Positions 1 through 64,000 of a DNA stretch of 64,000 nucleotides are shown here, in pieces. Source of the stretch: an uncultured Gammaproteobacteria bacterium (GTDB lineage Bacteria; Patescibacteriota; Microgenomatia; Levybacterales; UBA12049); contig CAZAZU010000001.1 of the NCBI GenBank assembly GCA_964490105.1, forward strand, positions 646,245 through 710,244, written 5' to 3'. Under the pieces are notes generated by a model, which was given only the letters and a program-made list of their open reading frames with translations, had not been told where the DNA came from and did not search any database. Both the position numbers and the translations under genes were made by a program. Numbering within the stretch: the first letter of the stretch is position 1; the number at the start of each line of letters is the position of its first letter.

Positions 1-633
1 AAACCTAAGAAAATTAGTAAAATAGCGGCAATTCTTAAGAAACTGTTTTTAAATTTATCTCCAAGTTTTGCAGTCAGAAATCCGATTCCGAAAAACATTG
101 GAAAAGTTCCCAGTACAAATGTTCCCAAAATCAAAGCTCCTTTTATAGGACTTGCGCTACTTATGGCTAGTGCTTCCATAGCTAGAGTTGTACCGCATGG
201 AATAAATATAGTCATTACGCCTAACACAGCGGGTGCAAAAATATCAGAGCTTCTGGATTTATTTCTAATTCTTCTAGTTAAGAAGCGGGGCGGTTGAATA
301 ACAGCGTATCTAAAAATTGGATGAACATCGAATAAATTTAAGGCAATTATTACCATATAAATTCCTGCAAAAATTTGAATTACTGATTGAACCTGAGAAG
401 TAAGACTTATGGCAGAACCAAATAACCCTAGCAAAAAACCTAAAACTAGATATGCACTCAATTTAGAGACTAAAAATGCAAGTGTTGGGAAAACTGGATT
501 TATTTTTCCTTTTTCCGAAATCCCTTCTTTTTCTCTTGAGGCAATTACTGAAGCCAAAAGCCCACCCTGAACCGCCAGACAAGTTAGTCCTCCGATAGTT
601 AACCCTGTTAAAAATATAATTCCAAGTTCCATA
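1..633 (-). CDS. Partial integral membrane protein with two Cys in TM segments (DsbD_2/CcdA-like or metal permease-like); N-terminus at 633, C-terminus runs off the window edge
   Basis: Manual translation of reverse strand from ATG at 633..631 gives MELGIIFLTGLTIGGLTCLAVQGG...IFIPCGTTLAMEAL..., a multi-TM hydrophobic profile. Sits directly upstream of copA, separated by 1 nt. Family assignment not verified. Confidence 0.45.
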
Positions 634-634
634 A

Positions 635-2848
635 TTATTTAGCTATTTTTTTTAATAATAACGAATTTCCCACTACTGAAATTGAACTCGCAGCCATGGC
701 AAAAGAGGCAAAAATCGGATTCATGAGTATTCTTAATACAGGATAAAGTGCCCCCATCGCGACCGGAATTAGGATTATATTATAACCAAATGCCCAAATA
801 AAATTAAGTTTTATGGTTCTCATGGTTTTTCTTGATAAATTAATGGCCTCAACTACTGTATTCAGATCTTTGTTTATTAAAGTAATTCCTGCGGTTTCCA
901 TGGCGACATCAGTTCCTGTTCCCATCGCAATTCCTACATCTGCTGATGCGAGAGCCGGAGCGTCATTTATTCCGTCTCCTACCATCGCGACCACTTTCCC
1001 CATTTCTTGAAGTTTTCTAACTTCACTTTCTTTATCCTCAGGCATAACTTCCGAGATTATATTCTCAATTCCAGCTTTTCGCCCAATCGCTTCAGCGGTC
1101 GACTTATTATCACCAGTTATCATAAAAACCTCTACTCCCATTTTTCCCAGAGCTGCCACCGCGCCTTTCGCTGAATCCTTCAAGTTATCTTGAATTGTAA
1201 TAATTCCCAAAGCCTCATTCCCTTCCGCCAAAACTACAGCAGTCTTGCCTTCTTCCTCAAAACTTTTAATCTGCTCAAGATAATTCTTAGTCTCAACATT
1301 TTCAGAATTCATGAGCCTTAAATTACCTAAGAGTACTTTCTTTCCATTTATTAAACCTGAAATTCCTTTTCCGCTTAATGCTTTAAATCCCTCAACATTA
1401 TCAAGTGAAATCTTTTTCTCATTTACTTTATTTAAAATTGCCTCAGCTAAAGAGTGTTCCGACCCTTTCTCAAGCGACCCCGCAAGCTTCAAGAGGTTAT
1501 CTGAAGATCCCTTTAGCGGAACCACGTCTATAACTTCAGGTTTACCATGGGTTAAAGTCCCTGTTTTATCGAAAATAATCGTATTTACTTTATGCATTTT
1601 CTCAAGCATTGAGGCATCTTTTATAAGTATCCCTTTCCCAGCCCCTATTCCAGTCGAAACCATAATTGCCGTAGGAGTTGCAAGTCCCATCGCGCATGGG
1701 CAAGCTATGATTAAAACTGCAATCGTGTTAAGTAACGCATAAAGAAAAGTTGGCTCCGGCCCGAATAGATACCAAACCATAAATGTCGCAATAGAAAGAA
1801 GAATTACCACAGGTACAAAATATGCAGAAATCTGATCTGCCATCCTTTGAATTGGAGCTTTTGTACTTTGAGCTTCTTCAACTAACTTTATTATCCTTGA
1901 CAGAAATGTATCACGGCCTACTTTGGTCGCTTTATAGAGAAATGTTCCTGATTTATTAATTGTCGCGCCAATTACCATGTCTCCTTTAATCTTGTCTATT
2001 GGAATGCTTTCTCCTGTTACCATAGACTCATCTACACTTGATTCTCCCTCAATAATTTCTCCATCCACTGGAATTTTTTCGCCTGGCCTCACCCTTATAA
2101 CAGAATTAACAACTACTTCTTCAATTGGCACATCTTTTTCGATTCCATCTATTACAATTCTTGCAGTCTTTGCAGATAGACTCATTAGTTTTTTAATTGC
2201 GTCACTTGTTTGGAGTTTAGCTTTTGTCTCTATAAATCTGCCTAAAAGAATTAACGTGATAATAACCGAAGAAACATCAAAATATGGCATCGGCTCTATC
2301 CCCACCGACATTGGAATTTCAGGGAAAAAAGTTACAAAGGATGAGTATATAAATGCTACAGTCGTACCCAGAGCTACAAGAGTATCCATATTTGCAATTC
2401 GATTTCTTAAGGCAGGAATTGATGCTTTGTAAAAAGTTAAACCTATAAAGAATTGAACGGGAATAGAAAGAACTAGCTGTAAATAAAAGTTTCTGATGAT
2501 AGCTGGCGCTGTCTCCATAAGACCTGGAAAACTTCCCCACAGTATTACTGCAGAAATTATAGCCCCTGCTAAAACTTTCATTTTTAAGATTTTCAGATCT
2601 TTTAACTTAGAGGCGGTTTTTTCTTCAGGAGATAAATTAAATTGTGCTTCATATCCAACTTTTTTTAATGCTTCTTTTATTTTTTTATCAGGAACTTCTT
2701 TATCGCAAACAACACATCCTGATTCCGTAGCTAAATTTACAGTCGCTTCCTTAACTCCGTCAATTTTTCTGAGACTTTTTTCGATTACATTTACGCAGGA
2801 AGCGCAATGCATTCCTTTTATGTTAAAATCCGTTCTTTTTTCTTCCAT
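635..2848 (-). CDS. copA: Copper-translocating P1B-type ATPase
   Basis: 737 aa. N-terminal HMA motif GMHCASC, TM CPC motif [10 protein letters not shown], phosphorylation motif DKTGTLT, hinge [10 protein letters not shown]. Confidence 0.95.
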
Positions 2849-3207
2849 TAACTTACAATTAATTTTCCGTGATACATATTCATACCACAGGAAAATTCGT
2901 ACTCTCCTTTTTCTTTTGGAAATATATCTATGCTTATTTTTTTATTTAGAGGTAAAAATTTTTTAATTTTAAAATCTGATAAAACTACCTCCTCAAGACA
3001 ATCTGAAGGGTCTTTTCTTAAAAAATTAATTTTAGTAGATTTATTATTCTTAACTTCAATTACTGTGGGTTTATATCCGCCGGAGACGATTACATCAATC
3101 TCGTCCGTAGCTTTTACCACTTCCTCTTTTTTCATAAAGAAGAACCAGTAGGTAAAAATCATTCCCAGTGCTCCGGAAATTAAAACAATTATTTGGTCTA
3201 TCTGCAT
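2848..3207 (-). CDS. Cupredoxin-like small copper-binding protein (N-terminal TM anchor)
   Basis: 119 aa. N-terminal hydrophobic helix. C-terminal Cys/His cluster [10 protein letters not shown] typical of cupredoxin-like proteins found beside copA/copZ. Stop overlaps copA start. Confidence 0.55.
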
Positions 3208-3213
3208 TTATCA

Positions 3214-3822
3214 TTACTCCCACTCAGTTAACCATTTTCGCATCAAATCAATTTCAGCTGTTTGAGCTAAGATTATGTCATCAGCGAGTTTTTTCATCTC
3301 AGGTCTATCAGTTCCATTCTTAAGCATACTTGCCATCATAACAGCCATCTGGTGATGTGGGATCATGTCTTCTATAAATGCCCTGTCAAAATCTTCTGAA
3401 TTTTCTAGACTATCTAAATCCATGTCGCTACCCCTCATGCCCATATGCATTTTTCCGCCTGACATCATTCCGTGCTGACTCATAACCTCGTCTCCAGTTG
3501 GAAGTTCACGCCCATACCAGTCTTTATACCAGGACTTCATCTGGGTGATTTCATTTGACTGTGAAGAAATAATATTAGTAGCTAGCTCTTTTACCTCAGG
3601 ACGCGTAGCTTTTTCTAAAGCGAGCTCACTCATTGTTATCGCATCTTCATGATGAGGAATCATCTGTTCTATAAAATGTGCATCAATTACATCCGGATTA
3701 TTTGACACTGAGTTTCTGCCCATCATTACTCCCGGATTAATTGAAGTCTTATCTGAAAAATAACCAAAAACTGCAAGCCCGCCTATTACCGCACCTATAA
3801 TTAAAAATATTAATTTATTCAT
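3214..3822 (-). CDS. DUF305 family protein (copper-resistance associated, ferritin-like)
   Basis: 202 aa. Signal/TM N-terminus. Duplicated DUF305 signature IEQMIPHHEDAITMSEL and IEDMIPHHQMAVMMA. Confidence 0.8.
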   Translation of the reverse strand: MNKLIFLIIGAVIGGLAVFGYFSDKTSINPGVMMGRNSVSNNPDVIDAHFIEQMIPHHEDAITMSELALEKATRPEVKELATNIISSQSNEITQMKSWYKDWYGRELPTGDEVMSQHGMMSGGKMHMGMRGSDMDLDSLENSEDFDRAFIEDMIPHHQMAVMMASMLKNGTDRPEMKKLADDIILAQTAEIDLMRKWLTEWE

Positions 3823-4091
3823 TTATTTACCCTCTTAAATAGCGTTATTAACTCTTGCGAAGCTTTTGGATCTTCTGACATAAACTGGTGTTTTACATGA
3901 GTATTAACGTGTCTTTCAAATAAAACTGAATCGAGACTTTTTAAAGAATTTTGGATAGCAAGGCTTTGATTTAAAAGATCTATGCAGTATTCATCGGATT
4001 CAATCATGCGCTCGAGTCCTTCAAGCTGACCTTTTATAATATTTAATCTTTTCTGGGCTTCTTCTTTTTTATCCGTATAGTTTTGTTTCAT
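3819..4091 (-). CDS. csoR: CsoR/RcnR-family metal-sensing transcriptional repressor (DUF156)
   Basis: The ORF track extends to 4199, but the conserved family starts at internal Met (MKQNYTDKKEEAQKRLNIIKGQLEGLERMIESDEYCIDLL...ERHVNTHVKHQ), ATG at 4091..4089. Cys-His-His pattern in the expected helices. 4-nt overlap with the downstream DUF305 gene. Confidence 0.75.
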   Translation of the reverse strand: MKQNYTDKKEEAQKRLNIIKGQLEGLERMIESDEYCIDLLNQSLAIQNSLKSLDSVLFERHVNTHVKHQFMSEDPKASQELITLFKRVNK

Positions 4092-4100
4092 AAAAATATG

Positions 4101-4121
4101 ATATACCCCCCTAGGGTATAT
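4101..4121. promoter_or_regulatory. Candidate CsoR-type operator: perfect inverted repeat ATATACCC-N5-GGGTATAT inside a putative TTGACA-N17-TATCAT promoter on the minus strand
   Basis: atatacccccctagggtatat has 8-bp perfect arms and a C/G-rich core like known CsoR boxes. It lies 10 nt upstream of the csoR ATG, exactly in the -35/-10 spacer on the minus strand. Confidence 0.5.
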
Positions 4122-4169
4122 GTCAATATCCAAATTGACCGCGTTCTTTAAAACACTTATATTAAATAT

Positions 4170-4385
4170 ATGGCAAAGAAAAAAGTTAAAAAAATCCAAT
4201 ATCCAAGTAAAAATAAAATGGTGTTCTCTATTCTTGCAACGGTAGGAGTTGTAGCTGTCTGGCGTGGAATTTGGGTAGTTTTCGATGCGCTTCCCTATTT
4301 TGAGAGACCTATTGTTGCAGGAGGAATTGCAATCTTAATTCTTATAATCGCAGGGATTTACTTTAAAAAAATCAACTTCTGGTAA
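4170..4385 (+). CDS. Small two-TM membrane protein, unknown function
   Basis: 71 aa, MAKKKVKK... followed by two hydrophobic helices. Divergent from csoR. Confidence 0.4.
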   Translation: MAKKKVKKIQYPSKNKMVFSILATVGVVAVWRGIWVVFDALPYFERPIVAGGIAILILIIAGIYFKKINFW

Positions 4386-4388
4386 AAC

Positions 4389-5018
4389 TTACTTTATAAC
4401 AACCATTGGATGCTCAAATGCTCTATTTAATGCTTCAGCTTGCAAATCTGGATTTCCTTCCCATCGATCTCTTCTTAAAGTTTGAACTCCTAAACCCACT
4501 ACATTAATTGTTCCTGCTTGATCTGCAATAATGAATAAGCCGTGTAGTGCAGTTGATTTAAAAGTCTTCGAAAGATGCTTTGAAAATCTTCCAAAACGGT
4601 CAGAGAATCTTCCAGCTGGTAGATCTAACTCTACTTTTCTTGATGATTTTATATCCCAGTTAACACCTAGATAACTAACATCTGGCAATAATTCAATCGG
4701 AGGTGTCGCAACCACCTTTGGCTGACCTTCTACTATTCTTGCAGGCCAACTATCATGTAAATATACGAGCTTACCTACTCCTATTTTATTGTAAAGATCA
4801 GCCATCTCAACTAAAAGATTAGGGAATGCACTCGCGATTAAATGTCCGGAGGCTAAATCATGAGGACTCACCTCATGCTCATCATGCCCACCATCATGAC
4901 CACCATGGCCAACTCCATGTACCGCAGGAGTAATAGGTGCTTCTGCCGCCTTTCTCCTAGCAGCCTCTGCAACTGCAAATTCTAATCCTGGAAAATTCGG
5001 TCTTCGATCTGGACTCAT
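4389..5018 (-). CDS. Hypothetical protein with His-rich N-terminal segment (HGVGHGGHDGGHDEHE)
   Basis: 209 aa ORF. Higher GC than surroundings. No recognised catalytic motif. Confidence 0.45.
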   Translation of the reverse strand: MSPDRRPNFPGLEFAVAEAARRKAAEAPITPAVHGVGHGGHDGGHDEHEVSPHDLASGHLIASAFPNLLVEMADLYNKIGVGKLVYLHDSWPARIVEGQPKVVATPPIELLPDVSYLGVNWDIKSSRKVELDLPAGRFSDRFGRFSKHLSKTFKSTALHGLFIIADQAGTINVVGLGVQTLRRDRWEGNPDLQAEALNRAFEHPMVVIK

Positions 5019-5068
5019 AGGCTCATATTATACTATAAGTCTATATTTAAAGCAATTAATGTCTGGAA

Positions 5069-5524
5069 GTGGTACAATGCTACTTCATGGGATATCCAAA
5101 CAGAGATAACAGAGGAGGGGGACGAGGCGGAGGACGCGATTTTGGCGGAAGAAGTTTTGGCGGAGAAAAGCGTTTTAGACCTGCGGAACTTCATAAAGCC
5201 ACATGCAGTAACTGCGGAAATGAATGTGAAGTTCCTTTTAAACCAAGTGGAGAAAAACCAGTTTATTGCAGAGATTGTTTTGGAAAAATGAAACGGTCAA
5301 ATGAAGAAAAGAGCTTTGATAGAAGAGAAGAGAGATCCTCTCAGTCTCAAAATAATCCAAAACTGGATGAAATCAACTCAAAGTTAGACCAAATCATAGA
5401 ATTACTAAATAATAGGTCAGAGGTATTAACCCCTGAAGCACCAATAATAGTAAAAAAGAAAAGATTATCCAAGAAAGCAATCGAGCTAGCAGATACACCC
5501 CTAGAAGGACCCACCACAGAATAA
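5069..5524 (+). CDS. Zinc-ribbon protein with RGG/GGR-rich N-terminus (possible nucleic-acid binding)
   Basis: 151 aa. GGGRGGGRDFGGRSFGG, then CSNCGNEC...PVYCRDCF (CxxC-x17-CxxC), then a K/E-rich tail. Confidence 0.5.
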   Translation: MVQCYFMGYPNRDNRGGGRGGGRDFGGRSFGGEKRFRPAELHKATCSNCGNECEVPFKPSGEKPVYCRDCFGKMKRSNEEKSFDRREERSSQSQNNPKLDEINSKLDQIIELLNNRSEVLTPEAPIIVKKKRLSKKAIELADTPLEGPTTE

Positions 5525-5553
5525 TTTGTCGGATTTTGCTATAATCCTCGACT

Positions 5554-6243
5554 ATGTCTATAGAAACCTTTAAAGACCAGTATCCGTCAGGAGATAGATT
5601 CGCGGAAGCTGTAACTAAAAGAGCAGAATTTAAAAGAGGATATTCCAGAATGAGAGCTTTAGCTGATACGATGTATCACGAAGGAAGGGCAGGGCTTAAA
5701 GATGTCCACAGAGAATTAAGAAATAGCAAGCGTCTTGTCCCTGCATCTCCCCTTTCCTCAGATATTCCTCCATCTCTTAAAGATGCAATTAGCATGAATG
5801 CAGGTGCAGTTCTTTGGGGATCCATATTCAGAACTACCGAAATCATAGCCGTAGAAAGATTTTATGATCCGTCTTTTTTTGCTCATCTGGTAAGAGACGG
5901 TTTCAGAGGAATGGGGTGGGCTGACTCGATAAATCTTGGAAAACCTGAAGAAAAAGAGCCAACTCATTTTACTCATGCAAAAGTTGCAGCGCTTACACAT
6001 GAAGTTACTATTGATCCAAAAATGACATTTATATTCACAAAACAAGGGTTTAATCTACTTCCTACGACTTTTCAAGGCGATATCCTAGGAACTGCACTTT
6101 TTAATGGAATGGTTTCACATTTTGGACCTGTTTATCATTCTAGATCTGATGCACTCCTTAGAGCACCTGTTACACCTGCAGAACAAAAAGCCAGACAGCT
6201 ACAGTTAGTACTTCCTCAGCATAGGCCTTTAACTTTTAGATAA
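5554..6243 (+). CDS. Hypothetical protein
   Basis: 229 aa ORF in GC-rich block. No motif recognised. Confidence 0.4.
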   Translation: MSIETFKDQYPSGDRFAEAVTKRAEFKRGYSRMRALADTMYHEGRAGLKDVHRELRNSKRLVPASPLSSDIPPSLKDAISMNAGAVLWGSIFRTTEIIAVERFYDPSFFAHLVRDGFRGMGWADSINLGKPEEKEPTHFTHAKVAALTHEVTIDPKMTFIFTKQGFNLLPTTFQGDILGTALFNGMVSHFGPVYHSRSDALLRAPVTPAEQKARQLQLVLPQHRPLTFR

Positions 6244-6630
6244 TTATCTTACCGGGGATTTTCCTGGATTATAAATCAAACATTCGTAGATAGAAGGAAT
6301 TCCAGCCTCATTTACGCCAGTTATAATCACAGAAGGATAACCTTTTGCGATCGGAAAATGTCTTTCGCCAACCATCGGATTATTTCCATCTAAATCTTGT
6401 GTCATGGCGCTTGGATTTAATGGAACAACATGACAATCTCCTGTACCCTCTGGATCAACAGTCAGATTATATCTATGATTATTTCCCGGAGGAGTAAGAT
6501 CATATTCACCTGCAGGTAAAGAAGTGAGCGTGCCTCTTCTTTCACTCATAGCACTAACCACAGTATCTTTTGGTTCCTCTCCTTCTATAATTGGTAAACC
6601 ACCCGAAAAACTAACTCTTTCAACTACCAT
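6244..6630 (-). CDS. Hypothetical protein
   Basis: 128 aa ORF. No motif recognised. Confidence 0.35.
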   Translation of the reverse strand: MVVERVSFSGGLPIIEGEEPKDTVVSAMSERRGTLTSLPAGEYDLTPPGNNHRYNLTVDPEGTGDCHVVPLNPSAMTQDLDGNNPMVGERHFPIAKGYPSVIITGVNEAGIPSIYECLIYNPGKSPVR

Positions 6631-6732
6631 AGCGGGAAATTATATACTAGAGGTCTATATAAATCAAGCTTATATTGACTTGGTTTTGGCACAAACATTT
6701 ATGAGATTACACACGAGGAGTATAATTAGTGT

Positions 6733-7370
6733 GTGGATATTTCCCTTATCGCCAAAACTTTTATAACATTTTTTACAGTAATTGATCCCTTAGGCTTAGT
6801 TCCTGTAGTTCTAGTAATTTTAGCTAATAATAATCCCGAGGAAAGGAAAAAATAATTACCAGAGCGGTAATAATTGGTGCATTAGTAATTTTTACATTCG
6901 CTCTTTTAGGAAAAATACTTATAGAAAGTCTTGGGATCGGACTTTATGCATTTAACATCGCAGGAGGTGTTCTACTTTTTCTCATAGCTCTAGACATGCT
7001 TTTTGGAAGAACTCCTGGAACTCGCGAGACCCCAGTAGAAGAAAAAGAGGCAATAACTAGTAGTGATGTAAGCGTTTTTCCTTTAGCTATACCTATGATT
7101 GCAGGTCCTGGAACTATAGCCACCACTATTCTTTTTACAGACAACGCATCCGGAAGTAACTTGAGCATCCTTATACTTGCTGTAGTCCTAATTTTAATTC
7201 TATTTATTTCCTGGGTAGTTATGATAAAAAGTTCTTTAATTATGAAGCTTATTGGAAGAACTGGAATACTGGTTTTTTCTAGAATTCTGGGAATAATTCT
7301 AGCCGCATTAGCAGTCCAATATATTCTTAACGGTATTCAGACATTCCTGAAATTAAATGGATTTATTTAG
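6733..7370 (+). pseudogene. marC: MarC-family (UPF0056) integral membrane protein gene interrupted by a -1 frameshift in an A6 homopolymer (6847..6852); possible GTG start
   Basis: Frame 1 from GTG 6733 gives VDISLIAKTFITFFTVIDPLGLVPVVLVILANNNPEERKK then stop. The next frame continues IITRAVIIGALVIFTFALLGKILIESLGIGLYAFNIAGGVLLFLIALDMLFGRTPG..., the conserved MarC core, running into ORF 6996..7370. Restoring one A makes a single ~212-aa MarC protein. Confidence 0.55.
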
Positions 7371-7788
7371 ATAGATTTAATTGACTGAGTGGCTTTGCAA
7401 TTCCAGCTGTATCTTTTAAATATCCGTCAACTGCCTCCTGAAAAGCTTCCCCACGAGCTGTAGCTCCAAACCTGACTATAAATCGTCCTTGCGCTAATAC
7501 TGATCTTCTTATATCAATTCCCGGTCTCTGAAGTCCTTCAACTCTTGCCTCATGATAACCAGACCCCTGAACGATATCTCTTACTAATGGCTCGAGCTCC
7601 AAACCACGAGTTAAATCCTCTGGACTTCTACGAAACACCTGACAATAGATAGCTGTGATGTCATCTAAATGTTCCTGTGTTAAAACACCTGGGTCTACCC
7701 AAAATGTTTCTCTAGGTTTTAGTCCTTCAACTTTAACGCTAGGAGTTTGTGGATATAAAATTGGCCCATATTTCCCTCTTCTTTCCAT
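7363..7788 (-). CDS. Hypothetical protein
   Basis: 141 aa ORF, GC-rich. No motif recognised. Confidence 0.4.
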   Translation of the reverse strand: MERRGKYGPILYPQTPSVKVEGLKPRETFWVDPGVLTQEHLDDITAIYCQVFRRSPEDLTRGLELEPLVRDIVQGSGYHEARVEGLQRPGIDIRRSVLAQGRFIVRFGATARGEAFQEAVDGYLKDTAGIAKPLSQLNLSK

Positions 7789-7826
7789 GACTGAGGATTA
7801 TACTTCCGAGGCCAAATTAAATCAAT

Positions 7827-8474
7827 CTAAAAAGGAATATCGTTAGAAGCTTGTTGATCATCAATTCCTTCAAAAATCATTCTTTTATATACTTGTCGTG
7901 TTAACTCCACATCTTTCATGCAATACTTATTAATCTCCTCTATTCTTCCCTGCTGATAATAATCCCAGACCATAGATCCATCCATTTCATCTTTTGAAGT
8001 TGGTAATCCTAAAACCTTAGCAAGAGTATCTAACTTTTGAACTTTGTCAAAGTTCCATAAAGACCATTGAAGCATAGTGTCATAAATAGGTATATCTCTA
8101 TACCTAGCAAAACTTATATCAGTTCTTGGCTTAACTTTATTTATTATGGAGCGCTGATAGATGAATGGGAGATCAAATGACCAGATATTATGTCCCACAA
8201 ATCTCATAACATCCTGGGACGCTTTCCAGAAATTAATTAAGATTTCTTTTTCGTCTCCTGAAAAAGTCTCCCTAAAAATTTCCTTACCGTTCATTTCTTT
8301 TATAACGGCAATTGAACAAATTCTCCCAAAAGTCCCGTCAAAAGAAGTATTTGCGTGAATTTCTGTTTCAGCCTTATTACTATTCCCGTTTTTCTTTTTA
8401 AGAATCTCGAGATATGTATTTTTATATTCTTCAGCGCAGGGAATTGTCTCTATATCAAAAAATAATGTAATCAT
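7827..8474 (-). CDS. DnaQ-like 3'-5' exonuclease (PolB-exonuclease-related, RNase H-like fold)
   Basis: 215 aa. Exo I FFDIET, Exo II GHNIWSFDLPF, Exo III YCMKDVELT (YxxxD). Confidence 0.7.
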   Translation of the reverse strand: MITLFFDIETIPCAEEYKNTYLEILKKKNGNSNKAETEIHANTSFDGTFGRICSIAVIKEMNGKEIFRETFSGDEKEILINFWKASQDVMRFVGHNIWSFDLPFIYQRSIINKVKPRTDISFARYRDIPIYDTMLQWSLWNFDKVQKLDTLAKVLGLPTSKDEMDGSMVWDYYQQGRIEEINKYCMKDVELTRQVYKRMIFEGIDDQQASNDIPF

Positions 8475-8514
8475 AGCCGTGAATTATACTCTTGAAATAA
8501 TTATATAGCAATTC

Positions 8515-9054
8515 TTATTTCTTAAATTTCAAAACTAGCTCTATGTAAGTTTCTCTGGGAATTAAGATTCTAAATTTATTTAATTCTTCGCTACGTCTCA
8601 CATAAAAATCTTTAAATTTATCTCGTAAAGCATCTTCCATTATCTGGTAAGAAGTCTCGAGATCTATTTTTTTACCATTAAAATAACCGCTGAATTCATA
8701 CATTTCAGCGGAGACCCAGTCCCCATCTGTAATATTTATTGAATAACCGGATTTTTTTACTATTTTTTCAATTTCTTCTATGAATCTTTTTAAGCCTCTG
8801 TTTGAATAGTGAACAAGCGTATTTTTATAAAATAATGAGAATGGAAAATATCTAGTTAAATAAGAAACTATAACGAAATATAAATGATGAAAATTATAAT
8901 AGGAAAGACCCGTGTAAAATTTTAATAGCCATAAATAAGTTTCTATAGAATTTTCATTCAGATTCTTTGGAGGTTTCGAATTAAAAAGTTTATAGAAAAA
9001 GTAACTAATCCTGAATTCTTTTACAAAATCTTTTTCCGTATATCTCTTTTTCAC
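8515..9054 (-). CDS. Hypothetical protein (AT-rich island)
   Basis: 179 aa ORF, Tyr/Phe/Lys-rich. No motif recognised. Confidence 0.4.
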   Translation of the reverse strand: MKKRYTEKDFVKEFRISYFFYKLFNSKPPKNLNENSIETYLWLLKFYTGLSYYNFHHLYFVIVSYLTRYFPFSLFYKNTLVHYSNRGLKRFIEEIEKIVKKSGYSINITDGDWVSAEMYEFSGYFNGKKIDLETSYQIMEDALRDKFKDFYVRRSEELNKFRILIPRETYIELVLKFKK

Positions 9055-9117
9055 TATTTCCCAAAATTATATTCCCGCTCCCCAAATAAAGCAATTTAAT
9101 AGATGTATAATTAAGTT

Positions 9118-9510
9118 ATGAACCAAACAAAAGAATTGGAGGAATTAAAGTCCATTAAAAGAAAAGCAAGATTTCATTATAATTTTATCCGCTCTGTCTA
9201 TGTAGATAATTATAAAAATGAAACCTTCCCGCTACGAAAAATATATTACGAGGCAATAAATTCACTGGATTCCATGGAAAACCTCTATCAATCCCTAAAA
9301 ACAGGAATGAGAAAAAGGTCTTTATCTGAACAAATCCAATTTGTAGAAAAGTGGGAGGAATTTATTTTCTGCATAGAATCGATTACAGCTCAAAAAACAA
9401 ATGATAAATATTTAACAAGATATATTAATATGGACATGGAACTTGCAAACAAAGAAGCTATTTCACTCTGGATGGACTATAAAAAACAATTTCACCAAAA
9501 ACCTTACTAA
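9118..9510 (+). CDS. Hypothetical protein (AT-rich island)
   Basis: 130 aa ORF. No motif recognised. Confidence 0.35.
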   Translation: MNQTKELEELKSIKRKARFHYNFIRSVYVDNYKNETFPLRKIYYEAINSLDSMENLYQSLKTGMRKRSLSEQIQFVEKWEEFIFCIESITAQKTNDKYLTRYINMDMELANKEAISLWMDYKKQFHQKPY

Positions 9511-9543
9511 ATTATTTGAATACTATCTGCCCAAATAAAACAA

Positions 9544-9984
9544 TTATTTATTGAATAATACAAAGTGTGGTAGTTGATCAAGCCCAATATAATTAAACAT
9601 CCACAAATCTTTTCTTCCACTTTTAAAAGTAGCAAGGTATTTCTTGAGATTTAACTTAGGAATAAAGGGATAAAATCTAATCTCTTGCTTCATTTCGTTC
9701 TTCTCAATCCACTTAAAATTAGCAATTAGCGGAGGTGCAAAATAACCAGACTTGGTAACTTTATCCATTACCTCCCATGTAGCACCAAAAATCTCCTTTT
9801 TTGGTTTAGTAGAATTTGTTTTAACTTGTGCACGAAAATTACACCCCACACACTGAACATCACAAAGAGGAAAACTTGGAGGAAGAAGCATTAATTTCTT
9901 TTTGCAATTAGGACAACTAATCAAATCCACGATTTCCTGTTCACCAAAATCCCCTGCTTCCTTATTTGATATTTTTAAATCCAT
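9544..9984 (-). CDS. Zinc-ribbon protein (CPNC ... CDVQCVGC), island accessory gene
   Basis: 146 aa. Two Cys clusters near the N-terminus. Immediately downstream of the methyltransferase-like accessory gene. Confidence 0.45.
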   Translation of the reverse strand: MDLKISNKEAGDFGEQEIVDLISCPNCKKKLMLLPPSFPLCDVQCVGCNFRAQVKTNSTKPKKEIFGATWEVMDKVTKSGYFAPPLIANFKWIEKNEMKQEIRFYPFIPKLNLKKYLATFKSGRKDLWMFNYIGLDQLPHFVLFNK

Positions 9985-10032
9985 GATCGTGAATTATACA
10001 CTTGAAGAATTAATAAAACAATCTAGTTCAAT

Positions 10033-10938
10033 TTAACTTATTAGGTCGACAAATTTTACTGATTTATTTTCAACCCAGTCCATGATCTTGACATACTTAC
10101 CATTATGCTTAGTAGGAAGATTATACTTACACCCTTCACATTTGAATTTCCCTTCTGCGTCTTTAAGCGCTAACTGACCGGTCTTGGCATTGGCTTCGTG
10201 AAGACAGCTCATGGGCGTTACATACTTTAAACCGTCCATTTGAAAAACATTCCAGCTAATAATTTCTGCAAATTCTTTCTGTATAGATAGATCTGGACTA
10301 TTATCATATTTTTCCTTGTAATAATCAATTAATGTGTAAAGTAAATTTTCGCGGGCTATAAGAATATTATCCCCTTGCCACTCAAATCCATAAGAGCTTT
10401 GGAATGCAATTCGCGCCCACTTTAACCATTCTTTTTTATTAGAACCGTATTTGGATACAATCTGTAGCTTATGATCTAAAAACCCTACTCGATCCTTAGT
10501 TTTAATGATTTCACCACGCACTACTGGGTCATACCGACTAACGATAAATGGCGCTTCACCACAAGTAATTTCTAATTTTAATTCAGCAACATAAGTCTTC
10601 CAATTCGATCTGTTTATTCGAGACCTATTGGTAATTTTGTTCATTTCACTCACTATGTTAAGAGGGGTAAATACTTCGCCTTTATTTCTAGCTCGATTAC
10701 GTTGCTCTTGTAGGCTTCTTATTATACGGGGTTGAATTAGCTCGCCATGCTTTCCTGTAATAAGCTGGGGTTTAATTTGTTTTTCAGAAGCAAATTCTAC
10801 GCCGTATTGCTCAAAATAAGAATCAGTTGCCCATATAATGTATTTGCTAGTCGTATGATCTCTTAGAAGAATATCAAGTAAATCATTATCAAGTAGAAGA
10901 GTGTTCTCTAGAATATCAGCTTTATCTAAATAAGCCAT
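10033..10938 (-). CDS. Methyltransferase-like accessory protein: motif X (GEVFTP) and motif-I-like (LEITCGEAPF) present, no NPPY/DPPY; C-terminal CEGC cluster
   Basis: The ORF track gives 10033..10998. Start is more likely Met21 (ATG 10938..10936), 1 nt after the stop of the giant upstream gene, with a weak GGA upstream. The layout parallels the methyltransferase segment of the 1343-aa protein but lacks motif IV. Confidence 0.5.
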   Translation of the reverse strand: MAYLDKADILENTLLLDNDLLDILLRDHTTSKYIIWATDSYFEQYGVEFASEKQIKPQLITGKHGELIQPRIIRSLQEQRNRARNKGEVFTPLNIVSEMNKITNRSRINRSNWKTYVAELKLEITCGEAPFIVSRYDPVVRGEIIKTKDRVGFLDHKLQIVSKYGSNKKEWLKWARIAFQSSYGFEWQGDNILIARENLLYTLIDYYKEKYDNSPDLSIQKEFAEIISWNVFQMDGLKYVTPMSCLHEANAKTGQLALKDAEGKFKCEGCKYNLPTKHNGKYVKIMDWVENKSVKFVDLIS

Positions 10939-10939
10939 A

Positions 10940-13900
10940 TTATTCCATGGCTTTGACATGTGTTTCGATAAAATTTTTTTCTTTGTCATCAAGTCCATAT
11001 TTTTTATAAAGCTGCTTATCTATTTCAGAAACAGATTTTGTCCATTGTATATCTGATTTATCAGTAAAATCTTGAAGGGGGATGAATTTATACGTCTTTG
11101 AAGTAGCGTCTTGACTTGCTTTATTAAGGCTATGCAGAAATCTAGCAAATTTGGACTGTAAATATCTAGAAAGGTTATATGAAGAAAGTTTGTCTAATTT
11201 CAATTTTGCACCAATTACAACATAAGATTCCGTACAAATGGTATTTGGGTAACCAATAAATGTGTTTAAATTATCGTCATTTAACTCAGTCCCGATATTG
11301 TTTGCTCTTGGGGTGAATACTTTGTAATTATTAATCCAGTCTGTATTCCTTGTGATTTCACTCCTTTCTAAATAACCTATTTTTTTACCTTTTCCGTAGC
11401 AAGTAACAGGATGCCTCAAATTCTCTTTAGAAGACCTAAAAATCTTTGAATTCTTAATTATGTCACCATCTAAATTGAAAGGCCGTCGTGATGAAACATG
11501 AACTTCAAGAGATTTAAACTCGGAATAAGATTTAATTTTTTTAAGTATAGTTATCGCCTGAAAGTGTCGGATAAAAATATCAAAGCCTTCTGTGCTCAAG
11601 CTACGTGTACTAATTTTTGGCGATAAGTTATTCTCATATGTAAATATTTTGGTTAGATTCTTTGTATTATTGTAATTCCTATCCCATAATAGGTAACAAA
11701 TTCCTCCTCTTAAATTTATTTGTGGAAAAATTAATTCCGGATTAAGAAAATCATGTAGTTCAGTTATATGAATATCATTTAACATTCGAGCCCTAAAATC
11801 ATCCAAACCTTTACCACCCGCATACCAACGCGTTGGCATAATCATAGATATGTAGTGAGGTTTAAGGTTTTTAGCCATTTCAAAGAAAAGATTATAGACA
11901 GGCTTAGCGCTAGCCTGAGCTCCTCCATCCTTTTGCTGATAAGGGGGGTTTCCTACAATTGCTGTAAATTTCATATTATTCTTTTCTGACATAGTACCAT
12001 AAGTCTTCAAATCATCTATTGATATCTCACAGAACTTTTTATCTTGGAACAATAAATACTCAATTTCTTCATCTTTCAACTTGATAAGATCAAATGAATA
12101 GAAAAGCCTGGCAATATTATCTACATTTAAACCCAACGCTTCATACATTTTTCGAGTAAATTCATATGCAACTGGTGAGGTAGGAATTGAATAAAAATTA
12201 TTTCGTACTTCTTCTAAATTTATGCCAATATTAGTGACCTTTTCCACAAAACCCTTCGCAAAACTTCCTGATTTACTAGCTAAATCCAAAATTTTTGTAT
12301 GCTTAATATTGTCCCAAAACTTTTCATCAAAAGCGCGGTACATTTCGTTAACGATATGTGAGGGAGTAAAAACTTCTGCTTCAGACAGTCGTCCAAATTT
12401 ATTTATGGCAATTTCGATATGCTCAACCGGTGAAATACTCCCATCGTATGAACGAAAATCCGAATTTTGAATTTTATAATCAAGAGCACTCAGTACAAAT
12501 GGATTGATATTTTTGCGAATGAGCATTAGATCCTCTTTATTAATGCCAAGATTTTGGGCAATGCGACGATTATCATCATTTACATCAATATTAGATATAA
12601 CATCGGTTAAGGATTTTTCTTCAGTAGAAGATAGAAATGCAAATAGAAGAATCATCACATAATATGTGCGGAAACGCTTTTCAAATGATGAGATTTCTTC
12701 ACTATCTCCTTCTTTCTCTATAGATGATGTTGCCTTACTGCCTGCTCCTTCAATTCCATTTTCCACACCTTCTCCTTCTAAATCTATTCCGTCTTCTTCA
12801 TTTGGCTTAATATTAATCCCATTCTTCCCACCAAGCTCTGGCAATTCACTAATAACCTCATAAATCGCTTGGTTGTCTTTTAACGAAGCATCAATACCAA
12901 TTTCTTTTACATCTTCAATTATCGTTCTGTCGTTTACATATTTACGGACTTCATCGATAATTCTTGTAGCTGTTACTTCAACAAGTTTATTTCTCTCGGC
13001 ATTAAGCGTTATGATAGGCGAAATTTTAAGTTCTCGTTGAATGAACTCTTCGATATTTTCATTTCCTATTTTCTGTGTATTTGCGCCATAAGTAAATGCT
13101 TTCATTTCTTGAAGGTAAAAAAGCCTTGTTGGATCGAGGTCTACCAAAAGTGTTTGTGGTTTCATGTCATATTTAATAAAATCGCCATTTTTATCTTGAT
13201 ATTTCTCAACCCAAGGTGACTGTAAACGAAATATCGCCTGATCATATTCTTGTGGACTTGTCGTAGATTTAAGATAGATCATAGTATCCCATTGTGGTAC
13301 GGTAGAGCCAGTAAGCATTTTATTAACTGTTAAGGTAATTGTCTTTTTACCTTTTGATTCAGCGTATGATATCGCTGACTTAATTTCCTCTGGTGTTATG
13401 AGTTTTTTATTATATCCACTAATATTAAAGATTTCATATTCAGAAATATTCTTAAATAATGATAAATTAGTTAAAATAAGTTTTTCGAAAGCATCACATG
13501 ATGCGCAGTACGGCAACACAACAACTATGTGTTGCGCGAGCTTGCCTGCTTTAATAGTCTCGTTGTCGAGCAAACCAAGCATGTTGGCATCTTTTTTAGA
13601 ACCATCAAGTACTTGAAGCAATTCAATAATTTCTTGTTCATAAACAAAAGATTCATAGTCGCCATTCCTACTGATACTTACAGGGGTGAATAATTCGGCT
13701 GGTTTGCTACCCGGAATATTAGCAAGCTTTTTGCGTGAACTTTCATTGGGATTAAACGCAAAACGAATCATCTGCGGAAATCCATAATATGGATTGTCCC
13801 ATTCGTTTTCATCCAAATGATCCTCGTTCCAGTTTAATTTTGCTTCGTAAATATCGCCAAATTGTACAAAAGCAATAATATCCTCTTTATTAAACTCACT

Positions 13901-14971
13901 TCCCATCAAGATGCGATATGGAGTCCCGGAAAGGTGAAGTTTAATTTTAGCCTTTATTGATACGAGCTTAGTAAGAGAACCAAAATCAACCGGGTCTTCT
14001 TTGTCATTCTTTAGTAATTCTTTATCTTCATCATCAATTTCCAGTCCTGCAAGAATCTTACCCAGTACTTTTGCTCGAGCTCCAAAGTGTGTCTCATCGA
14101 TAATCAACAGATCTACACTAACTGTTTTTAAAATTTCATGGTGTTTTTTTATATTTTCTGAAGAACCTGCAAGGTCTTGTAATGTGAGAAATAAAACAAC
14201 ATTTGTACAATTCTCCTCTCCAATACCCGTCTTAAATTTTTGGTCATAAAAATCTGACAATCTCAATCCTCTTTTGAGATCGTCTTTATCAATAAAACGG
14301 TAACCTGCAAAATCCTTGTGACTTTCTACAGTTTGCTTCCATTCCGACCGCACATCTGCTTTTGCAGAGACTATAACCGTAAACTTAGAGTCAATACTTT
14401 TAGCGCTCCACATCGAAGTAATTGACTTTCCAAAACGCATAACAGCATACATGAGAAGATTAGTACGACCATTTTTTACAGCTGAATTGAATGCATTTAT
14501 GACATTTTGTTGGTTTTCGCGTGGGAGATAATCCTGTGTTCGACTGTAATGATATTCTATAATCTCCCTTGAGTTATTGTAATATTCATATTTATCTGTC
14601 TTTTGATAATTATTTACAATATCATTCACGGCATTAGTTATCTCAATCTCGCCAATTCCTTCAAAAAACTCCGTAGAATAAATATTTTTCAAAATATTCA
14701 AAGGGATTTGAGTAAAACCATTTTGCTGCAGATATTTATGTACAGAATAATCACGGAAAAATACTTTGCCATCAATTGATGCTTTATGACGAGAGATCTC
14801 TTTTAAGTCTTTATAGTATCGCCTCCATTCATTCAGTCGCTCCTCAACTGGGCGATAGGTATCTCCCACTTTCAGATAGTTCGGGAGGGTATTTGTTGCA
14901 AAAGAATAGATATAGGGAGACACCCGACCGATAATTATTTTTTGTAATTCTGAAGTATTTATCCTAGACAT
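10940..14971 (-). CDS. Single-chain T5orf172(GIY-YIG-like)-SF2 helicase-N6-adenine methyltransferase-TRD protein (Type ISP-like restriction-modification/defence enzyme)
   Basis: 1343 aa. N-terminus YIYSFATNTLPNYLKVGDTYRPVEERLNEW (T5orf172/GIY-YIG-like). Helicase Walker A MRFGKSITS and DEAH-like LIIDETHF. Helicase C motifs MLTGSTVP and QAIFRLQSP. Methyltransferase motif X EVFTPSHIV, motif I ILDLASKSGSFAKGF, motif IV IVGNPPYQQ. About 300 aa C-terminal putative target-recognition region. Confidence 0.75.
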   Translation of the reverse strand: MSRINTSELQKIIIGRVSPYIYSFATNTLPNYLKVGDTYRPVEERLNEWRRYYKDLKEISRHKASIDGKVFFRDYSVHKYLQQNGFTQIPLNILKNIYSTEFFEGIGEIEITNAVNDIVNNYQKTDKYEYYNNSREIIEYHYSRTQDYLPRENQQNVINAFNSAVKNGRTNLLMYAVMRFGKSITSMWSAKSIDSKFTVIVSAKADVRSEWKQTVESHKDFAGYRFIDKDDLKRGLRLSDFYDQKFKTGIGEENCTNVVLFLTLQDLAGSSENIKKHHEILKTVSVDLLIIDETHFGARAKVLGKILAGLEIDDEDKELLKNDKEDPVDFGSLTKLVSIKAKIKLHLSGTPYRILMGSEFNKEDIIAFVQFGDIYEAKLNWNEDHLDENEWDNPYYGFPQMIRFAFNPNESSRKKLANIPGSKPAELFTPVSISRNGDYESFVYEQEIIELLQVLDGSKKDANMLGLLDNETIKAGKLAQHIVVVLPYCASCDAFEKLILTNLSLFKNISEYEIFNISGYNKKLITPEEIKSAISYAESKGKKTITLTVNKMLTGSTVPQWDTMIYLKSTTSPQEYDQAIFRLQSPWVEKYQDKNGDFIKYDMKPQTLLVDLDPTRLFYLQEMKAFTYGANTQKIGNENIEEFIQRELKISPIITLNAERNKLVEVTATRIIDEVRKYVNDRTIIEDVKEIGIDASLKDNQAIYEVISELPELGGKNGINIKPNEEDGIDLEGEGVENGIEGAGSKATSSIEKEGDSEEISSFEKRFRTYYVMILLFAFLSSTEEKSLTDVISNIDVNDDNRRIAQNLGINKEDLMLIRKNINPFVLSALDYKIQNSDFRSYDGSISPVEHIEIAINKFGRLSEAEVFTPSHIVNEMYRAFDEKFWDNIKHTKILDLASKSGSFAKGFVEKVTNIGINLEEVRNNFYSIPTSPVAYEFTRKMYEALGLNVDNIARLFYSFDLIKLKDEEIEYLLFQDKKFCEISIDDLKTYGTMSEKNNMKFTAIVGNPPYQQKDGGAQASAKPVYNLFFEMAKNLKPHYISMIMPTRWYAGGKGLDDFRARMLNDIHITELHDFLNPELIFPQINLRGGICYLLWDRNYNNTKNLTKIFTYENNLSPKISTRSLSTEGFDIFIRHFQAITILKKIKSYSEFKSLEVHVSSRRPFNLDGDIIKNSKIFRSSKENLRHPVTCYGKGKKIGYLERSEITRNTDWINNYKVFTPRANNIGTELNDDNLNTFIGYPNTICTESYVVIGAKLKLDKLSSYNLSRYLQSKFARFLHSLNKASQDATSKTYKFIPLQDFTDKSDIQWTKSVSEIDKQLYKKYGLDDKEKNFIETHVKAME

Positions 14972-15053
14972 TGTTTTTTAGTATTTTCCTTTGGATTCAT
15001 TTATATATAATGAACACAGAAGAATTATACTGCTTTTGAGGCTGGATTAAAAG

Positions 15054-15503
15054 CTAATTACTTTCCTCTATTAATAATCCTGCGTTTTTACGCTGCTCCA
15101 TAATCCGCCCCTGCTGAATTAAAATTCTATCTTTATATTCTTTAGCGCTGGTAAATGCGTTTGCGACCTCAGCGGGATTTGTTTCGTAAAGATTCATATC
15201 AGTAATTTTAGAAAAATTTGATCCTTGAACATAATAAAGTCTTGATAATTCTTCATAACCTGAAATGAGATTCAGATATTTTTCGTTTTTATCTTCCAGA
15301 TCTCCATAAGGAACTTTTTGAATATTTCCCTCAATAATTAATGTAAATAAAATTCCCAGAACAAAAAAACCAAGAGCAGAAGACGCTCCTAATATAAGTT
15401 TTGGGATTTTTTTATAAAACCGCGGAAGTATCTCAAAAGCCAGTTTTTTATATGTTTTTATTAAAAATTTAAAAGGAGATAATAATTTAGATAGGCCTGC
15501 CAT
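15054..15503 (-). CDS. Membrane-anchored hypothetical protein
   Basis: 149 aa. Internal TM ILGASSALGFFVLGILFTLII. No motif recognised. Confidence 0.45.
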   Translation of the reverse strand: MAGLSKLLSPFKFLIKTYKKLAFEILPRFYKKIPKLILGASSALGFFVLGILFTLIIEGNIQKVPYGDLEDKNEKYLNLISGYEELSRLYYVQGSNFSKITDMNLYETNPAEVANAFTSAKEYKDRILIQQGRIMEQRKNAGLLIEESN

Positions 15504-15584
15504 TTCAGGCGATTATAGTACTTAAGAAATAAAAAAGATACACTTTGACCTAATTGACTTTTTTATCCTCAAGTTTTAAAGTTT

Positions 15585-15887
15585 ATAAACTCCGAATAGA
15601 TAGGAGAAAGGCTCAGTTGACGACCTGTTCGCAGGTCGGATGCTGAAACGATTGACCATCTTAAGCGCATTCAATAAATTTTCATTTGGAGAAACCCTAT
15701 GGCAGGACAAATGAAAGATGGCACCGCTAAGGAGTCCCTCTTCTGGGGGCAAGTGCCGTCTGCTATGACAAAAGAATGAGATGATTCTTCAAAATTCCGA
15801 AGAATTCTAGGGATTTTGATGGTGGCAGGAATGCAATCAGGGAAAGAGAGTGAATGGGCATCTACCCAGGATCTCTCTTTTTTTATT
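15585..15887 (+). ncRNA. Candidate unclassified structured RNA (~300 nt) with putative promoter (TTGACT 15554..15559, N17, TAAAGT) and 3' intrinsic terminator
   Basis: About 45% GC versus ~30% flanks. No convincing ORF. Ends in a hairpin plus T-run. I could not match it to the tmRNA, RNase P, SRP or 6S conserved motifs. Confidence 0.2.
15843..15887 (+). terminator. Rho-independent terminator-like hairpin (aaagagag ... ctctcttt) followed by a T-run, functional only in + orientation
   Basis: Stem 15843..15850 pairs with 15873..15880, with an internal GGG/CCC sub-stem, then ttttt. No + strand CDS precedes it, implying an unannotated + strand transcript. Confidence 0.35.
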
Positions 15888-16160
15888 CTCCAAAAGACAC
15901 TTCAGGCTGCATACCAGGCTTCGGAGTAAGTCTTCTTATATGAAAGTCTTGAAGCAATATAATTTGCCTAAAATTAATACATGGATGACAAGAAGTGGGA
16001 GGAAGGCTCTTGTAATGTGCATTTCTTACATGATCAGCAAATTGTCGCACGGTAGCACTTCGCTCCTCTCTTAAAACTTCCAGCTCAATGCCATTTGGAT
16101 TTACTCCGTTTTCCATCTGCGGATTTTACCATATTTTCTTACAAATGACTATAGGATATA

Positions 16161-16727
16161 TTAAGGAGCTGGAGTAGGACTTTCTGCAGGGCTAATAGTT
16201 GGATCCACTGAGACTTGGGGATTAGGACTTGGGGCTGCAGTTTGGGATTTAAAATCCAATAATTCTATTTCAAAAATTAGAGGGGTATTTGGCGGAATTG
16301 GCCCAGAGCCAGCTGCTCCATACGCTAAATCTGAAGGAATTCCTATTTGCCTCTTCCCTCCAATTTTCATACCTACCACTCCTAGCTCGACACCTTTTAT
16401 AACCTGCCCTGCACCTACCTGAAAGGTTAATGGAGAGTTTTTTTGATATGAATCATCAAATATCTTTCCATCCATAAACGCTCCCTTATAATGAATCGTA
16501 ACGATGTCACCAGCTACAACTGCAGCAGAAGAAGTTCCTACATTTAAATCTCTTCCAGTTAATTCAGTTAGGGGTACCGGAGTAGGCGTTACCCCTTTTG
16601 CACCTAAGTTTAGAACCGTAAGGTCTTCGCCCATTTTAGGTAATTTATTAGATTGAAAAACGAGAAGAACCATGAGAAGTATTAGAAGTCCAAATGCGCC
16701 AATTGCAATTAAGTGTTTGTTTTCCAC
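16161..16727 (-). CDS. FKBP-type peptidyl-prolyl cis-trans isomerase, membrane anchored, Pro/Ser-rich C-terminal tail
   Basis: 188 aa. GDIVTIHYKGAFMDGKIFDDSY...LIFEIELLDF FKBP core. N-terminal TM. Confidence 0.85.
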   Translation of the reverse strand: MENKHLIAIGAFGLLILLMVLLVFQSNKLPKMGEDLTVLNLGAKGVTPTPVPLTELTGRDLNVGTSSAAVVAGDIVTIHYKGAFMDGKIFDDSYQKNSPLTFQVGAGQVIKGVELGVVGMKIGGKRQIGIPSDLAYGAAGSGPIPPNTPLIFEIELLDFKSQTAAPSPNPQVSVDPTISPAESPTPAP

Positions 16728-16752
16728 GTGGGCTATTATAGCAAATGGAGAT

Positions 16753-16992
16753 TTATGCGTTTTTGGCTTTAGCGAGTTTTAATTTTTCTCTTTTCTGCGC
16801 ATCATCCGCAATGACTTTATCAAATGCTGCCTGACATTCTTTATTTGTACAAATTAGTTGAGTGTGTTGAAGAGTCATGAATCCACCTGTGTTTTTAATT
16901 TTTTCAGTCCAGGTTTTAGCTACTTTTCTTTTAGATCCGCATCTATCGCAGGGCATTTCACTTCTTGGAATTGAATTTCCGATTTTTGGCAT
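16753..16992 (-). CDS. Small zinc-ribbon protein (4 Cys), unknown function
   Basis: 79 aa. CDRC ... CTNKEC. Lys-rich C-terminus. Confidence 0.45.
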   Translation of the reverse strand: MPKIGNSIPRSEMPCDRCGSKRKVAKTWTEKIKNTGGFMTLQHTQLICTNKECQAAFDKVIADDAQKREKLKLAKAKNA

Positions 16993-17116
16993 ATTTATTC
17001 AGGCAAGTGAGTTAAAAATCGAGGAAAAATTTAAATTTAATCAGGAATTAACTCTAAAGCTATTATAGCAGATTCCGACCTATAAACCTAATGACTGATT
17101 CTGATATAATCTAGCC

Positions 17117-19024
17117 ATGACAGCGAAGCAAATCATAGATATTTATATAAGTTTTTTTGAAAAACGCGGACATAAAAGAATCCCCAATTCTCCACTCGTT
17201 CCTGAAAATGACCCCACTACTCTTTTTACTTCTTCCGGAATGCAGCCTTTAGTTCCATATTTATTAGGACAAGAACATCCCCAAGGAAACAGATTAGTAG
17301 ATGTACAGAATTGTTTTAGAGCAGTAGATATCGATGAAGTTGGAGATAACAGGCACACCACTTTTTTCCGAATGCTCGGCAACTGGAGCCTAGGAGATTA
17401 TTTTAAAAAAGAGGAAATTCCATGGCTTTGGGAACTACTCACAAAAGAGCTAAGACTTCCAAAAGAAAAACTATATATAACAATCTTTGGAGGAGATGAA
17501 AATTTCAAAGTTTTAAAAAATGACAAATATCAACCGCTAACTCCGGACGCAGAATCATATTCCATATGGGCCAAAACATTAGATATTGAAAATGATGCAG
17601 ATGAAAAGAAGAAGAGAATCACCTATTGCGGTGCTGATAAAAATTGGTGGTCTAGGTCTGGAGTACCAGAAAAAATGCCAATCGGTGAACCGGGAGGACC
17701 TGACACGGAAGTTTATTATAAATTTGAAAATATTGAGCACGAAAAAAATTGCCTAGGTGACAGCCCAGCGTTATGTGAATGCGGAGTTTACTTAGAAATC
17801 GCGAATGCAGTCTTCATGCAATATAAAAAAATCGACGAAATAACTTTTGAAGAATTACCAAATAAAAATGTGGATTTTGGTGGCGGACTTGAGAGACTTA
17901 TCGCAGCTACAGAAAACAAGAGTGATATATTTCAGACTTCTCTTTTCGCACCTGTCATAAAATCTCTTGAAGACAATATATTAACAAAGTTTAAATATGA
18001 TAACGAAATAAGAGTTGATAAATCATTTAGGATAATCGCAAATCATCTTGTATCCGCTGTTTTTCTCATAAACTCAGGCATCTTGCCTGGAAATAAAGAA
18101 AGAGAGTCCGTCACTAGAAGATTAATTCGCAAAGCTGTTGCCCAAAAGTTTCTATGGGGAGATCGAGAAAAAAGTTTTTCTCCAGTAATAGAGATAATTC
18201 TTGAAACCTATAGAGAGACTGATCCTGAATTAAAAGATTTAGTAAAGAAAGTTATTGAGGAAGAAGAAATAAAAGCGAATAGAGCAACTAATGAAGGATT
18301 TAAGGCATGGAGCAAGTGGGTTGAAGCAGAATATATTTCTAATCCACAAATACCTGGAGATTTTATGCCTGGAGAAGGAGGTAAACTTCCACCACTTTCT
18401 GCTGAGAAAATGTTCGATCTTTATCAGTCCTATGGCTTATCACTTGATGTTATGGAAGATGTAACCCAAGGAAATATAGACAAGGAAGGTTTTAATAAAC
18501 TACTTGAAAAACATCATGATATTTCTCGAGCTGGTGCTACTAAAAAATTCGCGGGAGGGCTTGCGGATCATTCTGAACAAACAGTGAGAGGACACACTGC
18601 GACCCACCTTATGCACCAAGCCATAAGAGATATGCTGGGAACATCAGTTCACCAGTCAGGGTCAAACATTACAGCTGAAAGAGTGAGGTTTGATTTTAAT
18701 TTTGATAGAAATTTAACAGATGAGGAAATAACCAAACTTGAACAGACTGTAAACGAAAAAATAAAAGAAAAAATGCCTGTTTATTTTGAATTTATGCCGC
18801 TCGTTAAAGCTAAGGAAATAGGTGCAATCGGACTTTTTGATGAAAAATATTCTGACAAAGTAAAAATATATTTAATTGGTGACAAAAATCCAGAAAAAGC
18901 GTACTCAAAAGAGTTCTGCGGGGGCCCCCATGTCAACTTTACTGATGAGGTAAAATCGTTTAAGATAATAAAGCAGGAGAATATCGGAAACGGCCTGCGT
19001 CGGCTTTATGCAAAAGTCGGTTGA
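17117..19024 (+). CDS. alaS: Alanine--tRNA ligase, short form lacking the C-terminal (C-Ala) domain
   Basis: 635 aa. FTSSGMQP, FFRMLGNWSLGDYFK catalytic core, editing-domain HTATHLMHQAIRDML (HxxxH). Confidence 0.9.
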   Translation: MTAKQIIDIYISFFEKRGHKRIPNSPLVPENDPTTLFTSSGMQPLVPYLLGQEHPQGNRLVDVQNCFRAVDIDEVGDNRHTTFFRMLGNWSLGDYFKKEEIPWLWELLTKELRLPKEKLYITIFGGDENFKVLKNDKYQPLTPDAESYSIWAKTLDIENDADEKKKRITYCGADKNWWSRSGVPEKMPIGEPGGPDTEVYYKFENIEHEKNCLGDSPALCECGVYLEIANAVFMQYKKIDEITFEELPNKNVDFGGGLERLIAATENKSDIFQTSLFAPVIKSLEDNILTKFKYDNEIRVDKSFRIIANHLVSAVFLINSGILPGNKERESVTRRLIRKAVAQKFLWGDREKSFSPVIEIILETYRETDPELKDLVKKVIEEEEIKANRATNEGFKAWSKWVEAEYISNPQIPGDFMPGEGGKLPPLSAEKMFDLYQSYGLSLDVMEDVTQGNIDKEGFNKLLEKHHDISRAGATKKFAGGLADHSEQTVRGHTATHLMHQAIRDMLGTSVHQSGSNITAERVRFDFNFDRNLTDEEITKLEQTVNEKIKEKMPVYFEFMPLVKAKEIGAIGLFDEKYSDKVKIYLIGDKNPEKAYSKEFCGGPHVNFTDEVKSFKIIKQENIGNGLRRLYAKVG

Positions 19025-21318
19025 TCTCTATGAACTTACCAAAACTGCCCTTTTTAGAGAAAAAGAATAAATCGGAGTTTTTCCTCTCTCTAGTTCTTCG
19101 TGATGAAAAAGCTAGTGCTGTAGTTTTTCAGGAAATTGACGGGAAAATAAATGTAGTCGGAGAACATGTAGTTAACTTTAAAACATCCGTTGAAGACGCC
19201 TCAGAAGAAGAATTACTTGACGCGATAGATAAAGCGGTTTCAACTGCAGAAAAAAATCTTCCCCCTGACATGGAAAGTCACAAAACTATTTTTGGAGTAA
19301 AACAGGACTGGATAATTGACGGAAAGATTAAACCTGCATATCTAACTAAATTAAAAAAAATAAGCGATGAACTGGAATTTAAGCCAATGGGTTTTCTTGT
19401 AATTCCTGAAGCCATCGCACATCTGCTTCAAAAAGAAGAAGGCGCACCAGTTACTGCGATTCTCGCTGAAATCGGACAAAAAAACGTAACTCTTTCTTTA
19501 ATTAGAGCAGGAAAAATTGTAGAAGCAAAAGGAGCCGCAATCGGCGACTCGCTGGTCGCGACAGTTGAAACAGTTCTTAAGCATTTTTCCGTGGAAAATC
19601 TCCCGCCAAGAATTATTCTGTTTGATAGCGGACGCGAAGATGTCCAGCAAAAATTTATAACTCATAAATGGAGTCAAAGTCTTCACTTTTTACACCTCCC
19701 TCAAGTAAGTGTACTTCCAGCAAATTTTGATGCAAGAGCCGTACTTTCTGGTGCAGCAACTCAGATGGGATTTGAAATATTTGAAGCTTCTCTTACTGAT
19801 GTAGAAAATTCAAACACCAAACATATAAGAGCTGCTGTTCCAATTGTCGAGGAAGAACCAGACAGAACGCTTGCTGAGGCAGCATCTGAATTTGGATTTG
19901 TTGGAGGGGACGTAAAAGATACTAAAGCAGAAGCCAAAACTGAAAAAGATTTACTTGAAACCACAGAAGAATTAGAAATAGAAGATACAGAACCAGTTAA
20001 AGATATTCCAAAAACTGCTGTAATGGATAACATATCTCCCGCAGATCAATTCAGAGAAATTCCAGAAGAAGTAAAAATAAATAGTGCGGAGAAAAAACCG
20101 CTTCCAATAAACGCAGCGCTAATGATGAGTGGCATTATGGGTTTTATTAAAAAAGTACATCCGGGGAAAATATTAAAAGGAGCAAATGGATCACGCAAAA
20201 AACTCATAATTGGAATTATTCCGCTCGCCATAATTCTTCTTTTCCTCTACATTTATCTTTTTGGCAGGAGTGCGACAGTTACTTTAGGAATTGATGCCAG
20301 AGAAGAGGATGAGGAAGTAAATGTAACATTCTCTGAATCTGAAGCGACAAGCGCTTCGGATAATGTTATAAATGCGGAGTTTATAACTGTTACAGCTGAT
20401 GGTAAAAAATCTATCGCTACCACAGGTAAAAAAGAAATCGGAGATAAAGCGAAAGGAACTGTAACATTATTTAACAGCAATACCTCAGGAGTTACGATTC
20501 CAACAGGCACCGTAATAACATCTCCAAATGATCTTAAATTCGTTACAGATAAGGCGGTCACAATTGCCTCCGCCTCAGGCGATATTTTCTCAGGAACTGA
20601 GCCCGGGAAAGCAGATGTAACTGTAACTGCTGAGAAATTTGGTACAAGTCAAAATCTCCCAAGCAATACTAAATTCACAGTCGAGGGAAGTAGCTCAGTT
20701 GCTGCAAAAAATGATAAAGCATTTTCAGGAGGAACTAAAAAAGAGGTAAAAGTTGTCGCGAAAAAAGATCAGGATAAATTACTCGCGGAACTTCAGAAAG
20801 ATTTAGAAACTGAAGCAAAAGAGCAAATTCAAAAAAAAGCAGAAAATGGATCTGTAGTATTACCAAACTTTATCTCAGTCGAATATGATAAAAAAACCTT
20901 CAGTAAAGACGTTGATGATGAAGCAACAGAAATCAGTCTAACCGGAACAATAAGCTATAAAGGGGTTTCGTACAAAGAAGAGGATATTCTAAAATTTGCT
21001 AAAGACAAACTTGAGACCAGCAGTGACTTAGAAGTAGATAAAGATAGCATAGAAGCAAGTGCAGCCAATCTAAAAGCAAAAGGAAATAATGCTACTGGAA
21101 AACTTACCATAAAAGCTAATCTGGTTCCAAAAATTGACTCAAAGGAAATTGCTAAGGAGATAAAAGGAAAATCTACGAAGGATGCTATTGAGAAACTAAA
21201 TGAAATAGATGAGGTAAATAAAGTAGATATAAAATTATTCCCGCCTATCCCCTTTCTCCCACAGCGTATTCCGTTCTCCTCGGGAAAGATAAAAATAATG
21301 ACAGAAAAAAATGGGTAA
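19021..21318 (+). CDS. Large bitopic membrane protein: N-terminal cytoplasmic domain with FtsA/PilM-like (actin-fold-like) features, central TM, C-terminal extracellular Thr/Ser/Lys-rich domain
   Basis: 765 aa. Start overlaps alaS stop (ATGA). TM LIIGIIPLAIILLFLYIYLFG near aa 395-415. Domain assignment is tentative. Confidence 0.55.
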   Translation: MISMNLPKLPFLEKKNKSEFFLSLVLRDEKASAVVFQEIDGKINVVGEHVVNFKTSVEDASEEELLDAIDKAVSTAEKNLPPDMESHKTIFGVKQDWIIDGKIKPAYLTKLKKISDELEFKPMGFLVIPEAIAHLLQKEEGAPVTAILAEIGQKNVTLSLIRAGKIVEAKGAAIGDSLVATVETVLKHFSVENLPPRIILFDSGREDVQQKFITHKWSQSLHFLHLPQVSVLPANFDARAVLSGAATQMGFEIFEASLTDVENSNTKHIRAAVPIVEEEPDRTLAEAASEFGFVGGDVKDTKAEAKTEKDLLETTEELEIEDTEPVKDIPKTAVMDNISPADQFREIPEEVKINSAEKKPLPINAALMMSGIMGFIKKVHPGKILKGANGSRKKLIIGIIPLAIILLFLYIYLFGRSATVTLGIDAREEDEEVNVTFSESEATSASDNVINAEFITVTADGKKSIATTGKKEIGDKAKGTVTLFNSNTSGVTIPTGTVITSPNDLKFVTDKAVTIASASGDIFSGTEPGKADVTVTAEKFGTSQNLPSNTKFTVEGSSSVAAKNDKAFSGGTKKEVKVVAKKDQDKLLAELQKDLETEAKEQIQKKAENGSVVLPNFISVEYDKKTFSKDVDDEATEISLTGTISYKGVSYKEEDILKFAKDKLETSSDLEVDKDSIEASAANLKAKGNNATGKLTIKANLVPKIDSKEIAKEIKGKSTKDAIEKLNEIDEVNKVDIKLFPPIPFLPQRIPFSSGKIKIMTEKNG

Positions 21319-22027
21319 AATTTATTACAAAGGAAAAAATAGAAATTATAAAATATTATTTAAACTTGGAAGCATCGGCGTAATAATATTCGGGGCAATT
21401 TTATTTGCATATACTTTTTTCCCTCTTCTCTCCTGGCATATTTATTTTGCACCGGCATTTGCATCTCAAAAAATACAAGCCCCGATTCCTAACCAAACAG
21501 TAATTAGCCCCACAAATATAGGAACTCTTCTTGAAAATGCGGCTAGTTCTATAAATAGAGATTATACAAATGCTTACAACTGGTATCCCGATGCTCAGGC
21601 TCAGAAATCAAGCAATGTAGCAACTTACAAAATATCCTTTCCTAAAATAGGAATTACTGATGCAGAAGTCTCTAACAAGGACACGGATTTAACCCGCCAC
21701 ATGGTTCAATTTAATTCTGATACGTTACCTGGAAAAGACGGAAATTCTGTAATCTTCGGCCATTCAACACTTCCTCAGCTTTATAATCCAAAAGACTACA
21801 AAACTGTTCTCGCAAACGCATATAAATTAGAGGTTGGGGATCAAATAATTACTGAGATTAATGGAAAAAAGCATAACTATAAAATTATAAGTATTACAGT
21901 AGTAGAGCCCACTGACACTTCCGTTTTAGCGCAAAATTTTACAGACAGTTTTTTAACAATTATTACCTGCACTCCTCCCGGAACAATTTGGAAAAGATTA
22001 ATTATTAAAGCGAGGATTCAAAAATAA
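21311..22027 (+). CDS. Sortase family transpeptidase
   Basis: 238 aa. N-terminal TM. Catalytic His IFGHS, Cys motif LTIITCTPPGT (TLxTC), Arg KRLIIKARI. Overlaps the upstream gene by 8 nt. Confidence 0.8.
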   Translation: MGKIYYKGKNRNYKILFKLGSIGVIIFGAILFAYTFFPLLSWHIYFAPAFASQKIQAPIPNQTVISPTNIGTLLENAASSINRDYTNAYNWYPDAQAQKSSNVATYKISFPKIGITDAEVSNKDTDLTRHMVQFNSDTLPGKDGNSVIFGHSTLPQLYNPKDYKTVLANAYKLEVGDQIITEINGKKHNYKIISITVVEPTDTSVLAQNFTDSFLTIITCTPPGTIWKRLIIKARIQK

Positions 22028-22161
22028 TATGGAAAGAGTAGGAATTCAAAGATTCTTGTATAACATTTGGCCGACAATTTACAAAGTCGTAAATAATACT
22101 TTTTTTGCGGCTTTAAAATTTCTTAAAAACTTAGTTAGACTCATGATAAACCAAATTAAGC

Positions 22162-23436
22162 ATGGATGAAAAAGAGCAGGCAATAGCCGCCATAAGAAAA
22201 AAACTTGTTGGAAAAGACCTTAATTATAAGGAAATTTTTGCCATCATGGACCAAATCTCCAAAGAAAAACTGGGAGATGTTTTAACGACTTATTTCGCAG
22301 CTTCTGGATTTTCAAAGGGCTTTTCAGACGATGAAATTTATTATCTAACTAAAGCGATGATTGAGACCGGAGAAAAACTAAATTTCTCAGGAATTGTTGC
22401 GGACAAACACTCAATCGGAGGAGTTCCTGGAACTAGAACTACTATGATAGTAGTTCCCATCGTCGCAGCAGCAGGTTTTAAGATACCCAAGAGCTCTTCA
22501 CGCGCTATTACTACTCCAGGCGGAACAGCTGATGATTTTGAAATTTTAGCACCAGTAAACCTGAGCAAACAAAAAATTTATGCGACAGTTAAAAAAACTA
22601 ATGGATGTATAGTTTGGGGTGGAAGTTTTAATATAGCGCCAGCTGACGACGTAATTATAAAAGTAGAGGAAGTTCTTCTTTTTGAATCTTTCGATAAAAT
22701 TCTTATCTCAATCATGGCAAAAAAAGTAGCTTTTGGAAGTAATCACGTAGTAATTGATATTCCGTATGGTGAGTCTGTAAAGGTACATAATGTTAATGAC
22801 GCAAAGCTTCTTAAGAGAAAATTCATCGAGCTTGCGAAAAAATTTGATGTCAAAATAGAAGTTTTAATTCATAAGACTGATGAACCAGCTGGGCGTGGTA
22901 TCGGTCCAGTTCTTGAGACTAAAGAATCACTATTAGTTCTTGAACAGGATCCAAAAAGAGCGCCGGATCTAGAAGCAAGAAGTATAAATCTAGCAGGAAG
23001 TCTTTTGGAACTTTGTCTTGCGAGCAGCCCGGCAGCATTTAGAAACAAAATAATTAAAGAACATAAAAATGGATTTAATTGGGCGCTTCATATTCTCCTC
23101 TCAGGTCTTGCGCTGTCAAAATTCAAGCAAATTATAAAAGCACAAGGCGGAGACGCAAATGTAACAAGTAAAGACTTAAAACCTGGTAAACATAAATTCG
23201 AATACGTTGCCCCAAAAAATTGTGAAATTGCAGGCTTTAACATAAAAAATCTTACAATGATAACTAGAATTCTTGGCGCTCCCGATATGAAATCAGCAGG
23301 CATTTATTTAAATAAGAAAATTGGAGAGAAAGCTCGCAAGAACGAGCCAATCTGTACTTTTTACTCCGATTCTGTGTATAATCTTAAAGAAGGAAAAGAG
23401 TCATTAGAAAACTTCCCTTTAGTAAAGTTTAAATGA
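22162..23436 (+). CDS. Thymidine phosphorylase family protein (pyrimidine-nucleoside / AMP phosphorylase-like)
   Basis: 424 aa. DKHSIGGVPG phosphate-binding motif and SSRAITTPGGTADDFE. Confidence 0.8.
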   Translation: MDEKEQAIAAIRKKLVGKDLNYKEIFAIMDQISKEKLGDVLTTYFAASGFSKGFSDDEIYYLTKAMIETGEKLNFSGIVADKHSIGGVPGTRTTMIVVPIVAAAGFKIPKSSSRAITTPGGTADDFEILAPVNLSKQKIYATVKKTNGCIVWGGSFNIAPADDVIIKVEEVLLFESFDKILISIMAKKVAFGSNHVVIDIPYGESVKVHNVNDAKLLKRKFIELAKKFDVKIEVLIHKTDEPAGRGIGPVLETKESLLVLEQDPKRAPDLEARSINLAGSLLELCLASSPAAFRNKIIKEHKNGFNWALHILLSGLALSKFKQIIKAQGGDANVTSKDLKPGKHKFEYVAPKNCEIAGFNIKNLTMITRILGAPDMKSAGIYLNKKIGEKARKNEPICTFYSDSVYNLKEGKESLENFPLVKFK

Positions 23437-24389
23437 AGAGAATTTATATAACGGTTGCTATCCTCGCAGTACTTATTATTCTTTCTCTTGGCTGGTGGCT
23501 AAGAGGAACTTCCCCAGCAAACTCCAAAGACAATACTCCTAAAATATTTATAGTTGAGCAGGGTGAAGGTGTTAGATCAATTGCAAGAAACCTTAAAGAA
23601 CAGGGATTAATAAAAGACCCTACTGCATTTTTTCTTTTAACCAAACAAACAGGGCTTGATAGTAAAATCCAGGCAGGGAGCTTTAGATTAAATCCATCTA
23701 TGACAGCGCGTGAAGTAGCACAGGCTCTAACTGTGGGCACTGAAGACATTTGGATCACAGTTCCTGAAGGTCAAAGAGCTGGTGAAATAGCCGATACTCT
23801 GGAAAAAATCATGCCTAATTATGATGCCTCCTGGGAGGATGTTTTAGAAAAAAATGAAGGATATTTATTCCCTGATACTTATCTTTTACCAAAAGATGCA
23901 GATGTAGATGCGGTAGTAAAAATTATGAGAGATAATTTCGATTCTAAATATGCAACCTTAGATACTTCAAAAGTTAATCTAACAGAAAATCAAATAGTAA
24001 CTCTTGCTTCTCTAATCGAGCGCGAGGCAAGACACGCCGAAGATAGACCAATTGTTTCAAGTGTTATTCATAACAGATTAGACATTGGAATGAAGCTTGA
24101 TATCGATGCAACTCTTCAATACATAAAGGGTTACGATAATGCTTCGAAAAGATGGTGGCCAAATAATATAACTAATGAGGACAAACAATCTGCTTCTCTT
24201 TATAACACCTACGGAAGGGCAGGACTTCCTCCAGGACCGATTGCAAACCCAGGACTCTTAAGCCTTCAAGCTGCTGTTAACCCTGACGATACACCATATT
24301 TTTACTATATTACTGATAAAAACGGTGTTAATAGATATGCAGAAACTCTGGACGAACACGAGGAAAATATCTCTACCTACGGCCTCTAA
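23433..24389 (+). CDS. mltG: Endolytic murein transglycosylase MltG (YceG-like)
   Basis: 318 aa. N-terminal TM. YceG-like motifs TVPEGQRAGEIA, EGYLFPDTYLLPKD, LASLIEREA. Confidence 0.85.
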   Translation: MKRIYITVAILAVLIILSLGWWLRGTSPANSKDNTPKIFIVEQGEGVRSIARNLKEQGLIKDPTAFFLLTKQTGLDSKIQAGSFRLNPSMTAREVAQALTVGTEDIWITVPEGQRAGEIADTLEKIMPNYDASWEDVLEKNEGYLFPDTYLLPKDADVDAVVKIMRDNFDSKYATLDTSKVNLTENQIVTLASLIEREARHAEDRPIVSSVIHNRLDIGMKLDIDATLQYIKGYDNASKRWWPNNITNEDKQSASLYNTYGRAGLPPGPIANPGLLSLQAAVNPDDTPYFYYITDKNGVNRYAETLDEHEENISTYGL

Positions 24390-24700
24390 TTCTTTGCGGT
24401 TTTGCGGAAAAATCTTTTAGAAGAACTCTTAGATTCTTGACCATTTCCTGCTACAGTTTCAATTACGATCGAATCACCTAAGTCTTCTATTTTCTCTTCT
24501 ACTTTTTTTAGCTGAACCTTTGTTTCTCTTCTTGCATCATTTTCAAGTTCTTTTGCTACTTCTCCCAAACCAGCAAGGCCATCTTCAGTAATAGTTTTTA
24601 AAATTTTATTTCCTTTTTTTGTGCCGAGCAGAAATACAGCGGCTCCTCCAATGAGCATGCCTAAAAGTATTCCGTCTGAAAATCTTCCATGATTACCCAT
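24386..24700 (-). CDS. Small membrane protein, YtxH-like
   Basis: 104 aa. N-terminal TM and charged coiled C-terminus. Confidence 0.4.
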   Translation of the reverse strand: MGNHGRFSDGILLGMLIGGAAVFLLGTKKGNKILKTITEDGLAGLGEVAKELENDARRETKVQLKKVEEKIEDLGDSIVIETVAGNGQESKSSSKRFFRKTAKN

Positions 24701-24971
24701 TTTTCTTTTCCTCCTTATCGTCCGAAACCTTTTTTATAATTGATGCTATTGTCCCTCCAGCTTTAAGACCCATTAGAATTGATGAGATACTTGTTAGAGG
24801 CTGGGAAACACTCTGAGTGATGTCTCCGGTATTATCTAGAACTTTATTTGCCTTAGTAATTGTTTTTCGAAGATCTTTTAGAATAAAGAACACTTGAATT
24901 CCCAAGACTAAAAGAAGAAGCGTGAGAATTATGATAACGATAAATAATAATATTTGGGCAGGATCGGTCAT
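24693..24971 (-). CDS. Small membrane protein, DUF948-like
   Basis: 92 aa. N-terminal TM, then a helical region. Confidence 0.4.
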   Translation of the reverse strand: MTDPAQILLFIVIIILTLLLLVLGIQVFFILKDLRKTITKANKVLDNTGDITQSVSQPLTSISSILMGLKAGGTIASIIKKVSDDKEEKKNG

Positions 24972-25025
24972 AGTACTAATTAACTTATATCATTGAATTC
25001 TAGGTGTCAAGATATATTCACTATA

Positions 25026-25697
25026 TCAATCACCTAACTTAATATTAATCTTTCGCTCTAGTGTTGTAGTTCTGCCAAATTTATTCTCTACTTGAAACGT
25101 AAGAGAAGTAGATCCCGGAAAAACTGTAATCTGTTTATTAAAACTCCCGTCCGAATTTATCGTAACTTGTTCATTCTCGACCATAAGAATTCCATTCGGA
25201 TCAGTTTTTCCCTTCACTTCAATATTTAGTGAAGATAATGTTTGACCTTCCTGAGGTGAGTCTACATCCAAACCCGGGTTAAACACTGCAGCTCTATATT
25301 GAAAAAATAGAAAAGCTGAAATTATTAAAAACACAGCAGCCACCAGAAGTGCGCTTTTTCCGATCTTAAATCTAGGGAGAGTAAAATCCGAAGAATTAGT
25401 TAGTCCTCTTGGTAACACCTCAACCGCTTTCTTTCCGTCAAATTCGCGCCTAAATATTGCAAGACTTTTTTCAACCGGTAAACCTAAAAATTCTGCATAA
25501 TTTCTAACAAATCCATAAGCGTAAGCAGGGGAAGGGAGTTTTTTGTAATCCCCTCTTTCTATCGCACTCAAGAATTCAGCTCTAATTTTTGTAGCACGCG
25601 AAACCTCTTCAATGGATAGATTTTGATTTTTTCGTTCCTCCTGGAACTGTATTCCTATACTAATCATATTTAAATTACTCGCTTTGAGGCTCACCAA
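25026..25697 (-). CDS. rodZ: RodZ-like cytoskeleton protein (XRE-type HTH + TM + C-terminal domain)
   Basis: 223 aa. HTH LSIEEVSRATKIRAEFLSAIERGDYKKLPSPAYAYGFVRNYAEFLGL. Central TM. Confidence 0.6.
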   Translation of the reverse strand: MVSLKASNLNMISIGIQFQEERKNQNLSIEEVSRATKIRAEFLSAIERGDYKKLPSPAYAYGFVRNYAEFLGLPVEKSLAIFRREFDGKKAVEVLPRGLTNSSDFTLPRFKIGKSALLVAAVFLIISAFLFFQYRAAVFNPGLDVDSPQEGQTLSSLNIEVKGKTDPNGILMVENEQVTINSDGSFNKQITVFPGSTSLTFQVENKFGRTTTLERKINIKLGD

Positions 25698-27768
25698 GGA
25701 TTTGTGAAGGATCTTTTATTAAAACGTCTCTTGGCTTACTTCCTTCAGCTCTTCCAACAATTCCTGCAGCCTCCAGCTGATCTAAAATTCTTGCAGCTCT
25801 AGAATACCCTATTGAAAGACGGCGCTGTAAGAGTGAGGCCGAAGCTTTATCATATTCACAAATAACTCTAACTGCTTCTGCAAATACCGGATCTTTCCCG
25901 TCAGCTCCAGATGTTCCAATACTCCCCTTAGGAGTATAAGGTGTGGAGATAATTTCTTCGGTGTACTCAACAGCTGGAGATTTAGATTTAAGGAATTCCA
26001 CTAATTTCTTAACTTCTTTATCTGAAACAAATGCCCCCTGAATACGAGTAGGTTTTGCCTGGTCTGGAGGAATATATAACATGTCTCCTCGTCCCAAAAG
26101 CTTCTCAGCACCAGGTCCGTCAATAATAACGCGAGAGTCAATCATAGATGACACATTAAATGCGATTCTACATGGAACATTTGCTTTAATTAAACCGGTA
26201 ATAACATCAACCGATGGACGCTGTGTCGCAATTACCAGATGTATTCCAGTAGCTCTAGCCATCTGCGCAAGACGGGCAATTGTATCTTCAACCTCAACTG
26301 GCGCAAACATCATAAGATCAGCTAACTCGTCGATGAAAATAATAATATATGGAAGGGCCTGGAATCCTGCAAGCTCATTATATCCGTCTATATTCCTAAC
26401 TCCTCGCTCAGCAAAAGTTTTATACCTTCTATCCATCTCATTTGTGGCCCATTTAAGAGCTGAAAGAATTTTCTCAACCTCTACTATAACTGGCACCATA
26501 AGATGAGGAATTCCATTATATCCTGTTAACTCAACGCGCTTTGGATCGATAAGAATTAATTTTACTTCTTCTGGACTTGCGCGGAAAAGCAGGGAAGTGA
26601 TAAATGAATTTACGAGTACTGATTTTCCGGATCCGGTAGTTCCAGCTACAAGTACGTGAGGCATTTTCCCTATATCCGCAATCAGAGGATTTCCGGAAAC
26701 ATCAAGTCCAAGTGAAACTGATAATTTAGACTTAGATTTTCTCATTAAGTCTGACGAGAGCATTGTTCTAAGTGTTACAACTTCCAAAGATTTATTTGGA
26801 ATTTCAATACCAACTAAATTTCTGCCTGGAATTGGAGCCTCAATTCTAATTTGTCCGGTCGGAGCCTGCGTATTAAGCGCTAAATCGTTTGCAAGCGAAG
26901 TAATTTTAGAGACTTTTGTTCCAAGTGCAATTTCTAAAGCATACTGTGTAACAGCAGGACCCAAGTTTACTTCTACGACCTTTGCAATAATTCCAAAACT
27001 CTGAAGTGTCTCTTCGATCTTTGCAGCGGTAGCTTTAACATCTCCTCTATCAGCTTTTCCTCCTCCGCCATCTTCAAGAAGATCAAGCGGCGGATATTCC
27101 CAAATTAGCCCTGATGACAATGTATTTGAAACTAATTTTTCTGTAATAAGCGCTTCATCTTTCTTAACAGAATTACTTACAATCGCCGGCCCGTTTTTAT
27201 TAAAGCTTGAATCTTTAATAGTCATTTGTTTGTTAAGAAGTGGATCCTTTTGTTTTTTCAAAAATGAAGTTGGAACCACTTTTCCGCCTGTCTTTCTAAA
27301 TGCAGACAGGCCTTTTAGAATTTCATCTACTGAAGTATCAAAAAGAACGACCAAACCAATAAATATTCCTGCTAGAAAAACTAAAAGAGTTCCAATTGGA
27401 GTAATAACATCTGAAATATTCCCAAACATTAATTGACCTATGTATCCTGAACGAAACAAAACTACTGCTGATCCATAAAGGATCAAAAAGCCAATTGCCA
27501 CATTTGGACGGGAGAGTGCAAATTTAGTTTTAAAGAAAAGAAATCCAAATAAAATAAACACAAATCCCAGGAAAAATGAAAAAGGCCCAAAATACTGTCT
27601 TATAAAAGTATTTATGTAAATAAAGGTGTCTCCGGAATTACTAAATGAAAGAAGAAGCAAGAGTCCGGCAACGATCTGACCGAGAGCAAAAATAGTATAA
27701 ACTGTCTTAGTCTTAAGCTTTATTTTGAATTTTCCACGCTTACCATAAGCCCCACGTTTTCTGGCCAT
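25675..27768 (-). CDS. ftsK: DNA translocase FtsK/SpoIIIE
   Basis: 697 aa. N-terminal TMs. Walker A GTTGSGKSV, Walker B IIFIDELADLMM. C-terminal winged-helix gamma domain. Confidence 0.9.
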   Translation of the reverse strand: MARKRGAYGKRGKFKIKLKTKTVYTIFALGQIVAGLLLLLSFSNSGDTFIYINTFIRQYFGPFSFFLGFVFILFGFLFFKTKFALSRPNVAIGFLILYGSAVVLFRSGYIGQLMFGNISDVITPIGTLLVFLAGIFIGLVVLFDTSVDEILKGLSAFRKTGGKVVPTSFLKKQKDPLLNKQMTIKDSSFNKNGPAIVSNSVKKDEALITEKLVSNTLSSGLIWEYPPLDLLEDGGGGKADRGDVKATAAKIEETLQSFGIIAKVVEVNLGPAVTQYALEIALGTKVSKITSLANDLALNTQAPTGQIRIEAPIPGRNLVGIEIPNKSLEVVTLRTMLSSDLMRKSKSKLSVSLGLDVSGNPLIADIGKMPHVLVAGTTGSGKSVLVNSFITSLLFRASPEEVKLILIDPKRVELTGYNGIPHLMVPVIVEVEKILSALKWATNEMDRRYKTFAERGVRNIDGYNELAGFQALPYIIIFIDELADLMMFAPVEVEDTIARLAQMARATGIHLVIATQRPSVDVITGLIKANVPCRIAFNVSSMIDSRVIIDGPGAEKLLGRGDMLYIPPDQAKPTRIQGAFVSDKEVKKLVEFLKSKSPAVEYTEEIISTPYTPKGSIGTSGADGKDPVFAEAVRVICEYDKASASLLQRRLSIGYSRAARILDQLEAAGIVGRAEGSKPRDVLIKDPSQILGEPQSE

Positions 27769-27807
27769 AATTAGTCTATTATAACGGGATGTTTCTAGCG
27801 GTGCAAA

Positions 27808-28890
27808 CTAAACTCTCTCTGCCGTAGATAGATGAATTCCCTTCGTAGTAATCGTGGCTGTTGAACGAGGAGCATGACCATTATCACTATCCATTACGCC
27901 TTCCACACCGAGCATCGGCTCGTAAGTAACGGCTGTAAAATTAACAAATGTATGATCCCTATTACCTGGAACCAATTTATTTAAACCCATTTGTTCTGGA
28001 TATTTTTCCATAAGTTCTGGATGCTCCTTGCTCCAAACCTTCATTAAAGCTTCTCCACCTAAAACCTCGGCGGCAGCGGCTGTGATAACACCCTCCTCAG
28101 CTCCTCCAATTCCATTTAGGATGGTAGGATTATCAGGATTTGTCATAGCAGCTGCTGCAATTCCCGCAGCTAAATCTCCTGCACCAATAGGAACATATCC
28201 AGCACCATATCTTCTAATTCTCCTTACCATCTCCTCGTGCCTTGGCCTCCAAAGCGCAATTACGTCAATCTCATCAGGCCTAACATTAAAAACATCTCTT
28301 AGAACATCAAGTCTATCTTCAATTTCCATATCCAAACTTATTTTCCCTTTTACCTCAGCGGGACCGACAAATTTATCAAGATACTCAACTCCCTCAGGCG
28401 GAGTCCATAAACCTCCGGGAGTACTCCCTGCCATAACCACAATTGCGCCCTCTTTTCTATCTATTGCTGCTTTACTATTTTCTACCGGATCATTAACTAT
28501 TGTTACTTGACGTTTTCCGTTACCAAAATTACCCACAACAGTTTTTGCTCCATCCCAAATTCCTTCACCAGCAACACTATTCCAGGTAAATTTACGGGTT
28601 AAACTAAGTCTGCCTCGCAAAGAATCAGCAGCAAAATTATCCATCGCAGTTATTTCTGCATCTCTCTGGTCCACTGAAGGAATAGATCTTCCTCTCAAAT
28701 AATCTCCAACTGCATATGCTACATGTGCAGTTACCAAACTTGCTTCGCGTATTGCTTCATCCAAGGGAACGTGCTCTGCAATTTCAGGTCTCCTCATCTG
28801 CATAACATGTATTGGGCCATCTGGCCTTACTCTTCTTGCAATAGAACCAACTTGAGGAACGCCTTTGCCGGCGCTGGTTTCTGGAGGCAT
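27808..28890 (-). CDS. glpX: Class II fructose-1,6-bisphosphatase / sedoheptulose-bisphosphatase GlpX family
   Basis: 360 aa. WRPRHEEMV...GAGDLAAGIAAAA...NGIGGAEEGVITAAAAEVLGG matches the GlpX C-terminal core. IVNDPVENSK resembles the DPIDGT metal site. Confidence 0.75.
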   Translation of the reverse strand: MPPETSAGKGVPQVGSIARRVRPDGPIHVMQMRRPEIAEHVPLDEAIREASLVTAHVAYAVGDYLRGRSIPSVDQRDAEITAMDNFAADSLRGRLSLTRKFTWNSVAGEGIWDGAKTVVGNFGNGKRQVTIVNDPVENSKAAIDRKEGAIVVMAGSTPGGLWTPPEGVEYLDKFVGPAEVKGKISLDMEIEDRLDVLRDVFNVRPDEIDVIALWRPRHEEMVRRIRRYGAGYVPIGAGDLAAGIAAAAMTNPDNPTILNGIGGAEEGVITAAAAEVLGGEALMKVWSKEHPELMEKYPEQMGLNKLVPGNRDHTFVNFTAVTYEPMLGVEGVMDSDNGHAPRSTATITTKGIHLSTAERV

Positions 28891-28893
28891 AAA

Positions 28894-29190
28894 TTAAATC
28901 CTTACTTCTCCTAATGGGGCTTCAAAAACTGGAACTGGTGCGAAAGATTGTACTCCTACAGGCGCAGGTTCTCCGATTCGAGTGCCTGCTTGTCCTATTC
29001 CACTACCTGCTCTAAGTTCTGGTGCTGGACGACCTAAAAAGGCTTGTGCATCTAATTTTAATCTCGTAGAACCACTTTCTCCAGTAACTCGTTTAACAAC
29101 ATGCTCACTTGAAAGCTGAACTGGTAAACTAGATTGTGGAGCTCTCCATGCTTCCGCTCCTGCTGGCCTTGGTGTTAATTGATCAACCAT
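28894..29190 (-). CDS. Hypothetical Pro/Ala/Gly-rich small protein, translationally coupled to glpX
   Basis: 98 aa ORF. Its stop is 3 nt before the glpX ATG, and an AGGA RBS for glpX lies inside its 3' end. GC-rich and low complexity, so it may be non-coding. Confidence 0.3.
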   Translation of the reverse strand: MVDQLTPRPAGAEAWRAPQSSLPVQLSSEHVVKRVTGESGSTRLKLDAQAFLGRPAPELRAGSGIGQAGTRIGEPAPVGVQSFAPVPVFEAPLGEVRI

Positions 29191-29242
29191 TACACTATAA
29201 TAAATCAGAAATTAAACACTGGCTTGATTTTTTTCCGATCTT

Positions 29243-29262
29243 TTCCTGACACTTTCCTGACA
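29243..29262. promoter_or_regulatory. Tandem direct repeat TTCCTGACA x2 with 11-bp periodicity upstream of the OmpR-type winged-helix regulator gene
   Basis: ttcctgacacTTTCCTGACA at 29243..29251 and 29254..29262, 46 nt upstream of ATG 29308. The 11-bp period is the canonical spacing for tandem OmpR/PhoB-family wHTH binding. Confidence 0.35.
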
Positions 29263-29307
29263 AAAAATCCGTTTGCTTATGCGCTTTTAAACAACTAAAA
29301 TGTCTGC

Positions 29308-30597
29308 ATGAATCCTAACTTAATCGAAAAAACATACCCTATTAATTTCCGCGAAGAAGAAGCCAAAAAACTAGGAACTCACATTATAAATAGACGCTCA
29401 GTTGTTCTAACAGGAATGCTCAGAGTCGGAATCAGTAATTTTCTTAGGTTCTTTTTAAATCACGATGGAATTAATAAAAAATATTTGGATGATAAGAAAT
29501 ACATAATAATTCCAGTTGATTTAAATGACTTAGTCGAAAGAGAAATTTATCCTTTTTGGATTTTAACTTTCAAAAGATTAGCAGATACTATTGAAGACTC
29601 TAGCTTACCGCAAGGAATCAAAAAGCAAATTGCATTATATTTTTTAGATAGTATTCAGTCGCAAGATCTATTTTTAACAATCGATTATTTAAGAAAAAGC
29701 TTAGTACTTCTTTGTGACGAGGGTTATCTTCCTACTGTATTTTTCTTAAGATTCGATCGCATGAAAGATTCCATAACTCATGATTTCTTCGCAAATTTTC
29801 AAGGACTTATTGAATCAACTCATGACCGTTTATCTTATGTTTTTACAAGTGCCCGTCCTTTAAATCATCTAGAGCCGACTATTTTTACCAAACAATCCTT
29901 ACTGATTTTCTCAGATAATCTTTACATAAAACCAAATAAAAAATCTGATATAAAAACTATTTTTGAGTCGAGTATCAAACAATATGATTTAAAACTTTCT
30001 CCCGAAATAATAAATAGTTTATTAAAACTTGTTGATGGACACACTCAATATTTACAGTTTGCATTAATATCTCTTAAAGAAAATGGAAATATTAAGCCCT
30101 CTGAGCTTTTCGATTTTCTAAAAAATGACGAAAGAATTTCTCTTCAGTCAGAAGAACTTTGGGAAAGTCTTTCTTCGATTGAACAAGATATCCTTTTGAA
30201 AATAGAGTCAGGAAAAAAATTGACAGATAGTGAAATTAAAGAGGGGGAGTATTTAGTAAATACAGGATTTTTTGATTTAAAAACTTTAAAAATATTTAGT
30301 CCGATATTTGATTTATTTATTAAATCAAAAGCGGAAGAAAAAAGAAAAGAAAAAAATAATACTGATTTTTCAAAAAAAGAAAATTTACTTTTAAAATTTC
30401 TGGAAGAAAATAAAAATGAAATTTGCGAAAGGGAAGAGATAATAGAAGCTGTTTGGCCGGAAGCAGAAGCACTTGGGGTTACCGATTGGGCAATCGATAG
30501 ATTAGTGGCAAGAGTTAGAAATAAACTAAAAGATCATGATAAAAATTATGAAATTGTTACAATTAAAACAAGGGGATATAAATTAATTGAAAGATAA
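29308..30597 (+). CDS. Transcriptional regulator with C-terminal OmpR/PhoB-type winged-helix DNA-binding domain and a large N-terminal domain (possibly degenerate NTPase-like)
   Basis: 429 aa. C-terminus EEIIEAVWPEAEALGVTDWAIDRLVARVRNKL...IKTRGYKL (trans_reg_C signature). N-terminal VVLTGMLRVGIS is P-loop-like but lacks Lys. Confidence 0.6.
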   Translation: MNPNLIEKTYPINFREEEAKKLGTHIINRRSVVLTGMLRVGISNFLRFFLNHDGINKKYLDDKKYIIIPVDLNDLVEREIYPFWILTFKRLADTIEDSSLPQGIKKQIALYFLDSIQSQDLFLTIDYLRKSLVLLCDEGYLPTVFFLRFDRMKDSITHDFFANFQGLIESTHDRLSYVFTSARPLNHLEPTIFTKQSLLIFSDNLYIKPNKKSDIKTIFESSIKQYDLKLSPEIINSLLKLVDGHTQYLQFALISLKENGNIKPSELFDFLKNDERISLQSEELWESLSSIEQDILLKIESGKKLTDSEIKEGEYLVNTGFFDLKTLKIFSPIFDLFIKSKAEEKRKEKNNTDFSKKENLLLKFLEENKNEICEREEIIEAVWPEAEALGVTDWAIDRLVARVRNKLKDHDKNYEIVTIKTRGYKLIER

Positions 30598-31186
30598 GGC
30601 GCTTACTCATTTTAAAAAAGTAGACCCAGTTCTTTACGAAATTGCAATTAAAGTAAAACTCGAAAATTACCCAAAGCCCGAAGATTATTTTATTGATTTA
30701 GTAGATTCAATTATCTCTCAGCAATTATCCGGAAAAGCTGCAGCCACTATTTTCGGAAGATTTAAAAAACTTTTCAAAAATGAGAAAATTACCCCAGAGG
30801 AATTAATTAAACTTAACGATCAAACAATAAGAACTGCAGGAATTTCTTTTAGTAAAATTAAATACATAAAGGGAATCGCAGAAGCAGTTAAAAATAAAGA
30901 TATTGATTTAAAAAAACTTGACAACCTAACTGATGAAGAAGTAATAGGGGAGTTAATAAAATTAAAAGGAATAGGGAATTGGACGGCAGAAATGTTTTTA
31001 ATGTTTACACTTGGTCGTCCTGATGTTTTTTCAACTGGAGATTTAGGACTACAGAATGCTATTATTAAGCATTATAAACTCAAAAACAAACCAACAAAAG
31101 ATGAGCTTTTAAGAATCAGCGAGAAATGGTCACCACATCGCACAATAGCTAGTCGGATTCTCTGGAAAAGTTTAGAATCAAAATAA
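30587..31186 (+). CDS. alkA: HhH-GPD base-excision DNA glycosylase (3-methyladenine DNA glycosylase II / AlkA-like)
   Basis: 199 aa. HhH LKGIGNWTAEMFLMF with catalytic Asp context STGDLGLQNA. Confidence 0.75.
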   Translation: MKDKALTHFKKVDPVLYEIAIKVKLENYPKPEDYFIDLVDSIISQQLSGKAAATIFGRFKKLFKNEKITPEELIKLNDQTIRTAGISFSKIKYIKGIAEAVKNKDIDLKKLDNLTDEEVIGELIKLKGIGNWTAEMFLMFTLGRPDVFSTGDLGLQNAIIKHYKLKNKPTKDELLRISEKWSPHRTIASRILWKSLESK

Positions 31187-31864
31187 CTATTTAATTATCT
31201 CCCAGAGATTTAGATCTCCATCTTTTAGAGGAATTTCACCTTTCCACGCCTTTACTATCATATTGGCTACTTTTGAAGGATCAACGCCGGAATCAAAATT
31301 CCACATTTCAGTTTTAACTGCACCGGGACTTACCGAGAAAATTCGAAGATCCGGATACTCAAGCGCAAGACTTTTCGTAAAACCTATGACCCCATGCTTC
31401 GTCGCACAATATACTGCTCGACCCGGATAGGGGAGATGCCCAGCACGTGAAGCAATATTTATTATTCCTTCTTTTATCTGTGGGAATGCAGCTGAGGTCA
31501 TCTTAATCATTCCCGAGAGGTTGGTCCCGATCTGTCCATCTATCTCATCGAAAGATTCGTTTTCGAATTTCTCCCACCCTATAACTCCTGCGTTGTTTAT
31601 AAGAATATCTATGTGGCCAAATTTTTCTATAACTTCTTCGACCGATTTCTCTATATTTTCATTATCTCTAGTATCTAACTTTATTATTAAGACTTCGTCC
31701 GCTCCTAAATCCTTACACTTATGTGCCACTTTTTGTGCGCCGCTAATATCGCTATTGTAAGTAATAACCACTCTGCATCCTTCATTTGAAAATGCATAAG
31801 CAATCTGTTCCCCGATCCCTTTACTTGATCCTGTTATTAATACGCTTTTTCTAGATAGATCCAT
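31187..31864 (-). CDS. Short-chain dehydrogenase/reductase (SDR)
   Basis: 225 aa. Cofactor motif ITGSSKGIGEQIA. Catalytic YCATKHGVIGF (YxxxK). Confidence 0.85.
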   Translation of the reverse strand: MDLSRKSVLITGSSKGIGEQIAYAFSNEGCRVVITYNSDISGAQKVAHKCKDLGADEVLIIKLDTRDNENIEKSVEEVIEKFGHIDILINNAGVIGWEKFENESFDEIDGQIGTNLSGMIKMTSAAFPQIKEGIINIASRAGHLPYPGRAVYCATKHGVIGFTKSLALEYPDLRIFSVSPGAVKTEMWNFDSGVDPSKVANMIVKAWKGEIPLKDGDLNLWEIIK

Positions 31865-31918
31865 CAGTTATTTAATTCTAACGTTTAGAATTAAATTTGC
31901 AATATTCTTGACATTTTT

Positions 31919-32608
31919 TTGCTTCAAGAATACAATACCCATGTGCAAAATAAACAGGCAATCATCGGCATAATTGCAGCCATTGTTATCCTTTTCGGAG
32001 CGGCAGGAGTATTTCTATATTCACAAAATAAAAATGAGCCCGAACCAAACACCACAACAGCAACAGAACAGAAAAACGAAGCTGAATCTCTGGAAAGCAA
32101 TTTAGCTTCTATTTTAAAATCTGGAAAAACCCAAAAGTGTACTTTTACCTATGCTGATGAAAGCGGAAATAGTACAAAAGGCATGGCTTATTTGACTAAG
32201 AATCAAATGAGAACCGATGTAACAAGTACTGCTAATGGCAAGTCTTCCACGATTTATGTGATTAGGAATGGCGATGATAATTATATTTGGGGTAGTGATT
32301 TTCCAAATAATACGGGTATGAAGATGACCATGTCTCTAGATGAATATGCTTCTAATGAGGAATCAAAAAAATATTTTGATCCAAATTTAAATGCAAAGTA
32401 TGACTGCTCTAATTGGACAGTTGACTCTAGCATGTTTACGCCTCCAACAAATATTAAATTCCAGGATATTGGAGCTTTATTACAAGGCATGATGAAAGGA
32501 GCTTCTAAAGCACCTACTGGTTCCTCTGGATCTTCTTCTGAGTGTTCTATTTGCAATTCTCTAACTGGTGATGCGAAAACTGCCTGCATGAAGCAATTTA
32601 GCTGCTAA
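31919..32608 (+). CDS. Secreted/membrane-anchored hypothetical protein with Cys-rich C-terminus
   Basis: 229 aa. N-terminal TM. C-terminal SSECSICNSLTGDAKTACMKQFSC. Confidence 0.45.
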   Translation: MLQEYNTHVQNKQAIIGIIAAIVILFGAAGVFLYSQNKNEPEPNTTTATEQKNEAESLESNLASILKSGKTQKCTFTYADESGNSTKGMAYLTKNQMRTDVTSTANGKSSTIYVIRNGDDNYIWGSDFPNNTGMKMTMSLDEYASNEESKKYFDPNLNAKYDCSNWTVDSSMFTPPTNIKFQDIGALLQGMMKGASKAPTGSSGSSSECSICNSLTGDAKTACMKQFSC

Positions 32609-32672
32609 TCCTCTTACAAATCCTTTACTCTTTTTATACCCGAGTCATAAAAGTAAATACTAATATAAGCTT

Positions 32673-32948
32673 ATGGTTAATCCATATACAGTAATAATTT
32701 TTTCCCTGATAGTTGCTATCGCGACGCTTTCACCAGCTCAAATCAGATATGCCGTAAGTGATCCTATAGGGTCTATAAATGTTTTTCTAAATCTAGGAAT
32801 AATACTTGCGATAATAGTCGTTTATTATTTCTATAGAAAAAGCAAAGCTGAGGATACTACAACCAATAACGATTACAGCTTGGTGGGAAGCAAAGGTGGA
32901 AGGGCTACAAGAACCAAAACTACAAGAAGAAAAAACCGTCAGGTTTGA
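32673..32948 (+). CDS. Small membrane protein with basic C-terminal tail
   Basis: 91 aa. Two hydrophobic helices, then RATRTKTTRRKNRQV. Confidence 0.35.
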   Translation: MVNPYTVIIFSLIVAIATLSPAQIRYAVSDPIGSINVFLNLGIILAIIVVYYFYRKSKAEDTTTNNDYSLVGSKGGRATRTKTTRRKNRQV

Positions 32949-32982
32949 CTTGAATAAATAAAACCGCTAATATATTTAGATC

Positions 32983-33465
32983 TTGAGAAAAGAACACTTT
33001 CTTTTACTCCTAGTGTTTGTTTTGGCTTTATTATCAGTGCTATTTATAGCAGATAAATACTCCGGAAAAAGTCTAAATAATCCATTTGCGTCCGTTACAC
33101 CTTATCCTACGATTATCCCCGGGAATAATTCCGGAGAAATTATTTCCATGGCCCCCTCTTCTTCTCAAAATATCGAAGTCCTATCTCCCAGATCAGGTGA
33201 TAAAGTAAAATCTGAATTCGTAGTTAAAGGGAATGCTAGGACTTTTGAAAGCAATGTAGCGATTAGACTTTATGATTCAGAGGGAAACGTACTGATAGAA
33301 ACTTTTACACTGGCGAATGCACCAGATATCGGACAATTTGGACCTTTTGAAAAAATGATAAGCTATGTAACTGATTCACAAACTGGAACACTTGAGGTTT
33401 TTCAATACAGCGCAAAAGATGGATCCCAAATAGATAAAGTTACAATCCCTGTGGTCTTCCGGTAG
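32983..33465 (+). CDS. Secreted Gmad2-like immunoglobulin-like domain protein
   Basis: 160 aa. N-terminal signal/TM. C-terminal ~100 aa resembles the Gmad2 Ig-like domain (SGDKVKSEFVVKGNARTFESNVAIRLYDSEGN...). Confidence 0.5.
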   Translation: MRKEHFLLLLVFVLALLSVLFIADKYSGKSLNNPFASVTPYPTIIPGNNSGEIISMAPSSSQNIEVLSPRSGDKVKSEFVVKGNARTFESNVAIRLYDSEGNVLIETFTLANAPDIGQFGPFEKMISYVTDSQTGTLEVFQYSAKDGSQIDKVTIPVVFR

Positions 33466-33973
33466 AAAGTCGTTCTCTCCAATTATTTCCCCATTCCTCT
33501 ACCACTTCTCTTCGCGGCATCCACACATCAAAAGCAATTCCCCCTCGAGAAGCTCTCATTTCATGTCTGACGCTAATTCTTAAAATTAAATCACTCACAC
33601 TGCTTTGGATTGGAAAAACTCTTTGCTTCTCATCATCTGTATATTTATCTTCGATATGCTTTCGATAACTGGTTTCATAACTATTTCTAGCTGCTTGATA
33701 CGGGTTTCTGATTCCCTGCAGTCTATGAAGATAATAAACAGTGGGATTTACTACTCCTCTTAAGCCATGAAATCCAAGATTATCTGCTAAAAAAGCTTCT
33801 TCTCTCAACTGCCTTAGCCCTAAATACATTACGAGAGTTTGCTGATCAACTCCGGCCAAACCAGCTGCACCTGAAATTCCAAATCTTCTATCCATTTTTC
33901 TTGCATCAGCTAAAAATCTATTTGCGAATGATGGATCTAACTGTGGTTCACCTTGTGCGATACGCTCACCCAT
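33440..33973 (-). CDS. Hypothetical protein (GC-rich)
   Basis: 177 aa ORF. Overlaps the convergent upstream gene by 26 nt. No motif recognised. Confidence 0.35.
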   Translation of the reverse strand: MGERIAQGEPQLDPSFANRFLADARKMDRRFGISGAAGLAGVDQQTLVMYLGLRQLREEAFLADNLGFHGLRGVVNPTVYYLHRLQGIRNPYQAARNSYETSYRKHIEDKYTDDEKQRVFPIQSSVSDLILRISVRHEMRASRGGIAFDVWMPRREVVEEWGNNWRERLSTGRPQGL

Positions 33974-33994
33974 AAGAGTGGAATTATAACGGAG

Positions 33995-35650
33995 TTAAAC
34001 TTCTATAACAACCGGGAGAACGAGAGGACGGCGTTTTAACTTTTTTAATAAATATCTTTCAGATACAGTTCCTATGTTTCGTCTTAGGTAATTCCAATCG
34101 TTTATTTTAGTCTTCTTTGGTTTTAAGTTCATGCTAATTTCCGAAGATAAACCATTTATAATTTCATTTACTTCAGCTCCTGAAAAACCCCTAACAATAA
34201 TATTTGGTTTATCTACTAGCCCTCCAAAGGTATCAATTTCTGCAAGTACTATTACGACTCCTTCTTTTGAAATTTTCTCACGGTCCCGCAAAACAAAAGT
34301 GTCTACCTCTTCACCTGATACTTGATCTACGTAAACATTTTGAAGAGAAATCTTCTTACCAAGCTTTGCATCAGTCTTTGTGAATATAACTTCTTGTCCG
34401 TCGTCAGGAAGTAAAACATCTTTTTCTAAAAATCCATTTTTCATAGCCAGCGCTTTATATGCAATCATGTGCTTATACCCTCCGCCAATTGGAAGAACCT
34501 TACGAGGTCTCACGAGACTCATCATTAAAGATAAATCTCCCTGAGGTCCGTGGCCTGAAACATGAAGACCGTGCTCTACATCTGAATATAAAACTCTTGC
34601 TCCTGATTTTGCGAGATCATCAATTAAAGAGTTAACTGCAACTTCATTTCCGGGAATCGCATCTGAAGAAAATGCAACTGTGTCTTTTGAATTAATCATA
34701 ATATCTCTATGATCTCCCCTAGCAATTCTTGATAACGCTGAATTTTCTTGACCCTGACTCCCTGCAACTACTAAAACTATTTGTTTATTGTTATAGTTTC
34801 TGACATCCTTGAGCTCGATTTCCATGTTTTTATCAATCTTCATGTAACCAAGTCCTGTTGCCACATCTTTAGCTTTTAGAAGAGAACGACCAACAAAGCA
34901 AATTCTTCTATTTAGAATTCTTGCTGCGTCAACAACTTGATTTAGTCGTGCTATGTTTGAAGAATAAGTGGTCATTATAAATTTACCTTGAGTGTTTCTC
35001 ATTTCATCAAATATTTTATTTCCAATTCCGATTTCTGTTTCTGTAAATCCGGTTCTTTCAGCTCCGAGACAATCAGACATTAAACACATTATTCCTTCAT
35101 CGGCCTTTCTCACAATCTTTGCAAAATCACTTTTTTTCCCGTCGTATGGAGTCATATCAAATTTAAAATCTGAACCATGATAAATATTTCCAACAGGAGT
35201 TTTAATAAAAATGTTTGACGTATCTGGCACTGAGTGAGTAACTCTGATAAACGATAACATGAAATTTCCGAGCAAAATATCCTTATCAAAGTTCACGCTA
35301 ATCGCTTTTTTATTTAAACCAAACTCTTTTAATTTTTCATTTATAAAACCAGCTGTAAGAGGAGTCGCATAGATATTAAAATTTCCCTGAAGCTGCGGAA
35401 GAATATATGGAAGTGCTCCAAGATGATCTTCGTGTCCATGAGTGATGGCAATTCCTATGATTTTTTTATTTGGATTTTTTTGAAAATATGAAATATCCGG
35501 AAGCATAAGATCCACACCAATCATTGTTTCATCGGCAAAACCAAGTCCACAGTCCACAATTAGAACCTGGTCATTATATTCATAAAGATGCATATTCTTT
35601 GTGACTCCTGTGACTCCTCCCAGAGGAATGTATTTTAAAGTATTATCCAT
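33995..35650 (-). CDS. rnj: Ribonuclease J (metallo-beta-lactamase/beta-CASP)
   Basis: 551 aa. ITHGHEDHLGALPYI (HxHxDH) plus beta-CASP and C-terminal domains. Confidence 0.9.
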   Translation of the reverse strand: MDNTLKYIPLGGVTGVTKNMHLYEYNDQVLIVDCGLGFADETMIGVDLMLPDISYFQKNPNKKIIGIAITHGHEDHLGALPYILPQLQGNFNIYATPLTAGFINEKLKEFGLNKKAISVNFDKDILLGNFMLSFIRVTHSVPDTSNIFIKTPVGNIYHGSDFKFDMTPYDGKKSDFAKIVRKADEGIMCLMSDCLGAERTGFTETEIGIGNKIFDEMRNTQGKFIMTTYSSNIARLNQVVDAARILNRRICFVGRSLLKAKDVATGLGYMKIDKNMEIELKDVRNYNNKQIVLVVAGSQGQENSALSRIARGDHRDIMINSKDTVAFSSDAIPGNEVAVNSLIDDLAKSGARVLYSDVEHGLHVSGHGPQGDLSLMMSLVRPRKVLPIGGGYKHMIAYKALAMKNGFLEKDVLLPDDGQEVIFTKTDAKLGKKISLQNVYVDQVSGEEVDTFVLRDREKISKEGVVIVLAEIDTFGGLVDKPNIIVRGFSGAEVNEIINGLSSEISMNLKPKKTKINDWNYLRRNIGTVSERYLLKKLKRRPLVLPVVIEV

Positions 35651-35664
35651 TATATTTATGTGAG

Positions 35665-36726
35665 CTAATGTGGCAGAAATTGCGAGACGTTCTGCGAATT
35701 CAAAGTTATTATAGCATTTTTTCCAACTTTACCCTCAACTATTAATCTTGCGACTTTTCTGCAAATTCCTTCAATTGTTCGCTCTAAAGTTCTTATTCCA
35801 GAATCATATCCCAGCGGTCTAACGATTGTTGGCCAGACATCATCCGCAATTTTTAATAGATTTGGCGGAAGTCCCGACTGCTGAGAAATTTTTGGAAAAA
35901 GATAATTCTTGCCAATCATAAATTTTTCCTCATCAGAATATGAAGGCATCTGAACTAATTCCAAACGGTCAAGTACAGCCGTAGCAATATTTGTAGTGTT
36001 ATTTACAGTAGCAACAAATAAAACTTCGGATAAATCTACTGGGTAATCTACATAGTGATCAGTGAATGCTTGATTTTGCTCTGGATCAAGTAGCTCGACT
36101 AAAGCTCCCATAATATCAGCCCTGGCTGCCTCCGTTACGCGGTCAAGCTCATCAAGAAGAATTACACTGTTTTTAGATTTTGCATGCATTAATTTTTTTA
36201 TTATTTGTCCGGGTTCTGCATCAGGAAAAAGTCTGGATTGCCCTCTCAAGTCCCTAACGTCTCCCATTCCACCAAGAGGAATTCTTTCGAAATTTCTCCC
36301 CATACTTTGCGCAATTGATGAAGCAAGTGTAGTTTTTCCAGTTCCAACAAGACCCACCAAACAAAGAATTGGAGCACGATTCGCTTTCTGACCACTTTTA
36401 AGATTGAGAATAAGGGAGGCTAAATATTCAAGAATTGTATCTTTTACCCCAGCTAAACCATAATGATTCTTATCTAATATCTGTTTTGCAAAGCCTAAAT
36501 CTAAGTTATCTTTTGTTTCAGCTGCAAATGGAATCTGAGAAATAACATTTAAATAATTAGAAACACTTTCCAGGTTAGAATAATTTCCAGCTTGTTTTAG
36601 TGAAATTTTTAAAATGTCTATCATTCCGCGGGCTTTTTCTAAAAGCTCAGGCGGTAAATTAGCAGACATAATCTTTTTCTCTAAAATTTGAAGTTGGGCA
36701 TCGTAACCCTGGGCAGAGTTATCCAT
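35665..36726 (-). CDS. Lon-like AAA+ ATPase lacking a C-terminal protease domain
   Basis: 353 aa. GLVGTGKTTLASSIAQSMGRNFERIPLGGMGDVRDLRGQSRLF closely parallels the Lon AAA+ module (GPPGVGKTSLG...SLGGV.DEAEIRGHRRTY). Walker B ILLDELDR. The protein ends after the alpha-helical lid. Confidence 0.65.
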   Translation of the reverse strand: MDNSAQGYDAQLQILEKKIMSANLPPELLEKARGMIDILKISLKQAGNYSNLESVSNYLNVISQIPFAAETKDNLDLGFAKQILDKNHYGLAGVKDTILEYLASLILNLKSGQKANRAPILCLVGLVGTGKTTLASSIAQSMGRNFERIPLGGMGDVRDLRGQSRLFPDAEPGQIIKKLMHAKSKNSVILLDELDRVTEAARADIMGALVELLDPEQNQAFTDHYVDYPVDLSEVLFVATVNNTTNIATAVLDRLELVQMPSYSDEEKFMIGKNYLFPKISQQSGLPPNLLKIADDVWPTIVRPLGYDSGIRTLERTIEGICRKVARLIVEGKVGKNAIITLNSQNVSQFLPH

Positions 36727-36738
36727 ATATATATCTTA

Positions 36739-37407
36739 TCAGTTTTGAAATTTATTTCTAATTTCTTTTTTCGATTTTTGCCATACCTGATGCTGCTTGA
36801 TAATTCCGAGAAGACCTAAATGGTGCGAATGAGTTACTCTAAACCTAGGATCATTAATTATTTCATATCCTTTACGTTTAAAATACATCGACCATTCGAG
36901 ATCTTCTGAGACTATCAAGCTTTCATCAAATTTATGCTTCATCCACAAATCACGCCTAATAATTGAATTTGTATTTCCTAAATCTCCACCCTTTTTATAC
37001 TTATTAAAAGAACCGATTATCTTCTCAGCAAATGTAGATTCTTTTCCAGGCATAGGAAATGCAAAAACCCCAGCCACTTTATCGCTCTTAAAATTACTTA
37101 ATCCATCCGAAAGCCAAGTTTTAGATACTGGAAACGAGTGCGCAGATAAATAAATAAGATATTTGCCTTTTGCTTTCTCCGCTCCTAAATTACATGCTTT
37201 TGAATAAGAAAATTTTTTAATCATTACAATCTGAACACGATCTTTTTGAAAAAAATTAAAAGCTACCTTATCTGAACTGTCAGTTGAATTATTATTTACA
37301 ATAACTATCTCAAAATCCTGATTTGTTTGACTTCTAAGAATTTTAAAAAGTTTTTGGAGATTTTCTTTCTCGTTTTTAACTCTAACAATTACTGATGTTT
37401 CCATCAA
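36739..37407 (-). CDS. Family 2 glycosyltransferase
   Basis: 222 aa. IVIVNNNSTDSSDKVA GT-A N-terminus. DxD-like SED. Confidence 0.65.
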   Translation of the reverse strand: MMETSVIVRVKNEKENLQKLFKILRSQTNQDFEIVIVNNNSTDSSDKVAFNFFQKDRVQIVMIKKFSYSKACNLGAEKAKGKYLIYLSAHSFPVSKTWLSDGLSNFKSDKVAGVFAFPMPGKESTFAEKIIGSFNKYKKGGDLGNTNSIIRRDLWMKHKFDESLIVSEDLEWSMYFKRKGYEIINDPRFRVTHSHHLGLLGIIKQHQVWQKSKKEIRNKFQN

Positions 37408-37409
37408 GT

Positions 37410-39875
37410 TTAATAGTGGGTTTTTTTGTAAGGTCTTCTTGCTCCGCCAGTTCTTGGATTATTTTTTCTAAAATTCTCTTCTCTTTCGCGTCGGAACTGC
37501 ATTGCTAATGGATGAGCTGCTGGTCCTGCGTTTGGATCATCATGACGTGGTCCTTTTAAAGGTGCTGCTGGTTCAAAATTTGTTGGTCTATCATTTCTTG
37601 GTGCGAAATCATTTCTAGGTGCAAAATCACTACGCGGTGAAAAATCTCTCCTTGGTCCTCGGTCATTTCTAGGCCCACCCCTAAATCCACCGCCATCTCT
37701 TCTTGGTCCTCGGTCTTCAAATCCGTCGCGTCCGCCTCTATCTCCTCCGCCGCTTGATGGTTTATCAGCATCTGCTCCGAATTTCATAGAAAGATTAATT
37801 CTTCCTTGTTCATCGATTTCCATTACTCTAACTTTTACTTTGTCTCCGATATTTACGACATCAGATGGATTCTTAACATATTCTGCTGCCATCTGACTAA
37901 CGTGAACCATTCCTTCTTTTCCTGGTAAGAATTCTACAAAAGCTCCAAATGGAAGCATTCTCTTAACTTCAGAATTTTCGAAAACTTCACCAACCGTAAC
38001 TTCTCTCATCATGTTTTTTATCCAATCAGTTCCAGCTTTAACAGCATCCGCGTCAACACCTGAAATCGTTACTGTTCCATCATCTTCTACGTCCACTTGT
38101 GCGCCAGTTGTAGCAATTATGTGTTTTATATTCTTTCCACCAGGACCAATTAATTCACCGATCTTATCAACTGGAATCTTAACTGTTTCAATTTTTGGAG
38201 CGAATTCTGAAAGATTCTTTCTAGGTTCTGGAAGAACAGACTCGATAACTTTAAGTATTTCAAGTCTTGCAGTCTTTGCTCTATCTAAGATAGATTTAAT
38301 TTGTTCATCAGTTAATCCCGGGATTTTAACATCAAGCTGAATTGCTGTAACCCCAGAGTCAGTTCCTGCTACTTTAAAATCCATATCTCCGGAAAAATCT
38401 TCAAGACCAATGATATCTGTAAGTAGTTCATACTTGTCTCCATCTGACATCATTCCGATTGAAATTCCAGCAACTGGTTTTTTAATTGGGACTCCTGCAT
38501 CCATAAGAGCTAGAGTTGATCCGCAAGTTGAGGCCATTGAACTTGATCCATTTTGCGATAGAACTTCAGACACTACTTGAATTGTGTATGGAAATTCTGC
38601 CTGAGATGGAATAACAGCTTCAAGTGCTCTTTCAGCGAGTGCTCCATGACCAATTTCACGTCTACTTGGTGTCCCAACGCGTCCTGTCTGACCAAATGAA
38701 TATGGAAGACCTGAATAATGATGAATGTATCTTTTTTCTTCTTCCCCTTCTGCTGATTCAATTAATTGACCCATTCTAGGAGAACCTAGCGTAGCGATTG
38801 AAAGGGCTTGAGTTATACCTCTTTGGAAAAGCGCTGATCCATGAGTTCTTGGGAGAAGTCCAACTTTTGCCTGAAGCTGTCTAATTTCATCCATTTTTCT
38901 TCCGTCTGCTCTTTTTCCTTTAGTTAATACATTTGATCTTATTAACTTAAACATTACTTTTTCTACGGCTGCGGCTATAGTTTTCTTGTCAATTTCAGAT
39001 GCGCTGTCTTTGACCTTCATATCTTCAAAAATCTTATCTATTAACGCTCCTGTTTCATTTCCTCCGCCTTCTTTATTTACTCTTGTATCAATAAGCGCTT
39101 GAACATCTTCTTTGTAAGATTTATCAATTAGAGCAACTACATCATTAAGATCTCCTTCAGATGGGGTTTCCAGTTTATCTTGTCCGGCCTTCTTAACTAA
39201 CTCCTCTATTCCTTTAATAACAGCTTGTGTTTCTGCATGCGCTTTTTCAATTGCCTCAAAAAGTGTATCTTCTGGAATCTGATTAGCTCCAGCCTCAATC
39301 ATTACAGTCTTATCTTTTGATTGGGAGACTACCAAGTCTAAATCTGAGAATTGCTGCTCAGCACCTGGATTAATAATGCATGCAGAGGATCCACCCTCTA
39401 TGTTTTCCTTAACGCATCCTATCCTTACGGCTCCGATAGGTCCATTCCATGGAATTCTAGAAATTGCTAATGCAGCTGATACTGCATTTAAAGCTACTAT
39501 ATCAGCATCATTTTCTCCATCTACTGAGAGCACGGTTACGATTACTTGAACTTCATTCTTAAATGCTTTTGGGAAAAGAGGTCTAACTGATCGATCAATA
39601 AGACGTCCTGCGAGAATTGATTCGTCGCTTGGTCTTCCTCCTCTTTTTACCCAACGTGATCCTTTAATTTTTCCTCCGGCGTAAAGACGCTCTTGGTATT
39701 CAATTGAAAGTGGGAAATAATCTAAATCAGTTTTTCCGCCTTCAACAACTGTTACTAAAACAACTGTATCTCCAAGGCGGGCTAAGATTGATGATGTTGA
39801 TTGTACAGCAAGTTCACCTGTTTCAAAGGTTAGCTTTTTTCCTGCTAGTTCTATCTCTACTGAGGCGTTTTTCAT
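37410..39875 (-). CDS. pnp: Polyribonucleotide nucleotidyltransferase (PNPase) with an ~125-aa Arg/Gly/Asp-rich repetitive C-terminal extension
   Basis: 821 aa. Two RNase PH domains, KH and S1, then GGGDRGGRDGFEDRGPRRDGGGFRGGPRNDRGPRRDFSPRSDFAPRNDFAPRNDRP. Confidence 0.95.
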   Translation of the reverse strand: MKNASVEIELAGKKLTFETGELAVQSTSSILARLGDTVVLVTVVEGGKTDLDYFPLSIEYQERLYAGGKIKGSRWVKRGGRPSDESILAGRLIDRSVRPLFPKAFKNEVQVIVTVLSVDGENDADIVALNAVSAALAISRIPWNGPIGAVRIGCVKENIEGGSSACIINPGAEQQFSDLDLVVSQSKDKTVMIEAGANQIPEDTLFEAIEKAHAETQAVIKGIEELVKKAGQDKLETPSEGDLNDVVALIDKSYKEDVQALIDTRVNKEGGGNETGALIDKIFEDMKVKDSASEIDKKTIAAAVEKVMFKLIRSNVLTKGKRADGRKMDEIRQLQAKVGLLPRTHGSALFQRGITQALSIATLGSPRMGQLIESAEGEEEKRYIHHYSGLPYSFGQTGRVGTPSRREIGHGALAERALEAVIPSQAEFPYTIQVVSEVLSQNGSSSMASTCGSTLALMDAGVPIKKPVAGISIGMMSDGDKYELLTDIIGLEDFSGDMDFKVAGTDSGVTAIQLDVKIPGLTDEQIKSILDRAKTARLEILKVIESVLPEPRKNLSEFAPKIETVKIPVDKIGELIGPGGKNIKHIIATTGAQVDVEDDGTVTISGVDADAVKAGTDWIKNMMREVTVGEVFENSEVKRMLPFGAFVEFLPGKEGMVHVSQMAAEYVKNPSDVVNIGDKVKVRVMEIDEQGRINLSMKFGADADKPSSGGGDRGGRDGFEDRGPRRDGGGFRGGPRNDRGPRRDFSPRSDFAPRNDFAPRNDRPTNFEPAAPLKGPRHDDPNAGPAAHPLAMQFRREREENFRKNNPRTGGARRPYKKTHY

Positions 39876-39944
39876 TTATTTTTTATTTCTTTCTCCCACA
39901 CACTACTAAATCGAGGAATATGAATGTATTCTATATGTTTCTAC

Positions 39945-40214
39945 TTAATCTTTCAATCCTACTTTTTTAGCGATGTCTGCTGACCTAACTTTATCAACTT
40001 TTGTTAAGAAATTAATAAGTCTTCTTCTCTTTGCGATCATTGATAAAAGTCCACGTCTTGAATGTACATCATGATTATGAGCTTTTAAATGTTCTGTTAA
40101 TTTTTCAATTCTAGTCGTAAGAAGTGCAATTTGAACTTCAGGACTTCCTGTGTCACCTTTTACTGTTGCGAATTTATTTATAATTTCTTGTTTCTGTGTT
40201 GTACTTAGCGGCAT
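39945..40214 (-). CDS. rpsO: 30S ribosomal protein S15
   Basis: 89 aa. LTEHLKAHNHDVHSRRGLLSMIAKRRRLINFL. Confidence 0.95.
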   Translation of the reverse strand: MPLSTTQKQEIINKFATVKGDTGSPEVQIALLTTRIEKLTEHLKAHNHDVHSRRGLLSMIAKRRRLINFLTKVDKVRSADIAKKVGLKD

Positions 40215-40245
40215 ATAGAGAGGTATTATATCAAAGATTAACTAT

Positions 40246-41262
40246 TTACTCAACATTAGTAGAGCCTTTGTAAATTTTAGGGGCTAACCAATCAGGCGGT
40301 GCATCATCTTTTTTCTGTTCATTTGGAAATTCATTTTGTGAAGAAGTGTTATCAAATTGTGTTTGAACCGTTCTTGCAGCATTAGATCTACTCTGTCTTT
40401 GTGAAACAACACTTTGAAGAGATGGATTCGGCATCACATCTTCTACAAAATTATTTGCTTGCTGTGCTGGCGCAGATTGTACAGGAGGGATTGATGGCAT
40501 AGGTGCTACTGGTCTTCTGATTTGTCTTGGCAAAGGATTTACTCCTTCTCTGACTGCTCCGCTTCTAAGAAGTATTCCAGCCATTTCAAATGCTAGAGAA
40601 CTTGTCATTGAACTTTGGAAATCCGAAGTTGCATATACAATTCCGCTAAGTAAGTTTTGTGCAACATCAGGATCAATTGGGTATGCGAGAGAAAGCATTA
40701 CATTTGCAACTTGCTCAGAAACACTTGATGCAGATTGACCAATCATAACTATGTCTCCAAAACCTTCATTTGCCCCAGCTTTATCAATATTAATAATTGT
40801 TGTATCTTTAAGAGCCTCTATGTTAAAAATAGAAGATAATTCTGAAAGTCTTTTAACTCCAACTGCGATAAGTACTCGTGGTGCTTCTCCGCTTCTTCTA
40901 AATAGAACGTCTTTTTCACCAAATGAAAGTGCATTTTCTTTAGGTTTTACGATAATATTTAAAAATCCAGCTTCAAGAGTATAAGAAACTTTTCCAATTT
41001 CATCTCCCTGATATGGGAAAGAAACGACTAAGTCTCCATTTTTTGATTCATATCCGGATTTGACTCTATCTATTCCTACGAGGCTAGAAACCTCAACAAG
41101 CGGCTGTTTTGACGAAATAACTGAAGCGTCTTTTCCAAGCGAAGAAAGAGTTAGGTAAAGCGCAAGAGAAGCTCCCATTTCATCAATTGTGTAGTCTTGA
41201 CCAACAACAATCGCAAAACTGCTTTCTCTGTCAAAAATTTCTCTTAGTCTTTGAATATCCAT
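40246..41262 (-). CDS. DHH-family-like (NrnA-like) protein with apparently degenerate catalytic motifs and Pro/Gln-rich C-terminal tail
   Basis: 338 aa. Positioned where nrnA usually follows infB/rbfA. DHH motif replaced (IVMIGQSASS). N-terminal Asp/His motif degenerate (GQDYTIDEMGASLAL). Confidence 0.45.
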   Translation of the reverse strand: MDIQRLREIFDRESSFAIVVGQDYTIDEMGASLALYLTLSSLGKDASVISSKQPLVEVSSLVGIDRVKSGYESKNGDLVVSFPYQGDEIGKVSYTLEAGFLNIIVKPKENALSFGEKDVLFRRSGEAPRVLIAVGVKRLSELSSIFNIEALKDTTIINIDKAGANEGFGDIVMIGQSASSVSEQVANVMLSLAYPIDPDVAQNLLSGIVYATSDFQSSMTSSLAFEMAGILLRSGAVREGVNPLPRQIRRPVAPMPSIPPVQSAPAQQANNFVEDVMPNPSLQSVVSQRQSRSNAARTVQTQFDNTSSQNEFPNEQKKDDAPPDWLAPKIYKGSTNVE

Positions 41263-41301
41263 GTTTATAAAAATAAGCCAAATAGAGTGCTATAGGCTTA
41301 A

Positions 41302-42732
41302 TTAGCTATGGCATATTACCATATCGCCTATAGTAAAGTCAAGAGCAGGGCCAACGATTATACCTGCTTCCAGGCCTGCTTCGACTTTGGAGGTTTGTTC
41401 TTTGCCTTGTCTTACCGAATTGATATATCCCTCTCCAATTACCTCGTCTCCTCGTTCAATTCTGACCTTATCTCCCTTAGCCACACGCCCTTCCAGAACC
41501 TTAATACCCATAACAATCTGCTTCTCGAATGGGAAACTCGCTAAAATCTTTGCGGTCCCATAAACTTCTTCAAGTAGAGAAAGTGCTTTCCCCTCAACTA
41601 CGTCATTAATCTCATCGAGCATTTCATAAATAATGCCGTAACTCTTTACCAAAACCTTTTCAGTTGAGGCTAAACGTGCCACATCAGGTTTAATTTTTAT
41701 GTTAAAACCAAGCACTAATGCTCCAATTGATTTTGCCAGCAACACGTCAGCTGTAGTTATATCTCCGGTTTTTTTAGAAATAATATTCATCTTCTCAGGA
41801 AGCGAGGCTACAATTGCCTCAAGAGAACCCAATGTATCAGCGACTAAAATTAACGAAATATAATCATCATTATTCTTTTTTCTTATTTCCTTTTCTGATT
41901 CTTCAAGTTGTTTTATCTCTGAACCTTTATAGATAACATTTCCTACACTAGGAGCTTTTTCAAAACCTAAAATCTCAACGGCGTCTCCAACTTTTGCAGA
42001 CCCAACAGTCTTTCCAGAGTCCAAAATCAAACTCCTTACTCTTCCGCTCACTTCACCGGTTGTAATATCGTCTCTGACAGAAATAGTGCCATTTTTAATT
42101 ACCACTGTCGCCTTTGGCCCAGCCTTAGGATCTTGCTTGGACTCAATAACGATTGCCTTTAGGGGTCCTGTTTCAGAAATTTCTGCGGGTTTTGGATGCA
42201 AATCATTAACTAATAAAATTAAATCTAATAACTCTTTAATATTAGCACCAGTTTTTGAGGATACCTCAATAATAGGCACGTCTCCGCCTAGTCCTTCGAA
42301 AAGAATCTCCTCATTCATAAGATCTCTTTTTGCCTTTTCCGGATTTTTCTGAGGATCGTCAGACTTAGTAAGTACTACTATATATGGGACTCCTGAAGCT
42401 TTTAGAAGACCAATACTCTCCTTAGTCTGCGGCATAACTCCATCAACTGAAGAAACTATTAATAAACCGATGTCAGCAGCCTGAGCCCCACGACCTCGCA
42501 TTTTCGCAAATGCTTCATGCCCTGGTGTGTCTATAAAGGTAATCCATCTTTTTTTACCTTCGTGCTCAATTTCTACGCTTGAAGCTCCAATTTTTTGAGT
42601 GATTCCGCCGTGTTCACGAGCGGCAATAGAAGTTTTCCTGATTGTATCTAGAAGTGTGGTTTTACCATGATCAACATGACCTAAAACAGCTACGACTGGA
42701 GGATATTCTTGATTAGTTTTCTTAGTGTCCAT
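41302..42732 (-). CDS. infB: Translation initiation factor IF-2 (short form, G domain onward)
   Basis: 476 aa. G1 VLGHVDHGKTTLLD, DTPGHEAF, TKSD. C-terminal beta-barrel domains. Confidence 0.9.
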   Translation of the reverse strand: MDTKKTNQEYPPVVAVLGHVDHGKTTLLDTIRKTSIAAREHGGITQKIGASSVEIEHEGKKRWITFIDTPGHEAFAKMRGRGAQAADIGLLIVSSVDGVMPQTKESIGLLKASGVPYIVVLTKSDDPQKNPEKAKRDLMNEEILFEGLGGDVPIIEVSSKTGANIKELLDLILLVNDLHPKPAEISETGPLKAIVIESKQDPKAGPKATVVIKNGTISVRDDITTGEVSGRVRSLILDSGKTVGSAKVGDAVEILGFEKAPSVGNVIYKGSEIKQLEESEKEIRKKNNDDYISLILVADTLGSLEAIVASLPEKMNIISKKTGDITTADVLLAKSIGALVLGFNIKIKPDVARLASTEKVLVKSYGIIYEMLDEINDVVEGKALSLLEEVYGTAKILASFPFEKQIVMGIKVLEGRVAKGDKVRIERGDEVIGEGYINSVRQGKEQTSKVEAGLEAGIIVGPALDFTIGDMVICHS

Positions 42733-42765
42733 ATTTTTTTCTGAAGAAAATTAAAGCTTCCCATA

Positions 42766-44022
42766 TTAAGAACTTTTTGTTGAATTTTCTTCTTTAGCGT
42801 CCGTTGCTGGATTTTCTGGTGATAAAGGTTCAACTTGCGATTCTTCTTCTTTCAATTCAACTGGAGCTTGGGAATCTGTTTTTGCTTCTTCCAGATCATT
42901 TGTTACTTCTGCTACTGCTTCCTCAGCCTCTTCTTTTGCTTCAACTTCAACTTTTTCTTCAGATTTAGCCTCAGCCTCTTCAACAACAGCCTCTTTTTTT
43001 GATACCTCTTCAATCTTTTCCTCAACTGGTGCTTCTGCTTTTTCCTCGACTTCTTTTTCTTCAGTTATCAGCGACTCTTCTCCTTCAATTTCGATTCTAT
43101 ATCCTGTTAATTTTGAAGCTAATCTTACATTTTGGCCATCTTTTCCAATCGCTAATGAAAGCTCATCCTGCGGAACCTTTACCTTTGCTGTTTTTTCTTT
43201 TTCATCAATCTCAACTGTAATATTTTTTGCTGGACTAAGAGCCTGAACCACATAATCACGTGCGTTTTCTTGCCACTGTATAATATCGATTTTCTCTAAG
43301 CCATTAAACTCTGCGATTATAGCCTGAACCCTAACCCCTTTTTGACCCACACAGCTTCCAACTGGATCAATTCCAGCTTGAGATGAATAAACCGCAATTT
43401 TTGCTCTATTTCCAGGCTCTCTTTCAATAGCTTTAATCTCAACAGCACCTTGCGCTACTTCTGGAACTTCGCGCTTAAGAAGTCCCTCAAGTAAACCATT
43501 ATCTGCGCGAGAAACTACCACTTCTTCACCTTTTGGTCCTTCATGGATTTCTTTTAAGAAAACCGCCATTCTCTGGTTTAAGTGGTATTTTTCGTTGGCT
43601 ATTTGCTCCTGCGGAGGCATAACTCCTTCAGCTTTTCCTACATCGATTATGATATTTGGACCTGCAAATCTAAGGACCATACCATTAACTATGGTTCCAA
43701 TTCTGACTTTATAATCAGTAATTATTGCTTCTTTTTCTTTTTCTCTGATCTTTTGTAAGATTACTTGCTTAGCGGTCTGAGCTGCAATTCTTCCAAACCC
43801 AGGAGGAGTTACATCTAATTTCTCGTGGAAAATCTTAGCTTCTCCGGAATTTGGGTCAAGTGTCGCTGAATATTCCTCAACGACAATATCAGGATGATCT
43901 TTTCTGTAAGCCGCGAGAATAGCGTTTTGGACTGTATCCAAAACAATTTCGGGGTCAATTCCCCTTTCATTTGCTACCTGATTTAGCGCTAATGCAAATT
44001 CGCTTCTTTGTACTGCTGGCAT
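42766..44022 (-). CDS. nusA: Transcription termination/antitermination factor NusA with acidic C-terminal tail
   Basis: 418 aa. NusA N-terminal domain, S1, two KH (GKDGQNVRLASKLTGYRIEI). Glu-rich tail. Confidence 0.9.
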   Translation of the reverse strand: MPAVQRSEFALALNQVANERGIDPEIVLDTVQNAILAAYRKDHPDIVVEEYSATLDPNSGEAKIFHEKLDVTPPGFGRIAAQTAKQVILQKIREKEKEAIITDYKVRIGTIVNGMVLRFAGPNIIIDVGKAEGVMPPQEQIANEKYHLNQRMAVFLKEIHEGPKGEEVVVSRADNGLLEGLLKREVPEVAQGAVEIKAIEREPGNRAKIAVYSSQAGIDPVGSCVGQKGVRVQAIIAEFNGLEKIDIIQWQENARDYVVQALSPAKNITVEIDEKEKTAKVKVPQDELSLAIGKDGQNVRLASKLTGYRIEIEGEESLITEEKEVEEKAEAPVEEKIEEVSKKEAVVEEAEAKSEEKVEVEAKEEAEEAVAEVTNDLEEAKTDSQAPVELKEEESQVEPLSPENPATDAKEENSTKSS

Positions 44023-44062
44023 AGTGTGACAAGTATAGCAGATCTCGAGGCTAGCTTCAAGG

Positions 44063-46417
44063 CTAAGTTGCTTTAGTAAATGCGAGATTTGAACTCTGAT
44101 CTAGCGTAACGCTGATCCTATCTCCTCTTACAATTTCTCCGGAAAGCATCTTTTTAGCCATAACATCTTCTACTTTATCCTGAATAAAGCGCCTAAGAGG
44201 TCTAGCTCCAAACTCCTCATTAAATCCGCCGCGTGCAATAAATTCGATTGCTTGAGGATCAAAATTTAAGGTTATATCTTGCTGAGCAAGCCTTCCTGAT
44301 AGCTCAGTTAAAAGTAATTTTGCAATTTGTGAAACCTGAGACTGATTAAGAGGGTTAAAGACTACAATATCGTCGAACCTATTTAATAATTCAGGAGTAA
44401 AAATTCCGCCTCTTTGCAAAAAGTCTAAGAGATTATTATTAGAAATATCTCTATTATTAGCCAAACTTTCGCGAATAAACTCAGAACCTGCATTACTTGT
44501 TGAGATAATAATAGTATTCGTGAATGAGATGGTCTTTCCAGAATTATCAGTAAGTCGTCCATCCTCAAAAACCTGAAGAAATAAATTTAGAATTTTCTCA
44601 TTAGCTTTTTCAAACTCATCAAGTAAAACTAATGAGAATGGATGAGTTTCTATTTGATTTAAGAAGCTTCCTGTTCCTCTCTCAAGCATTTTATTAATTG
44701 AATCAGGATTTCCATATTCACTCATATCAACTCTTACTATGTTCGCTTCTCCGCCGAAATAGATTCTCGCAAGTGTTCTCGCAGCTTCTGTTTTTCCGAC
44801 TCCGGTAGGACCGAGGAATAAGAATGAAATAGGTTTTTCTCGAGACAACCCTGACCTGATTCTCCTTATTGCTTCAGAAATTGATCGAATCGCCTCATCT
44901 TGACCTATCACGAATTTATGCATTTCATTTTCTAAATTTAAAAGAAGCATCTTTTCATCAAATTTTGGCTGCCCAACCGGAATATGACTTTTGGTTTCTA
45001 CTTTAGATAAAATATCTTCTTCAAGAACTAATTTCTCTTTTCTTTTATCTAACACCACAGAATTTGCTGTTTCTATTAGAAGTTCAACTGCTGTACCAGG
45101 GAGAACTGCATTTACATCAAATTTATCTGCATACTTAACTGCTGCAAGAATCGCTCTATAGCTAAGACGAGCTTTAGTATCATTTTCAATTTCTTCTGCT
45201 TTTTGAAATAGCATTTTTAAAGCTTCTTCTTCATTTGGTTCATCAAGTTTTATAATTTCAAAAACTTCACGAATTGCATTATTTTCAAAATATTTTTTAT
45301 ATTCGGGCTCTGTCATAGTCGCTATAATTGGCATTTTTCCGTCTCTAAGATATGGAAGTATTGCTCCTGAAAGATCAATCCCATAAGACGATGAGCCTAT
45401 TAAATTCTGAAACTCTGGCACATATAAAATTATATTTCCGGAATGCTTCACTTCTTCAATTATTGCCTGAAGCCTAGTTTCCAATTCTTCTCTATTGGCT
45501 GCTCCGGCAACAAGCGGTCCGATTGCTACTTCAAGAAACCTCCTGTGGTTTAATTTTTTGGGTAAATTAGCTTCATAACTGTCAAAAATAAAATTATCAA
45601 CTAGATTGCTTTTTCCTGTTCCAATATCTCCCACCAAAAGCACATTATTATTTTCTTTTCTTTGCATGGCCTCAAGCATTTCTTCATATTCTTTTTCCCG
45701 TCCCTCTATAAATCCTTTTTTTCTTATGCTTGAGAAAGTTAAATCCTTTGTATAATTTCTGGTTTCAGGGGTCCATCCCCAAACTAAAGTTTCGCCAATA
45801 CCAATTCCTACAAATCTTGCTTTTTTTGGTTTTAAATTTTCCTCATCAAATGTAACTTTAGTCCAGTGATTTATATTTAAAATATCGACTTCTTTTAATT
45901 TATTTGAAAAAAGTAATTTTGTTTGGTCCTCTGTTAAAAGAAGATAAGCTGTAAAAATATCCACAGAAGTAACGTAGTTATTGTTTTGAGACTTTGCAAT
46001 TTCAAGTGCTTTTGCGTATAAATCATGTTTTGGAAAATCTACAACCTTTATATTCTTAGGATCAATCGCCGCTTTTTCTAAATAAAACTTGATCTGAAAC
46101 CGTTTTTTTAAAAAATTAATAATTGATTCTGAATTCTTTTTAAGAAGAACCGCCATAAGAGCTTCTTTCGTAAAACAATCAAGGATATCATTTAAATTTC
46201 CGCTGACTTTTTTCACTGGCAAAATATTTTCTATTTCAAATCTAATAAAGATATGGACGATCGTAATTATCGATAATAAAAACAGAGGAACTGCGGGAAA
46301 ATTTCCTGCAAGAATTTCATATGCAATTAATATTAGAAGTCCATTTATTGCAAAAAATCTGATTAAAACTGATCCAATTGAATCGTAAATTAAAGAAATA
46401 CTTATTCGTCCGATCAT
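44063..46417 (-). CDS. Membrane-anchored Clp-family AAA+ ATPase (two nucleotide-binding domains, ClpB/ClpC-like)
   Basis: 784 aa. N-terminal ~65 aa with two hydrophobic helices. D1 Walker A VGDIGTGKSNLV. D2 FLGPTGVGKTEAARTLA and sensor region. Confidence 0.75.
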   Translation of the reverse strand: MIGRISISLIYDSIGSVLIRFFAINGLLILIAYEILAGNFPAVPLFLLSIITIVHIFIRFEIENILPVKKVSGNLNDILDCFTKEALMAVLLKKNSESIINFLKKRFQIKFYLEKAAIDPKNIKVVDFPKHDLYAKALEIAKSQNNNYVTSVDIFTAYLLLTEDQTKLLFSNKLKEVDILNINHWTKVTFDEENLKPKKARFVGIGIGETLVWGWTPETRNYTKDLTFSSIRKKGFIEGREKEYEEMLEAMQRKENNNVLLVGDIGTGKSNLVDNFIFDSYEANLPKKLNHRRFLEVAIGPLVAGAANREELETRLQAIIEEVKHSGNIILYVPEFQNLIGSSSYGIDLSGAILPYLRDGKMPIIATMTEPEYKKYFENNAIREVFEIIKLDEPNEEEALKMLFQKAEEIENDTKARLSYRAILAAVKYADKFDVNAVLPGTAVELLIETANSVVLDKRKEKLVLEEDILSKVETKSHIPVGQPKFDEKMLLLNLENEMHKFVIGQDEAIRSISEAIRRIRSGLSREKPISFLFLGPTGVGKTEAARTLARIYFGGEANIVRVDMSEYGNPDSINKMLERGTGSFLNQIETHPFSLVLLDEFEKANEKILNLFLQVFEDGRLTDNSGKTISFTNTIIISTSNAGSEFIRESLANNRDISNNNLLDFLQRGGIFTPELLNRFDDIVVFNPLNQSQVSQIAKLLLTELSGRLAQQDITLNFDPQAIEFIARGGFNEEFGARPLRRFIQDKVEDVMAKKMLSGEIVRGDRISVTLDQSSNLAFTKAT

Positions 46418-46752
46418 AATTTAATAAATAAAATTAAAAATGTTAATAAAGGCCACCAGATAAAGAAAGCAAGAAACGTAATTTCAAAAAAAATTATGGC
46501 TAAGAAAAGTAAAGTGTCCATAAAGATAAATACTGATTTAATAAAAATTCCCATTCCTATTGAAAATACTACTAATCCTTTTCTGTATTCATTCTTTAGA
46601 GGTTTGAAAAAAGTTCTGATCATTAGAGGAAGAGAGAGAATTTGAAGAACGGCATGGTTCACAGACATAAAGTATTTGATTAGCCTAATAGGCGCCTCAA
46701 GATACCAAAATTTGAGAAACAGAAAAGGAATGGATAAATAAAATCCGGGCAT
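46414..46752 (-). CDS. Small multi-TM membrane protein
   Basis: 112 aa, highly hydrophobic. Overlaps the upstream gene by 4 nt. Confidence 0.4.
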   Translation of the reverse strand: MPGFYLSIPFLFLKFWYLEAPIRLIKYFMSVNHAVLQILSLPLMIRTFFKPLKNEYRKGLVVFSIGMGIFIKSVFIFMDTLLFLAIIFFEITFLAFFIWWPLLTFLILFIKL

Positions 46753-46782
46753 TAGCTTAAGTATAGGAACTTGAGGCCAAAA

Positions 46783-47844
46783 TTACAAACTTCTTTTAAT
46801 CTCTTGGGCAAGCAGCGGATTCCACATGGCACCAGTCGCACTCATCACTGCGTCAGCCCCTTTAGATTTGTATTCAAAATATTCCTTTGCAAGAGTTACT
46901 CCGCCCACGCCAATTATTGCGAAATTTAAACCTAACTCTCCTCTTAATCCGTATAACCTTTCAGTCATTTCTAGCCCTGCCCATTTAATTGGATACCCGC
47001 ATGTTCCAGATTTTAATCTCATAGGCCCTCCCGGCAAAGCCTGCTCACCATTTTCTTTATAAACTTTTGCTGGAATTGTATTAATAGCTGAAATCCCCTG
47101 AACCATCTTTCCCACAGATTTGATTAATTTCCCTAGATGTTTCTGGTCCTCAAAATATGCAATTTTAATAATTAAAGGAGTATTTCCAATTTCATTTTTA
47201 ATAGCCTCAACTATTTCAACCGTCCTTGGAACATCAAAGCAAACCAAATGAGAAGATCCTTCGTTTGGACAAGAAAGATTTACCTCCATAACTTTTACTC
47301 CAGTTTTTTTTACCAACTTAGCAGCTAGAGCATAATCTTTAATAAATTTATTTACGTCTCCTTCAGTGGTACCCTGAAAACTCCCAATCACAATTTGTCC
47401 ATTCTTTGCATGCTTTACAGATTTGGCAAGGTCCCTTTGCCAAACTTCTGGATCCATAGATGGAACACCAAATGAATTAGTAACAGCTAAAGGATTTCCG
47501 TAATTTTGATTTCCAATGACTCCCTTTTCTGCCATTTCTAAAGTAAGATCTCCTTTAACTTTTACAGCTAAGACATTTGGCCATTCATTTGATAAACGGA
47601 ATTTAGTTCTAACAGTTTTATATTCCACCAGATCAAAACCTTTATCTAGAGCTGCATTTACATATTTAGAATTTAATAATGGACCGGCTGGAATTCCAAA
47701 AGGAGTAAAAACTGGAAGACCAAATAAATAATGATCTGGCTTACCTTTCTCTTTATAAACTTTTTTATTTGCGAATTCTCCAAAGGGGCCTTTTTTATAA
47801 TTTTCTTCGTAAGTTTTTAGAGGGTCAAAAAATGGCTTTAACAT
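46783..47844 (-). CDS. pyrD: Dihydroorotate dehydrogenase family (class 1-like TIM-barrel flavoenzyme)
   Basis: 353 aa. NLSCPN active-site loop, FMN-binding IGVGGV. Confidence 0.65.
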   Translation of the reverse strand: MLKPFFDPLKTYEENYKKGPFGEFANKKVYKEKGKPDHYLFGLPVFTPFGIPAGPLLNSKYVNAALDKGFDLVEYKTVRTKFRLSNEWPNVLAVKVKGDLTLEMAEKGVIGNQNYGNPLAVTNSFGVPSMDPEVWQRDLAKSVKHAKNGQIVIGSFQGTTEGDVNKFIKDYALAAKLVKKTGVKVMEVNLSCPNEGSSHLVCFDVPRTVEIVEAIKNEIGNTPLIIKIAYFEDQKHLGKLIKSVGKMVQGISAINTIPAKVYKENGEQALPGGPMRLKSGTCGYPIKWAGLEMTERLYGLRGELGLNFAIIGVGGVTLAKEYFEYKSKGADAVMSATGAMWNPLLAQEIKRSL

Positions 47845-47852
47845 CCCGAAAA

Positions 47853-48887
47853 TTATAGCACTTTTCCAAATCCCGGTTCTACGTGAAATTGTCCATTTTC
47901 AAAAACTAATTTTTTTCTTATTAAGACTTTTTTTACTTTTCCTTTTAATTTCCAGTTTTCATATGGGGACCATTTGCATTTTGCTTGTAGCTCCAGACCT
48001 CTAACAGTCCATTCTTCATTTTCATCAACTTCTATTTCTGCATCCTGTTTTATTCCAAATATTTCAGAAGGCCCGTCATGACAAAGACGTTTTATTTCTT
48101 CAATAGAAATCAAACCATGGGATTCTGCTGTAAAAAGCAAACCTAAAGTTGTCTCTAAATTAGGGACTCCAAATGGCGGCTTATCAGATTCCTTTTCTTC
48201 TTTTATATGAGGAGCATGATCTGATTCGATTAAATCAATATACTTTAAATTTTTAAATGCAAAATCTGAAAAACCATCATAAACTGGAGGCTTCATCATG
48301 CCATATGATTTTAAACGCTTAACATCTTTTTCAGTTAAAAATAAATGATGCGGAGTAACCCCGCAGGAAATACGTAAACCTTTTTTCTTTGCAAGAATAA
48401 TTTTTTCTAATTCTTCTCTACTTGAAACGTGACAAATATGAGTTTTCTTTTTTGTCTCTTCGCAAACTTTTATTACCAAATCTATAACATCTTCTTCTGC
48501 ATGAACCAAAATCGGTTTATCAACATTCCATGCATTATATACTTCAAACAAACTTTTACTATTAATAATAAATCCGCCTGTTGTTTGATTAAGGTAAAGC
48601 TTTAGACCAAAAACTTTATCATAAATTTTTTCAAATTCCGATAAATTATCTCCAAGGGATCCAAAATAAAATCCAATATCTGAAACGATTTCTTTTTTTG
48701 CAATTTCTATTTTTTCATCCAAACGATCAATTGTTGTAATTGGATTTAAATTATTCGGCATATCTATAACAGCCATAAACCCACCAGCAACTGCAGCCTT
48801 GGTACCTGTTAAAAAATCTTCTTTATGGGTTTGCCCAGGGGTACGGAAGTGGACATGCGGATCAATAAGCCCTGGAAGTTTTATCAT
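47853..48887 (-). CDS. pyrC: Dihydroorotase-like cyclic amidohydrolase
   Basis: 344 aa. LIDPHVHFRTPG metal site, SDHAPH motif. Confidence 0.7.
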   Translation of the reverse strand: MIKLPGLIDPHVHFRTPGQTHKEDFLTGTKAAVAGGFMAVIDMPNNLNPITTIDRLDEKIEIAKKEIVSDIGFYFGSLGDNLSEFEKIYDKVFGLKLYLNQTTGGFIINSKSLFEVYNAWNVDKPILVHAEEDVIDLVIKVCEETKKKTHICHVSSREELEKIILAKKKGLRISCGVTPHHLFLTEKDVKRLKSYGMMKPPVYDGFSDFAFKNLKYIDLIESDHAPHIKEEKESDKPPFGVPNLETTLGLLFTAESHGLISIEEIKRLCHDGPSEIFGIKQDAEIEVDENEEWTVRGLELQAKCKWSPYENWKLKGKVKKVLIRKKLVFENGQFHVEPGFGKVL

Positions 48888-49423
48888 TTATCAAGCTCTT
48901 CGTTTATATAATCTATCGCTTCTTGTGGAGTTTTTCTAAAAACTATATAGTCCCGCATATCAAAAGCGTTAAATTTATCATCCTCCATTTTTTTAAATTG
49001 CGTTCTTAATCCTTCATAAAAATTATCAGTGTCCAAAACTACAATTGGTTTTTCATGATGCTTTTGTCTTTTAAGCTCTGCTATATGAAGAAGCTCATCC
49101 AGAGTTCCAAGTCCGCCTACTAATGCGACTATAGCAACTGCTTTATCAAGCATTATCAATTTCCTATCTCCTAAGTCTTTTGCAAGAATCATTTCGCTTA
49201 CGTCTTTTCTAGCAAGCTTATGAAAAACCTGCATCGAAACACCAATTACTTCCCCACCATTTTTTCTAACCTCGTCCGCTACTACTTTCATGAGCCCTGT
49301 ATCAGTCCCTCCAAAAACCAAATGATATCCATGCTCAACTAGAAGCCTTGAAAACTCCTTCGCAGGCTCTATATATTTAGAATCCAGATCGCGGGATGAG
49401 CAAAAAACAGCAATATATTTCAT
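48884..49423 (-). CDS. LOG family protein (TIGR00730 Rossmann-fold nucleotide-binding, cytokinin riboside 5'-monophosphate phosphoribohydrolase-like)
   Basis: 179 aa. VFGGTDTGLM and GGLGTLDEL. Confidence 0.8.
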   Translation of the reverse strand: MKYIAVFCSSRDLDSKYIEPAKEFSRLLVEHGYHLVFGGTDTGLMKVVADEVRKNGGEVIGVSMQVFHKLARKDVSEMILAKDLGDRKLIMLDKAVAIVALVGGLGTLDELLHIAELKRQKHHEKPIVVLDTDNFYEGLRTQFKKMEDDKFNAFDMRDYIVFRKTPQEAIDYINEELDK

Positions 49424-49440
49424 TGGGAAATTATAACAGA

Positions 49441-50322
49441 TTAGAACCAGCCGGATTTTTTCTTACTATTATCAAACTCTCGAAGAATTTCTTTCTGGTG
49501 CGAAGATAAGCTCTTCGGAACAACGACTTTTATTTGAACGTAATGATCGCCTTTTCCCCGTCCCGACACGCTTGGTATTCCTTTTTGCGAAAGTCTAATT
49601 ACCGTATTTGGCTGTGTTCCTGATGGAATCTTTAGCTTCACAACTCCCTCAACTGTTTTTACTTCGATTTCTGTTCCAAGTGCTGCCTGGGGAAATGTAA
49701 TCTCTTCTTCAGTTACCACATCATTTCCCTCTCTTTTAAATCTCTTATCAGGTTTTACCTCTACTAAAATATCGTAGCTACCAAATCTCACTCGCTGTCC
49801 ATTATCAATTCCTGCAGGAATTTTTACTGTTTGGGTTTTTCCCTCAACCGTTATTCTTTTCGTAACTCCCTTAACAGCATCCATAAAGTCAATTGCTAAA
49901 GAATAAACCGGACGTCTTTCTCGTCTTCCGAAAGGATTTCCTCCACCAAAAAACTGCTCAAAAATTTCAAATGGATCTGCTCCACCACCGAAATCAAAAC
50001 CGCCGGCATTCCCTCCAGTAGTATATGTGTATGAAAATGGACCGCCACCTGAGAATGGATTTCCGCCTCCTCCAAATGGCCCACCCTGACCAGCTCCCTG
50101 CTCAAATGCAGCATGACCAAATTGATCGTATGATTGTCTCTTCGCTGGATCTGATAAGACTTCATAAGCCTTAGTTACTTCCTTAAATTTTTCCTCAGAA
50201 GTCTTATCTCCTTTGTTTCTATCCGGGTGGTGCTCTAATGCTAGTTTTCTATATGCCTTTTTTATGTCTGCATCCGTAGCATTTTTTGTAATTCCCAGAA
50301 CCTGATAGTAGTCTTTTGCCAT
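49441..50322 (-). CDS. dnaJ: DnaJ-like J-domain co-chaperone lacking the Cys-rich zinc-finger domain
   Basis: 293 aa. J domain DYYQVLGI...HPDRN. G/F-rich region. C-terminal substrate-binding domains. No CxxCxGxG repeats. Confidence 0.85.
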   Translation of the reverse strand: MAKDYYQVLGITKNATDADIKKAYRKLALEHHPDRNKGDKTSEEKFKEVTKAYEVLSDPAKRQSYDQFGHAAFEQGAGQGGPFGGGGNPFSGGGPFSYTYTTGGNAGGFDFGGGADPFEIFEQFFGGGNPFGRRERRPVYSLAIDFMDAVKGVTKRITVEGKTQTVKIPAGIDNGQRVRFGSYDILVEVKPDKRFKREGNDVVTEEEITFPQAALGTEIEVKTVEGVVKLKIPSGTQPNTVIRLSQKGIPSVSGRGKGDHYVQIKVVVPKSLSSHQKEILREFDNSKKKSGWF

Positions 50323-50363
50323 CCCTTTATTCTACCATTTTTCGAGCCTAAATTAAAGCTAAA

Positions 50364-50380
50364 CGAAGCATTTTATTGCT
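50364..50380. promoter_or_regulatory. Perfect palindrome TTGCTA-AATTC-TAGCAA upstream of dnaJ (candidate operator)
   Basis: 6-bp perfect arms, about 45 nt upstream of the dnaJ start. Confidence 0.3.
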
Positions 50381-50451
50381 AAATTCTAGCAATACTTTTA
50401 TATATTTCCCATAATTTAGGATTAAGCTATTCATATGAAAGGAGGTGTAGC

Positions 50452-50730
50452 ATGTTAAGCATTATACTTTGGGTACTATTTGGAGCTATAGTTGGATTTA
50501 TCGCTGACTATATCGACAGATCCGTTGAGTTAGGCTGGATGGAAAGAGTTGTTGTAGGAATCGTGGGAGCAGTAGTTGGAGGTTCAATTGCACAATTACT
50601 AACAACCGGCACTCTTGGGCTAACCGCAGCTGCAAGCTTTGATCTTGTATCAATGATCGTTGCAATTCTCGGTGCGCTCGGATCATTATTTGTTTGGAAA
50701 AGAGTTAGAGGAACAAGAAGCCTCGCCTAA
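50452..50730 (+). CDS. GlsB/YeaQ/YmgE family transglycosylase-associated small membrane protein
   Basis: 92 aa. MLSIILWVLFGAIVGFIADYI and Gly-rich TM helices. Confidence 0.7.
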   Translation: MLSIILWVLFGAIVGFIADYIDRSVELGWMERVVVGIVGAVVGGSIAQLLTTGTLGLTAAASFDLVSMIVAILGALGSLFVWKRVRGTRSLA

Positions 50731-50788
50731 AACTAAAACCCACCTGGTCTTACTATTAATAAGGAGATTCGGGTGGGTTTTATCTGGG

Positions 50789-52561
50789 TTATTTTACGGT
50801 TACGCTTTTTGCAAGATTTCGAGGCTTATCAGGATCGTAATTTTTAAATAAGGCCAGGTAATAAGATATCAGCTGAGCTGGTAAAATTTGCGCAATATAA
50901 CTTCCGTCTTCAATATCCTTTACCTCTATAAAATAATCAAAAACATCATTATTTTTATGGCTTATTCCAATCATAACTCCGCCTCTAGCTTTAATTTCCA
51001 TAGCATTTGAAATAATAGCGCCATATGTTTCATCATTTGGAGCAAATACAACGACTGGTGTACCTTTAGAAATTAAGGCTATCGGTCCATGCTTTAATTC
51101 TCCGCCAGCGAGACCCTCTGCATGTAGATAACTTACTTCTCTGATTTTAAGCGCCATTTCAAGCGCTGAAGGATATGAAGTACCTCTGCCAATTATGAAA
51201 ATATGCTCTTTAGAATTAAGAAATGATGCTACTTTTTTAATATTTTCCAGGCTTTCCTCGCCAAGTATTCTTCTAATCTCCCTTGCTCCCTTTTCGACCA
51301 ATTCTTTTCCTTTCGCGACTTCGCCTTTCATCGCATATGAAAGCATAAGAAGAATTGATAATTTCGCAAGATAAACTTTAGTTGAAGCTACCGCTTTCTC
51401 TGATCCTGCTCCCAAAAGCATTTTTTCATCGCTCATTCTATAAATGGTTGAGCCTTTTACATTAGTTATCGCAATTATTTTACTGCCTTTCTTCTTAGCT
51501 CTTTGAAGAGGTTCAACTACGTCTATTGTTTCACCGGATTGAGAAAGCGCAATTACCAAACTTCTGTCAGTTAAAAAATCCTCTAGATAATTAAATTCTG
51601 AGGCTGGAGCTGTATTAACGTGAACTTTTGCAATTCTTGAAAATAAATATGTTCCGCCGAGACATGCAAAAAAAGCAGTTCCTGCTCCGATGAAATAAGT
51701 GCCGTATGCTTTTTTAATATTTGCTCCCAATTTTTCGATTTGCTCAGAATAATTTTTAGCGATATTCTCTAGGACTTCCGGCTGTTCGTTTATTTCCTTA
51801 ATCATATAGTGAGGAAATTTTCCCATTCCCTCTTCCTTAAGTGCTTTTTCTAAAGTTTCTAAGTTTGGCTCTACGCTTAATCCGTCAGGAAGGGAAAATA
51901 ACTGAAGACTCTTTCCGACAACTACCATTTCATGGTCTTTAATAAAGAGTGCTTTGTCGGTATGAACTGCTACGCCATTTGGATCTGAAGAAATATAAAA
52001 GGCGTCCTGCCCTACTCCTACTACTAAAGGAGAGCCGGTTTTTGCAGCTGCAATTTCATTTGTTTTGGTATTTATCGCAACAATTGCATTTAGTCCTTTT
52101 ATAGAATTAAAAGCTATCCTAAAAGCATCTGTAAAATTTAGATCTTCAGTATTTATAAATTCTTCTATGAGATGAGGAAATATTTCTGTGTCTGTTTCTG
52201 AATGAAATTTGTGGCCTTTTTTCAAAAGATCATCTTTTATCTCTTTATAATTTTCAATAATTCCGTTATGCACAACTGCAATATTTTCGCTGCAGTCTAA
52301 ATGCGGATGTGAATTTTCCTGTGTTACTCCTCCGTGAGTCGCCCAGCGAGTATGACCTATTCCAATTTCACTTTCTGGTAGATTTACTTTAGCGTCTCCT
52401 ATTTTTCCTACATGCTTTTCTACTCTAATTTTATCTCCTGCTTTTACTGCAATTCCCCATGAATCATAGCCTCGATATTCCAAAAGCTTAAGTCCATCTA
52501 GGACCATATTAGGCGTGTCTGTGGATTTCCCTACGTAACCAAATATACCGCACATAAACAA
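50789..52561 (-). CDS. glmS: Glutamine--fructose-6-phosphate aminotransferase
   Basis: 590 aa. N-terminal MCGIFGYVG. Two SIS domains. Confidence 0.95.
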   Translation of the reverse strand: MFMCGIFGYVGKSTDTPNMVLDGLKLLEYRGYDSWGIAVKAGDKIRVEKHVGKIGDAKVNLPESEIGIGHTRWATHGGVTQENSHPHLDCSENIAVVHNGIIENYKEIKDDLLKKGHKFHSETDTEIFPHLIEEFINTEDLNFTDAFRIAFNSIKGLNAIVAINTKTNEIAAAKTGSPLVVGVGQDAFYISSDPNGVAVHTDKALFIKDHEMVVVGKSLQLFSLPDGLSVEPNLETLEKALKEEGMGKFPHYMIKEINEQPEVLENIAKNYSEQIEKLGANIKKAYGTYFIGAGTAFFACLGGTYLFSRIAKVHVNTAPASEFNYLEDFLTDRSLVIALSQSGETIDVVEPLQRAKKKGSKIIAITNVKGSTIYRMSDEKMLLGAGSEKAVASTKVYLAKLSILLMLSYAMKGEVAKGKELVEKGAREIRRILGEESLENIKKVASFLNSKEHIFIIGRGTSYPSALEMALKIREVSYLHAEGLAGGELKHGPIALISKGTPVVVFAPNDETYGAIISNAMEIKARGGVMIGISHKNNDVFDYFIEVKDIEDGSYIAQILPAQLISYYLALFKNYDPDKPRNLAKSVTVK

Positions 52562-52593
52562 AATGAATCATGAAGTGTGAATCATGAATCAAG

Positions 52594-52621
52594 CCTCAGT
52601 ATTATAGCAAAAAAGCGCTCC
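52594..52621 (-). terminator. Rho-independent terminator downstream of dnaK (GC hairpin AGCGC..GCGCT followed by U6 on minus strand)
   Basis: aaaaaagcgctccagcgcgct on + strand. On the minus strand this is a hairpin then TTTTTT, 37 nt after the dnaK stop. Confidence 0.55.
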
Positions 52622-52657
52622 AGCGCGCTCGTAATTCATAATTCTTGCTTCTTAATT

Positions 52658-54568
52658 CTAGTTTACTACTTCGCCTTCGACTGGCTCATCAGGATTCGCT
52701 TTTTTCTCTTCTTCCTTTGGAGCTTCTGCATTAGTTGAATCAGAAGCGTCTTCCGCTGCTGGAGCTTCAGGATTCTGACTTTGATTCATTTGCTGTCCTA
52801 TTTTCTGAAGGCTTTCTGATAATTCATTTGTTTTTGCTTCAATCTCTTCTTTATTCTCAGAGTTCAAAACATCTTTTAAGGCTTTGATCTTATCTTCAAC
52901 TTCAGTCTTTAGCTCTGCGGGAACTTTATCTCCAGCGTCTTTAAGACTTTTTTCAGCTGTAAAGATAAGTGAATCAGCCTGATTTTTAGCCTCAACCATT
53001 GCTTTTTTCTCTTCGTCTTCTTTAGCATGAGCCTCAGCGTCTTTTGTCATCTTATCGATTTCTTCATCTGTCAAACCCGTAGAACCGGTTATTTTAATGC
53101 TCTGTTCTTTTCCGGAAGCCTTATCTTGTGCTTTTACATTTAATATTCCTGAAGCATCTATATCGAAAGTAACTTCTATTTGTGGTACTCCACGAGGAGC
53201 TGGTGGAATTCCATCAAGAATGAAACGTCCTAAAGACTTATTATCTGCGGCCATTGCGCGCTCTCCCTGAAGAACATTAATTTCCACTTGAGTCTGATTG
53301 TCTGCAGCAGTTGAGAAAACTTGAGATTTAGAAGTAGGGATTGTTGTATTTTTTGAAATAAGCGGAGTTGAAACTGATCCTAAAGTCTCAATTCCAAGAG
53401 TAAGCGGAGTAACATCCAAAAGTAAAACGTCTTTTACTTCTCCGCCTAGTACTCCAGCTTGAACAGCAGCTCCAACGGCTACAACCTCATCAGGATTTAC
53501 TGACTTATTTGGCTCTTTTCCAAAGAATTTGGTCACTACTTCAACAATCTTTGGCATTCTAGTCATTCCTCCGACCAGAACTATTTCATCAATTTCATTT
53601 ATTTTTACTTTTGCATCTTTTAGAGCCTGCTCTACTGGCTTTAAAGTCTTTTGAACTAACGGATCTACTATCTGCTCAAGCTTTGCGCGAGTAAGAGTCA
53701 TAGTGAGATGAAGCGGACCATTTTCACCCTGTGTAATAAATGGCTGGTTAATTTGAGCTTCTTGAGATGTAGATAATTCAATCTTAGCTTTTTCTGCTGA
53801 TTCTCTAAGACGCTGCAGCGCTTGTGGGTCTTTTTTAAGATCTACATTATTCTCTTTTTTAAATTCTTCAGCTAAGTAGTCAATAATTGCCTGGTCAAAA
53901 TCGTCTCCTCCAAGGTGAGTATCTCCATTTGTAGACTTAACTTCATATACTCCTTCTCCTAGTTCAAGAATTGAGATATCAAAAGTTCCTCCTCCGAAAT
54001 CATAGACGGCAATAGTATGTGCGTTTTTCTTATCAAGTCCATATGCAAGGGCTGCAGCGGTTGGCTCATTAATAATACGCAGTACTTCAAGGCCTGCGAT
54101 TTCTCCTGCCTGTTTCGTAGCTTGACGCTGGGAATCATCAAAGTAAGCTGGCACTGTAATTACAGCCTGCGTTACTTTATCTCCAAGATATGCTTCTGCA
54201 TCAGCTTTTATTTTCTGAAGAATCATAGCGCTTACTTCCTGCGGAGTTAAAGTTTTTCCATCAACTTCAACTGTAGCCATTCCTTCTCTTCCTTCTTTAA
54301 TGGTGTATGGAAGCCATTTAGAATCAAACTGAACACTCTCATCCTTAAACTTCTTACCCATAAGTCTTTTAATAGAAAAGATGGTGTTCTTTGGTTTTAG
54401 AACTAGCTGACGTTTTGCAACATCTCCCACAACGTGACTTACTGGATCCACAACTGAAGGAATAGTGTTACGTCCTTCTCTTGAGTGAATCACTTTTGGT
54501 GCTCCACCTTCCATTACGGCTACACATGAATTTGTTGTACCTAAATCAATTCCAATTATTTTTGCCAT
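52658..54568 (-). CDS. dnaK: Chaperone DnaK (Hsp70)
   Basis: 636 aa. [18 protein letters not shown]. Confidence 0.97.
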
Positions 54569-54651
54569 AGTTTAAAAATATTTATTATTTATAATTTACT
54601 ATTTATTATTTACGACTATCAAATGATCAATCATAAATGATAAATGGTCAA

Positions 54652-55149
54652 TTAGTTTCTTTGCTTTACAGAACCTCCTACTATAACCTGAGCAGGCCTA
54701 AGAACTGTATCGTTTATTTTAAATCCAGCTCTTACCTCTTCAAGTATTTTATCTTCTGTTCCTTCTTGCACCGAAACACATTCCATCAGATTTGGATCGA
54801 AATCTCTGCCCGCGGTTTCGATCCTTTGAACTCCTTCTTCTGAAAGAGCGTCTAAAAATTTCTGTATAGAAAGATTTAAACCATCATTCTGAATATGTTT
54901 CTGTGCAAGAAATAGATTATCTAAAACTGGTAAAAGTTTCAAGATCAAATCTTTATTTGATGCCATTATCCATGCACTTTTTTCTTCTGTTATCCGTCTT
55001 TCAAGATTTTGATAATCAGCAAGTGCTCTTTTTAATTGATTTTCAAGGTTCTTTAACTGTTCGTCGTTTTCTACGACTTGCTCTTCAATTATTTCTTCTT
55101 CATTTGAATTCTGATTTGCAGAATCATTTTTCTTTGCCATCTTTACCAT
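54652..55149 (-). CDS. grpE: Nucleotide exchange factor GrpE
   Basis: 165 aa. Coiled-coil N-terminus and GrpE C-terminal domain. 7-nt overlap with hrcA. Confidence 0.9.
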   Translation of the reverse strand: MVKMAKKNDSANQNSNEEEIIEEQVVENDEQLKNLENQLKRALADYQNLERRITEEKSAWIMASNKDLILKLLPVLDNLFLAQKHIQNDGLNLSIQKFLDALSEEGVQRIETAGRDFDPNLMECVSVQEGTEDKILEEVRAGFKINDTVLRPAQVIVGGSVKQRN

Positions 55150-55874
55150 CCCTTCGCAACTTCTTCAATTAAATTTCCAAAATACCTAACTGTCGGCACA
55201 ACCTGAGTATAGTTTAACCTGGTCGGGCCAATTACTCCGATTTCTCCTCCGCCATGTTCCTGCGTTGTATACTTTTTAAACACAAATCCATATGGACCTG
55301 CCAATCTTGGACCAAGATCCTCTCCCATAAGAACTTGAATTTCATTGTCCTCCCCAGCAGCTGCAAAAAGCGTTCTTATGCATTCAAATTCATCTATCGC
55401 TGAAAGCAAAGTTTTCGTTATATCTATATCGAAAAACTCTGGCATCTCTAATAAATTTGCATACCCTGAGATGAAATATTCTCCTGAATCTGTTGCTGCA
55501 ATTGCGATTGTTCCTGTTTTATTTGCAAGCGCACGGGTTACTTCTTTAAGAAACTCAGTTTCTTTATTTCTTATGTCCCAAACCTTCTCTTTCATCGAAA
55601 CTTCTTCTGCAACAGAAAGATCCTTTTCTTTCATAAGCTGCTTAACATAAAATTTCATAGCAGCTGGAGTGGGAACTCTTCCTGAAGAAATGTGAGTCTT
55701 TTTCAAGTAACCGTAATCGGTTAATCTCACCATTTCATTTCTGATTGTTGCAGGCGAAGCTGAGAGAGAATGTTTCTTCTCAAGAGTCTCAGAGCCTACT
55801 GGTTCTGCCGTTTCAATGTACTCCTCAATTAGAGACTTTAAAATCTCTATTTGACGTTGTGTCAAATCATGCAT
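55143..55874 (-). CDS. hrcA: Heat-inducible transcription repressor HrcA
   Basis: 243 aa. N-terminal wHTH LTQRQIEILKSLIEEYIETAEPVGSETL. Short form. Confidence 0.85.
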   Translation of the reverse strand: MHDLTQRQIEILKSLIEEYIETAEPVGSETLEKKHSLSASPATIRNEMVRLTDYGYLKKTHISSGRVPTPAAMKFYVKQLMKEKDLSVAEEVSMKEKVWDIRNKETEFLKEVTRALANKTGTIAIAATDSGEYFISGYANLLEMPEFFDIDITKTLLSAIDEFECIRTLFAAAGEDNEIQVLMGEDLGPRLAGPYGFVFKKYTTQEHGGGEIGVIGPTRLNYTQVVPTVRYFGNLIEEVAKGW

Positions 55875-55892
55875 AACTTGTAAAAATCTAGA

Positions 55893-55919
55893 TTAGCAGT
55901 AATATAGCACGTCTGCTAA
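55893..55919. promoter_or_regulatory. CIRCE-like inverted repeat (TTAGCAGTA-N9-GTCTGCTAA) upstream of hrcA-grpE-dnaK
   Basis: Matches the CIRCE consensus TTAGCACTC-N9-GAGTGCTAA at the TTAGCA/TGCTAA cores with 9-nt spacer. 18 nt upstream of the hrcA start. Confidence 0.55.
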
Positions 55920-55920
55920 T

Positions 55921-56235
55921 TCATGTCAAGAGGTTTAATGCAATTTGTAATAATCCTAGAAAAAAAGGCAACAGAATCACCGCGGCATTTAATATGACTA
56001 GTATTATGGTAATCTTTATTTTTTTATCTTTAGTGTTTGTAAAATATAAAATAAATGAGCACAAAAATGCACTCACTAATGTAGCGCTAGAGATCCAAAT
56101 GACTAAACCTGTAAAAAACGTAGATAAACTACCCGAATTACCTAACTGTTGAAATAACAAATATGAAGAGAGGAATGATAAAAATACTGTCAAAATTATT
56201 ACAGCAGTGTTAATTAAAATATTTTGGAAAATCAT
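55921..56235 (-). CDS. Small multi-TM membrane protein
   Basis: 104 aa hydrophobic ORF. Confidence 0.4.
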   Translation of the reverse strand: MIFQNILINTAVIILTVFLSFLSSYLLFQQLGNSGSLSTFFTGLVIWISSATLVSAFLCSFILYFTNTKDKKIKITIILVILNAAVILLPFFLGLLQIALNLLT

Positions 56236-56300
56236 AGCCGCGTTATGTAAATAGTTACAAATGCTAAGGTTAAAGTCAATTTCTTGCTATACTAAGTCTT

Positions 56301-56675
56301 GTGGAGAATTTAGCAAAGACAAGAAAAAAAGTACGCCCTATTGCCAGAAAAAGACATAACTATATTTATTTGCTAATCTCGGTTTTACTAGGAATAATAA
56401 TTTCATATTTATTTGTAAATTTTTCCCCTTTCCATAAATTTCAAATTTCAAATTTATCACTCCCTATTCTTCCTGTCTTCTTTGCATCTCTTGGACTTCT
56501 AATTTTTTCACTATCTACTTTTATATTTATAGGAAAACAACATGGTGTAATAATTACCCTAATAATTCTTGGATATTTACTAATGCGCTTAATCGGTCTC
56601 ACCCACTGGATATTTTTAATCCTATCAATCGCATTATTAATTACAATCGAACTTTTTATTATTAAGAAAAAATAG
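56301..56675 (+). CDS. Small multi-TM membrane protein
   Basis: 124 aa hydrophobic ORF with basic N-terminus. Confidence 0.4.
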   Translation: MENLAKTRKKVRPIARKRHNYIYLLISVLLGIIISYLFVNFSPFHKFQISNLSLPILPVFFASLGLLIFSLSTFIFIGKQHGVIITLIILGYLLMRLIGLTHWIFLILSIALLITIELFIIKKK

Positions 56676-56701
56676 CCTCCTCTGATATAATCAAACCTAA
56701 G

Positions 56702-58117
56702 ATGAATAAATTTTATATTACAACAGCGATTCCGTATGTAAATGGAAAACCCCACATAGGCCATGCTCTTGAATATTTCCAAGCAGACGTAATTCGCAAT
56801 TATCATAAATTACTTGGTGAAGAAACTTTGCTTCTTTCTGGCGCAGATGAAAACGCTTTAAAAAATGTTCAAAAAGCTGAAGAGGAAAATGTTCCAGTTC
56901 AAGAATTTCTAGACAGAAACTCAAAGATTTTTGAAGACTCTTATGCAAAACTCGGAGTAAAACTTGATGTTTTCGAAAGAGGAAGTGACCCCCTTCATCA
57001 TTTCCCTGGTGTTCAAAAACTTTGGGAACTTTGTAACAAAAATGGAGATATTTATAAAAAATCTTATACTGGTCTTTATTGTGTCGGATGCGAAAGTTTT
57101 AAAACAGAAAAAGAATTAACTGACGGAAAATGTCAGGATCATCAAAAAGCTCCGGAAAAAGTAACTGAGGAAAATTATTTCTTTAAATTATCAAATTACC
57201 AAGAAAACCTTTTAAAACTGATTGAAAGTGACGAACTTAAAATTGTGCCAATCAGCAAAAGAAATGAAATTTTGTCTTTTATAAAACAGGGGCTCGAGGA
57301 CTTCAGTATTTCTAGAAGCAAAGATAGAGCTAAGGGAGTTGGAGTTCCAGTGCCCGGTGATGAAACCCAAGTTATGTATGTTTGGTTTGACGCTTTAGCA
57401 ATTTATATCACAGGAATCGGATATGGCGTGGATCAAACTATGTTTGAAAAATGGTGGCCAGCTGATGTTCATGTAATTGGAAAAGATATAAATAGATTTC
57501 ATACTGTTTATTGGCCTGCGATGCTTTTATCAGCAAGACTACCTACCCCTAAAACAGTATTAGTTCATGGATTTGTACAAAGTGGCGGAGAAAAAATGTC
57601 TAAATCTTTAGGAAATGTTATTGATCCTTTCGAGATAGCTGATAAATACGGCCTAGAACCATTTAGATATTACATGCTCTCTCAAATCCCAACAACTGAT
57701 GACGGAGATTTTACAATTGAAAGATTTATAGAGGTTTATAATTCAGATCTTGCGAATGGACTTGGAAACCTAGTAGCAAGAGTTGCAAGACTTTGTGAAA
57801 AAGTAGAATTAGATAAAATCCCGGAATCAAACTTAAGCGAAGAGTACAAATCAAAATTTGAAGAATATAAATTTCATGAATTTATAGGAAATATTTGGGG
57901 AAGAATTTCAGAAATTGATCAGGAGATTGAAAGAGAACAGCCTTGGAAAATTGAAGACTTAGAAAAACTTAAAACCTTATTACAAAATTGGGCGGAAAGA
58001 ATAAATCAAATTGCATTTGAGCTAAAACCCTTCTTACCAGAAACCTCAGAAAAAATTCAAAATATTTTTAATGAATCAAAAGTTAAATCTACTTCCCCGC
58101 TTTTTCCGAGAATTTAA
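56702..58117 (+). CDS. metG: Methionine--tRNA ligase (short form)
   Basis: 471 aa. HIGHALEYF, zinc knuckle CVGCESF...CQDH, KMSKSLGN. Confidence 0.9.
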   Translation: MNKFYITTAIPYVNGKPHIGHALEYFQADVIRNYHKLLGEETLLLSGADENALKNVQKAEEENVPVQEFLDRNSKIFEDSYAKLGVKLDVFERGSDPLHHFPGVQKLWELCNKNGDIYKKSYTGLYCVGCESFKTEKELTDGKCQDHQKAPEKVTEENYFFKLSNYQENLLKLIESDELKIVPISKRNEILSFIKQGLEDFSISRSKDRAKGVGVPVPGDETQVMYVWFDALAIYITGIGYGVDQTMFEKWWPADVHVIGKDINRFHTVYWPAMLLSARLPTPKTVLVHGFVQSGGEKMSKSLGNVIDPFEIADKYGLEPFRYYMLSQIPTTDDGDFTIERFIEVYNSDLANGLGNLVARVARLCEKVELDKIPESNLSEEYKSKFEEYKFHEFIGNIWGRISEIDQEIEREQPWKIEDLEKLKTLLQNWAERINQIAFELKPFLPETSEKIQNIFNESKVKSTSPLFPRI

Positions 58118-59568
58118 AAAGGCTTCTTCTCAACTGTATAAATTCTAGAAGTACCGAACTGTTTATATATTTTTATAGTTCCATCTTTTTCCATATTTGA
58201 TAGTCCTGCAAGAAAATCTTCTCTTACTGCTAAAAGATTAAGAATATTCCACTCTGGTGCAGTGTCCACTAATAAATATTGCGGCTCTCCTGCCCACTTA
58301 AACCATTCGCAAACAGGTCTTCCGCAAGGAGAATTTTTTTTAAATTCTTTTTTCTCTCCCCACATCGTAATAACAAATTTTCTATTTGACACATGCGGAG
58401 AAATATTTGTTTGAGTAACTATATAAGCGTCTTTTGGAATTTCATCAATTGCCAATTTTATATTTTTTACTCCAGATGGCTCTGTCCAAAACCAGTTCTT
58501 AGATAGATATGTTAACGGTGCATGAAGCAAATATGTGGTTATTGCTGCGAAGAAAAAAATGTAAATCGCTATATATTTAGTATTTAATTTTTTATATTTT
58601 CCAATTATTAAAATCGTAGGCCATACTAATAGTATCGCTGAGGTAACTCTATAATGACCGAACAAACCTTGCGCTGATGTAACCCTTTCGTTTCCCAAAA
58701 CAAAATAATGACCTAAGTCTGCGAAAAATGGAATTAGAAAAAATGGATTTAAAAAACTAATAAATCCATTTGAAATAAATGAATAAAAGAATACATCTCT
58801 TTTTTCAGGAGTATTGAAAAACTCTCGTAAATCTATTCCTGATAGTAAACCGCTATCTCCCGCATAAGTATAACCCCATGTAAAATTTGGATAATAAATA
58901 AAAAATAATACAAAAATATAAATAAAAGAAATCAGCATAATAACTAAATTAATTTTTTTCTTAGTTAAAATTAGATAAACAAACGAAACAAAAAACGTTA
59001 TGAACCCCATATCCTCTTTACTGGTCAATGCTAATAAGAAAAATAAAAATGACAGTTTAATTTTTCCAATATCAAGAAGATAAATAAAAATTGCCAGAAA
59101 GCTCACTCCAAAAACCAGACTATGAACATCAGACCAAAGCGCAAACTGCACACCATAAAAAGTGAAGTATGAAAAAAGAAGAGAAAAAGAAATTAACGTG
59201 TTGAGTTTATATTTCCTGGTTAATAAGAATACAAAAAAACCTGAGACAGAAAAAACTAAAGCCTGCAGAATTATTAGAGTTCTAGCGTCAGGCAGTATCC
59301 AATAAAAGGGCGCTATTAAAATATAGATAAATTCAATATGATCAAAAAAAGCTGGCATAAAAGGATAAGCATGCCCTGTCATTACTGGCGGAATAAATCT
59401 GCTATATTCCCAAGCAATTTGATTTACTAAAGAAAGATCGTATCCAGTAAGAAAATGTGCATGCTTTACGAGACCAAGAGTAAGATAAGCTAGGAGAAAT
59501 ACTAAACAAAAAGCTGCTGCAAAGTAATATTCTTTATTCTTTTTGAAACTTCTAATAAGCTTCTGCAC
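58114..59568 (-). CDS. Polytopic membrane protein (DUF2079-like / glycosyltransferase-like)
   Basis: 484 aa with more than 10 predicted TM helices. 4-nt overlap with metG end. Family assignment uncertain. Confidence 0.55.
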   Translation of the reverse strand: MQKLIRSFKKNKEYYFAAAFCLVFLLAYLTLGLVKHAHFLTGYDLSLVNQIAWEYSRFIPPVMTGHAYPFMPAFFDHIEFIYILIAPFYWILPDARTLIILQALVFSVSGFFVFLLTRKYKLNTLISFSLLFSYFTFYGVQFALWSDVHSLVFGVSFLAIFIYLLDIGKIKLSFLFFLLALTSKEDMGFITFFVSFVYLILTKKKINLVIMLISFIYIFVLFFIYYPNFTWGYTYAGDSGLLSGIDLREFFNTPEKRDVFFYSFISNGFISFLNPFFLIPFFADLGHYFVLGNERVTSAQGLFGHYRVTSAILLVWPTILIIGKYKKLNTKYIAIYIFFFAAITTYLLHAPLTYLSKNWFWTEPSGVKNIKLAIDEIPKDAYIVTQTNISPHVSNRKFVITMWGEKKEFKKNSPCGRPVCEWFKWAGEPQYLLVDTAPEWNILNLLAVREDFLAGLSNMEKDGTIKIYKQFGTSRIYTVEKKPF

Positions 59569-59845
59569 AGAATTATTATAGACTATTATGGTAATTTATT
59601 TAGAAACTGATTTTAAACTTATGGAGTAGATACACCGAGGACTGCTTGACCTACTGAAGAATAAAGTAAAAATGCTCCGATTAATACTCCGACCATTCCT
59701 GCAAGCATAGTAAATAATACTACACCCATAATATTTTGATCTGTGTAGAGCTTAAAGTGCTTATATTGTGCTTTTCTTTTTGCCATTAATTATATTAAGC
59801 AACAATCTTAAGACTTTGTCAAGAAGAAATTATATAATTAGTATT

Positions 59846-60652
59846 ATGGTAGATGTACACTGTCATCTTAACTTTAAATCCTTCAGGGAAGATTTCGATA
59901 AAGTCATAAAACAAGCCAAAGAAGAAGGCGTGGAAATAATAATCAATACAGGCACGAGTCTTGAATCCAGCAAACGGGCTGTTGAGTTAGCGAATGAGTA
60001 TGAAAACCTATATGCAATAGTTGGAATTCACCCTCATCATGCAGATAAAGTTAGTCCCGGTTGGGATAAAGAGCTTGAAAAAATAGCGACATCATCTAAT
60101 AAAATTGTGGGAATTGGTGAAATAGGGCTAGACTATTATTCATATGCATCAAATGGAATCGTTGAGCCCAAACTTCAAAAAGAAGTTTTTATAAAACAGC
60201 TAGAACTTGCTCATAAACTTAAGCTTCCCCTTCAAATTCATAACCGCCAAGCTGGAAACGATATTCTAGAAATTCTAAACACGCATTCTTCTTTAATAAA
60301 TCAGAATAAACCAGGAATGTTTCATTGCATGTCAGGAAACGTTGAATTTTTACAAAAAGTTCTTATGCTAGGTTTCCTTGTAGGCTTTGACGGAAATATA
60401 ACATATGAAGGAATTGCCAAAGGCGAGGATACTGCTCTTTCTGAGTTAGTAAAGAATTCTCCATTAGAGAAAATAGTAACTGAAACAGATTCACCTTATT
60501 TAACTCCCCAGCCTCATAGACATAGTCGCAACATTCCTTCCTATGTTATAATTATCGCAGCAGAAATAGGTAAAATAAAAGGCATTGATTCCAAAGAAGT
60601 TGAGGCTAAAACTTCAGAAAACGCAAAAAACTTATTCAACCTGACGTCCTAG
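59846..60652 (+). CDS. tatD: TatD family metal-dependent hydrolase/DNase
   Basis: ORF track starts at 59768. Conserved start MVDVHCHL (ATG 59846). IGEIGLDY, later His/Asp/Glu metal ligands. Confidence 0.85.
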   Translation: MVDVHCHLNFKSFREDFDKVIKQAKEEGVEIIINTGTSLESSKRAVELANEYENLYAIVGIHPHHADKVSPGWDKELEKIATSSNKIVGIGEIGLDYYSYASNGIVEPKLQKEVFIKQLELAHKLKLPLQIHNRQAGNDILEILNTHSSLINQNKPGMFHCMSGNVEFLQKVLMLGFLVGFDGNITYEGIAKGEDTALSELVKNSPLEKIVTETDSPYLTPQPHRHSRNIPSYVIIIAAEIGKIKGIDSKEVEAKTSENAKNLFNLTS

Positions 60653-60664
60653 ATCAAACCAGAT

Positions 60665-62158
60665 ATGACTGAATTCTTTAATAAAATTTTTACTCGCTAT
60701 CCCATTAAAACTCACAGGTCATTATCTGCTCTTCCGGGAATAACCTCTTGGACATTAATACTTTTCCCAGTCTGGGGATCAATTTTTGTTCCATATTTAG
60801 TTGCATATTTTATCCTTTTCTTTGATGTTTATTGGTTCTACCGATCTTTTTCTTTAATGTTCACAGCTTACCTAGGCTCAAAGAAAATTAAAGAAGCAGA
60901 ACTAAAAAACTGGCTCGAAAAAGGAGAAAAATTAGAAAATTTTGAAAAAGTTAACCATATAGTAATAATCCCTAACTATAAAGAAACTGAGGAAAAACTA
61001 CGAAGAATTGTGGGAACCATTGCAGCTCAAACTTTCCCTTCAAAAAGAATTTATGTAGTTTTAGCTATGGAAAAAAGAGAAGACTCAGCCTACAAGAAAG
61101 CCTCGAGAATTATAAAAGATTTTGAAAATGTATTTGGGGGAATTTATGCCACATATCATCCTGATATTCCAGGAGAAGTAAAAGGAAAATCATCAAATGA
61201 ATCGTTTGCCGCCAAAGAAATTAATAAGATTTTAATTGACACAAATATTATTGATGTAAATTATACGACAGTCACCACTGCTGATGCTGACTCTATGTTT
61301 GACAGACAGTATTTTGCATACTTGGCTTTTGACTTCTTAAAAGAGGAAAAAAGATACAACAGATTCTGGCAATCAGCAAACGTAGATCACAATAATTTCT
61401 GGAGCGTTCCAGCAGCAAGTCGAGTTTTCTCATTCTTCTCAAGTCTTCACAGAACCGGTCTATTGGTTCAGGGAGACAGATTAATAGCAACTTCCACTTA
61501 TTCACTTTCCTTTTTACTATTAAAACGTATCGGATATTGGGATACAGACGTAATTCCTGAGGATTACAGAGTTTTCTTTAAAGCTTTTTTCATGATGAAA
61601 GGAGATATCTCAGCAAACCCAATTTTCCTAAAGACTTCTATGGACTCTCCGCTCTCCCCGACTTACATAGGAAGTCTTAAAAATAAATACTCTCAAATAA
61701 GACGCTGGAGCTACGGCGCATCTGATGATCCGTTATTTATAAAATGGTGGTTCACTGTTCCAGGTGTTCCATTTGTTAGAAAAACAAAAATTCTTTTTCA
61801 TGTTTTATTAGATCATTTTCTTTGGCCAGCAAATTGGTTTATATTAACAATTGCAACAAGTGTAATTACTTTAGTAAATCCTGAATTCTCTAGAACCTCA
61901 CTTGGATACAGTCTTCCAATTATGGCTCGAATAATTCTTACCTCTTCGCTCATAGCGTTAGTCGTAATGGTAGTAATTGATTACAGAAACAGACCAAAAC
62001 ATCTAAGCAAATCTCGAACTCGCGAACTACTTTTCCCTCTAGAATTTATCCTCATGCCAATCGCAGGATTTTTCCTAAATTCTTTGCCTGCAATAATCTC
62101 TCATACTCAACTAATGTTAGGACGAAAAATGGAATATAAAGTTACTGAAAAATTATGA
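60665..62158 (+). CDS. Membrane-bound family 2 glycosyltransferase (cellulose-synthase-like)
   Basis: 497 aa. N-terminal TMs. GT-A core VIIPNYKETEE, DxD TTADADS, QxxRW-like QIRRWSYG. C-terminal TMs. Confidence 0.7.
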   Translation: MTEFFNKIFTRYPIKTHRSLSALPGITSWTLILFPVWGSIFVPYLVAYFILFFDVYWFYRSFSLMFTAYLGSKKIKEAELKNWLEKGEKLENFEKVNHIVIIPNYKETEEKLRRIVGTIAAQTFPSKRIYVVLAMEKREDSAYKKASRIIKDFENVFGGIYATYHPDIPGEVKGKSSNESFAAKEINKILIDTNIIDVNYTTVTTADADSMFDRQYFAYLAFDFLKEEKRYNRFWQSANVDHNNFWSVPAASRVFSFFSSLHRTGLLVQGDRLIATSTYSLSFLLLKRIGYWDTDVIPEDYRVFFKAFFMMKGDISANPIFLKTSMDSPLSPTYIGSLKNKYSQIRRWSYGASDDPLFIKWWFTVPGVPFVRKTKILFHVLLDHFLWPANWFILTIATSVITLVNPEFSRTSLGYSLPIMARIILTSSLIALVVMVVIDYRNRPKHLSKSRTRELLFPLEFILMPIAGFFLNSLPAIISHTQLMLGRKMEYKVTEKL

Positions 62159-63612
62159 AACTTTTTTCGCGTCTAGAAAAAAGCAAATCGTTTTGGTTTT
62201 TATTAATAATTTCCGTAGTCTTCTTTTTTCTTCGCTGGCCAAGCCTCTTTGAACCCTACTGGTACGGTGATGAGGGAATCTATCAGGCAGTCGGTATGTT
62301 AATTAACAGCGATGAATCTCTGTATATAGGTGCATGGGATAACAAGCCTCCGCTTCTTTATGTACTCTATGCCCTTTTTAATTCTGATCAATTTGCGTTA
62401 AGAACGCTCTCGTTATTCTTTGGACTCTTCTCAGTATGGGCATTTTATTTTACAGTAAAAAGATTACTTCCAAAATCTAAATATGGCGCAACTATTTCAA
62501 CCTCTCTTTATGCATTCGCATTTGGAACAAGATTAATTGAAGGAAATATCGCAAATGCAGAAAATTTCATGCTTTTACCAATTCTGACATCAGCATACTT
62601 AATCATATCCGGAGACTATATTAAAAAAGCATGGCATTTTAGATTTCATTTGTTATCTGGTTTTTTCATGAGTATCGCTTTCTTAACAAAAATTGTCGCT
62701 ATTTTTGATTTTATGGCTTTATTATTTTTTATCTTAATAGATCATGAAAAAGATTTAAAAGATAAATTTGGGAATAGAGCCTTACCATTCATATTAGGAT
62801 TCGTTGTTCCGGTAATTTCAATATTGGGTTATTTTTTCCTTACTAATAATTTTAAAGATGCAATAAATGGTTTTCTTTTTAGCAATGTTGGGTACGTCGG
62901 ATACGGAAACGAATTTATAATTCCTCAGGGACTTCTATATATTAAAGCAGGACTTCTTGCGGCATTTTTAATATTTATTTTCTGGAAAAAGAAAAATATT
63001 CCCAGGAACGTTTTATTTGCTTCCGTTTGGTTCGCGTTCTCACTTTTTAGCGCCTTTTTTGCACAGCGTCCATACACCCACTATTTAATAATGCTTCTAC
63101 CAAGCTTTTGCTTGATGGTGGGAACAATTATAGAAGAAAAGAAAACAAGAATCTTATTAATATTTTTTTTAGTAGCAGGATATTTAGCAATAATAAATAC
63201 TTTTAATTTAAAAGGGAAAATCATCCAGCATTATACAAATATAATTGCATTCTGCAGCGATAAAAAAGATCTCTCATCCTACCAAGCATTTTTTGATGGA
63301 AATACTCCCAGAGATTACGAGCTTGCAGCATACATTAAGGCAAATACATCCAAAGATGAGTTAATTTTTATCTGGGGAAATAATGCACAAGTTTATAAAC
63401 TAGCAGAAAAAACTCCCATCATGCGCTATACTGTCGCATATCATATTACAAATTACCCGACGGGATTATCTGAAATGGAAAACGCTATTAGAACTAAATC
63501 GCCAAAATTAATTATCGTTATGCCAAATGTTCCAGAGTTCCCAATGAAGCTCACAAACTATGAAGAAAAAATTGACATAAGAGGAGTAAAAATTTATGAG
63601 AAAGTATTTTAA
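62155..63612 (+). CDS. GT39/GT83-like (PMT/ArnT-type) polytopic glycosyltransferase
   Basis: 485 aa. First-loop DE motif YWYGDEGIYQ. More than 10 TMs. 4-nt overlap with the upstream GT2. Confidence 0.55.
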   Translation: MKLFSRLEKSKSFWFLLIISVVFFFLRWPSLFEPYWYGDEGIYQAVGMLINSDESLYIGAWDNKPPLLYVLYALFNSDQFALRTLSLFFGLFSVWAFYFTVKRLLPKSKYGATISTSLYAFAFGTRLIEGNIANAENFMLLPILTSAYLIISGDYIKKAWHFRFHLLSGFFMSIAFLTKIVAIFDFMALLFFILIDHEKDLKDKFGNRALPFILGFVVPVISILGYFFLTNNFKDAINGFLFSNVGYVGYGNEFIIPQGLLYIKAGLLAAFLIFIFWKKKNIPRNVLFASVWFAFSLFSAFFAQRPYTHYLIMLLPSFCLMVGTIIEEKKTRILLIFFLVAGYLAIINTFNLKGKIIQHYTNIIAFCSDKKDLSSYQAFFDGNTPRDYELAAYIKANTSKDELIFIWGNNAQVYKLAEKTPIMRYTVAYHITNYPTGLSEMENAIRTKSPKLIIVMPNVPEFPMKLTNYEEKIDIRGVKIYEKVF

Positions 63613-63949
63613 TTCTTTAAAAAAAGATAGATTAATTTTTAGACTTTATATTGGAACATTTGTTTTAATAGCAGTAACAGCAGGATATATTTTAATAAAC
63701 CTCGGAAATCTTCCTCCATTAATTCCTGTTTTCAATCAGATGCCTTGGGGCGAGGAGAGACTAAGTTCAACTTTCGGAATTTTTATCCCCTCCATTATCA
63801 CGTCAGTAATATTTTTTGTAAATATAATTTTATCAGCTGTAAGCTACAATACCTCTCCTCTTATTTCAAGATTAATCGCAATAACAAGTTTTTTAACAGC
63901 ACTCTTAACTTTTCTTTTTATCGTTAGGACAATTACGCTAATCATATAA
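63596..63949 (+). CDS. Small multi-TM membrane protein
   Basis: 117 aa hydrophobic ORF overlapping the upstream gene by 17 nt. Confidence 0.4.
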   Translation: MRKYFNSLKKDRLIFRLYIGTFVLIAVTAGYILINLGNLPPLIPVFNQMPWGEERLSSTFGIFIPSIITSVIFFVNIILSAVSYNTSPLISRLIAITSFLTALLTFLFIVRTITLII

Positions 63950-64000
63950 ATGGAAAACGTTTTAAACAATTTGATTTTCCTGCCTTTCTTAGTAGCGTTT

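Follow-up and report, generated by a model that had tools for sequence, protein, structure and literature searches.

The plus strand between positions 15589 and 15884 of the 64-kb stretch of DNA analysed here (the window) very probably carries a genuine gene for a structured non-coding RNA (ncRNA) of an undescribed family. Stated in full, our reading is that of an independently transcribed, highly structured RNA of ~296 nt, whose family lies outside Rfam 15 and is so far confined to one clade of the ultra-small Patescibacteria (CPR), and to this we give a probability of roughly 0.6. A preliminary description of the region had proposed a plus-strand structured RNA of no recognisable class running from promoter to terminator, and this central idea is supported by family search, conservation and covariation. 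The extent of the patch had been overstated. The ~550 bp that had been described as non-coding, with weak open reading frames (ORFs) at most, are in fact two features, the ncRNA gene (about 15589-15884, plus strand) and a protein gene of 77 aa (15883-16116, minus strand) to which the 3' 235 bp belong. The raised GC content of the patch stands (0.455 at 15600-15799 and 0.445 at 15700-15899), but the background, put at ~30%, is really nearer to 33-36% (about 0.27-0.39 in the surrounding 8 kb).

Conservation and distribution

We have recovered 15 distinct full-length homologues of the ncRNA (63-94% identical), in whose alignment 152 of the 306 columns are invariant. The covariance model scores them at 281-363 bits; the score of the window copy is 350 bits, across 15585-15890 (nhmmer E = 5e-109). 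There is one copy within the 64-kb window and one per locus. All 15 homologues, which come from Patescibacteria MAGs and from metagenomes, lie in convergent orientation to the same FKBP operon. The homologues represent one narrow clade with about 6-7 independent lineages, so that the covariation counts given below include inherited changes; within these limits the relatives show strong conservation and clear covariation. The ncRNA was not found beside FKBP in the next-closest relatives (L053-L057 and L059), nor adjoining FKBP in relatives of this protein at 50-60% identity. Pattern scans of viral contigs and blastn searches of phage and plasmid collections gave no matches to the ncRNA, a metagenome scan yielded only 2 loci, and full-text literature searches on structured RNAs of CPR/Patescibacteria and on the invariant strings of the ncRNA returned nothing relevant. 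Half of the RNA is invariant, whereas identity in the FKBP protein next to it falls to 57%, and for this reason the ncRNA likely matters to these cells.

Promoter, terminator and predicted ends of the transcript

The sigma70-like promoter noticed in the preliminary description was also found by a scan of the plus strand, with a -35 box TTGACT (15554-15559), a spacer of 17 nt and a -10 box TAAAGT (15577-15582). Such a match alone is at chance level (7 sites found versus 4.7 +/- 1.9 expected). Across the relatives the promoter is of the TTGACA-N17-TAAnnT type, in which TTGAC is invariant, the spacer variable and the -10 box always TAAAGT or TAATCT. At the other end, the hairpin followed by a T-run that had been taken for a terminator is present at 15839-15884 (seven U at 15878-15884), a GC-containing stem-loop followed by a U-run, as in rho-independent terminators, that is kept in all full-length homologues. 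It consists of a 12-bp basal helix (98.9% paired) and a 4-bp apical helix (15855-15858/15865-15868) that covaries, with three of its four pairs compensatory, below an apical loop CAUCUA (15859-15864) that never varies. A simple terminator scan missed this hairpin because its loop exceeds the 8-nt limit of the scan.

The homologues are conserved from the -35 box as far as the U-run; outside these limits, on either side, the sequences are unalignable. Judged from the sequence, the ncRNA probably forms its own transcription unit, with a conserved promoter and an intrinsic terminator. Transcription would start at about A15589; placing both ends of the RNA by the promoter and the U-run gives a gene of about 296 nt (15589-15884, plus strand), to which the covariance model, nhmmer and the homologues also point.

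Secondary structure and covariation

The plus strand at 15588-15890 folds with -97.4 kcal/mol (z = -3.24), and none of 100 shuffled sequences folded as well. When the 12-helix structure was scored on an independent MAFFT alignment, 96.5% of the cells were paired, against 45-51% with slid partners, and 29 of the 84 pairs showed compensatory changes (on both sides), against 5-11 in the slid controls; none of 500 shuffles reached the observed values of pairing or covariation. The model-fitted alignment of the 15 sequences gives the same picture, with 30 of 89 pairs changing on both sides. Conserved structure with compensatory changes above controls is what is generally expected of a structured ncRNA, and here the stems covary and the loops and junctions are invariant. 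In the model, the core of the ncRNA is a four-way junction (P4, P5, P6/P7 and P8), and P8 ends in a three-way junction with P9 and P10.

From the 5' side, the RNA starts with an invariant single-stranded end, ACUCCGAAU (15589-15597), whose ACUCC has its complement in GGAGU, also invariant, at 15731-15735, a speculative candidate for long-range pairing. It is followed by a 5' domain (15598-15661) formed by a long irregular hairpin (P1-P3), in which 11 of 17 pairs change on both sides. Its apex is variable, with a UUCG or a UUAAAG loop, insertions of 13-16 nt in L052, L058, L060 and L064, and a deletion in L065. The core is closed by P4, whose 5' strand GCAUUC (15667-15672) pairs with GAAUGC (15829-15834). 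This helix is paired in 100% of the cells and nearly invariant (one C-G to U-G change, in L065), and since it hardly varies it draws little support from covariation. P5 (15680-15716) is a hairpin with a covarying 9-bp stem, five pairs of which are compensatory (UUCAUUUG/CAAAUGAA, UUUACUUG/CAAGUAAA, UUUGCCUG/CAGGCAAA), and an invariant 19-nt loop, L5, GAGAAACCCUAUGGCAGGA (15689-15707), that contains GGAG-N7-AUG. The next hairpin, P6/P7 (15720-15757), is made up of P6 (GGCAC/GUGCC, its first pair being G-C, A-U or C-G) and P7 (YCCUC/GRGGR, with C-G as first pair in 10 sequences and U-A in 5), separated by an internal loop in which the invariant 11 nt CGCUAAGGAGU (15725-15735) face YAA; the P7 loop, UUCU at 15741-15744, is invariant.

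The 5' strand of P8, CUGCUAUGA (15760-15768), pairs with 15820-15828 (99% paired), one pair being G-C, G-U or A-U in 6, 6 and 3 sequences, and P8 stacks on P4, with zero nucleotides between their 3' strands. The P9 hairpin (15773-15788) has a covarying stem (two of five pairs compensatory) and an invariant loop, GAGAUG (15778-15783), part of which, AGAUG, is the complement of CAUCU in the terminator apical loop. P10 (15789-15819) has a 10-bp stem, with six pairs compensatory, and an 11-nt loop, L10, GAAGAAUUCUA (15799-15809), that carries the 8-nt palindrome AGAAUUCU. Its GAAUUC or GAGCUC centre is kept in 14 of the 15 sequences and broken in L051. A single compensatory event is seen there, the change of the central AU to GC (GAAUUC to GAGCUC) in L052 and L058, which keeps the self-complementarity. 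Another possible partner of L10 within the molecule is GGAGU at 15731-15735. A local hairpin GAUUCUUC/GAAGAAUC that can be drawn in the window copy was discarded, as neither L050 nor L052 shares it and P9 plus P10 fit better.

An all-against-all search of covarying columns for pseudoknots was swamped by phylogenetic correlation, given the few lineages. A restricted search among the unpaired invariant segments gave three candidate contacts of 5 bp, none of them statistically compelling.

Genomic neighbourhood

The 77-aa gene (15883-16116, minus strand) is separate from the RNA, although its stop codon lies within the U-run of the latter. It was called by the gene caller, its product has 48-87% amino-acid identity in eight related loci, and the comparison with L060 gives 3, 8 and 19 differences at the three codon positions. 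On this comparative evidence the gene is real and lineage-specific, with some relatives having it and others lacking it. A -10 box, TGnTAAAAT, ends 6 nt before its AUG, and the gene appears to be leaderless. The protein has no match in Pfam, NCBIfam, PHROG or PDB, and among 5.8 billion proteins only its own six-member cluster was found. As to translation signals in general, this genome makes little use of Shine-Dalgarno sequences, which precede 4 of 54 ORFs, and 22 of the 54 look leaderless.

In the window and at every homologous locus, the genes downstream of the ncRNA terminator lie on the minus strand (the 77-aa gene, a 242-aa gene or FKBP). The slot between terminator and FKBP is variable, being empty or occupied by the 77-aa gene or by the 242-aa gene (about 800 nt long), so that the gap ranges from 3 nt in L002 up to about 800 nt elsewhere; the other flank of the ncRNA varies as well. 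The convergent operon has the order [RRM]-Zn-ribbon-FKBP, with RRM and zinc-ribbon proteins encoded there in the relatives. Synteny within the clade is generally high (a 13-kb portion of the window is collinear with L050). A cis-acting riboswitch or leader would have a gene on the same strand downstream, and in none of the 15 loci does one follow; the riboswitch-like option entertained in the preliminary description is therefore disfavoured.

Comparison with RNA families

We have searched the region with the 4227 covariance models of Rfam 15 at their gathering thresholds, and in a relaxed run (E<=10 with relaxed filters). There were no matches at gathering score on either strand of the entire 64-kb window. 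At E<=10, the region 15400-16250 gave only chance-level matches to snoR27, msr and TD-2 (17.7-19.6 bits versus thresholds of 41-52), and the homologues L058, L060, L052 and L050 gave differing chance matches, none of them shared. The models of RNase P, tmRNA, SRP and 6S RNA did not match even at E<=10 in the window or these four homologues, and ARAGORN found no tmRNA or tRNA in the window. From these searches, it is well supported that the ncRNA relates detectably to no described family, and it would be new at the level of RNA family.

RNase P RNA is recognised by CR-I (GAGGAAAGUCC) and CR-V (ACAGAAnnnGGCUUA), which form the P4 pseudoknot. The 5'-side string GAGAAAGG resembles CR-I loosely and is unconserved (GAGAUGGG in L052, AAAAUAGA in L060); GGAGAAAGG (15603-15611), the sole CR-I-like string, varies among the homologues, and inspection revealed no complementary CR-V-like partner. 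Threading the ncRNA by hand onto RNase P (with GGAGAAAGG, GACAAAAGAAUG and AGAUGAUU as look-alikes of CR-I, CR-IV and CR-V), onto SRP helix 8 and onto tmRNA was abandoned, the look-alike words being unconserved or their topological order wrong.

Alternative readings

That the functional molecule lies on the minus strand, as a 3' UTR of the 77-aa or FKBP genes or, upstream of the 149-aa gene, as a long 5' leader, is barely credible. The region does sit between minus-strand genes, and the minus-strand fold is also somewhat better than shuffles (z = -2.0). However, the structure contains 110 G·U cells and 6 A·C cells; on the minus strand the former become A·C mismatches and pairing falls from 96.5% to 85.3% of the cells, and from these G·U pairs we take the plus strand as the functional one. 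The promoter and the U-run point in the same direction, the UUCG tetraloops are correct only when read on the plus strand, and the 149-aa gene, whose AUG follows a separate TATAAT box at a distance of 8 nt, is not a neighbour in the relatives. A messenger or dual-function RNA for a micro-peptide starting at AUG 15701, with GGAG 7 nt before, is very unlikely. In its favour, all 15 sequences share GGAG-N7-AUG-GCA-GGA-C without change, and conservation extends over the first four codons (MAGQ/MAGR). Past codons 4-7, however, the ORFs diverge into three frames, tolerating 1-nt indels (the spacer from the AUG to P6 has 22, 23, 24 or 25 nt), the motif lies within the loop of a covarying hairpin, and the genes of the host are mostly leaderless, without Shine-Dalgarno sequences. 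This AUG is the only conserved one, and since it opens ORFs of 10, 16, 23 or 26 aa in all three frames the RNA at 15589-15884 is not coding; the 26-aa ORF of the window (15701-15781) was accordingly rejected as a gene, its frame varying among the homologues. Nor does a highly divergent RNase P RNA, tmRNA, SRP RNA or 6S RNA, missed by Rfam in CPR, strike us as anything but highly improbable. The size, the raised GC, the own promoter and terminator and a conservation above that of the neighbouring proteins are typical of such genes, and none is annotated in the rest of the 64 kb. Against it stand the searches just described, the unconserved CR-I-like string with no P4-type pairing that could be drawn, the lack of tRNA-like arms, CCA end and GNAR tetraloop, and a multi-branched shape rather than the rod of 6S RNA.

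Two further alternatives concern what a plus-strand ncRNA would do. It could be a riboswitch-like regulator in cis whose fold would respond to a signal by acting on its own terminator, with read-through yielding an antisense RNA that regulates the convergent FKBP operon. This is suggested by the position of the ncRNA, convergent with and close to FKBP at all 15 loci (at 3 nt in L002, whereas the other flank varies), and by a terminator hairpin that is part of the conserved fold and whose apical loop, itself invariant, is complementary to that of P9. The variable cargo between terminator and FKBP argues against tight coupling, synteny in the clade is high anyway, and the U-run with its 12-bp stem looks constitutive. 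No convincing conserved anti-terminator was found (inspection gave a weak possibility of 5 bp, CUCUU in P7 against AAGAG in the 5' strand of the terminator), and we regard the antisense regulator as unlikely. Quite unlikely, in turn, is a mimic of translation initiation regions or a Csr/Rsm-like sponge, titrating 30S subunits or a regulator that recognises ribosome-binding sites (RBS). Three purine-rich GGA/GGAG motifs are invariant and predicted single-stranded (GGAG-N7-AUG in L5, CAGGA, and UAAGGAG in the internal loop), the window copy has nine GGA triplets, and the adjacent operon encodes RRM and zinc-ribbon proteins in the relatives. Yet with the scarce use of Shine-Dalgarno sequences and the many leaderless-looking ORFs an RBS mimic would have little to compete with, and we have downgraded this version accordingly. 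The sponge version is likewise disfavoured, as six of the nine GGA triplets are unconserved in L050/L052 and no CsrA, Hfq or ProQ homologue was found in the 64 kb (about 8% of the genome), nor CsrA in the related loci. Besides, the entire molecule including its stems is constrained far beyond known sponge RNAs.

Proposed role and significance

For the independently transcribed ncRNA that we favour, we tentatively propose, at somewhat less than even odds, an action in trans, in which a stable and compact tertiary fold would present invariant single-stranded elements that bind a protein or RNA partner. The candidate binding surfaces are the 19-nt L5 loop, the 11-nt internal loop CGCUAAGGAGU and the L10 loop. 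More speculatively, AGAUG in the P9 loop might form a 5-bp kissing interaction with CAUCU in the terminator apical loop, which would lock the fold. Both loops are invariant in all 15 sequences, they can form five Watson-Crick pairs and both stems covary; such a contact would explain why the terminator loop is invariant while its stem covaries. We estimate the chance of finding some 5-bp loop-loop complementarity in an RNA of this size at roughly 0.2, and covariation cannot test the proposed tertiary contacts, as they involve only invariant bases. Equally speculative, the palindromic L10 loop might mediate homodimerisation. The boldest version, a large lineage-specific RNA of a new class in genome-reduced, episymbiotic Patescibacteria, either a ribozyme or a self-assembling, homodimeric kissing-loop RNA/RNP scaffold with the terminator built into its fold, seems doubtful to us.

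Patescibacteria have genomes of about 0.6-0.8 Mb (the source contig has 785 kb), and to our knowledge the larger part of their non-coding sequence is still unexamined. Annotation, as it relies at present on Rfam, does not see this ncRNA; with the alignment and model obtained here, CPR genomes and metatranscriptomes can be surveyed for it. Few large RNAs of bacteria combine many conserved helices with invariant junctions, and earlier ones proved to be ribozymes, ribonucleoprotein cores or self-assembling particles. In view of these examples, each new RNA of this kind may hold new RNA biochemistry and is tractable for structural work.

Comparison with known systems

The ncRNA shares with RNase P RNA (types A/B, about 300-400 nt) its size, a high GC in an AT-rich genome, a multi-branched architecture with long-range helices and a conservation above that of the neighbouring proteins, but it has no CR-I/CR-V, P4 pseudoknot or Rfam score, and the order of its helices cannot be mapped onto P1-P18. 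tmRNA is characterised by a tRNA-like domain (acceptor stem, T-arm and 3' CCA) and a reading frame for the tag peptide; here, acceptor, T-arm and CCA end are absent and the internal ORF changes frame among homologues. The hallmark of SRP RNA (4.5S/scRNA) is helix 8, which carries a GNAR tetraloop as well as symmetric and asymmetric loops that are conserved; this motif is missing among the hairpin loops of the ncRNA (UUCG/UUAAAG, 19-nt, UUCU, GAGAUG, 11-nt and CAUCUA). 6S RNA forms one long, irregular, rod-like helix in which a closing stem, a central bubble and a terminal stem imitate an open promoter; both RNAs are independently transcribed, housekeeping-style molecules in which structure outweighs sequence, but the ncRNA has a four-way and a three-way junction, extensive sequence invariance and no Rfam 6S match.

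Csr/Rsm sponges carry many repeated and conserved A(N)GGA motifs in their hairpin loops, and their genomes encode a CsrA/RsmA partner. With the sponges CsrB/RsmZ the ncRNA has in common exposed GGA/AGGA loop motifs and a stand-alone gene with a rho-independent terminator; it differs in conserving only three GGA motifs, in its strongly constrained architecture and in a host that rarely uses Shine-Dalgarno sequences. Antisense-acting riboswitches are exemplified by the B12 riboswitch/AspocR of Listeria and the S-box antisense riboswitch of Clostridium acetobutylicum. They too combine a structured element with a terminator facing a convergent operon, but in the ncRNA neither a ligand class nor a convincing anti-terminator could be recognised, and the spacing to the operon goes from 3 to about 800 nt. 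The L10 loop, a palindrome of 6-8 nt flanked by unpaired purines (GA-AGAAUUCU-A), recalls the kissing loops through which some RNAs dimerise, for example the DIS hairpin of HIV-1. The analogy is one of mechanism alone, with one compensatory event in L10 and a broken palindrome in L051.

In general character the ncRNA resembles the raiA motif RNA, OLE, ROOL and GOLLD, stand-alone units of several hundred nt with many covarying helices and conserved loops and junctions, which are likewise lineage-restricted and whose function cannot be deduced from context. All of these are in Rfam and none matches the ncRNA, which comes from Patescibacteria, is smaller than OLE, ROOL and GOLLD and, unlike them, has a terminator hairpin that appears to be part of the fold. 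Several of these large orphan RNAs reportedly self-assemble via loop-loop contacts, according to recent cryo-EM work, and offer an analogue for what the palindromic L10 loop might do.

A putative discrete transcript within the GC-rich patch

The GC-rich patch lies between a 149-aa ORF (15054-15503, minus strand) and an FKBP-type isomerase gene (16161-16727, minus strand), and the elevated GC content noticed in the preliminary description is borne out (0.455 at 15600-15799 and 0.445 at 15700-15899, vs ~0.27-0.39 elsewhere in the 12-20 kb region). With the FKBP protein as anchor, seven close loci were retrieved from the genome collection, and all of them retain the left part of the patch (77-97% identity). 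Their alignment is conserved from the -35 TTGAC to the T-run of the terminator, and the flanks are unalignable. The plus-strand promoter proposed earlier (TTGACT-N17-TAAAGT, 15554-15582) is therefore real, given that conservation in relatives begins with it, although the promoter scan in which it appeared was by itself not above chance (7 sites vs 4.7 ± 1.9 expected). The same applies to the plus-strand terminator, a hairpin followed by seven T (15839-15884) that was read in the sequence; the terminator scan, which allows loops of up to 8 nt, therefore missed it. In three relatives (L004, L006 and L038) palindromic CCCGAT...ATCGGG repeats, absent from the window, are found directly upstream of the -35 box (columns 30-100 of alignment A1). 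They could be an operator, the terminator of the upstream gene or a small repeat element.

Further loci extended this set. L049 and L050 came from a metagenome pattern scan; L050 is on a 574-kb contig and shares 13 kb of collinear sequence with the window. L051, L052, L058, L060-63, L064 and L065 were reached through FKBP homologues at 57-70% identity. The RNA was recovered in all these loci by nhmmer (237-377 bits) and by R1, the covariance model built for it (281-363 bits). Neither detected it beside FKBP in the next relatives of this protein, at 50-60% identity (L053-L057 and L059). The window holds a single copy. The homology check suggested in the preliminary description thus yielded 15 distinct full-length RNAs, 63-94% identical to the window copy, with 152 of 306 columns invariant.

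Secondary structure

The RNA is a structured RNA on the plus strand. From 11 sequences aligned independently with MAFFT, RNAalifold predicted 84 pairs, 29 of them with compensatory changes. In this alignment 96.5% of the cells are paired, vs 45-51% in controls with all 3' partners shifted by 1-3 columns, and the 29 pairs changed on both sides compare with 5-11 in these controls; none of 500 shuffles reached the observed values. The model-fitted alignment of 15 sequences agrees (97.0% paired, 30 compensatory pairs). On a minus-strand reading 110 G·U cells turn into A·C, so that pairing falls to 85.3%, and the UUCG tetraloops read correctly on the plus strand only. Folding energy, also proposed as a check, points the same way: segment 15588-15890 reaches -97.4 kcal/mol on the plus strand (z = -3.24, 0/100 shuffles as good) vs z = -2.0 on the minus strand.

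All elements described here are on the plus strand. The RNA would start with an invariant 5' end, ACUCCGAAU (15589-15597), followed by a variable hairpin domain P1-P3 (15598-15661), the tip of which is expanded in L052, L058, L060 and L064 and deleted in L065. Helix P4 (15667-15672 with 15829-15834) closes a core containing P5 with an invariant 19-nt loop (15680-15716), P6/P7 with an invariant internal loop CGCUAAGGAGU and a UUCU loop (15720-15757), and P8 (15760-15768 with 15820-15828), which stacks on P4. P8 in turn carries P9 (15773-15788, loop GAGAUG) and P10 (15789-15819, loop GAAGAAUUCUA). In the terminator hairpin the apical stem covaries in three of four pairs and the loop CAUCUA never changes.

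Neighboring genes and host

The patch had been described as ~550 bp of non-coding DNA, which holds for the RNA at the left and fails for the right-hand 235 bp. There the gene caller placed a 77-aa ORF on the source contig (15883-16116, minus strand), matched by tblastn in eight related loci at 48-87% identity. The window and L060 copies differ 3/8/19 times at the three codon positions (15 codons synonymous-only, 10 non-synonymous), and this pattern, with retention in eight loci, indicates a real small gene, so that this part of the patch is coding. Its stop codon, conserved in relatives just before an A-run, is embedded in the U/A-run of the RNA terminator. The protein carries a conserved CH(P/T/E)C motif; it had no relative in Pfam, NCBIfam, PHROG or PDB and, among 5.8 billion proteins, fell only in its own 6-member cluster. 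The gene is lineage-specific, present in some relatives (L005 4237-4470; L038/L040 186-420; L060 885-1118) and missing from others, including four of the seven close loci, where the conserved segment runs directly up to the FKBP stop. The window and L060 copies of the gene are 87% identical, vs 67% for FKBP.

The cargo that separates the RNA terminator from the FKBP stop varies (window 15885-16160; L050 342-1070; L002 4564-4567): the site is empty (3 nt) in several MAGs, occupied by the 77-aa gene in others and by an unrelated 242-aa ORF in L050. A recurrent operon encodes, in this order, an RRM_1 protein (~110 aa, RG-rich tail), a zinc-ribbon-like protein (79-90 aa, CxxC...CxxxC, basic tail) and FKBP (window 16753-16992, minus strand; L052 6040-6664; L055 644-1254; L059 20-651). 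Within its 64 kb the window has the zinc-ribbon gene and no RRM gene. The RRM pair of L052 is divergent from the RNA promoter. Adjoining the RNA locus, a 1343-aa fusion (10940-14971, minus strand) of a ResIII/helicase N-terminal part and an Eco57I-type methylase domain is probably a single-chain restriction-modification enzyme; it is not conserved at this position in relatives.

Both the gene content and the homologues that carry a name point to Patescibacteria, and we take the "uncultured Gammaproteobacteria" deposit of the close MAGs as a mislabel. The window encodes an archaeal-type AMP/thymidine phosphorylase (22162-23436, plus strand) and RNase J (33995-35650, minus strand), as is usual for nucleotide salvage and RNA turnover in CPR bacteria. 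Its AlaRS is short (635 aa), with a cluster representative named "Patescibacteria group bacterium", and one FKBP relative is named Candidatus Levybacteria. No tRNA gene was found in the 64 kb, out of a genome of ~785 kb; the identical FKBP is encoded on a contig of this length.

Possible modes of action

The RNA has its own promoter and terminator, no same-strand gene lies 3' of it in any locus, and covariation of its stems goes with invariance of its loops and junctions. These features are the signature of a trans-acting RNA that would make specific contacts through its single-stranded elements. The P9 loop AGAUG is perfectly complementary to the terminator loop CAUCU, both being invariant in 15/15 sequences on stems that covary. 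A kissing contact between them would give a compact fold and would account for a terminator loop being so unusually conserved; as an RNA this long is estimated to show a 5-bp match between some pair of loops by chance with a probability of ~0.2, it is a lead, not a result. The L10 loop (of P10) contains a palindrome, AGAAUUCU, flanked by purines, which is GAGCUC in L052/L058, a double change that keeps self-complementarity, and is broken in L051. This suggests homodimerisation, on the strength of a single event, and an intramolecular partner for L10, GGAGU, is equally possible. A pairing between the 5' ACUCC and GGAGU in the internal loop may also form.

Purine-rich GGAG/AAGGAG motifs were what first prompted a reading of the RNA as a ribosome-binding-site mimic or Csr-like sponge. 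This is weakened by the gene starts of the window, which look predominantly leaderless: only 4 of 54 ORFs have a Shine-Dalgarno-like sequence (GGAG, GAGG or AGGA within 25 nt upstream), while 22 of 54 have a TATAAT box (at least 5/6 matches) ending 5-10 nt before the start codon, vs 5.4% of all ATGs (for example at 15504-15520, 16117-16131, 16728-16745 and 17100-17116). The linkage of RNA and FKBP, kept in 15/15 loci, makes it possible that the RNA is a riboswitch-like antisense regulator acting on the convergent FKBP operon, but the spacer between terminator and FKBP may hold nothing, the 77-aa gene or the 242-aa gene, which speaks against it.

Relation to known RNAs

A coding role was rejected. 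The sole conserved AUG (15701, in L5, the P5 loop) is preceded by GGAG at 7 nt; the ORFs starting there are 10, 16, 23 or 26 aa long and use all three frames, and the distance from AUG to P6 varies by lineage (22, 23, 24 or 25 nt). Full-text literature searches found no description of the RNA, and phage, plasmid and viral collections held nothing similar. Rfam 15 gave no gathering-score match anywhere in the 64 kb, three chance-level matches over the patch (E = 4-9) and unrelated chance matches for four divergent homologues. ARAGORN found no tmRNA or tRNA, and hand comparison rejected RNase P, SRP, tmRNA and 6S, whose defining features are lacking, in agreement with the earlier failure to match them by eye. 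Covariation, homologues and the absence of an Rfam 15 family support the original reading as an unclassified structured RNA. That it forms a family of its own among structured non-coding RNAs, new and confined so far to one narrow clade of Patescibacteria with ~6-7 independent lineages, is well supported.
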